A stretch of 39,152 nt of DNA from Pseudomonadota bacterium (GCA_018061565.1 JAGOTX010000002.1:1-39152), one strand, 5' to 3'. Shown: positions 1 to 39,152, counted from the stretch's first letter. Notes: generated by a model not told the origin, from the sequence alone. Made by a program: numbers and translations.

Positions 1-1425
1 CATTCTTTAAAAAAGTCTGAAAATTCCACTATCAAAAAAACGCGTAACAACTTAACCGATTTTATTCGAAAGCATATAAACGGCCAAGCAGGTGAAATTG
101 CGATCGCCGTTACAACAGGTTTTAGAAACGGCATATCAAATGAAGTCCGTCAAGATTTTGCAAATTCAGGATTATCGCATATCTTAGCGATTTCAGGACT
201 CCATATTAGCCTTGTTGCAGGACTTATTTTTTTAGTCTTTAGGCGTATTTTAGCTTGTATTCCACCCATTACGCGACGATTTAACACAAAAAAAATAGCC
301 TGTTTTTTAAGTATACCTGCAATTTATTATTATGTTGCCCTTTCAGGATACGGCTACCCTGCTATTCGATCTTTTTATATGACATCCCTTATTTTTATAA
401 GTGTTATATTGGACCGTCAGCCTTTAAGCATCAGATCAATTGCAATTGCAGCCTTTTTAATTCTGCTTGTTTTTCCAGAAAGTGCGACATCTGTAAGCTT
501 TGAATTATCTTTTGCTGCCGTTTTAGGGCTTATTGCATTTTATGAAAAGCCTTGGTGGAATTTAAAATTATGGAGTTTAAAGAAAAAACCTTTCGCTAAA
601 TATTTTGTTTATATCATTGGCGTTATGACAACAACCCTAATTGCAACGCTTTCAACCACACCCATTAGCCTTTATTATTTTAATCAATACACACTCAATG
701 CTGTTTTTGCAAATATGCTAGCAATCCCCCTAACGGGACTGTTTATTATGCCCCTTGCAACACTTTGTGTTTTATCCTATTTCACAATTGATTACAAATT
801 GCTTTTTGACCTTTGGGGATACAGTGTTGATATTTTAATTTACATTGCTCATACAGTTGGTAATTGGCCAGGATCCAATCTTAAAATTGCTCAACCTTCT
901 GTAACGTATGCTATTTTATTTGGATTTGGTTTTTTATGGGTTTGTTTGTTTACAACGCGGATTCGTCATATTGGTTATATTTTCATTATAAGTGCATTTA
1001 TGACGCTTTTTGATAAAAGCCATATTCCAGATATTTATATGGCAGGTGATGGTTCTGTCATTGCATATTTAAAGGATGAACAATTTTATATATCCCCAGT
1101 AAAAGGTACAAAAGGATCATTCTTCTATAATCAATGGCGCCAAGAGCAAGGTTTTTTAGACCATAAAATTTTTGGCATAGAACAACCCTTTAAAGAAATT
1201 ACATTGATCTTTAACCCTTGGGAAATTGATAAAAATATTTTAAAAAACATAGATTGCCCTTCAAAAATTTTAACAAATGGATATCTTAAAAAATGCTATG
1301 ACAAAAGCATATATATTGTTGATCGATCACATTTAAAAAAAGATGGGACGCATTTTATATGGCTTGACCCTTTTAAAGTTAAAACAATTAAACAATCTTT
1401 AGGGATTAGACCGTGGGTTATATAA
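1..1425 (+). CDS. comEC: ComEC/Rec2-family competence/DNA-uptake membrane protein (5' end outside window)
   Basis: Frame 1 has no stop from base 1 and runs into the listed ORF 379..1425. The upstream translation contains the ComEC signature ...FANSGLSHILAISGLHISLVAGLIF..., followed by many hydrophobic helices. I see no HxHxDH metallo-beta-lactamase motif in the last ~140 aa. Confidence 0.75.
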   Translation, partial: HSLKKSENSTIKKTRNNLTDFIRKHINGQAGEIAIAVTTGFRNGISNEVRQDFANSGLSHILAISGLHISLVAGLIFLVFRRILACIPPITRRFNTKKIACFLSIPAIYYYVALSGYGYPAIRSFYMTSLIFISVILDRQPLSIRSIAIAAFLILLVFPESATSVSFELSFAAVLGLIAFYEKPWWNLKLWSLKKKPFAKYFVYIIGVMTTTLIATLSTTPISLYYFNQYTLNAVFANMLAIPLTGLFIMPLATLCVLSYFTIDYKLLFDLWGYSVDILIYIAHTVGNWPGSNLKIAQPSVTYAILFGFGFLWVCLFTTRIRHIGYIFIISAFMTLFDKSHIPDIYMAGDGSVIAYLKDEQFYISPVKGTKGSFFYNQWRQEQGFLDHKIFGIEQPFKEITLIFNPWEIDKNILKNIDCPSKILTNGYLKKCYDKSIYIVDRSHLKKDGTHFIWLDPFKVKTIKQSLGIRPWVI

Positions 1426-1430
1426 GATCT

Positions 1431-2069
1431 TTAAATACCCATATCATTAATAGGAATGGTATAAATTAGGCATAAAACAAAGCCTTCTTTAATGTCTAAT
1501 ACAACCTCTTCATTTTGAACTCTGTTTAAGGCTGAATTTTTAAAAGCAAATGATAGTTTTTCATTCTCTAAGTCCCATTTTAGGCCTTTTGTAGAAAGAA
1601 CAGCATTGCCAAAAAGGGAAATTTTAGTATTTTTTTCTAACGTTAGAACTGTTTTATTTCTTAAAATTTTGCCAATGAGGGGGGGGGTATAGATAATGAC
1701 GTCGTTTTTAATAGCGATGTCAATATTGTTTAATATTTGATCTAAATATCCGCCATTCATCCCTAAAACAAGGGTTGGAAGAAGATTATTTTCGCTTAAA
1801 TAGCTTAAAGACTTTTCAAAATCATTTGTATTTTGATCTATATTTTTAAGTGTTTTAACCTTATTTTGATATTCTTGCTTTGCAGAATCAAGATCACCAA
1901 TCACACATAATGGCCAAATATCATTAATAGCTAATTTATTAAGGGCGCCATCGGCTGCAATGAGGGGAACGTTTATTGCTTTTAAAAAAGTAAGATCCGG
2001 TAAATCACCATCTAAACATAAGACTGACTTGAATACAAAAATAGGGTTATTTTTTAAGATGTTGATCAT
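1431..2069 (-). CDS. thiamine pyrophosphokinase (TPK/ThiN-like)
   Basis: 212 aa with the TPK-type pattern: IAADGA...VIGDLDS (GDxDS), DQNTNDFEKSL (DxxDFEKAL-like), LGMNGGYLDQ (GxxGGRxDH-like, degenerate) and a C-terminal thiamine-binding-like beta region. The start overlaps the upstream gene by 23 nt. Confidence 0.6.
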   Translation of the reverse strand: MINILKNNPIFVFKSVLCLDGDLPDLTFLKAINVPLIAADGALNKLAINDIWPLCVIGDLDSAKQEYQNKVKTLKNIDQNTNDFEKSLSYLSENNLLPTLVLGMNGGYLDQILNNIDIAIKNDVIIYTPPLIGKILRNKTVLTLEKNTKISLFGNAVLSTKGLKWDLENEKLSFAFKNSALNRVQNEEVVLDIKEGFVLCLIYTIPINDMGI

Positions 2070-2319
2070 AGGTTCTTTTTTGAAGCATTAAAAATAAACA
2101 CATTAATGTGCCAAACACATTACTGTAAACCACAAAATGTGCATCTGTTAGCACCCCATAATTAACCCAACTGATAGAACACACGAGATAATTAATAAGG
2201 TAAAGATGCGACAAATCTTTGGTAGACTTTGATTGATGCGCTTTTATAATTTGAGGGATGAGTCCAATTAATGTTGTGATTAAAGAGACCCATCCAAAAA
2301 AATCGGCAGCAGATGTCAT
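2047..2319 (-). CDS. SemiSWEET / PQ-loop (MtN3-like) 3-TM small transporter
   Basis: About 90 aa with three hydrophobic helices. It has the PQ motif (LIGLIPQIIKAHQSKSTKDLS) and W..YG (SWVNYGVL), typical of bacterial SemiSWEETs. I prefer the ATG at 2319 (MTSAADFF...), 1 nt after the typA stop, to the listed 2358 start that overlaps typA. Confidence 0.55.
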   Translation of the reverse strand: MTSAADFFGWVSLITTLIGLIPQIIKAHQSKSTKDLSHLYLINYLVCSISWVNYGVLTDAHFVVYSNVFGTLMCLFLMLQKRTYDQHLKK

Positions 2320-2320
2320 T

Positions 2321-4141
2321 TTAGTCTTTTTGTGAACGCTCAGCTCTTTTACGATCATTAGGATCCAAAATCGCTTTTCTAAGACGAATAGATTTTGGCG
2401 TTACTTCAACGCGTTCATCATTTTGAATGTAGCTTATGGCTTGTTCTAACGTCATGGTACGGGGGGGGGTCAGACGAATCGCTTCGTCCTTACCGGAAGC
2501 ACGCATGTTTGTTAATTGCTTTGCCTTTAAAGGATTCACTTCCATATCATTATCACGGCTGTTTTCACCAATGATCATGCCTTGATAAACTTTATCGCCC
2601 GGGTTTACAAAAAGTGTGCCCCGTTCTTCTAAATTCCAAAGTGCATATGCCACAGCTTCACCGTCCCCTGTTGATAAAAGAACACCTTCACGGCGGCCTT
2701 CAATTTCACCTTTGTATGGACCATAGGCATGGAATAGTCTGTTCATAACACCTGTTCCACGTGTCTGTGTTAAAAAGAGGCCGTGATAGCCAATGAGCCC
2801 TCTGGATGGGACATGGAAAATAACACGCGTTTTTCCACCACCAGATGGACGCATGTCAACCATATCGCCTTTTCTAAGGCTTAAAGATTCAACAACAGAA
2901 CCTGAATATTCATCATCAACATCGATAACGACTTCTTCATACGGTTCTAACCTTTGGCCATTTTCGTCTGTTTTAAAAAGAACACGCGGACGGCTAATTG
3001 AAAGTTCAAACCCTTCACGACGCATTGTTTCAATTAAAACGCCTAGCTGAAGTTCACCACGCCCTGCAACTTCAAAAGAATCTTTTTCTGCAGATTGTGT
3101 AATACGAATAGCAACGTTTCCTTCAGATTCTTTAAAGAGACGATCTGCAACCATGCGGGATGTGAGCTTTGAACCCTCACGACCAGCAAGGGGAGAATCG
3201 TTAATTGAAAACTGCATGGAAAGCGTTGGAGGGTCAATCGGTTGCGCTTTTAAAGGCTGATCAACTTCTGGAACGGCAATTGTATCTGCCACTGTTGCTT
3301 TTGTAAGCCCTGCAATTGCAATAATATCACCCGATTCAGCATGTTCAACAGGAATGCGGTCTAACCCTCTAAAGCTTAAAATTTTAGAGATTCTAGCAAG
3401 TTCAACAACAGAACCATCATGACTCAATGCCCTAATTGCTGTGTTTGTTTTGATACTTCCTGTTTCAACACGACCTGTTAAAATACGCCCTAAATAAGGG
3501 TCAGATTCAAGCGTTGTTACAAGCATTGAAAAGGGAAGGTCCAATTTTTGAACAGGGGATGGAACATGCTTTAAAATTAAGTCAAAAACACAGTGAAGAT
3601 TTTCTCTTGGATCAGCAAGATCTACAACAGCCCAACCATTACGGCCTGATGCATAAATTGTTGGAAAATCAAGCTGTTGGTCATTTGCATCTAAGCTTAC
3701 AAAAAGGTCAAAAATTTCATCCAAAACTTCTTGATGGCGTTCGTCAGAACGGTCGATTTTATTGATTAAAACAATAGGCTTAAGCCCTAACTTTAAAGCT
3801 TTTGATAAAACGAATTTTGTTTGTGGCATAGGGCCTTCAGCGGCATCTACAAGTAAAAGAACGCCGTCAACCATGCTTAAAATACGTTCAACTTCGCCAC
3901 CAAAGTCCGCGTGACCTGGTGTATCCACGATGTTGATACGGGTATCCTTCCAATTTAAAGAAGTACATTTTGCAAGAATGGTAATACCACGCTCACGTTC
4001 CAGATCATTAGAGTCCATCGCACGTTCAGCGACGTTTTGATGCGCCCTAAAGGTACCACTTTGTTGTAAAAGAGTATCAACCAAAGTTGTTTTCCCGTGG
4101 TCAACGTGAGCAATGATTGCAATATTACGAATATTAGTCAT
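2321..4141 (-). CDS. typA: translational GTPase TypA/BipA
   Basis: 606 aa. The N-terminus [22 protein letters not shown]..., [14 protein letters not shown] and NKIDR G-motifs, and full-length colinearity are all typical of BipA. Confidence 0.95.
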
Positions 4142-4260
4142 GAATAAAAAATTTTAAATATATGAATGGAATTCTACCATATTTAATCTTTAAAAGTCAA
4201 CTTTATAATCAATGAAAACTTACAAAAACACCACCCTCTTTCATAAAAAATATAGAAATT

Positions 4261-5430
4261 CTATAATGGGTCACCCGTCCGCTTCACCTCCTCGTGATAA
4301 TAGGAATGATATTGATATGCCCACTCTAACCACGGGAAAAGTTTTTCAATATCGGACTTGTCCATTGTAGGACCTAACCAAATGCGAAGGCTTGGCGGTT
4401 GTTCTGAATGGTTAATAAAGTCATATGCAACGTTTTCTTGCTTTAAAAGACTTGTCATTTGAGATAAAACTTTACGTTGATCACCTTCATTCAGTTTTAA
4501 AAAAGCAGGATCAATAATACTAAAGACACCCAAACAGCAAGATTGCAACGCTTCGTCTTTTAAAACATGCTGAAATAGAGTTGACTGATTTAAACAAGTT
4601 TTAAAAACATTTTGATTATCACGAGATGTTTTATAAGCACTTTCTGCATTATAAATGCTATGACAAAATAATATTTCTTCTAATACTAAAAGAGAGGGGG
4701 TATTTAAAAGCTTAGCACTAAAGACAGCGTTATCACCATCTTTTAAGCGTAGTATTCTAGGAATTGGCCAATTTGGGGTATACGTTTGTAACCGAGCATA
4801 AGCTTTTGGGCTTAAAACCAAGCACCCAAGACCTGCCTCACTCCCTAAGCCTTTTTGGTATGAAAAAGCAGTCACATCCAACTTTTTAAAGGGTAATGGC
4901 ACACTATAGGCTGCGGATGTGGCATCGCACATAACAAGGCCTTCTCTTTTTGATGAAAGCCAATCAAGGGAAGGCATTAAAACGCCCGATGTACTGCCAT
5001 TATAACAAAATAAAAGATCCTCTTTTGAATTTGTATCAATCAATTCTGGAATACTGCGAAATGGCGTAACATCAACCTTTACAGCGCATGATGGTTTTAA
5101 TTCTTTCAAAATATCATTCGCCCATCTTTTTGAAAATGTATCAAAATCAAGGACTCTTATATCAAAAGCACCAACAAGATTCCAAAGTGCTGATTCCATG
5201 GCTGCTGTTGCAGAACCAACAACAAGGGCTACATAATAGTCTTTTGGAATATGAAGGGCATCTCTGGTTGCATCAACGACATCTTGTATGCGCGAAACAC
5301 CAATTTCAGACCTGTGTGAATGGCCTAAAATTTCTGTATTAATTAAGGAAATATCCCATCCATTTGGTTTTCTAACAGGTCCTGCTCCAAAGCATGGATT
5401 TTTTGGTTTTATGAACGGTTTTTGAAACAT
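4261..5430 (-). CDS. serC: phosphoserine aminotransferase (long alphaproteobacterial-type SerC)
   Basis: 389 aa. The N-terminal KPKNPCFGAGPVRKPNGW resembles the ...P.NP.FSSGPC.KRPGW start of the ~390-aa SerC class. FSYQKGLGSEAGLG matches the PLP-lysine region (SWQK.LGGE). Confidence 0.75.
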   Translation of the reverse strand: MFQKPFIKPKNPCFGAGPVRKPNGWDISLINTEILGHSHRSEIGVSRIQDVVDATRDALHIPKDYYVALVVGSATAAMESALWNLVGAFDIRVLDFDTFSKRWANDILKELKPSCAVKVDVTPFRSIPELIDTNSKEDLLFCYNGSTSGVLMPSLDWLSSKREGLVMCDATSAAYSVPLPFKKLDVTAFSYQKGLGSEAGLGCLVLSPKAYARLQTYTPNWPIPRILRLKDGDNAVFSAKLLNTPSLLVLEEILFCHSIYNAESAYKTSRDNQNVFKTCLNQSTLFQHVLKDEALQSCCLGVFSIIDPAFLKLNEGDQRKVLSQMTSLLKQENVAYDFINHSEQPPSLRIWLGPTMDKSDIEKLFPWLEWAYQYHSYYHEEVKRTGDPL

Positions 5431-5443
5431 TTTATTGTTCCTT

Positions 5444-7769
<2,326 letters not shown>

Positions 7770-7781
7770 CCAAATATCCCC

Positions 7782-8825
<1,044 letters not shown>

Positions 8826-8894
8826 CTACTTATTTTACAGTGCTTTTTCTTGTGCTTTGACTCTACAGTAAAATGTATTAATGAATCAAGCTTT

Positions 8895-10016
8895 TTATGG
8901 AAAAACGAATTGTTTAAATGAACCATAAAAATCCAAAGGCTTTAATAGAGAATCAATCATATGATGCATTTTACGACGCACATTACAACTTATAACCATA
9001 TCAGCATGAAAACTTAATGTTTCAGGGGAAAAATAAGAATCAAGTTCATTTATTTCTCCCTTGAAATAAGCACTTAAGACATGGATATAGCTATTGATCT
9101 TATGTGCAGTGGCAACATTCAGCATACTGCCTAAATAAGGCACTTTAACAATTTGCCCTGGATGTGCCGCCGGATGCGTAAAGAAATAAGAAAAATATTT
9201 AAAAAGAATAGACATATCAAGAGCAGGATTTTCTGTACTAAAAAAACTTTTCAAATAATCATTCACTTTATTAACAGCATAATGACCAAAATTGAAAACT
9301 TCAGGAATAGGATCGTAGTCTTGTTGAAAATTTATAATTTTATCACTCATAGCTTTATTTAATGCGTTTGCAGATAAAACATCCATTACATGGGGGGTTG
9401 CAAAGCATATTGTTTTAATTTTTGCATTATAATCTTTTAAAAATGAATGTGTTCCTAAAATAGCTAAAGCACCGCCTAAACTGTGACCTGTAAAATAAAC
9501 ACTTTCATTTAGAAAACAATCAAAACTTTCCCCTTTATCCAATGCAATTTTCTTCAAAGCATTGGTTAAATTTTTTTGAAGAGAAGAGAAAATTTTTAAC
9601 ATTCCGTTATGATAAAAGTTTTCACGATTTTTATCCCTTGCCCAATTACACCAGAGATCCATCAAAAAATTTGACATATTATCACTGCCACGAAACCCAA
9701 CGTAATATTTATCATCCTTCTTAACGATTGAATAAAATATACCATAGGAACGATCTTCATGCTGATGGATTGATGTATATTGATCTTTTTCATCATTCCA
9801 AAAATAAACACTTTTAGAAAATTTGACAGCATTCATAATGTCTTGTTGATTAAATTCGCCAAAACGCCGCCTTAAACGAACAACAGTTTGGGATGATTTT
9901 GTACTGTCTGTTTCAACAACGGGTTGCAAAGGATTCGACATTGCAGAAGCTGTTATAGCCATTTTTAAAATAAATGCTTTAATTTTAAAAAATCGTGATC
10001 TAAATTTCATAAACAT
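8895..10016 (-). CDS. secreted class-3 (fungal-type) lipase family protein
   Basis: It has an N-terminal signal-like segment (KIKAFILKMAITASAMS). The nucleophile elbow FTGHSLGGALA sits in a Lipase_3-like context (YVGFRGSDN... upstream). The true start may be the ATG 2 codons downstream. Confidence 0.7.
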   Translation of the reverse strand: MFMKFRSRFFKIKAFILKMAITASAMSNPLQPVVETDSTKSSQTVVRLRRRFGEFNQQDIMNAVKFSKSVYFWNDEKDQYTSIHQHEDRSYGIFYSIVKKDDKYYVGFRGSDNMSNFLMDLWCNWARDKNRENFYHNGMLKIFSSLQKNLTNALKKIALDKGESFDCFLNESVYFTGHSLGGALAILGTHSFLKDYNAKIKTICFATPHVMDVLSANALNKAMSDKIINFQQDYDPIPEVFNFGHYAVNKVNDYLKSFFSTENPALDMSILFKYFSYFFTHPAAHPGQIVKVPYLGSMLNVATAHKINSYIHVLSAYFKGEINELDSYFSPETLSFHADMVISCNVRRKMHHMIDSLLKPLDFYGSFKQFVFP

Positions 10017-10150
10017 ATAACTTTCTAAGCTTTTTTGGACTCTATCAAAAATTTTTCTTATTTGTCAAGAAAAATAGAAAATTATGCAAGTTTAAAACCT
10101 TTTAAAAAGATAATTCATATTTGAAAAATAATTAAAATGCTATATTAAAC

Positions 10151-11020
10151 TTAAAAATAATTGCTTTTATTTTCTTCAATATTATTTCCTATAGGAATTA
10201 AAGGAGCTTCATTTTCAGAGATATCTTTATTGATAAATAAAATGGGTTCATTTTCATAATAACGCTGTTCTTTTTGCTTTAACATTCGCACAAGTGCATT
10301 CCATTCAATTTCATAATTTTTAATTGTTTTTAATTGACTTGTTTGATTTAAAACTTTTTCACAAATTTCTTTTTCAGGCAGCACAATATCGCGACCTGTA
10401 GACAGCGCCATAAGCTGAACAATTGCTGCTTTTTCTAAAGTATGCATTGAACAAAACGCTTCAGATAATTCTGAACCCACTGTTAGTGTTCCATGATTTC
10501 TCATAATCATAACATTTTTGTCACCCATTGTTTTTAAAATGTCTTCTTGTTCTTCCTTTTCAACGGAAATTCCTTGATAATCGTAATAAGCAATTTTACC
10601 GTAGAAATGGCAGCTTTGTTGACAAATAGGCAAGAGCCCTTCTTTTAAGGCAGAAATAGCCATGCCATTTACAGTATGTAAATGAACAATAGCATTAACA
10701 TCCTTACGAGCATTATAAATAGCACCATGTATATTTTCACCCGCTGGATTATAACCAAACGGATTCTTACCGATAATTTCGCCTTCTAAATTTACTTTTA
10801 ATAAATTGTGCGGTTCAATTTCACTAAATAAAAGCCCAAAAGGATTGATAAGATAATGATTGGGTTCTGAAGGAATACGAACAGAGATATGCGTGTATAT
10901 TAAATCATCCCACCCCAAAAGAGCGCATAACCGATAAGCATATGTAAGCTGTATTCTTAACTGCTGCTCTTCACATGAAAAAATTGGGGACAATTTGGGC
11001 GCTGATACTTTTTCAGACAT
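10151..11020 (-). CDS. class II aldolase/adducin N-terminal domain family protein
   Basis: 289 aa. The pattern ...THISVR...NPFG...HGAIY...VHLHT...NHGTLTVG... matches the metal-binding His residues and overall layout of class II aldolase/adducin-head proteins. It has a C-terminal ~50-aa extension. Confidence 0.7.
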   Translation of the reverse strand: MSEKVSAPKLSPIFSCEEQQLRIQLTYAYRLCALLGWDDLIYTHISVRIPSEPNHYLINPFGLLFSEIEPHNLLKVNLEGEIIGKNPFGYNPAGENIHGAIYNARKDVNAIVHLHTVNGMAISALKEGLLPICQQSCHFYGKIAYYDYQGISVEKEEQEDILKTMGDKNVMIMRNHGTLTVGSELSEAFCSMHTLEKAAIVQLMALSTGRDIVLPEKEICEKVLNQTSQLKTIKNYEIEWNALVRMLKQKEQRYYENEPILFINKDISENEAPLIPIGNNIEENKSNYF

Positions 11021-11292
11021 TTGTAACTCTCAATAGTATTTTGTATCTTCAGTTTGTATGCCTAATTATTAACAAAAGGTTAATTCTTGAAGGATTTTTG
11101 AAAAAAAAGCATTAAGTGGAAAATTTTTCAAAAACTTAACAAACAAAAGAAATAGATAACTTATATTGTAAGTTTATAAAAACCAAAATTCAAACATATC
11201 TTATTGTATAAAATTATATTTTATCCTTTATTTTTCAAGAGATTCGTTCTAAAATTCCATCAAGTAAATTTTTTATTATAAGTGATCACATT

Positions 11293-11937
11293 ATGTTGTT
11301 TTTTTTAGATTCTGCAAACATTGAAGAATTAATTCCCCTATTAGAAACAGGGCTTATTGATGGCATTACAACAAACCCAAGTTTAATTGCTAAAAGTGGT
11401 AAAAAAGCAGAAGATGTTATTGCACAATTTTGTGAAAAAATTGAAGGGCCCGTCAGCATTGAAGTTACGGCAACAGATGCTGAAAATATGATTCGTGAAG
11501 GAAAAGCATTTGCCAATATTGCAGAAAATATTGCAGTAAAATTACCCCTTACAATGGAAGGTTTAAAAGCGTGTTATGCTCTTTCTCAAGAAGAAATTAT
11601 GACCAATGTAACACTTTGTTTTTCAGCAACGCAAGCATTAATGGCCGCAAAAGCTGGTGCAACTTTTGTTTCCCCCTTTATTGGTCGTTTAGATGACATT
11701 GGTCAAGATGGTATGATTTTAATTCAAGATATTGCAAAAATTTTTGAAACACACCATTTAGATACAATGATTTTAGCAGCATCTATTAGAGGGCCACTTC
11801 ATGTTCTGCAAGCTGCAAAAGCTGGCGCACATATTGCAACCATTCCAGCCAAAATTATTCATCAAATGATTCAGCATCCTTTAACAGATAAGGGAATTGA
11901 ACAGTTTGAAAAAGACTATAAACTTTCGGTAAAATAA
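11293..11937 (+). CDS. transaldolase family 3B / fructose-6-phosphate aldolase-like
   Basis: 214 aa. FLDSANIEEL...GITTNPSLI...VKLP...TNVTLCFS...GATFVSPFIGRLDD is the short TalC/FsaA-type signature, including the Schiff-base Lys region. Confidence 0.85.
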   Translation: MLFFLDSANIEELIPLLETGLIDGITTNPSLIAKSGKKAEDVIAQFCEKIEGPVSIEVTATDAENMIREGKAFANIAENIAVKLPLTMEGLKACYALSQEEIMTNVTLCFSATQALMAAKAGATFVSPFIGRLDDIGQDGMILIQDIAKIFETHHLDTMILAASIRGPLHVLQAAKAGAHIATIPAKIIHQMIQHPLTDKGIEQFEKDYKLSVK

Positions 11938-11989
11938 TTTATGTACTTCATGTTTTGTTCTATTATATGTAATAATGGAGATAGATTTA

Positions 11990-12133
11990 ATGAACTCATT
12001 CAGTAAATTAAGGGGTGCCATGTCTAAAGTTGCAAACGATAATACGATTCCAACCAATGTTTGGTTATTTAAATTTGTCAAAGTTGGTATTGTTATTGCA
12101 ATACTAACCGCGCTTTTTTTAATATTTTCTTAA
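11990..12133 (+). CDS. possible small tail-anchored membrane protein (47 aa)
   Basis: This ORF is below the ORF-track cutoff: MNSFSKLRGAMSKVANDNTIPTNVWLFKFVKVGIVIAILTALFLIFS. GGAGA lies 8 nt upstream of the ATG. It has one C-terminal hydrophobic helix. I recognise no family. Confidence 0.25.
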   Translation: MNSFSKLRGAMSKVANDNTIPTNVWLFKFVKVGIVIAILTALFLIFS

Positions 12134-12153
12134 AAAAACAATAGGGTTAAGCT

Positions 12154-12819
12154 TTGAAGCAGTCTTTTCTTTTTAAAGATACATCTCTAAAAGAGGAGGC
12201 TTCTTCTTTTATTGTGACTGATAGTAATGAAGCTGCTTATAATTGGATTCTTAATTGGCCTAAAAAAACAGATGTTTTTGCAACATTTCTTTTAGGGCCT
12301 TCAAAAAGTGGTAAAAAGAAATTATCCCTTATTTGGGGGCAAGAAAATAATGCAAACATTGTTGATTTAAATTCATTTCATTTATCTGAAGAAGTCATTT
12401 CAGAAATTTATGAACCTTGCATTTGTTATTTGCCACCTGAATTGTCCTTAGAGCAGCAAACTTTTCTTTTTCATCTCTTTAATCATTTAAAAACAAAAGG
12501 GCAACATCTTCTTTTTGTTGCAGAGCAATCTATTCAACACTATCAGTTAGAACTGAATGATTTAAAATCTAGGTTGCTTACGGCGCACATTATAGAGATT
12601 TCACCACCTGATGAAGTTCTTTTAAAAGCGCTTTACTTTAAATATTTTCATCAATTTGGCTTAAACGTATCATCGGATGTTATTGATTACTTAAGCATTC
12701 GATTTGATAGAACTTATCAAAGCGTATTTGACATAAGCACTATATTGAACAAGCAATCCCTTCTCTTAAAAAGGACGATAACGATTCCTTTTGTTAAAGA
12801 AATTTTAGACTATAAATAG
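12154..12819 (+). CDS. hdaA: HdaA-like DnaA-related regulatory protein
   Basis: The N-terminal FIVTDSNEAAYNWILNWPKK...LLGPSKSGKKKLSLIW parallels the HdaA pattern F.V..SN..A...I..WP.W....L.GP.GSGKSHL..IW. The Walker A is degenerate (GKK instead of GKS/T). The start codon is TTG. Confidence 0.65.
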   Translation: MKQSFLFKDTSLKEEASSFIVTDSNEAAYNWILNWPKKTDVFATFLLGPSKSGKKKLSLIWGQENNANIVDLNSFHLSEEVISEIYEPCICYLPPELSLEQQTFLFHLFNHLKTKGQHLLFVAEQSIQHYQLELNDLKSRLLTAHIIEISPPDEVLLKALYFKYFHQFGLNVSSDVIDYLSIRFDRTYQSVFDISTILNKQSLLLKRTITIPFVKEILDYK

Positions 12820-12829
12820 AGAGATAAAT

Positions 12830-13348
12830 ATGAAAAAAGTTCTATCTTTAACCTTAAGCTTAACAGTTAGTTGCTTTTGTGATGTTCAAAAAAATAAGAT
12901 TGTTCAAGAGGCAATCGTTAAAAAAGAGGATGGGAAAATTGCATTTTATCCAGAACACTTAAATTCAAACCCAAAAGCCTTTAAAACTGCTGTTGATATT
13001 TTTTTTGACCGTTATAAAAAAGAATCCTTAGATGGCTTTATTGCCTTATCTGCAACGTCATTTTCTGTTGCTAGTTGCCTTGGATATTTGTTAAATATAC
13101 CCGTTTATTTAGCATCCCCAAACAAACCGCATGTTATGTTTGATGTAAAAGAAAAATCAAAATACATTATTGTGGATGACTTGCTTGATAAGCCTACATT
13201 GATTGAAAATATTATTCATCAATTAGAAGAAAAAAAAGCCTATGTTATGGAAATTTGCACCCTTACAGAAAACTTAAAAATCAAAACACGCGATAAAATA
13301 GCAGCGCAAGTAATGAGCATTTTTGTGTTAAGGGAAACACAAAATTAA
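12830..13348 (+). CDS. adenine phosphoribosyltransferase-like protein with hydrophobic N-terminal leader and degenerate PRPP loop
   Basis: NPKAFKTAVDIFFDRYKKESLDGFIALSATSFSVASCLGYLLNIPVYLASPNKP aligns by eye with Apt (DPKAY..SIDLLVERYK...ITKVVGTEARGF.FGAPVA..LGVGFVPVRKPGK). The PRPP motif VLVVDDLLATGGT is reduced to YIIVDDLLDKPTL. The N-terminus MKKVLSLTLSLTVSCF looks like a signal peptide. Confidence 0.5.
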   Translation: MKKVLSLTLSLTVSCFCDVQKNKIVQEAIVKKEDGKIAFYPEHLNSNPKAFKTAVDIFFDRYKKESLDGFIALSATSFSVASCLGYLLNIPVYLASPNKPHVMFDVKEKSKYIIVDDLLDKPTLIENIIHQLEEKKAYVMEICTLTENLKIKTRDKIAAQVMSIFVLRETQN

Positions 13349-14565
13349 GCTGCATTATGTGTTGATGGAAGCGCTGATGAAAGCATACGAAGCAGCATTT
13401 GAATATTACTTGGAGAGCGCGATAGATCCTCTAAAATAGCGGGAAGGCTTTTATTTTCCCAACCAACGATTAATTCAATAAGAGAAGGCGTTGGACTATG
13501 TGGATCTAAATTTTGCAAAAAGAGGCCTATGTCCCTTAAAGCCTGATAAGCCTCACGACGGCCAGTGATGTTCATAACATCATCGTGCAGATCATGTGTT
13601 TGACGTGTTTGTGAAGATATAACCTTTTCTGGAGAATCAACAATGTTTATAACGGCTTCATCAAAAGTGGCATTTTTTGTTTCTTCAAAATTTTGCGTTT
13701 CTAATGATTGGTGAATATAATTTCCTGTTTGTTCAGGTGCTGATTCGTCATACTCAAGCGGTAAAGAACGTTGTTCTAACGTGGTTTTTGAAATACGGCT
13801 AATATCGTCCAAACAAGTTCTAATACGGTTAAACCCTGTTGCTTGCTTTCCAAGCTTTTGGCCTAAAAACGTAAAGAAGGATTTAATTTCTTCTAATGAC
13901 CGCTGGCTATAATAGTAATTTTTTTGAAGATAATGAACATCCGTTGTTGCTAACGATTTTTTAAAAGCAGAAAGCGTTAGCTTGCCTTTATTTTCAGCAT
14001 CAGAAATTTGCTTTGCATAGTCTGTAGAACGCTTTGCAATGGTTTCTGTATTAAGTGCTAAAATCCAATCCGAAAGAGTAAGCGTTGCACGTTCTTGCAT
14101 TAAAGGGTGATACGTTAATGGTGTTATCATAATACGTGTTGCAAATTGTTCATTCATCCATTCAAGTAAGTGGATTCTTGCATCAAAATCGCCGTCTTCT
14201 TGTTGTGGATAAATGTTATTCCAATAGGTATTAATCATTTGATTACAAAGCTTAATGCCCCTATAAAATCCTTTAATGCCATCTAAAACAATCCAACTTT
14301 CTGTAAGCCAACCTACGATTTGGATGTCTTTAGTTCTAAATTCAAGTAACTGACTTGATAACTGTTCAACAAGGGCAAAGTCTGCTTTTTTAAGGTCACG
14401 GACCCAAATTCCTTGAGAAAGTGAATCATCATCTTCACGTCTTGCCTCTTTAATATCGTCGTAGATTGGTTCATACCTTAAGTATTCACCAACGCCATTT
14501 TCAGTTGCAAGGGGGGCGATCAACCGTTCATCGTTGATCTCTACACGCTTTTTAGATGCTCTCAT
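13345..14565 (-). CDS. tssA: T6SS TssA (ImpA N-terminal domain protein)
   Basis: The ImpA_N signature GVGEYLRYEPIYDDIKEARREDDD lies near the N-terminus. I prefer the ATG at 14565 (MRASKK...), which is preceded by GGAGGATAAT and lies 1 nt after the tssM stop. The listed TTG start is at 14577. Confidence 0.8.
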   Translation of the reverse strand: MRASKKRVEINDERLIAPLATENGVGEYLRYEPIYDDIKEARREDDDSLSQGIWVRDLKKADFALVEQLSSQLLEFRTKDIQIVGWLTESWIVLDGIKGFYRGIKLCNQMINTYWNNIYPQQEDGDFDARIHLLEWMNEQFATRIMITPLTYHPLMQERATLTLSDWILALNTETIAKRSTDYAKQISDAENKGKLTLSAFKKSLATTDVHYLQKNYYYSQRSLEEIKSFFTFLGQKLGKQATGFNRIRTCLDDISRISKTTLEQRSLPLEYDESAPEQTGNYIHQSLETQNFEETKNATFDEAVINIVDSPEKVISSQTRQTHDLHDDVMNITGRREAYQALRDIGLFLQNLDPHSPTPSLIELIVGWENKSLPAILEDLSRSPSNIQMLLRMLSSALPSTHNAA

Positions 14566-14566
14566 A

Positions 14567-17500
14567 TTATCCTCCAATGCCTAAAGCTTTTGCTGTATCT
14601 GCTGCAAGGCTTGATCCACTACTGCTGTTGTTTGTGTTACCATCTGTTGTTGGTGTTGAAGAAGATGAGGACCCATTACTTGAACTGTTATTTGAGGCAT
14701 TATTTCCAAAACCAGGGAGAAGTTTGCTTATTTCATTACTGCTGTTCTTTAAGATATCCACCGGTGATTGTGGTTGAGGGGGGGAGGTACTACTTGATGT
14801 CGGTTGACCACCAGTATTGCCACCAGTATTGCCGCCATTATTATCACCACTATTATTACCGTTACTATTATTATTTTGATTATTATTAGAATTATTGTTT
14901 TTTTGGTCATTCATATTTGGACTAACAACGCCACTACCACCGGATGTATTCATATTTGAATAATCACTCATTCCGACATCTGGAATGGGGGCATTCGTTC
15001 CTTCATCAAAAGACTTTGGCGTGTAAACTTGAGGTTCAACAAGTCCATCCGCTAGAGCAGCTTGATTTAAATATCCCTTAATGTCGCCTGAAACGTTTGG
15101 TGCATCTGCTGGAAATTCTGGCATGCGCATTTCTTTACCAACGGCTTTTCCTTTTGTGGAAGGAACAGATAACGTAACGCGATCAAAAACAGATGTTTTA
15201 CCTTGTGCTATTGGAATATTAAAGCCCAAAACATAGTATTTACTATCACCTGTTAGTTCTGTATTAACAGACGCTTTTAAAGCTTTAAGTAGCGCCCAAC
15301 GACCACCATATGAAAGGGTTGCTGTTGAACCTTCAGCCCTATAATTTGGCGTGTTTGCATCCGCAACGGGTTTTGTATCCCCATCACTATACTTAAAGCC
15401 AAATACAACCGGTTGACCAACATACCAACGAGCCGTTTTTGATTGTTTGTCTATGCGTGTATCACCAACCATAAGGTAGCCTTCAACCAAACGATCGGCA
15501 TTTGCTTCCCTATCGCGATTAACTCTAAAATCTGCTTTGACATCAAAACTAATGGTATCACCATCTGCTTTACCAGAAATAAAGGGTTCAATAAATGATC
15601 GAACATGGGCCATGTTTTCTAAAAAGTTGACAAGGGGTTTTGCTGATTCACCAAGTTGATAGACTTGATCTAAGATTTTGTCTGGTGTTTTACCAAATTC
15701 ATCCATCTTAGCGAAGAATTCACGTAAAGCTTCTGGTTCTACTTCGTCTTTTGCGGCATTTACATCCAAAACAAAGGGGAACTTACCACGTATTTTGTCG
15801 TTATAAATTTGAAGCAGTTTTTCGTAATTACTAATACCAACTTGACGTTTTAAAACTTCTGCACGCCCTAAAAGGCCTTTTTTAAGACCACGAATAATTT
15901 CAGAAAAATAATCGCCTGTTGCTGTTTTAACGTCTGTCACATTAATAAGTGTTGTAACATTTTCAGCTGTATAGGTATTCATTGTTTTTAAAATAAATTC
16001 TTCCAATAATGAATATGTACTGCCGGCTTGTTTTGCTTCGCCTGATTTAAATTGTTCAACAATTCTGCGCCATCTATTAAGAAGGACTTTATCGCCTTGA
16101 GATTCCATCATAACTGGGGAACTTAAAAACACAACGATGGATTCTGCATAACCAACAAGGCGCTTCATTTGAGCTTTTTGAACATCCATATAGGCTTGAA
16201 GATCTTGTTGATCCCTTACGGCAAAGCCATTAAGCGCTGAATTGATTTTACCGTCCCACCAACTAAAACGTGAGTCTTTAACCGTAAAGGGGCTGAGCGT
16301 TCCTTGTAGTTTTTCAACTTGAGAAAGCATCCAAAAATAGCTGTTGCCAAGCAAATTTCTAAGTTCTGTAAAGCTAAAGCCAACAGTGCCTTGATTCATG
16401 AGTTGTAAAAGTTTGACAAACTTTGGACCAACGTTTTGAATATCATTAATCATGCTGGATAAAATTTCTTCTGCTTGCAATTTATCTGACATGGTTGTTG
16501 GAACTGAAACAAAGTTTTGTGCTTGAGCGACAAGATCCACAATATTTGATTGCAAGCTTTCACGCGCGATAATACGCAAGTTTTCTTGAATCATTTTGGG
16601 GAAGTTTTCAACATGTTTGCTTAAAAAGTCATCAAAACTTTTTGCCATTTCAAACGCAATGTCAATTCGATTAGCATCCCAACGAAGCATTTTACCGGAT
16701 GGTACTTGGTAGTTAAAGGATGTATGCGTTGCCTCAGACATATAGGGTTCGTTAAAGAGCATTTCTAAAGAAGACGCAAGATCTAAAATACCTTGTGAAT
16801 ATTTTGTTTCCATCTTCTGTTTTTGCATTGGTGCTATTGGAAGTTTTGCCTTAAAGCCAACAAGCGTTAAATTAAGGGTTTTAAGTTGTTGCTTAAAGTT
16901 TTCAAAACCAATTGCTGTTTGATCAATTAAAAATTGACTTACTTTTTTACCAAATAAGCGTTCATTTGCATCTAAAGAATCAAAAAGTTCATTAAATTCT
17001 TTATCTGGGTTAAAATATTCAGCGTCCATCCATGTTTTACCGGCTTCGCCAAGGCAACGAACACCTTCTGCAAGTTCAAGTGAAAATTGCCTAAAGCTTT
17101 TAAGATCTGGCGCCCTTTTATTATGCGTGTTAGAAAGCTTGGCTAGAAAGTCATTCACTCGCCCTGGCAAACTGTTTACACTTTCAGAATTAAACATGAC
17201 ATTTAAATAATTTTGATATAAAACGCCAAGGGTTTCCCTTGCCATGAATTGATAAGGTGTTAAATCAATACTTGGAAAGACCATGTTTTCAAGCAAATTT
17301 CGAATGGATTTATAATTTTCGATAAACTGTTGTGGCAGTCTTGAATTAAATGTAAAGGCGACTAAATCGTCCAAATCTCTGGCGTCTGATGCGGATCTTA
17401 AGTTATTAAATTTAAAGACCATTTCCTCTAGCTTATTAAGGTCTTGAACATATGATTTAACAAGTCCCCATTCTTTACCCGTTGTTGGTTTTAAAAGCAA

Positions 17501-19264
17501 TGCCAAAGATTCAGATTGATCCATTTGTGTTGGCCTTAAATTTAAAAGACCACGCGCTTTAATTAAAAGATCAATATAAATTGATTTTATAATAATCTGC
17601 TGATAGGACACTTTAAGCGTTTCATTCATGTCACGACGGATAGGGCTAAACCAAGAAGCAGGAACAAAGACCGAAAAGAACGATGTATTTTGCATACGTT
17701 CCATCATATCCATAAATTCCCTTGCATACGTTTCAAACACAAGCGTTGATTGACTTGGTTGATTAATTTGAATTTTTTGCATTTCATAAAGCAATGTGTT
17801 CATTTTTTGGAGCACTGGCATCATATAAGTGCGCTGTTCTAAAAAGCGTTCATACGCATTATAAAGCCCTATAGAACCGATAACGGCAAACGCCGCTGTA
17901 CTTATTTTTGCAAGATTAATACCGCGATTAATGGATAAAATTCTGCCCGATAGTGGTTTTGACAAACCCGCTTCATAAAAGATTTTTTCATTAATCAAAT
18001 CATCAATAAAGAAAATTTTACGCCGCCCTGGGGACAACATATCACGCGTTTCATCCTGAACGGATAAAGGTTCTTCTAGGTTTTGGGTAATTGCATCAAT
18101 GTTTAAAGATTTAAAACCTTCAATACCACTGTCGCCGACAAAATAAATACCACGTAAAAGGGGCGATTCTTGATACGCATCTGTTTTAAAAATGCTGGAA
18201 ACATAAATAGATAAACGTTCTTTAATGGTTAAAAGTTCAACAGGGAACACAAATATACCATCACGCGTTTCGTGTGGTTTATTGGACGCTAAAATATCTG
18301 TTCTAAGGTCATTAAGATTCGCCATAACACTTGAAAACGCTTCATCCACCCATTTGGATGAAAAGGCAATGGTTGGATTGTAAGGTGATGACCAACCAAA
18401 AATATTTTGCCTATTTTGACTTGGAATTTCTGCACAAACACTTTGAAATCCTGGAATAACATCGCATTTTGTAACAACGACATAAACAGGTAAACGAAGC
18501 CCCATATTGTTTTGAGCAGCTTGAAGTTTATGCGCTAAAAAATTAGCACGTTCGTTAATTTCTTCAATAGATAAGCGGTACTTACCGTAAAGTTCTTCTG
18601 CAGAGATTGTAAAAATAATACCATTTATAGGACGTGCAGCACGATAACGAGATAAAAGAATGAGAAGAGATCTCCACCCATTTTCATTTGAACCTGTACC
18701 ACGGGCGTTAATAAGGTATTTTCCCTTAATATCTAAAACAACGCCACGGTTTAAAAACCACCAACGACAATCGGCCCGTTCTGCTTGTTCACCAAAGCTT
18801 GGCGCACCGACCGGAAGATTAAGGTTTGAACCTTCCATCAATCCTGTTTTGCCAGATTCTTCAGACCCAACCAGTAAATACCACGGAAGACGATATTTAT
18901 AATTGGCAGAATTGAGCGAACTTCTTAAAAAATCGAGCGCATTAAAGAATGATTTACTTAAATCACTCACCTGAAGGTAACCACGTTTAACAAGAAACTC
19001 ACTAACTGGACCACCAAGAGGGGGTAAATTATGGGATCTCGCTTTAACGGCAGCAGCATCACTTGCATTGGGATCATCTGCAATAAGAGGTGACTCTGCC
19101 TTTTTTTTAGCACCTTGACGAAGACTTATAACAACCATAATGATTGTTACAATCATGATGAACACACCTAAAATTATCAGCACCAAAATAAGCGTTGGTA
19201 GCGTTGATAATTTTGCAAAATAATCGCCTATTTTTGTAAAGAATGAATTAATAAAATGTATCAT
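14567..19264 (-). CDS. tssM: T6SS membrane-complex protein TssM (IcmF family), oversized, with low-complexity C-terminal tail
   Basis: IcmF hallmarks are present: LPWYLLVGSEESGKTGLM (Walker A), CRWWFLNRGVVLDIKGKY, INGIIFTISAEEL and PVYVVVTKCDVIPGF. There is an N-terminal hydrophobic segment, a second TM segment near aa ~450, and a long periplasmic region. It is 1565 aa versus ~1100-1200 for typical TssM. Its ATG overlaps the tssL stop (ATGA). Confidence 0.9.
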   Translation of the reverse strand: MIHFINSFFTKIGDYFAKLSTLPTLILVLIILGVFIMIVTIIMVVISLRQGAKKKAESPLIADDPNASDAAAVKARSHNLPPLGGPVSEFLVKRGYLQVSDLSKSFFNALDFLRSSLNSANYKYRLPWYLLVGSEESGKTGLMEGSNLNLPVGAPSFGEQAERADCRWWFLNRGVVLDIKGKYLINARGTGSNENGWRSLLILLSRYRAARPINGIIFTISAEELYGKYRLSIEEINERANFLAHKLQAAQNNMGLRLPVYVVVTKCDVIPGFQSVCAEIPSQNRQNIFGWSSPYNPTIAFSSKWVDEAFSSVMANLNDLRTDILASNKPHETRDGIFVFPVELLTIKERLSIYVSSIFKTDAYQESPLLRGIYFVGDSGIEGFKSLNIDAITQNLEEPLSVQDETRDMLSPGRRKIFFIDDLINEKIFYEAGLSKPLSGRILSINRGINLAKISTAAFAVIGSIGLYNAYERFLEQRTYMMPVLQKMNTLLYEMQKIQINQPSQSTLVFETYAREFMDMMERMQNTSFFSVFVPASWFSPIRRDMNETLKVSYQQIIIKSIYIDLLIKARGLLNLRPTQMDQSESLALLLKPTTGKEWGLVKSYVQDLNKLEEMVFKFNNLRSASDARDLDDLVAFTFNSRLPQQFIENYKSIRNLLENMVFPSIDLTPYQFMARETLGVLYQNYLNVMFNSESVNSLPGRVNDFLAKLSNTHNKRAPDLKSFRQFSLELAEGVRCLGEAGKTWMDAEYFNPDKEFNELFDSLDANERLFGKKVSQFLIDQTAIGFENFKQQLKTLNLTLVGFKAKLPIAPMQKQKMETKYSQGILDLASSLEMLFNEPYMSEATHTSFNYQVPSGKMLRWDANRIDIAFEMAKSFDDFLSKHVENFPKMIQENLRIIARESLQSNIVDLVAQAQNFVSVPTTMSDKLQAEEILSSMINDIQNVGPKFVKLLQLMNQGTVGFSFTELRNLLGNSYFWMLSQVEKLQGTLSPFTVKDSRFSWWDGKINSALNGFAVRDQQDLQAYMDVQKAQMKRLVGYAESIVVFLSSPVMMESQGDKVLLNRWRRIVEQFKSGEAKQAGSTYSLLEEFILKTMNTYTAENVTTLINVTDVKTATGDYFSEIIRGLKKGLLGRAEVLKRQVGISNYEKLLQIYNDKIRGKFPFVLDVNAAKDEVEPEALREFFAKMDEFGKTPDKILDQVYQLGESAKPLVNFLENMAHVRSFIEPFISGKADGDTISFDVKADFRVNRDREANADRLVEGYLMVGDTRIDKQSKTARWYVGQPVVFGFKYSDGDTKPVADANTPNYRAEGSTATLSYGGRWALLKALKASVNTELTGDSKYYVLGFNIPIAQGKTSVFDRVTLSVPSTKGKAVGKEMRMPEFPADAPNVSGDIKGYLNQAALADGLVEPQVYTPKSFDEGTNAPIPDVGMSDYSNMNTSGGSGVVSPNMNDQKNNNSNNNQNNNSNGNNSGDNNGGNTGGNTGGQPTSSSTSPPQPQSPVDILKNSSNEISKLLPGFGNNASNNSSSNGSSSSSTPTTDGNTNNSSSGSSLAADTAKALGIGG
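14570..14974 (-). other. Asn/Ser/Gly/Thr-rich low-complexity C-terminal tail of TssM (last 135 aa)
   Basis: The direct translation is GMSDYSNMNTSGGSG...NNNSNNNQNNNSNGNNSGDNNGGNTGGNTGGQPTSSSTSPPQPQSP...NNASNNSSSNGSSSSSTPTTDGNTNNSSSGSS...LGIGG. It contains a perfect 12-nt tandem duplication at 14809..14832. Confidence 0.85.
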
Positions 19265-20040
19265 GTTACGGTACTTTTTTGCAGTTGACGGTATATTTCA
19301 TTTAAAGCCACATTCATTTCTGATGCGAGTTTATGCCAGACGATGTAACTGATAAAAACATAAACAACGAGAACACTTAAAAGAGTGCTAACCCATGTTT
19401 TTAAATCAGGAAGCCCTTTGCCTGGATGTTCTGAAATTGTGCAAGAATAAGGATCTTCATTCAGGCGTTGTTTACCTGGATAATAAAGATCATTATGGCG
19501 CCCTTTAATGAGAAGATAGAGCTGATCCCTATACCAATTGAGTTGTTCTTGATCGGTTCCTTCGTTATAACGCCCTTTAAAACCTAAAGAAAGGGCCGTT
19601 AAATAAACTTGAGCAAGTTCTGAACGTGCGGGATCACTTGATTGTAAAAGAGCATCTAACCGTTTAAAAAATTGTTCACCAGCAACTTGTGTTTGAAAGA
19701 CTTGCCCTTCTAGCAATATTTTTCGCCAAACTTTGGTACCGCTCCATTCCATATTTAAAAAGACTTCATCTGCCAATGAAACCATGACATATTGCGCGTC
19801 CCTAAAATAGCTAGCGGTAATACCACTTGTGTTTTTTGACGCTTGAAGCGAATGAACTTCTAACACTTGATGAAGTTTTTTTTGAATTTCTTGAATGACA
19901 GATTCGATATGATTTGCGTCCTCATTAGGGCCAACTTCATTTTCAAATGTTCGCAGAGCTTTTTCTTTTTGGCGCAAAACTTCATAGTAGAACTCTTGAA
20001 AGTTTTGGACAAATATAGATGTATTGAATGTATAGATCAT
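19261..20040 (-). CDS. tssL: T6SS TssL (DotU family), single C-terminal TM, no peptidoglycan-binding extension
   Basis: It has a DotU-like core (...YVMVSLADEVFLNMEWSGTKVWRKILLE...), a C-terminal TM helix (VSTLLSVLVVYVFISYIVW) and only ~25 aa after it. AAGGGG lies upstream of the ATG. Confidence 0.8.
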   Translation of the reverse strand: MIYTFNTSIFVQNFQEFYYEVLRQKEKALRTFENEVGPNEDANHIESVIQEIQKKLHQVLEVHSLQASKNTSGITASYFRDAQYVMVSLADEVFLNMEWSGTKVWRKILLEGQVFQTQVAGEQFFKRLDALLQSSDPARSELAQVYLTALSLGFKGRYNEGTDQEQLNWYRDQLYLLIKGRHNDLYYPGKQRLNEDPYSCTISEHPGKGLPDLKTWVSTLLSVLVVYVFISYIVWHKLASEMNVALNEIYRQLQKSTVT

Positions 20041-20056
20041 TAATTTTTACCCCTTA

Positions 20057-21406
20057 CTAGGATCCCTTTTTGACATAAAGGACAATTTCTGTTGGGCGCC
20101 TTTCTGGATGGTCTGCTGGGTTAAAGATATTGATATTTTGATCAAAACGAATGTAATTGGGATCGACTTCAACCTCAATCAAAATAACGCCCCTTGTTGG
20201 CATAAGTTGATACATATCCCCTTCTCTTACAATAGAGCGCCTTGCACCTGTAATACGCTTATTGCGTACGCTATCAATAGCGTCATCGCTTGCGATAATA
20301 GCATCGCTCACCCAATCGTTAAGCTGAAGTTCTGACATGGTTTTTGGAATACGAATACCAAGATAGAGGCGATCATTCTTATAAGCTTCATGCATGCGAA
20401 GCGTAAAGAGACGATCCCTTTGATTAAAGAGGAAAGACGCATAAGCTTGTTCAATGGTTTGAAGCATTGCGTGAATATGGTCTATAACAGGTATAAAACA
20501 ACTCATAATATCTTGATGGTTATAAATTGGCATAACCGGTGGTAAATGAGATAGCCTTAATGTTGAAAGATTACCAGCAATAAGGCAAAGCGCTTCAAAC
20601 AAATGATGTGGATGAGCTTTTCGTCCGTGCGTAACAGATTCTAAATAAGGAAGAGAAACAACCAGTGGGCGAAGCAATGCTGCCGTTTCACCAGCAAGAG
20701 GGGTTCCTGCTTGACTTTGCCATTTATCAGAGAGATAACTTGCCTTTTCACGCAGTTTTTGAATGAGTTCTATGCAGGATTTATGAACAAGATTTTCTTC
20801 TGAAATATAAAAACAAGGGGCCATATAGTTTGTTTGAACAAAGGACTCATCACGGTAAGCAACCTTCATTAAGGGAATGGAAAATGTTCTAGGGGGGGGG
20901 GTTGTTCCAACGGCTAAATGCACACGTGGGAAAAGACGTGGGATCCTCACAATATTATCAGGCGCTGTGTCGTCTTTCACTTCATTCCCTTCAACAGACC
21001 AATAACGGGCAAATTCACCAACAATGGGTGATGCATGTTCATGGCGTTGAGGAAGAGCGAGCTGAATGGTAAGAACATTGGAGCTACTTCCCATAAGGTC
21101 ATTTTTATAAGGTTTTAAGTCAAATTCTAAAGGTGGAATATCTGCCTGTGCAATATTATATGAGATAATAAGCCCGTCTGGCATAATGGCTTCAAGCTCT
21201 GTAATGCGAATTAAACCATCTGGAAGGACGATAGGATCCAGCTTAAAAGAGCGAATACCCCAATGAAATTCTGACACCAACGACATGTGGTGGATTAGAA
21301 CCTGATGATGACGCAGATCCGATTGTTGAAAATGGTGGGGGGATAGCAACATGCCTTCATGCCACTGAATCTGGGGAGCTATAAGGGATTTCGTTGTAAC
21401 AGCCAT
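20057..21406 (-). CDS. tssK: T6SS baseplate protein TssK (ImpJ/VasE family)
   Basis: The N-terminus IQWHEGMLLSPHHFQQSDLRHHQ matches the TssK signature (W.EG..L.PQHFQQ.D). The length of 449 aa is typical. Confidence 0.9.
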   Translation of the reverse strand: MAVTTKSLIAPQIQWHEGMLLSPHHFQQSDLRHHQVLIHHMSLVSEFHWGIRSFKLDPIVLPDGLIRITELEAIMPDGLIISYNIAQADIPPLEFDLKPYKNDLMGSSSNVLTIQLALPQRHEHASPIVGEFARYWSVEGNEVKDDTAPDNIVRIPRLFPRVHLAVGTTPPPRTFSIPLMKVAYRDESFVQTNYMAPCFYISEENLVHKSCIELIQKLREKASYLSDKWQSQAGTPLAGETAALLRPLVVSLPYLESVTHGRKAHPHHLFEALCLIAGNLSTLRLSHLPPVMPIYNHQDIMSCFIPVIDHIHAMLQTIEQAYASFLFNQRDRLFTLRMHEAYKNDRLYLGIRIPKTMSELQLNDWVSDAIIASDDAIDSVRNKRITGARRSIVREGDMYQLMPTRGVILIEVEVDPNYIRFDQNINIFNPADHPERRPTEIVLYVKKGS

Positions 21407-21444
21407 AGGTCAACATCCAAAAAAAATGAAACTTTCTCTCTTCC

Positions 21445-21473
21445 ATTATACATAAGCGCCATGGCATTACAAA
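21445..21473 (-). promoter_or_regulatory. putative sigma70-type promoter upstream of tssK
   Basis: On the minus strand the sequence reads TTTGTA-N17-TATAAT, with TG immediately upstream of the -10. The -35 is at 21473..21468 and the -10 at 21450..21445. It lies in the 161-nt gap between the small secreted-protein gene and tssK. This is pattern-only evidence. Confidence 0.3.
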
Positions 21474-21567
21474 CGATTTTGGTTAATTTTTAGTTAAATT
21501 TTATATGAATGTATCTTCTGTGGATAAAAAACAATCAGAAAAAGGCAAGAATGATCAAATTAGGCGA

Positions 21568-22098
21568 TTAATCTTTCTTTTTTCCTTCTTTACTTTTTTC
21601 AATGAGTGGTTTTTTTTCGTCATTATTATCCCAATCTTTTTTTAAATATCCCAAAGACTTATTGCTTTCCCTGGAATCAGAAGATGATTCTGAATCAGAT
21701 CTTTGAAATAAATTTAAAATTGGATCATACCAATGTGTTTCTATAATGACTGGTGGAGATACAAGAGAACAATTTGTTATTGTATAATAGTTTTTTAAAT
21801 GCTCTGTGAACTCACCCCATCCTTGAATCCCTAAATAAAAATTATTTAAAGCTCTAACACAATACCCACAACGAATATTTTCATTTAATTTCTTCATTAG
21901 AGATTCTAGGGTTTCTGTTTTGGAATCAACCAAATACTGTACAATAAGTCTTGATTCTGATACTGTTACTTCATTATAAGGCGTATTCATAAATTTATTT
22001 TCTAACATCAACGCTTGTTCTTTAGATAAGGGGCAAACTTGCAACTCAGCAGAAAACAGAAGCTGTAACATTGCACTCAACGCAATAATATATTTCAT
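21568..22098 (-). CDS. small secreted protein, paralog A (unknown family) in the tssJ position
   Basis: I prefer the ATG at 22098 (MKYIIALSAMLQLLFSA..., signal-peptide-like), preceded by AGGAGAGAAAA. It is 176 aa. Its C-terminal ~55 aa are near-identical to the neighbouring gene at 22292..22819. Confidence 0.6.
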   Translation of the reverse strand: MKYIIALSAMLQLLFSAELQVCPLSKEQALMLENKFMNTPYNEVTVSESRLIVQYLVDSKTETLESLMKKLNENIRCGYCVRALNNFYLGIQGWGEFTEHLKNYYTITNCSLVSPPVIIETHWYDPILNLFQRSDSESSSDSRESNKSLGYLKKDWDNNDEKKPLIEKSKEGKKKD

Positions 22099-22257
22099 TT
22101 TTTCTCTCCTTCTATTATTGTTCATACATTCTAAGTTGCTCTTCTAAATCATGTTCTAAATCTTTTTTAAAACCATCTAATGTCCAAACTTTTTTTAGCT
22201 TTTCAGATAAGTAAGATCCTACACTTTTAATAAAGGTTTTAAATTCTTAATTTGTGG

Positions 22258-22277
22258 ATTCCTGCTTTCGCAGGAAT
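22258..22277. repeat. perfect 8-bp stem palindrome with 4-nt loop (ATTCCTGC-TTTC-GCAGGAAT), REP-like element or intercistronic hairpin
   Basis: Read directly from the sequence. On the transcribed (minus) strand the loop is GAAA (GNRA type). It lies 14 nt downstream of the paralog B stop. A T-run follows only on the plus strand. Confidence 0.5.
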
Positions 22278-22291
22278 GACGTTTTTTTGGA

Positions 22292-22819
22292 TTAATCTTT
22301 CTTTTTTTCTGCTTTACTTTTTTTAATGAAGGGTTCTTTTTCTGGATTATTATCTAAATCTTTTTTTAAATACCCCAAAGACCTATCACTTTTTCTGGAA
22401 TCAGAAGAGGATTCTGAATCAGATCTTTGAAATAAATTTAAAATTGGATCATACCAATGTTTTTCTATAATTATGGGAGCTGTTGAACGGCAAATAAGAG
22501 ATGTAGACGTACGATCATAATAATTTTTAAGGTAATCAACTGCCTGTATATAAGATTGTCCCTGAGCAAATTTTCGTAAGATATTGGGAGTATAACCTCT
22601 AGCCTTACCTTCTTGGAATTTATCCATTAATGATTCATACGTTTCTGTTTCTGTAGTGATAAGATATTGAACAATACGCCGAGCATCTCCAACAGAAACA
22701 TCTTTGTAGGGTGTTTTTCTAAACCGCTCCTCAAGTAGTAATATTTGCTGTTCTGAAAAAACATTCTCAGATCCAAAAACAACACAGACAATGCCACAAA
22801 ATAGAATAATATACTTCAT
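22292..22819 (-). CDS. small secreted protein, paralog B (unknown family)
   Basis: I prefer the ATG at 22819 (MKYIILFCGIVCVVFGSENV...), preceded by GGGAGAAAAC. It is 175 aa. It shares TPY..V.V...R.IVQYL...TET.ESLM...YLKNYY...HWYDPILNLFQRSDSESSSDSR.S..SLGYLKKD.DNN.EK.P.I.KSK..KKKD with paralog A. Confidence 0.6.
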   Translation of the reverse strand: MKYIILFCGIVCVVFGSENVFSEQQILLLEERFRKTPYKDVSVGDARRIVQYLITTETETYESLMDKFQEGKARGYTPNILRKFAQGQSYIQAVDYLKNYYDRTSTSLICRSTAPIIIEKHWYDPILNLFQRSDSESSSDSRKSDRSLGYLKKDLDNNPEKEPFIKKSKAEKKKD

Positions 22820-22830
22820 TGTTTTCTCCC

Positions 22831-24117
22831 TTAAACATAATTCTTTATTTTTTTTTCCATCATAATATAACATTTTTTTTGAGCAGAAGAATAACTCCAA
22901 CACTTTTTGAAAGTATCTACTATATAGATGCTCATAGTTTTTATATAATTTTTGCGATTTTCGTTTTCTTGAAGAATTTTTGATTTCTCGTACAATTTTT
23001 GAATCATATCGTCTGGAACTTTTTCAATATCGTCATTATTCAAAAGGTAAAAAATGGAGTGAAAAGAGGCACTAATAGCATCGAAAATAAAAATGGTTAA
23101 AGTTGATATAAAGGTAATAATAGACAAAGGGATGATTGTTGGCGATAATTGGTTTGACTGTTTTGTTTTATAAGCCTGAGCTGTTATATTAAAAAAAGTT
23201 TCATCTTCGCTTTTAAAAGACAAATCCATTGTTATATTGCTTAAAATAGTGGTGTTTAATATATTAAGAGATGAATTTGTCCAAGAAACTAACCCTATAT
23301 TTTCTATGACTACTGCAGTTGGCGTTAATTGATAAACTAAAACAAACACACATAGGCCACTTAAGAAAGCTACAATTGGCTTTGTAATAACAACAAAACG
23401 ATCGAACCTATCCGTGGACCAATTTTTTGACTCTGCATCAAGAAATGTATTTTTTGTAAAATCTAATAACGCTTCTTCTTCAATACTTTTTCTCCAAGCG
23501 TTTAATATATCGATATCTTTCCTGTTAGCCTTGTCATCAGAGCATAAATTGGTTAGTTTATTAAAAACAACATCAACCATACCTCGGTCTTGGCAACTAT
23601 CTATTGATAGTATTCCTTCAAAATATATATCTTTTACAGAATTTCCTTCAAAAAAAACTTCAGATCTCCATTTTGCCCTATCATCTTTAGATTTTTCGTC
23701 ATAGAGAAATTTTTCTGCAATGTCAAAAAAATCAGAAGAACTCCCAGAGCTGAACACTGGAGCCCAAAGATAACTTTTGCTATATTTTTTTCCTTTTTTT
23801 GTACCAAAAATACCAGAGAACATCGATGGATCTATAAACTGTTCTCTTACTTTCTTAGCATGCACATCATCCAACTCTCTCCCTTCAACAAAAGCATCAT
23901 AAATTATTTGATAAGGATTAGCAGGGTCTTTTTGAACATCTATGACATCTAAAGAAATTCTTACAACTCTTTCTGTCTGATCTAAAATGAAAGGATTTTG
24001 TCCTCTCTCATTTTCAGATCCAAGTATAATTGAAAAAGAAAGAATTATAAGAAACACTAACGATTTCACACAAAACTTAAACACTGCACACCATCCTGAT
24101 TTTAAACTTCTTTTCAT
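22831..24117 (-). CDS. hypothetical multi-pass membrane protein (428 aa), first gene of the minus-strand block containing tssKLMA
   Basis: It has an N-terminal signal/anchor (LVFLIILSFSIILG), a ~210-aa soluble region, at least two strongly hydrophobic helices (PIVAFLSGLCVFVLVYQL; IIPLSIITFISTLTIFIFDAISASF) and a charged C-terminus. I recognise no family signature. Confidence 0.55.
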   Translation of the reverse strand: MKRSLKSGWCAVFKFCVKSLVFLIILSFSIILGSENERGQNPFILDQTERVVRISLDVIDVQKDPANPYQIIYDAFVEGRELDDVHAKKVREQFIDPSMFSGIFGTKKGKKYSKSYLWAPVFSSGSSSDFFDIAEKFLYDEKSKDDRAKWRSEVFFEGNSVKDIYFEGILSIDSCQDRGMVDVVFNKLTNLCSDDKANRKDIDILNAWRKSIEEEALLDFTKNTFLDAESKNWSTDRFDRFVVITKPIVAFLSGLCVFVLVYQLTPTAVVIENIGLVSWTNSSLNILNTTILSNITMDLSFKSEDETFFNITAQAYKTKQSNQLSPTIIPLSIITFISTLTIFIFDAISASFHSIFYLLNNDDIEKVPDDMIQKLYEKSKILQENENRKNYIKTMSIYIVDTFKKCWSYSSAQKKCYIMMEKKIKNYV

Positions 24118-24157
24118 GCTTTTGATCCTTTCTTTTTGAGGACCTTTAACTAGTCTC

Positions 24158-24186
24158 TGTATAATACACGTGCATTAAAAAGTCAA
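24158..24186 (-). promoter_or_regulatory. putative sigma70-type promoter for the 428-aa gene / T6SS-associated block
   Basis: On the minus strand the sequence reads TTGACT-N17-TATACA. The -35 is at 24186..24181 and the -10 at 24163..24158, about 40 nt upstream of the ATG at 24117. This is pattern-only evidence. Confidence 0.3.
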
Positions 24187-24205
24187 GAGTTTATTTAACT
24201 TATTA

Positions 24206-24234
24206 TTGACCATCTATATGAAGTATATTAGTAT
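24206..24234 (+). promoter_or_regulatory. putative sigma70-type promoter for the VOC-family gene
   Basis: The sequence reads TTGACC (24206..24211)-N17-TAGTAT (24229..24234), 30 nt upstream of the ATG at 24264. It is divergent from the promoter candidate above. This is pattern-only evidence. Confidence 0.3.
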
Positions 24235-24263
24235 GAAGTCATTTCTAATAAGCAAAAAAACAA

Positions 24264-24662
24264 ATGAATAAATCATATTTACCAACATTAACACCTTATT
24301 TAACTGTAAAAAATGCAAAAGACGCTATAACCTTTTATGAGAATGCTTTTGGTTTTGTTTGGCATAACAAAAATGAATGCAAAGAAGAACCAGAACATGT
24401 TGAAATGTCATACAAAGATGCCTTTATTATGTTTGCACAAGAAGGGGCGTTTGGTGGAACAACAAAAGCGCCAATCACCCTTGGTGTTGAATGTTCTATG
24501 AATCTTTATTTGTATTGTGATGATGTTGATGCTTTCTTTAAAAATTCACTCAAACATGGAGCTATATCCTTAATGGAACCCCATGATGCCTTTTGGGGAG
24601 ATCGAGTTTGCGCGCTTAAAGACCTGAACGGTTTCATGTGGATGTTTGCCAAAAAACCTTAA
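24264..24662 (+). CDS. VOC (glyoxalase/bleomycin-resistance/PhnB-like) family protein
   Basis: 132 aa. The N-terminal LTPYLTVKNAKDAITFYENAFGF and C-terminal FWGDRVCALKDLNGFMWMF are typical of PhnB-like VOC proteins. Confidence 0.7.
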   Translation: MNKSYLPTLTPYLTVKNAKDAITFYENAFGFVWHNKNECKEEPEHVEMSYKDAFIMFAQEGAFGGTTKAPITLGVECSMNLYLYCDDVDAFFKNSLKHGAISLMEPHDAFWGDRVCALKDLNGFMWMFAKKP

Positions 24663-24749
24663 CATAAGCGCTTTTTGTTTGAAGCATTCCTTAAAATTTG
24701 AGTATAATAAAAAGGTAACCATATAAGATTTATGGATAAATCCTCATAT

Positions 24750-24823
24750 TGGGGGATAGTTTAGCGGTAGAACTCCCGGCTCTGGACCGGGCAGCCCCGG
24801 TTCGAATCCAGGTCCCCCAGCCA
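24750..24823 (+). tRNA. tRNA-Gln (anticodon CUG)
   Basis: I folded a 74-nt cloverleaf by hand. The acceptor stem is TGGGGGA/TCCCCCA with the bacterial tRNA-Gln U1:A72 pair, discriminator G73 and an encoded CCA. The D-stem is GTTT/GAAC. The anticodon stem is CCCGG/CCGGG with loop CTCTGGA, giving anticodon CTG. The T-loop is TTCGAAT, and the T-stem CCCGG/CCAGG has one C:A mismatch. Confidence 0.9.
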
Positions 24824-24842
24824 AAGAATAGGATAATGCCTC

Positions 24843-26642
24843 ATGAAAAACAAAGGAAAAAAGCCCTTAAAAAAGATTCATCTTTTAAATGCTTCTTCAA
24901 ACAATTCAATAATGATTGGTGTGGTTGAAAAAGTATCCGATGAGGAGGCTTTAATTTATTCTCTTCATAGAAAAGATCCTTTTCCAGGGGTTCGTTTAGA
25001 TGGCAAACACGTTAAAACGTTAAACAATAATGATGTTATTCTTTATCAATTAACAGAAGAATTTAATTTAATTGAAAAAATCGGGTCCTTTAATGATGCA
25101 TCGATGTTTTCAAAAATAGCTATTCATCGTAATAAAATTCCCTTTGAATTTAATGAACACTGTATTTTAGAGGCAAAAAAGGGAAAAGTTCCCCCCCCTT
25201 CTAAACACAGAGAAGATTTAAGAAACATTCCTTTTGTAACAATTGATGGTGAAGATGCAAAAGATTTTGATGATGCTGTTTTTGCAGAGCCTCTAACAAA
25301 CAATGGATGGCGTATTATTGTCGCCATTGCAGACGTTAGCCATTATGTAGAAATGGGATCACATTTAGACCATGAAGCCAGAAAACGGGGCAATTCTGTC
25401 TATTTTCCAAATACCGTTGTTCCAATGCTGCCCCATGATCTGTCAGATGATTTATGTTCCTTAAGACCAAACGAAGATCGTGCCGTTTTATGTGTGGATA
25501 TGCACATTTCAGAAAGTGGAAAAATTGTTGATTTTAGATTTTCAAGAGCCCTTATAAGATCATGCGCAAGACTAACTTATCAACAAGTAGAAAATGCGAT
25601 TAATGATCAATGGAGCAGCAAAACAAAACATTTAAAAACTGAAATTTTAAACCTTTATGGTGCGTTTAAAACCCTTAAAAAAGCAAGTATTGAACGGGGA
25701 ACAATTAATTTATTTTTGCCTGAATATAAAATTGATTTTGATCAAACCCGTTGGCCTAAGTCCATTTATGCGTCTAAAGATTTAACAAGCCACCATATTA
25801 TTGAAGAAATGATGATTCTAGCCAACGTGTGTGCTGCTAAAATTCTTTTAAAAAAGAAAGAGCCAACAATTTTTAGAATTCATGAAGCACCAGATGCAAC
25901 ACGCTTTTTAAACCTTTCAAACGTCATAAAATCGCTGGGATTTAAAGTACCAAGTGGAAGATTATCCCCTCCCTTGTTTAATGAAATTTTAAAAAAAGTT
26001 AAGGGAACCAATCACGAAACACTTGTTCAAGAATTGGTTTTAAGAACACAAGCACAAGCAAAGTATGCCCCTAAAAATGTTGGGCACTTTGGCCTTAGTC
26101 TTGACCACTACTGCCATTTTACGTCTCCCATCAGAAGATATGCAGACCTTGTTGTGCATAGAAGTTTAATTCATTGCTTAAGTCTTGATTCATCAAAAAA
26201 AGCAGCAGATGAAGAAGAACTTCTTCAAATTGCAGACCATATTTCAGCGACAGAACGCGTAGCTTCTAAAGCGGAAAGGGAAACATTTGAACGTTTTGTT
26301 ATTTACTATTTAAAAGCGCATGAAAATAGACTTTTTGAAGGTGTAATATCCGGTGTAACGGTAAACGGACTGTTTATAAAAATAATTGAAAATGGAGCAG
26401 AAGGTTTTCTGCCTGTAAGAGACCTTAAAGATGATTTTTATTATTTTGATGAAGATCACCATCGTTTTATTGGACGACGCCAAAAAAAGACTTATCAGCT
26501 TGGCCAACTTGTTATGGTTAAGATTTTAAACGCAAACCCAATATTGTGTACTCTTGATTTAGAAATAGAAGTCAAAAGCGACAAAAAAGCGTTTAAGAAA
26601 AAAAACAGATATAAAAATAAGATTTTATCCAAAATAAGTTGA
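24843..26642 (+). CDS. rnr: ribonuclease R / RNase II-family 3'-5' exoribonuclease (short form)
   Basis: It has RNB-domain motifs (VTIDGEDAKDFDDAV, RGNSVYFPNTVVPMLP, HFGLSLDHYCHFTSPIRRYADLVVHR), a C-terminal S1 domain (FEGVISGVTVNGLFIKI...GFLPV) and a Lys-rich tail. At 599 aa it lacks the usual N-terminal extension. Confidence 0.85.
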   Translation: MKNKGKKPLKKIHLLNASSNNSIMIGVVEKVSDEEALIYSLHRKDPFPGVRLDGKHVKTLNNNDVILYQLTEEFNLIEKIGSFNDASMFSKIAIHRNKIPFEFNEHCILEAKKGKVPPPSKHREDLRNIPFVTIDGEDAKDFDDAVFAEPLTNNGWRIIVAIADVSHYVEMGSHLDHEARKRGNSVYFPNTVVPMLPHDLSDDLCSLRPNEDRAVLCVDMHISESGKIVDFRFSRALIRSCARLTYQQVENAINDQWSSKTKHLKTEILNLYGAFKTLKKASIERGTINLFLPEYKIDFDQTRWPKSIYASKDLTSHHIIEEMMILANVCAAKILLKKKEPTIFRIHEAPDATRFLNLSNVIKSLGFKVPSGRLSPPLFNEILKKVKGTNHETLVQELVLRTQAQAKYAPKNVGHFGLSLDHYCHFTSPIRRYADLVVHRSLIHCLSLDSSKKAADEEELLQIADHISATERVASKAERETFERFVIYYLKAHENRLFEGVISGVTVNGLFIKIIENGAEGFLPVRDLKDDFYYFDEDHHRFIGRRQKKTYQLGQLVMVKILNANPILCTLDLEIEVKSDKKAFKKKNRYKNKILSKIS

Positions 26643-26744
26643 TAAAATTTAAAAAATCTTGTTCTTCTTAACTTTTTGTTAATCTTTCATGTGCTAATCT
26701 AACAATAGAACGATGAGATCTTAAGTGATTAAGGTCGATAAAAA

Positions 26745-27040
26745 TTCCGTTTTAGAGGGCCGCAATAGGCGGGGAGGAATTAATCGCGATTCCTTGACCA
26801 TAGTCATACCTTAAGAAAAAGCTTAAGGAACAATGCCCTTCGAACCTACTTTGGGTAGAAACACCTTGTATACAGGTGAGAGTCTACTTGATTTGCCAAA
26901 TGGCTTCAACCCATTTGGTTGGCACCGCTGTCTCTTTTTTTAAAAAAGACGAACATGTGTCCGGGTGACTATTGCTTCGTGTGAGGCGGAGGGGCGGACA
27001 ATGGCGATTTGGGAGCTTAGGCGGACCCCATCAGAAAACA
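26745..27040. ncRNA. candidate structured non-coding RNA of unassigned family in a 459-bp convergent intergenic gap
   Basis: The region is locally GC-enriched relative to its AT-rich surroundings. It has five consecutive perfect hairpins at 26777..26794, 26810..26829, 26847..26859, 26863..26879 and 26897..26919, followed by a T-run (26936..26942) and a GGCGGA-repeat G-rich segment. A possible promoter is TTGTTA-N18-TAACAA at ~26678..26707. The strand is undetermined. I could not match tmRNA, RNase P or SRP signatures. Confidence 0.3.
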
Positions 27041-27101
27041 AAACTATTCAAAAATCAATAAGCCTCTTTGCCTCAATCAAAATTAAGAGTTCTTTAAATT
27101 T

Positions 27102-27578
27102 TTATCGGATCAATTCAACAGGAATTCCAGATTGCTTTTTAGCTGACCGAACAACCATTCTTGTTTTAATCTGATTCACATTTTCAAGTTTTGCCAAATA
27201 AGTAGACAAAAATTGTTGATATTCATCAAAATCGTGTGTGACTATTTTTACCAAAAAATCATATCCACCTGTAATCATATAACATTCACGAATAAGCGGC
27301 CATTTTTGAACTATTTCTTCAAAACTCCTTAAATCTGATTCGTTTTGACTATTAAGTCCAACTTCGCAAAAAATTGTAACAGAAAAACCTAAAACAGGTG
27401 CATTAAGAACCGCGTGATAAGAAGAAATAAGCCCAGCATCTTCCAGGTTTTTAACGCGTCTCAAACAAGGAGGGGCAGAAATACCAACACGTTTGGATAA
27501 TTCAATATTCGTAATTCTACCGTTTTCTTGAAGTTCAGAAAGTATTTTTAAGTCAATTTTATCAAGTTTATGTATCAT
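27102..27578 (-). CDS. Lrp/AsnC-family transcriptional regulator
   Basis: 158 aa. LDKIDLKILSELQENGRITNIELSKRVGISAPPCLRRVKNLEDAGLI is the classic AsnC-type HTH. It is followed by a RAM/ligand-binding domain. Confidence 0.9.
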   Translation of the reverse strand: MIHKLDKIDLKILSELQENGRITNIELSKRVGISAPPCLRRVKNLEDAGLISSYHAVLNAPVLGFSVTIFCEVGLNSQNESDLRSFEEIVQKWPLIRECYMITGGYDFLVKIVTHDFDEYQQFLSTYLAKLENVNQIKTRMVVRSAKKQSGIPVELIR

Positions 27579-27701
27579 TTTTTATTTTTATTTTTAGTTT
27601 TATGGGCTAATTGTATTATATTTTAAAAAAAATGTTAAGCCTATTTTTTAAATACAGCAGACAAATAATAATTATATGACCATAAATTAAAATTATATAT
27701 T

Positions 27702-28130
27702 TTATGAAATAATATTTTTGCTTAATTTTTCTTCTAAAGTTTGATCTCTGCCCTTATCAACCCATTGATTATTAACAAAAACTTGTTTAAAAACAGAAAC
27801 AGTTATATCAGAATTATCTTTTATTTTTATAAGAATCTTTTCTCTTATATTCTTATCATTTTTAGTATGCCAATCGGTTGAAAGAATTCCACCATTATAA
27901 TCGGATGTTTGAATTGGAAATTCTTTTATAACTTCAAGTGATGCATTCCATAAGTCATCCTTCTTTTTGGATGATTCACTTTTAAAAATTGAAAATCCAT
28001 TATCACTCAACGCCCCAAAACTAAAGTCTCTCTCCTCACGTTGATCGAGTCTTGGATTTTGCTTTCCTCCTGTACACGAACAAAGCACAACACTTATAAA
28101 AAAGCTTGTCAAAAAATTTATCTTAAACAT
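27702..28130 (-). CDS. putative lipoprotein (unknown function)
   Basis: It has a signal peptide with a lipobox-like VLCSC, then TGGKQ. It is 142 aa and lies immediately downstream of ntrX. I cannot assign a family with confidence. Confidence 0.45.
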   Translation of the reverse strand: MFKINFLTSFFISVVLCSCTGGKQNPRLDQREERDFSFGALSDNGFSIFKSESSKKKDDLWNASLEVIKEFPIQTSDYNGGILSTDWHTKNDKNIREKILIKIKDNSDITVSVFKQVFVNNQWVDKGRDQTLEEKLSKNIIS

Positions 28131-28144
28131 TTTATTTTCCCCAC

Positions 28145-29548
28145 TTATTCTATTATTTGATCATCTTTAGAGTCGGTAATGCCGAGTAGCTTTAACTTTC
28201 TGTGAAGCGCAGAACGTTCCATACCAACAAAACGAGATGTTTGCGTTATATTACCCGAAAACCGATTAATTTGCGCCTGTAAATAATCGCGTTCAAAAAT
28301 TTCTCTGGCTTCCTTTATGGGTAAAATCGCCAGTTCCGATGTTGACGATTTTTTAAGAAGAATATTTTTAGATGCTTGTAAAAGGTCCATTGGTAGCATT
28401 TCTTTTGTGATAATCGTATCTTGTTTATCTTGAACAGAAATTAATGTCCATTCCACAATATTTTTAAGTTCAGATAAGTTATTTGGCCAACTATAAACTT
28501 GTAAAAACGCAATAGCATCCTCAGAGAAAGAACGCCTTAAACATCCATACCGTTTGGCATATTGATCACACACTGTTGAAATCATAATTTTTAAATCAGA
28601 TGAACGTTCTTTTAAAGCTGGAACCTGGATAGATAAAACATTTAATCGATAAAACAAATCTTCTCTAAAATGCCCATCACCAATAAGATCTTGTATATTC
28701 TGCGAAGAACTTGCCATAAAACGAATATTCACTTTTATTTTTTGATTGGATCCCAGTCTTGAAAACTGTTCCTCAACTAAAAGCTTTGTAATTTTTGCTT
28801 GAACAGGCAGTGGCAACGCTGTAATTTCACTAAAAAATAATGTTCCTTGATGCGCTTGTTCAATAAGACCAATACGCCTTGGACGGTCATCCTCTAAGTC
28901 AAATTCGGCCCCAAAAAGTTCTGCTTCCAATTCATGGGGGAAAATATGCGCACAATTAACAACAATAAAAGGCTGGCCAGATTTTGAGGATCTTTCATGG
29001 ATGCATTTTGCAAGCTGTTCTTTACCGCTTCCTGATGGGCCTGAAAAAAATATTCGCCAATTATTAGCGGATGCTTTTTCCACATCTTGCTTTAAACGAT
29101 TAACCACAGGCGTTGAACCAATAAGATTTAGATTAATATCTTCATATTTTTTTAAAGATTCATTTTCCCTCTTTAGCCGAGAAGATTCAATCGCACGTTC
29201 AATTGTTATCAATAACTTATCTGTTTGAAAGGGTTTTTCAATAAAATCGTATGCACCTTTTTTAATAGCAGAAACAGCCGTTGAAATGGTTGCATGCCCA
29301 CTAATCATAATAACGGGAACAAACGGTAAGTCCCTTTTAATTTCTTCTAAAATTTTAAGACCATCATGTTCACTATCACCAAGCCATACATCTAATATAA
29401 CAAGATGCGGTTGACGAAGCCGAATTTGTTCAATCGCTAAGTATCCGCTTTCAGCAGTACGCGTTTCATAACCTTCGTCTTCTAAAATTCCAGAAATTAA
29501 TTCTCTGATGTCTTTTTCATCATCAACAACTAAAATGTCATACGCCAT
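28145..29548 (-). CDS. ntrX: response regulator NtrX (receiver + AAA+ + Fis-type HTH)
   Basis: MAYDILVVDDEKDIRELISGILEDEGYETRTA closely resembles alphaproteobacterial NtrX N-termini. It has Walker A GPSGSGKE. The GAFTGA sigma54-contact loop is absent (FGAEFDLEDDRPRRIG), as in known NtrX. It has a C-terminal HTH. Confidence 0.85.
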   Translation of the reverse strand: MAYDILVVDDEKDIRELISGILEDEGYETRTAESGYLAIEQIRLRQPHLVILDVWLGDSEHDGLKILEEIKRDLPFVPVIMISGHATISTAVSAIKKGAYDFIEKPFQTDKLLITIERAIESSRLKRENESLKKYEDINLNLIGSTPVVNRLKQDVEKASANNWRIFFSGPSGSGKEQLAKCIHERSSKSGQPFIVVNCAHIFPHELEAELFGAEFDLEDDRPRRIGLIEQAHQGTLFFSEITALPLPVQAKITKLLVEEQFSRLGSNQKIKVNIRFMASSSQNIQDLIGDGHFREDLFYRLNVLSIQVPALKERSSDLKIMISTVCDQYAKRYGCLRRSFSEDAIAFLQVYSWPNNLSELKNIVEWTLISVQDKQDTIITKEMLPMDLLQASKNILLKKSSTSELAILPIKEAREIFERDYLQAQINRFSGNITQTSRFVGMERSALHRKLKLLGITDSKDDQIIE

Positions 29549-29554
29549 CTTTAA

Positions 29555-31378
29555 TTATCCCTTAAATGTTAAAATAACCATTGCACCACCCAATTGACTA
29601 TCCGAAAATGAAATATCACCCTCATGATCTGTGACAATTTTTTCAACAATTGCAAGTCCTAGACCCGTTCCTTGTTGACGTGTTGTATAATATGGTTCAG
29701 TCAACTTCTCACGCCCCATTTTTGGAAACCCAATGCCATTGTCTTCAAAAATTATTGTAAAACTGTTATTTAATTCTGGTTTTAAAGATACCCTAATTTT
29801 AGGTAAATGAATATGATTTTCAACCAATGCATTTACACTATTTTGAAGAAGATTCAAAAAGACTTGTGAAATCTGTTGGCGGTCTCCATAAAATATGTAC
29901 CTGTCACACAAAAATACTTTTTCAAATTCTATTTTAGAATTCGCATTTTCAATAAATGCTATATTTTCAGATAAAAGATCAACTAAATCAAACGTTTGCA
30001 TAATAGCTTCTGGCATTCTGGCAAAACTTGAAAATTCCCTAACCAACGTTTCGATATGTTCAACTTGGCGAATAATGGTGTTTATACATTGTTCAAAAAC
30101 TTTTGGATCAGACTGAATTTCTTTTAAATATCTTCTTTTAAGACGCTCTGCTGAAAGCTGAATAGGCGTTAACGGATTTTTTATTTCATGAGCAATTTTT
30201 CGTGCAATATCAGACCATGTGGCTTTTCTTTGACTTACAATTAAATCACTTTGTTGTTTTTTTAATTGGTTTGTCATAATGTTAAAGGATTCAATCAATG
30301 TGTCTAATTCATTATTAAATTTTTGATTTTCAACATACACTTCTAAATTTCCATGACTTACTTTTTGGGCTGCTTGAATAAGCTCTGACACTGGGTAAAC
30401 AATTCTGTTGGCGATGTTTAAACCAAACCAAATGGCAAGAAATAAGAGAAGAATAACAATTGTTGAAAAAACAATTAAAAAAGTCACTTCAAAGCCGGAA
30501 CGTTTTTTTTCTAAATTAGAATAAAGATTTAAAGCCTTATCATTCATTTGAAGATGGTCAAGAATTCTTTTATCAATGGTTTTCCCAATGTATAAATAAA
30601 TATCTTCAACAGGGTCTAATAATACCAAAACACGAAGTCTATCTTTATCTATATTGGTGATAAAACCATCTCTTTTTGCTTTTTTAAAATCCTTTTCGTG
30701 AATTGAACCAAGTTCAAGCGCAAATGTTAAATATGACTTTCCAAGAATTTCATTTTTTCTATTCAGAACTAAACTCTCATTAAAAAATAAATTTTCCTCC
30801 AAATTAGAAAGTTCTAGATCAAATGCTTTTCTGTCATTAATAAGAACAGGTAGTTTAGGTAGAAGATAGTTTGAAATTTGTTGTGCTTCAAACGCTATGT
30901 TTTTTTCATGTTCCCTAAAATAGGCTTGAATAACTTCTTTTGATTCGGTAAGAGCGTTTTTAACAGGTTCACCAAACCATGCTTGAACGCCTAAGTTAAA
31001 AAATAAACTGGCAAAAATTGCAACAAGTATTCCCGGTAAAATTGAAATTAAAGAAAACAAAGAAACAATCTGTTTTTGCAATTTAAAGGTATGTACACCC
31101 GCTTTTTTCTGCAAGATGCCAATTTTAAACCAACGTCTTATAACGGCAATAAAAACCAAAATAATAAAAGCAAAGTTAACATAGACCAACAAAAAATTAG
31201 AAAAATTTGTCTCATTGAGGTCTGATTGTTTTCGAATACCAATGTATGTAAATATGCCGGATGTAAGGGACAGAAAAACAAGTAAATAAGGTAAAAAATC
31301 CCCCTTATTATTGAGGATTCTTCGAATATAGAAAGATTTAAAAAATTCTTTAAGCTGCAACATTTTTTTTAATATCAA
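29555..31378 (-). CDS. ntrY: sensor histidine kinase NtrY
   Basis: It has N-terminal TM helices, a HAMP-like segment, the HisKA H-box (ARKIAHEIKNPLTPIQL) and HATPase N/G boxes (LLQNSVNAL, DNGIGF, GTGLGLAIV). It pairs with ntrX downstream. Confidence 0.8.
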   Translation of the reverse strand: MILKKMLQLKEFFKSFYIRRILNNKGDFLPYLLVFLSLTSGIFTYIGIRKQSDLNETNFSNFLLVYVNFAFIILVFIAVIRRWFKIGILQKKAGVHTFKLQKQIVSLFSLISILPGILVAIFASLFFNLGVQAWFGEPVKNALTESKEVIQAYFREHEKNIAFEAQQISNYLLPKLPVLINDRKAFDLELSNLEENLFFNESLVLNRKNEILGKSYLTFALELGSIHEKDFKKAKRDGFITNIDKDRLRVLVLLDPVEDIYLYIGKTIDKRILDHLQMNDKALNLYSNLEKKRSGFEVTFLIVFSTIVILLLFLAIWFGLNIANRIVYPVSELIQAAQKVSHGNLEVYVENQKFNNELDTLIESFNIMTNQLKKQQSDLIVSQRKATWSDIARKIAHEIKNPLTPIQLSAERLKRRYLKEIQSDPKVFEQCINTIIRQVEHIETLVREFSSFARMPEAIMQTFDLVDLLSENIAFIENANSKIEFEKVFLCDRYIFYGDRQQISQVFLNLLQNSVNALVENHIHLPKIRVSLKPELNNSFTIIFEDNGIGFPKMGREKLTEPYYTTRQQGTGLGLAIVEKIVTDHEGDISFSDSQLGGAMVILTFKG

Positions 31379-31628
31379 TATTAAATTGCTTTATCTTTTT
31401 AGAGAGTGTATTTCTATTTATACCCAAAAGACAAGCGGCTTTTTTTTGATTATAATCAACACTTTTTAAGGTTTGTTCGATCAAGGGTTTTTCCACAAGG
31501 CCTAAAACTTCCTCATAAAAATGAGACGCGGGATTTTCGCCTTCAAGTTGTTCAAAATAAGCTTTTAATGATTGCTTTATTAGATTATCAAATTTATCTT
31601 TTAACGTTAGCATGTTATCTGTTTTCAT
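31350..31628 (-). CDS. small Fis-type helix-turn-helix DNA-binding protein (92 aa)
   Basis: The C-terminus LIEQTLKSVDYNQKKAACLLGINRNTLSKKIKQFNI matches the Fis/NtrC HTH (..GNQ..AA..LGINR.TLRKK...). I prefer the ATG at 31628, 7 nt after the dusB stop, because the longer listed ORF overlaps dusB. Confidence 0.6.
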   Translation of the reverse strand: MKTDNMLTLKDKFDNLIKQSLKAYFEQLEGENPASHFYEEVLGLVEKPLIEQTLKSVDYNQKKAACLLGINRNTLSKKIKQFNIDIKKNVAA

Positions 31629-31635
31629 ATAATTA

Positions 31636-32619
31636 CTACAAATATGGTTTAAAAAAATTATCCATAAGCTGATACATTTGCTTTGAATTTTCTGTTTGGT
31701 TAACATTTACCCGAAAATAAGTTGAATTATCCAACCCCTTACTATACCAACCAATGTGTTTGCGCGCTATTTTAGATCCTGTCTCTTCCCCATAATGGGT
31801 TAGAATAGAATCTAAATGTTCTTTCATTATTTGGTATTTCATTTGAAGTGTTGGTTCTTCTAATTTTTTACCCGTTTTTAAATAATGTGCAATGTTATTT
31901 AATAGCCACGGCTTTCCATAGGCACCACGGCCAACCATAACACCATCTGCAAGGCTTATATCAAGCATTGACCTTGCATCTTCCTCCCCTAAAACATCCC
32001 CATTACCAATAACGGGAATATTTACGCTTTCCTTGACGGTTCTAATAAATGACCAATCTGATTTTCCGTTGTACATTTGTGAGCGTGTTCGCCCGTGAAC
32101 AGTTAACATCTTAATGCCAGATTCTTCTGCTATTTTAGCAAGTTTGGGTGCATTTCTATTCTGCTCATCCCACCCTGTTCTCATTTTAAGGGTTACTGGT
32201 ATTTTAACGGCTTTAACAACCGCTTCCATAATTTTATGGGCTAAAAGCTCATCCTTCATTAAGGCAGATCCTGCCCAACCATTAACCACTTTTTTAACAG
32301 GACACCCCATATTAATATCAATGATATGAGCGCCCAAAGCTTCGTTTAAACGGGCTGCCTCTGCCATAACGTTTGGATCACACCCTGCCAACTGAACAGA
32401 ACAAGGGGCTTTCTCGTTTGTTTTTTCGATCATCTTTAACGTTCTTTTGGTTTGCCTTACCATCGCTTCTGACGCAATCATTTCAGAAACAACAAGACCA
32501 GCCCCTAACTTTTTAACCAATACACGAAAGGGTAAATCTGTCACACCAGACATGGGCGCTAAGATAACAGGTGTTTCAAGATTTATGTGATCTATTTTTA
32601 GACTCATTTCATTCCTCAA
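31636..32619 (-). CDS. dusB: tRNA-dihydrouridine synthase DusB (NifR3 family)
   Basis: PVILAPMSGVTDLPFR, IDINMGCPVKKV and TVHGRTR motifs are present. The length of 327 aa is typical. Confidence 0.9.
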   Translation of the reverse strand: MRNEMSLKIDHINLETPVILAPMSGVTDLPFRVLVKKLGAGLVVSEMIASEAMVRQTKRTLKMIEKTNEKAPCSVQLAGCDPNVMAEAARLNEALGAHIIDINMGCPVKKVVNGWAGSALMKDELLAHKIMEAVVKAVKIPVTLKMRTGWDEQNRNAPKLAKIAEESGIKMLTVHGRTRSQMYNGKSDWSFIRTVKESVNIPVIGNGDVLGEEDARSMLDISLADGVMVGRGAYGKPWLLNNIAHYLKTGKKLEEPTLQMKYQIMKEHLDSILTHYGEETGSKIARKHIGWYSKGLDNSTYFRVNVNQTENSKQMYQLMDNFFKPYL

Positions 32620-32621
32620 AT

Positions 32622-33530
32622 CTATTTTATTGCTTGAATCTTTGAAACAACAGTATCTAGTTGTTCATATGTTTCAAAACTCAACTTAATAAAACCACCA
32701 TTTCTGGTTATATCTATTTTTGTAGGAAGGCCTAAAACATCCTCAATAGTCTTAGAAACAAGAACTAAATCAGGATCAATATTTTTTTGAACCCGCGTGC
32801 CGGATGCTGCCTTTTTTCTGCTATTTGTATTTTGTTCACGAACAAGATCTTCAGTCTGACGAACAGATAATTTCTCACTCAAAATTTGTTTAACCAAATC
32901 ATCAATATTTTCAGCGCCCAGTAATGTGCGTGCGTGGCCTGCGGATAATTTACCTGTACGAATCAATTCCTTAACATAATCTGGCAATGAATTTAACCTA
33001 ATTAAATTAGCAACATAACTTCTACTTTTACGAATTGTTGCGGCTATTTCTTCTTGCGTTTTTCTAAAGTTAACCATTAATTTTTGCAGTGACTCTGCTT
33101 CTTCCATCGCATTTAGGTCATCTCTTTGTAAATTTTCAATCAAGCCAATTGCAAGAGCTTCTTCATCGGTACAAAAAATTGTTGCAACAGGTACATGTTT
33201 AAGGCCAGCTTCCTTCGCTGCCCTCCAACGTCTTTCCCCTGCTATAATTTCAAATTTATCATCGCTCATTTTTCGAACAACAATTGGCTGTAAAACACCA
33301 CGATCTTTTATAGACTCAATAAGTTGTACCATGTGTTCTGGGTTAAAATACTGTCTTGGCTGCATTTTCCCAGGTTGAATTTTTAATATATCAAGGTCAA
33401 AAAACTTTTCTTTTTCAGAATATGGTTTTGGCCCTTCTTCTGCGTAATTAAGTTCACCAAGCAAGGCAGCAAGCCCCTTCCCTAATGGTGTTTTATTATT
33501 ACCTTGCATTGGTCCGGTATTTTTTGTCAT
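32622..33530 (-). CDS. parB: chromosome partitioning protein ParB
   Basis: LGKGLAALLG, QPRQYFNPEHMVQLIESIKDRGVLQPIVVR and IIAGERRWRAAKEAGL (ParB box) are present. Its start overlaps the parA stop. Confidence 0.9.
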   Translation of the reverse strand: MTKNTGPMQGNNKTPLGKGLAALLGELNYAEEGPKPYSEKEKFFDLDILKIQPGKMQPRQYFNPEHMVQLIESIKDRGVLQPIVVRKMSDDKFEIIAGERRWRAAKEAGLKHVPVATIFCTDEEALAIGLIENLQRDDLNAMEEAESLQKLMVNFRKTQEEIAATIRKSRSYVANLIRLNSLPDYVKELIRTGKLSAGHARTLLGAENIDDLVKQILSEKLSVRQTEDLVREQNTNSRKKAASGTRVQKNIDPDLVLVSKTIEDVLGLPTKIDITRNGGFIKLSFETYEQLDTVVSKIQAIK

Positions 33531-34306
33531 GCAGCACTCCTATTTTTATCAATCATCAAAATTTCCCTTGCTAATTCCATATATGCCTGCGCACCGGCAG
33601 AATTGACATCATACAACAAAACAGGTTTCCCATGTGATGGCGCTTCTGAAATTTTTACATTTCGGGGAATCACAGTTTTAAAAACTTTTTCTTTTAAATG
33701 TGATCGAACATCGCTTGCAACCTGTGCGCAAAGCCCACTTCTTTTATCAAACATAGTCAGAACAACACCAAAAAGTTCCAACCCAAGGTTAAAATTCTTT
33801 TTGATTTTCTGTATTGAATTAAGTAAATAGCTCAACCCTTCAAGGGCATAATACTCACACTGCAGTGGCACAATAACAGAATTTGCAGCAACTAATGCAT
33901 TAAGAGTTAATAATCCCATCGATGGCGGGCAATCTATAAACACATAATCAAACATATCTAAATAGGGCTCAAGTATTTTTTTCAACACCTGCTCCCTTTC
34001 AAACCTATCCACCAGCTCTATCTCTGCACCAATTAATTCTATAGAAGAAGGGATGAGTGACAATCCTGGAACCATGGTTTTAAGCAAAACCTCACTCATT
34101 GTACACGCTTCAATTAACAAGTGATAACTTGAAAACTTCCTTGACTGCCTTGTCACCCCTAAACCTGTTGAAGCATTTGCCTGTGGATCCATATCTATTA
34201 ATAAAATTTTTTTATCAGCTGCCGCCAATGCTGTTGCAATATTTACAGACGTTGTTGTTTTACCAACCCCCCCTTTTTGATTTGCAATTACGATTATTTC
34301 TGCCAT
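33527..34306 (-). CDS. parA: chromosome partitioning ATPase ParA/Soj
   Basis: It has the deviant Walker A IANQKGGVGKTTT and typical ParA colinearity. Its ATG overlaps the rsmG stop by 1 nt (TAATG). Confidence 0.9.
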   Translation of the reverse strand: MAEIIVIANQKGGVGKTTTSVNIATALAAADKKILLIDMDPQANASTGLGVTRQSRKFSSYHLLIEACTMSEVLLKTMVPGLSLIPSSIELIGAEIELVDRFEREQVLKKILEPYLDMFDYVFIDCPPSMGLLTLNALVAANSVIVPLQCEYYALEGLSYLLNSIQKIKKNFNLGLELFGVVLTMFDKRSGLCAQVASDVRSHLKEKVFKTVIPRNVKISEAPSHGKPVLLYDVNSAGAQAYMELAREILMIDKNRSAA

Positions 34307-34920
34307 TACATCTTTCTCACTACATTGTCTACCCTAATAACGACGCCTTCAATAACGCCATCATATACCTGGTAACTAAAACTCCAATTTCTTTCTGCTT
34401 CATCAATCTCTTCATCGATGCGTTCTCCTTTAATAAAAAAGCCCACCGTTTCACGTGAAACACTATTCATATACTCTAACAAATTATTAAGTGGTTTTAA
34501 AGCCCTGGCAATCACAATTATTGGCTTTTCGAAAAATATTTCTTCAACTCTTTGATTCAAAACAGAACCTGAAAGCGCAAAATTCTTCATAACATGATTT
34601 AAGAAGACTGATTTTTTACGCACAGACTCGACCATTGTAATTTTTAAGCCTAAAATCATTAATGGTATAGCAGGTATACCACACCCACTCCCTAAATCAA
34701 CGATTGGCTTATTTTCAGACTTCAATAAATCAAACAGAACAAGCCCATCGTTTATGTGTCGCGCATAATAGTCATTTTTATTTAAAACTTCTGTCAACGA
34801 TATTGTCCGATTCCAATGCATTAAAATCTCATAATAAGAATCTAATTTTTCTTTTGTTTCACGTGAAACATCTGGCAATATTAACCTTTTATTAAGAATC
34901 GGCATATATAATAAACTCAA
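34306..34920 (-). CDS. rsmG: 16S rRNA (guanine527-N7)-methyltransferase RsmG (GidB)
   Basis: DVSRET...L..W N..ISL, the SAM-binding DLGSGCGIPAIPL, and its position upstream of parAB support the call. The start could alternatively be the ATG at 34905. Confidence 0.85.
   Translation of the reverse strand: MSLLYMPILNKRLILPDVSRETKEKLDSYYEILMHWNRTISLTEVLNKNDYYARHINDGLVLFDLLKSENKPIVDLGSGCGIPAIPLMILGLKITMVESVRKKSVFLNHVMKNFALSGSVLNQRVEEIFFEKPIIVIARALKPLNNLLEYMNSVSRETVGFFIKGERIDEEIDEAERNWSFSYQVYDGVIEGVVIRVDNVVRKM
34447..34462. promoter_or_regulatory. second parS-like site (CGTTTCACGTGAAACA, 15/16, 14-bp core palindrome intact)
   Basis: Read from the sequence. It lies inside rsmG, where it encodes a second V-S-R-E-T. 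Confidence 0.65.
34855..34870. promoter_or_regulatory. parS centromere site (perfect consensus TGTTTCACGTGAAACA)
   Basis: This is an exact 16-bp palindrome read from the sequence. It lies inside rsmG, where it encodes D-V-S-R-E-T. Confidence 0.8.
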
Positions 34921-34931
34921 AGGGGATAGTT

Positions 34932-36389
34932 ATGCAAAGATTACCACAAGATAGCAAAAACACAAACGATAAAAATAGTTTTTATAATAATTATTGGCTA
35001 GAACATTTTTTTGAAAGCGTTGAATCAAATTATAAGCAAACGAACACACTTTTGAAAGAACTGCAAAATAAACTCAACGAATTATCAATTCATGATTTTG
35101 ATCATATGTTAAATCACATATCCATTTCATTAAACCCTAAATACTACCCGATGACCAATAAGGATGTTTTTAAACTAACATTAGAAACGGGTGGTGAAAA
35201 CCTTATAAATGGTTTTTCAAACCTCAATGAACACATTAAAAAAGGGAAACTTCCATCCTTAAGCGATGTGCAAAGTTTTAAACTTGGTGAAAACTTAGCA
35301 ACAAGCAGGGGAAACGTTATTTATAGAAATGATTTGATGGAAATAATTCACTATACACCTATAAAGAAAAACAAACATAAAACGCCTATCTTAATCGTTC
35401 CGCCATGGATCAATAAATTTTATATTTTTGATTTAACAGATGAAAAATCTTTTGTACAATATAATTTAAAAAAAGGAATAGATGTTTTTGTCATTTCTTG
35501 GAAAAACCCAGATGAAAACGATAAACACCTAACACTTAATTACTATGTTGAACACGGCATAGAAGAAGCAATACAATTTATAGACAAAAAAATAAATCTT
35601 TTAGGTTTTTGTTTAGGGGGCGTTGGAACATGTATTGCCACACTTGCGCATAAAAAAAATCTTATCGAAAGCCTTACACTCCTTGCTACACCAATTGATT
35701 TTACTAAGTTAACAGAACTACAAAATTTTATTCGCCCCCTCAATTTTAAAGAGTATAAAAAATCTATTCTTAAAAAGGGGTATAAATGTGGAAAAGACCT
35801 TTTAAGAATGTTCTGCTTAATGCGGGCTGAAAATATGATTATGGATAATATTGTTCACCAATATTATTTAAATAAAGAACCAAAACCCAATCCTTTTTTA
35901 TATTGGAATATGGATGCAACAAATTTGCCAGCAAGAATGCATATAGATTATTTGGAAAAGTTTTTTTATAAAAATCAACTATATAGAGGTGTCTATCATT
36001 ATAATGGTGAAAAATTATCGTTTAAAAATCTAAAAATTCCTATTTTTGTACTAATGACTGAGAAAGATCATATCGTTCCCAAAGAATCTTCTTTAGGGCT
36101 TCAAAAATTTAACATTGATGCAACATATGTATTAGGGGGATCCGGTCATATTGCGGGCGTTATTAATCCACCAGAACAAAAAAAATACCATTATCAAGTT
36201 CTTAATCAAAATAATGGTACAAATATTAAAAAAGATTTTTCCTGGTGGGATGAATGGTATAAATGGCTGAAACCAAAACTGGGTGAAAAAATTAAAATGG
36301 ATAATAATTTTGAACCTATTGACACGGCACCAGGGCTTTATGCAATGAATCAACCCGCACTAAAAGATTATTTACCTTCAATCTCTTAA
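34932..36389 (+). CDS. phaC: poly(3-hydroxyalkanoate) synthase PhaC (short N-terminus)
   Basis: PILIVPPWINKFYIFDL (PhaC box), lipase-box GFCLGG with catalytic Cys, and GGSGHIAGVINPP (catalytic His region) are present. AGGGGA lies 5 nt upstream of the ATG. It is 485 aa. Confidence 0.8.
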   Translation: MQRLPQDSKNTNDKNSFYNNYWLEHFFESVESNYKQTNTLLKELQNKLNELSIHDFDHMLNHISISLNPKYYPMTNKDVFKLTLETGGENLINGFSNLNEHIKKGKLPSLSDVQSFKLGENLATSRGNVIYRNDLMEIIHYTPIKKNKHKTPILIVPPWINKFYIFDLTDEKSFVQYNLKKGIDVFVISWKNPDENDKHLTLNYYVEHGIEEAIQFIDKKINLLGFCLGGVGTCIATLAHKKNLIESLTLLATPIDFTKLTELQNFIRPLNFKEYKKSILKKGYKCGKDLLRMFCLMRAENMIMDNIVHQYYLNKEPKPNPFLYWNMDATNLPARMHIDYLEKFFYKNQLYRGVYHYNGEKLSFKNLKIPIFVLMTEKDHIVPKESSLGLQKFNIDATYVLGGSGHIAGVINPPEQKKYHYQVLNQNNGTNIKKDFSWWDEWYKWLKPKLGEKIKMDNNFEPIDTAPGLYAMNQPALKDYLPSIS

Positions 36390-37724
36390 AAAATGGTTTT
36401 CAAGCCAATGAATTGTATAATCACCCGATACAATATCAGGATGATCCACAAGCTTTAAATGAAGAGGTATTGATGTTTGAATACCCGTTATCACATATTC
36501 ACGTAGGGCACGCTTCATTCGTGCAATTGCTTCTTCACGTGTATTGCCGTAAGCAATAAGCTTTGCCACCATGCTATCATAATGTGGAGATATTGTAAAA
36601 CCTTGATACATATGACTATCCACACGAATACCAGGCCCACCTGGAACATGATAAAGATCAATTTTTCCAGGGGATGGAATAAAGGTATTAGGGTCTTCAG
36701 CATTAATTCTGCATTCAATTGCATGGCCTTTAAAAACAATATCCTCTTGCGAAAAAGAAAGTTTTTGTCCAGCCGCTACTTTAATTTGTTCCTTAATTAA
36801 ATCAATTCCTGTAATCATTTCTGAAATTGTATGTTCCACTTGAATACGGGTATTCATTTCCATAAAGAAAAATTCACCATCTTCATATAAAAATTCTAAT
36901 GTTCCAACACCTTTATACCCCATTTTAGACATTGCACGCGTAATGGTTTTTCCCATTTTTTCACGCATCTTAGATGTTATAACAGGACTTAATGCTTCTT
37001 CCCAAATTTTTTGATGACGACGTTGAATCGAACAATCGCGCTCTCCAAGATGCACACAATTACCATATGTATCGGCCAATATTTGAAATTCAATATGACG
37101 TGGCTTTTTAAGGTAACGCTCCATATAAACATCATCAGATCCAAAATTTGCCTTAGCTTCTGCTTTTGCAAGACTCAAAGAATGGAACAGTTCACCTTTT
37201 GAAAAAGCTACTTTCATCCCCTTTCCACCACCACCATTGGACGCTTTAATTAAAACCGGGTAACCAATTTTTTCTGCTTGAAAATAAGCTTCATCGATTG
37301 ATGAAATAATATCTTTCGATCCTGGAATAACAGGAACACCAAGATCAATCATTGTTTTCTTGGCTGTAATTTTATCACCCATAGATTGAATATGATCTGA
37401 AGACGGGCCAATAAACGCTAAGTTATGCTCTTCAACAATGTGGGCAAACTTTGCGTTTTCAGATAAGAAACCAAATCCTGGATGAATCGCATCAGCACCT
37501 GTAATTTCAGCGGCAGCCATAATGCTAGATATTTTAAGATAACTGTCTTTTGAAGCCGCAGGACCAATACAAACGCTTTCATCCGCCAATTTTACATGCA
37601 TGGAGGATGCATCCGCCGTTGAATGTACAGCAACCGTTTGAATGCCTAACTCTCTGCAAGCACGAATAATACGAACCGCAATTTCTCCACGGTTAGCAAT
37701 TAATATTTTTTGAAAAAGAGGCAT
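36378..37724 (-). CDS. accC: acetyl-CoA carboxylase biotin carboxylase subunit
   Basis: MPLFQKILIANRGEIAVRIIRACRELGI..., an ATP-grasp glycine loop (GGGGKGMKV) and MNTRIQVEHT are present. It is 448 aa. Confidence 0.95.
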   Translation of the reverse strand: MPLFQKILIANRGEIAVRIIRACRELGIQTVAVHSTADASSMHVKLADESVCIGPAASKDSYLKISSIMAAAEITGADAIHPGFGFLSENAKFAHIVEEHNLAFIGPSSDHIQSMGDKITAKKTMIDLGVPVIPGSKDIISSIDEAYFQAEKIGYPVLIKASNGGGGKGMKVAFSKGELFHSLSLAKAEAKANFGSDDVYMERYLKKPRHIEFQILADTYGNCVHLGERDCSIQRRHQKIWEEALSPVITSKMREKMGKTITRAMSKMGYKGVGTLEFLYEDGEFFFMEMNTRIQVEHTISEMITGIDLIKEQIKVAAGQKLSFSQEDIVFKGHAIECRINAEDPNTFIPSPGKIDLYHVPGGPGIRVDSHMYQGFTISPHYDSMVAKLIAYGNTREEAIARMKRALREYVITGIQTSIPLHLKLVDHPDIVSGDYTIHWLENHFLRD

Positions 37725-37727
37725 AAC

Positions 37728-38186
37728 TTATTCTATAATCATTAAGACTTCATTAAACTCAACAGGGGTTGAATCTTTTGCCAGTATGCGAACAACTTTT
37801 CCAGAACGTTGTGCTTTTATAGGGTTCATCACCTTCATTGACTCAATAATTAAAAGCGTTTGACCAACAGATACTGAATCACCAATACGTACAAAAGCGT
37901 CTGAATTTGGTTCAGAGCTTAAATATGACGTTCCAACCATTGGGGACTTTACTGCCCCTTGATGGTTTGATAAATCATTTAAATTTTCTTGCGACTTTTC
38001 TTGATTCGTAGAAGAAGAGGAAGGCAAAGCCTGCGGCATTGTTTGTAGAACACTACCAGATACTGATTTTACAACACGAATTCTGCCCAGTTTTGTTTCA
38101 TATTCAATTTCTGTTAAATTGGTTTCTTTTAAAATTTCAGCCAATTCTAAAACTGCTTCGCGACTAATCTTTAGTTCTTCGGTCAT
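37728..38186 (-). CDS. accB: acetyl-CoA carboxylase biotin carboxyl carrier protein
   Basis: The C-terminal biotinyl domain has LLIIESMKVMNPI (E-x-M-K-x-M biotinylation motif). It has a Pro/Ser-rich linker and lies directly upstream of accC. Confidence 0.9.
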   Translation of the reverse strand: MTEELKISREAVLELAEILKETNLTEIEYETKLGRIRVVKSVSGSVLQTMPQALPSSSSTNQEKSQENLNDLSNHQGAVKSPMVGTSYLSSEPNSDAFVRIGDSVSVGQTLLIIESMKVMNPIKAQRSGKVVRILAKDSTPVEFNEVLMIIE

Positions 38187-38315
38187 TCTAATACTAAATT
38201 AATAATTACCTCTAGAATATAGCTATTTTTAAAGATTTTTTCAATATTTATTCCTTGCACAAAGGCAAATAGAATTTGTATAGTCAAAGTCAAGATTTTA
38301 TTTATAAAAAATATA

Positions 38316-39152: not shown

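Follow-up and report, generated by a model that had tools for sequence, protein, structure and literature searches.

A tssK-tssL-tssM-tssA block in an uncultured Holosporales-like alphaproteobacterium as the probable membrane-complex operon of a split H3-type T6SS

In Holosporales, the genes of the T6SS are scattered over small groups, tssK-L-M-A, tssB-C-hcp, tssG-F and ywqK-vgrG (Midha et al. 2021, PMC8163844), and T6SS encoded in such scattered operons are conserved in almost all members. In Bodocaedibacter, CPBP_00933-00937 correspond to a lipoprotein gene, tssK, tssL, tssM and tssA, CPBP_00985-987 to tssB, tssC and an hcp-like gene, 00125-126 to tssF and tssG, CPBP_00258 to tssE, and 00352-355 to ywqK and vgrG, with RNA-seq reads on all of these genes (PMC8163844 supplement). 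There are no functional data on the T6SS of any Holosporales member (review PMC11909080). The H3 system of Pseudomonas aeruginosa consists of two operons, the left one being lip3-hsiJ3/tssK3-dotU3/tssL3-icmF3/tssM3-hsiA3/tssA3-sfa3 (Sana et al. 2013, PMC3804575).

The window analysed here is a 39-kb stretch of DNA (39,152 nucleotides) from an uncultured Holosporales-like alphaproteobacterium from wastewater. At 13345-21406 on its minus strand, tssK, tssL, tssM and tssA are tightly packed, with a 4-nt overlap between tssL and tssM and a 1-nt gap between tssM and tssA, as a first-pass annotation of the sequence had described. The same junction spacing is kept in the nearest relative, the MAG GCA_977971875.1. 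The block and its surroundings are as follows.

20057..21406, minus strand: tssK, 449 aa (Pfam T6SS_VasE PF05936, 2.4e-42)
19261..20040, minus strand: tssL, 259 aa (Pfam DotU PF09850, 7e-30)
14567..19264, minus strand: tssM, 1565 aa (Pfam IcmF-related_N PF14331, 7.6e-54)
13345..14565, minus strand: tssA, 406 aa from the ATG at 14565 (Pfam ImpA_N PF06812, 2.5e-33)
One flank: housekeeping genes typA, obg, dacC, mreB, transaldolase and hda
Other flank: housekeeping genes for an RNB-domain exoribonuclease (RNase II/R type), lrp, ntrYX, dusB, parAB, gidB and accBC

The four gene calls of the first-pass annotation were borne out, TssK, TssL and TssA scoring above NCBIfam cut-offs and TssM being recognized by Pfam. 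TssK joins the baseplate, of which it is a subunit, to the membrane complex; the protein encoded here scored 225.7 bits against TIGR03353 (cut-off 100) and matches the TssK chains 5y0e and 5m30 in the PDB. TssL (94.1 bits against TIGR03349, cut-off 89.95) is a short-form DotU/TssL inner-membrane anchor without an OmpA domain, and a hydrophobic segment at its C-terminus is visible in the sequence as a TM helix. TssA contains the ImpA_N domain and a C-terminal domain, with 225.8 bits against TIGR03363 (cut-off 160.85) and a match to the TssA structure 6hs5 (2e-27). These three proteins classify as core components of a T6SS-i. TssM combines TM helices at its N-terminus and a Walker A motif (GSEESGKT) with a large periplasmic domain. 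Its score against TIGR03348 (242 bits) is under the cut-off of 388, the match being confined to residues 20-505, and BLASTP aligned residues 123-721 (4e-28) and 1000-1352 (6e-19) with P. aeruginosa TssM3. No IcmF_C match was found in TssM, nor any sequence-level match in the PDB with a single sequence or a profile; its periplasmic domain is unrecognised by standard TssM models, and the same holds for the TssM of Azospirillum.

No further T6SS genes lie within 13-15 kb on either side of the block, and both the absence of other T6SS genes from the 39 kb and the housekeeping character of the flanks had been correctly noted in the first pass. Searches by tblastn with Azospirillum, P. aeruginosa H3 and Holosporales queries found no TssB, TssC, Hcp, TssE, TssF, TssG or ClpV elsewhere in the window, those with P. 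aeruginosa H3 queries found no VgrG, DUF4280 (PAAR-like), YwqK or Lip3, and an HMM search of the window found no member of the Lip3/TssJ-like family described below. An OmpA or TagL-like protein was likewise not detected in the window; this observation of the first-pass annotation stands. A short TssL lacking a peptidoglycan-binding domain is, however, usual in the H3-type lineage and no mark of derivation. In four wastewater runs, independent contigs cover the block and its flank junctions at ≥99% identity, and the block is therefore not an assembly chimera.

The 161-nt gap upstream of tssK contains one regulatory candidate.

21445..21472, minus strand: candidate sigma-70-like promoter TTGTAA-16-TATAAT, by consensus match

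Taken together, the results of a promoter and terminator scan did not exceed chance, and sigma-70-like sites were no commoner in this region than the shuffled expectation. The window encodes a single sigma-54 activator, ntrX, paired with ntrY. One metatranscriptome contig falls within tssK, a hint of transcription.

With a probability of about 90%, we conclude that the four genes form the operon for the membrane complex and assembly of a complete H3-type T6SS-i, the rest of which is encoded at other sites of the chromosome. The close homologues of TssK are all from MAGs of Holosporales, Finniella or Paracaedibacteraceae; the TssK of the closest relative (HEEMFOPI_00076) is 91% identical, an exact-protein look-up with the window's TssK gave no match, and a scan of genome contigs gave a best identity of 77%. 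In GCA_977971875.1, tssK-L-M-A lie on contig 1 between flanks unlike those of the window, and contig 58 carries, among housekeeping genes, tssB-tssC and a 181-aa ORF that jackhmmer linked to P. aeruginosa Hcp3 (5.6e-12). An isolated tssK-L-M-A block in the window and a tssB-tssC-hcp block in the nearest relative MAG reproduce these two parts of the split Holosporales T6SS. The K-L-M(-A) block is isolated in ~40 Holosporales-like loci, its flanks differing every time, and tssB/C occur within 10 kb in none of 80 genome loci of Holosporales-like MAGs. Throughout this T6SS lineage the gene order is K-L-M-A. Directly next to it, loci of Desulfobacterales, Acidobacteriota and Gemmatimonadales have tssB-C-(hcp)-E-F; Azospirillum, like the Desulfobacterales a free-living relative, and a P. 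aeruginosa H3 cluster have tssB-C-hcp-E-F-G-clpV in divergent orientation.

Metagenome contigs were also scanned for Holosporales TssC with an AT-biased back-translation of the motif PTE....DRRE.E, of which 119 of 120 matches were true TssC; the same scan of viral contigs gave 0 matches, and the TssC of Finniella was not located by exact look-up. In runs X1 and X2 the window has a depth of 5-9, and tssC/tssB-like contigs occur at depths of 6.8 and 7.5. This same-sample evidence is partial, since these contigs are only ~80% identical at the nucleotide level to the Holosporales tssBC reference (metagenome locus L129). The window's own genome probably contains tssB, tssC, hcp and the remaining T6SS genes, judging from a related but distinct species (dS > 1) and from depth-matched contigs of a mixed community.

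Such an arrangement probably arose from an ancestral lip3/tssJ-tssK-tssL-tssM-tssA operon that formed its own transcription unit beside a tssB-tssC-hcp-tssE-F-G-clpV operon. Rearrangement in a host-associated lineage would have parted the two while leaving each intact, and the Lip3/TssJ lipoprotein gene would have been lost from the operon in the window's clade. TssK would connect the baseplate to an envelope-spanning membrane complex of TssL and TssM, with TssA as the assembly and priming factor. Together with the remaining proteins, the four probably assemble into a contractile injection machine, which would presumably deliver effectors into a eukaryotic host or into competitors.

Whether the block is instead the remnant of a T6SS cluster on its way out of a reduced genome has to be weighed against the state of the genes themselves. 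Holospora species without any T6SS (review PMC11909080), the disappearance of lip3 from the operon and the parting of tssK-tssL from tssM/tssA in Finniella would all agree with ongoing loss. However, the four ORFs are full length and free of stops and frameshifts, each has a dN/dS of 0.04-0.07 against the nearest relative at dS > 1, and no inactivating variants were found in tssKLMA in four metagenomes; the overlapping and 1-nt junctions are kept in the relative, and the block is conserved in dozens of MAGs. The decay that the first-pass annotation had named as the mark of a relic is thus not seen, and we consider a relic very unlikely. The first pass had also offered two readings of its own, an apparatus distributed over the genome of a host-associated alphaproteobacterium and a derived or repurposed envelope module. 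Only the former gained support, from the relative's separate tssB-tssC-hcp, from Midha et al. and from strong purifying selection.

As a stand-alone module, a TssJ-less TssK/TssL/TssM/TssA assembly would function with no sheath, tube or spike, perhaps as a new kind of channel or anchor, and the lack of other T6SS genes nearby, the missing lip3/tssJ and the unusual TssM tail of 176 aa are compatible with this. It is nevertheless extremely unlikely: the closest relative that has this block carries tssB-tssC-hcp elsewhere, the complete Bodocaedibacter genome holds all parts and transcribes them, depth-matched tssBC contigs are present in the same samples, and we know of no role for TssK or TssA beyond baseplate and sheath assembly. 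A type IVB (Dot/Icm) system using IcmF/DotU homologues was considered because TssM and TssL have domains in common with IcmF and DotU and TssL weakly matches the T4BSS IcmH/DotU model NF038228. That match (37.3 bits) is under the cut-off of 50, whereas TssK, TssA and TssL pass T6SS models, and no dot/icm genes were found near the block. TssK and TssA are, to our knowledge, specific to T6SS; their assignment refutes the type IVB reading, to which we give practically no credence. The split H3-type T6SS thus remains the preferred reading, and "orphan", the term applied to the block in the first pass, is too strong: the block matches an H3-type left operon in its K-L-M-A order, and the scattered arrangement had already been published.

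In this T6SS lineage tssJ normally precedes tssK, and its absence here, claimed in the first pass, was confirmed. We searched for it with a Lip3/TssJ-like family. The identity of this family is based on a lipobox, on a location upstream of tssK and on a 1e-44 match to the ORF that precedes tssK3, where Sana et al. 2013 (PMC3804575) place lip3. The family has no Pfam match, only one member scores against TIGR03352, below threshold, and its profile retrieved no TssJ structure from the PDB by sequence. Within 10 kb of tssK the profile detected no homologue of the outer-membrane lipoprotein TssJ in the window or the ~40 related loci, and no named match to the nearest relative MAG, to Finniella or to Paracaedibacter came from a database search with it. 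This canonical core part is therefore either missing or too diverged to detect, and a copy elsewhere in the genome is also conceivable. The place upstream of tssK is taken by three other genes.

21568..22125, minus strand: lineage-specific small secreted protein, paralogue 1; probable start M10, ~176 aa
22292..22819, minus strand: small secreted protein, paralogue 2, a tandem duplication of paralogue 1
22831..24117, minus strand: 428-aa membrane protein with a putative T6SS link only and no detectable family (Pfam, NCBIfam)

None of the three (21568-24117) matches Pfam or NCBIfam. The paralogues repeat with a 724-nt period and share 55% amino acid identity and a 90% identical 182-nt 3' stretch. 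A search of 1.84 billion proteins gave only 11 representative clusters for paralogue 1, which, as the first-pass annotation had suspected of the genes in this slot, is unrelated to lip3/tssJ, although it sits where that gene lies in related clusters. We rejected the 185/203-aa proteins as a diverged TssJ, since hhalign of paralogue 1 against the Lip3-like profile gave a probability of 0.2% and both proteins are absent beside tssK in the closest relative; their AlphaFold model is all-helical and of low confidence (pLDDT 43). The 428-aa membrane protein has no homologue in any related locus compared.

The loci without a Lip3/TssJ-like gene share a second feature, at the C-terminus of TssM.

14570..15097, minus strand: TssM C-terminal low-complexity extension, 176 aa after PEFPADAP, 68% G/S/N/T/Q/P

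Where a Lip3/TssJ-like gene is kept, the tail measures 4-25 aa in 21 of 22 loci and 52 aa in Azospirillum. Where the gene is lacking, 45-176 aa follow PxFPxxAP, and the tail is long and of low complexity in every such locus. A strain variant in run X3 has a 12-nt deletion at 14808, within the tail. It is conceivable, if on balance unlikely, that most Holosporales, this organism included, run an H3-type T6SS without TssJ/Lip3 in which a long disordered TssM tail takes over outer-membrane anchoring or oligomerisation; after the Gly-Ser linker of Acinetobacter TssM, for which such compensation has been proposed, this would be a second and independent example. In a weaker variant, the secreted paralogues upstream of tssK may be new accessory parts or effectors.

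The split arrangement itself is already known, and our main finding is that one more uncultured Holosporales lineage falls into the published pattern of scattered small T6SS operons. For annotation, an isolated tssKLMA block in a Holosporales genome should not be scored as incomplete or degenerate. The loss of the Lip3/TssJ-like gene across much of the group, tied to the TssM C-terminal extension, merits modest follow-up, and bears on how the membrane complexes of TssJ-less T6SS reach the outer membrane.

Among TssJ-less systems, those of Acinetobacter (Kandolo et al. 2023, PMC10564176) and Agrobacterium (PMC3702570) resemble the window in having no detectable TssJ homologue. They belong to a different T6SS lineage and are encoded in one cluster; no counterpart of a TsmK-like partner was identified in the window. 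[quoted passage not shown] Outside the Holosporales-like group, the closest TssK in the plasmid collection (34%) belongs to the chromid T6SS of Azospirillum brasilense (NZ_CP059450). This system has the same K-L-M-A order and a TssM likewise recognised in its N-terminal part only; unlike the window, it has the whole cluster at one locus, where a lipoprotein gene stands upstream of tssK and clpV-tssG-F-E-hcp-C-B lies ~9 kb off on the other strand.

The left operon of P. aeruginosa H3 shares with the window the K-L-M-A order, the tight spacing and a short TssL (252 aa in TssL3), and is transcriptionally separate from the sheath operon. BLASTP matches extend to TssK (27%, 2e-46), TssA (27%, 2e-38), TssL (1e-13) and the N- and C-terminal regions of TssM, TssM3 having 1271 aa and no long tail. 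The window lacks lip3 and the sigma-54 activator sfa3, and the counterpart of the right operon, adjacent in H3, is probably placed elsewhere in the genome. Bodocaedibacter, Caedibacter and Paracaedimonas have a ~200-aa Lip3/TssJ-like lipoprotein gene directly upstream of tssK, which the window and ~40 Holosporales-like loci lack; compared with Bodocaedibacter, the window has the two lineage-specific paralogous secreted proteins in its place. Bodocaedibacter TssM is also long (1423 aa), and that of the window is ~140 aa longer because of its low-complexity tail. In Ca. Bodocaedibacter vickermanii, Paracaedibacteraceae and Caedimonadaceae, as in the window, the same four genes stand in the same order, isolated among housekeeping genes, and the sheath and tube genes of these bacteria form a separate tssB-tssC-hcp block.

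The features referred to below are as follows.

13345-14565 (from its ATG), minus strand: tssA, 406 aa, Pfam ImpA_N
14567-19264, minus strand: tssM, 1565 aa, Pfam IcmF-related_N
14570-15097, minus strand: low-complexity tail of TssM (residues 1390-1565), 176 aa, 68% G/S/N/T/Q/P
19261-20040, minus strand: tssL, 259 aa, Pfam DotU
20057-21406, minus strand: tssK, 449 aa, Pfam T6SS_VasE
21568-22125 and 22292-22819, minus strand: tandem duplicates encoding small secreted protein paralogues, 724-nt period, signal peptides
One flank, housekeeping: comEC, thiamine pyrophosphokinase, typA, obg, D-Ala-D-Ala carboxypeptidase and mreB; also class 3 lipase, class II aldolase, transaldolase and hda
Other flank, housekeeping: glyoxalase, RNB-domain exoribonuclease (RNase II/R type), lrp, ntrY/ntrX and dusB; also parB/parA, gidB, phaC and accC/accB

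TssK, TssA and TssL pass their NCBIfam equivalog cut-offs, while TssM scores under its own and is matched only over the N-terminal 500 residues. For window TssA and TssK, sequence searches reach solved structures of their own families; for TssM they gave no match. The 4-nt tssL/tssM overlap and the 1-nt tssM/tssA gap are identical in the nearest relative (MAG GCA_977971875.1), and the block, together with its two flank junctions, is found at ≥99% identity on independent contigs of four wastewater metagenomes. The tightly packed four-gene block described in the first-pass annotation is thus borne out by Pfam, NCBIfam, tblastn and independent contigs. A tblastn search with the full T6SS sets of Azospirillum, P. 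aeruginosa H3-T6SS (H3) and Holosporales detected no further T6SS genes in the 39 kb. T6SS lipase effectors are found among class 3 lipases, and a 373-aa protein with a class 3 lipase domain (PF01764, 1e-20; 8895-10016, minus strand), encoded among the housekeeping genes, is an effector candidate.

The closest TssK proteins, from 91% down to 35% identity, come exclusively from Holosporales, Ca. Finniella, Paracaedibacteraceae and unclassified alphaproteobacterial MAGs, and the window sequence occurs in wastewater and activated-sludge runs but not in the genome and protein collections searched. Several contigs with Holosporales-type tssKLM (L009, L015, L022, L034 and L052) bear titles such as Verrucomicrobiales, Patescibacteria or Pelagibacter, probably through mislabelling or contamination of the bins. 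A 708-aa "eukaryotic" gene model with TssK and DotU domains (P0027, eukprot), 50% identical to window TssK, most likely derives from a contig of an endosymbiont within protist data, the gene caller having merged tssK and tssL.

A TssK profile scan of 185,579 species genomes yielded 80 loci, on which tblastn was then run. Isolated K-L-M(-A) genes occur in about 40 low-GC Holosporales-like loci, with different housekeeping neighbours each time. In Desulfobacterales, Acidobacteriota, Holophagales and Gemmatimonadales MAGs, tssB-tssC-(hcp)-tssE-tssF directly follow K-L-M-A. The nearest TssK outside the Holosporales-like group in a plasmid collection (34% identity) is on Azospirillum chromids, where tssK-tssL-tssM-tssA is one part of a complete cluster whose other strand carries clpV-tssG-tssF-tssE-hcp-tssC-tssB. 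A plasmid copy of H3 in P. aeruginosa encodes a hypothetical lipoprotein, tssK, tssL, a 1271-aa membrane subunit, tssA and a sigma-54 activator, divergent from tssB-tssC-hcp-tssE-F-G-clpV...vgrG-ywqK, in keeping with the "left" (lip3 ... hsiA3, sfa3) and "right" operons of Sana et al. 2013 (PMC3804575). Because the same unit is present in H3, and its products align with all four window proteins, including the C-terminal region of TssM, the block appears from alignment to be an intact ancestral operon rather than a fragment.

The first-pass annotation had proposed either an apparatus split across the genome or a derived, repurposed module. Whether the block is an orphan is answered directly by Midha et al., whose supplementary table gives T6SS locus tags and RNA-seq counts for a closed Bodocaedibacter genome (PMC8163844); a genome-wide split in this group is thus already published. 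An AT-biased motif served to retrieve Holosporales-type TssC genes from metagenome contigs, and a profile built from these genes was run against the protein database. Its matches include HEEMFOPI_00311 from GCA_977971875.1, on a different contig from the 91%-identical TssK (HEEMFOPI_00076). This second contig carries tssB, tssC and a 181-aa ORF, flanked by housekeeping genes, and jackhmmer links the ORF to annotated P. aeruginosa Hcp3 (5.6e-12). The split alternative therefore holds in the nearest relative, and repurposing, given this tssB-tssC-hcp-like locus, is not supported. In wastewater runs X1 and X2 the window has a depth of 5-9, and contigs at depths of 6.8 and 7.5 match a Holosporales tssB-tssC locus at ~80% nucleotide identity, consistent with a tssBC locus belonging to the window organism, though in a mixed community this is no proof. 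The annotation had also raised decay, which would make the block a relic. This is not supported: dN/dS against the nearest relative is 0.050 (tssK), 0.053 (tssL), 0.073 (tssM) and 0.042 (tssA), at dS >1; neither internal stops in the four genes compared with this relative nor disrupting variants in the four metagenomes were seen. A single 258-nt contig from an activated-sludge metatranscriptome falls inside tssK and hints weakly at transcription. Purifying selection on the block is strong, and the block travels as a unit through rearranged genomes.

Several Holosporales-like contigs carry a tssB-tssC fusion, a single ORF of 642-650 aa with VipA and VipB domains (L094 405-2333; P0172, P0183, P0206, P0217, P0218, P0227, P0231, P0232, P0235 and P0239), so one sublineage may build its sheath from single-chain protomers.

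In 35 of the 80 loci, the gene immediately upstream of tssK encodes a lipobox lipoprotein of 150-260 aa. The family as a whole includes L046 9338-9949, L083 8597-9232, L210 14462-14938 and genes at 30 further loci. Wherever the block adjoins other T6SS genes the lipoprotein gene is present, except at L033 (clpV only); Caedibacter sp. and C. varicaedens also have it. The family profile finds, at 1e-44, the ORF that directly precedes tssK3 in the H3 cluster of P. aeruginosa, at the position of the gene named lip3 by Sana et al. 2013 (PMC3804575), and Bodocaedibacter CPBP_00933 (615 nt), upstream of tssK in the Midha et al. supplement (PMC8163844), is likewise Lip3-like. Pfam, T6SS-SciN included, does not recognise the family, and the NCBIfam TssJ model scores one member, under threshold; P. 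aeruginosa and Paracaedimonas records label the gene "hypothetical". The family was not found in the window or in 40 Holosporales-like loci with ≥700 nt of sequence ahead of tssK. A database profile search gave 138 members, of which those with a name belong to Paracaedimonas and Caedibacter; Finniella, Paracaedibacter and the nearest relative contributed no named member. The annotation was therefore right that tssJ is missing, and its absence is a clade-wide trait, already reported in general terms in a Holosporales review (PMC11909080). Poor model recognition may underlie the reviews' claim of TssJ-less Holosporales, despite Caedibacter, Paracaedimonas and Bodocaedibacter having the gene.

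As the annotation noted, unrelated-looking genes fill the tssJ slot: the two paralogues, which share the C-terminus HWYDPILNLFQRSDSESSSDS...KKKD, and a gene for a 428-aa membrane protein, with a consensus promoter-like site between them and tssK. None matches a Pfam or NCBIfam family, and a Lip3-like identity was rejected, as they are unrelated to that profile. No counterparts lie beside tssK in the closest relative, and among 1.84 billion representative proteins only 11 clusters are related to the paralogue family. There is no evidence that these genes are T6SS parts; the paralogues are possible effectors or secreted proteins particular to this lineage.

Absence of the lipoprotein gene goes with a longer C-terminus of TssM. 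In 21 of 22 lipoprotein-bearing loci TssM ends 4-25 aa past the conserved PxFPxxAP motif (52 aa in Azospirillum, where the Lip3-like gene is present), versus 45-176 aa in 12 of 13 lipoprotein-less loci (Mann-Whitney p = 2e-6, kinship ignored). Since the lipoprotein-less loci all fall within one or a few clades, a single event may account for the association. In the Holosporales clade from termite guts the motif has been lost, and the tails, ~90-125 aa long, are rich in acidic residues and lysine. A strain variant in run X3 has a 12-nt in-frame deletion at 14808, within the tail, so tail length differs within populations. Of these findings, only the association of the TssM tail with loss of the Lip3/TssJ-like gene goes beyond the publications consulted. 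Agrobacterium has a functional T6SS without TssJ (PMC3702570), as does Acinetobacter, for which a C-terminal Gly-Ser linker in TssM, together with TsmK, has been proposed as compensation (PMC10564176). The tail of window TssM, also in a TssJ-less setting, parallels this linker, a suggestive analogy between the Holosporales and Acinetobacter systems.
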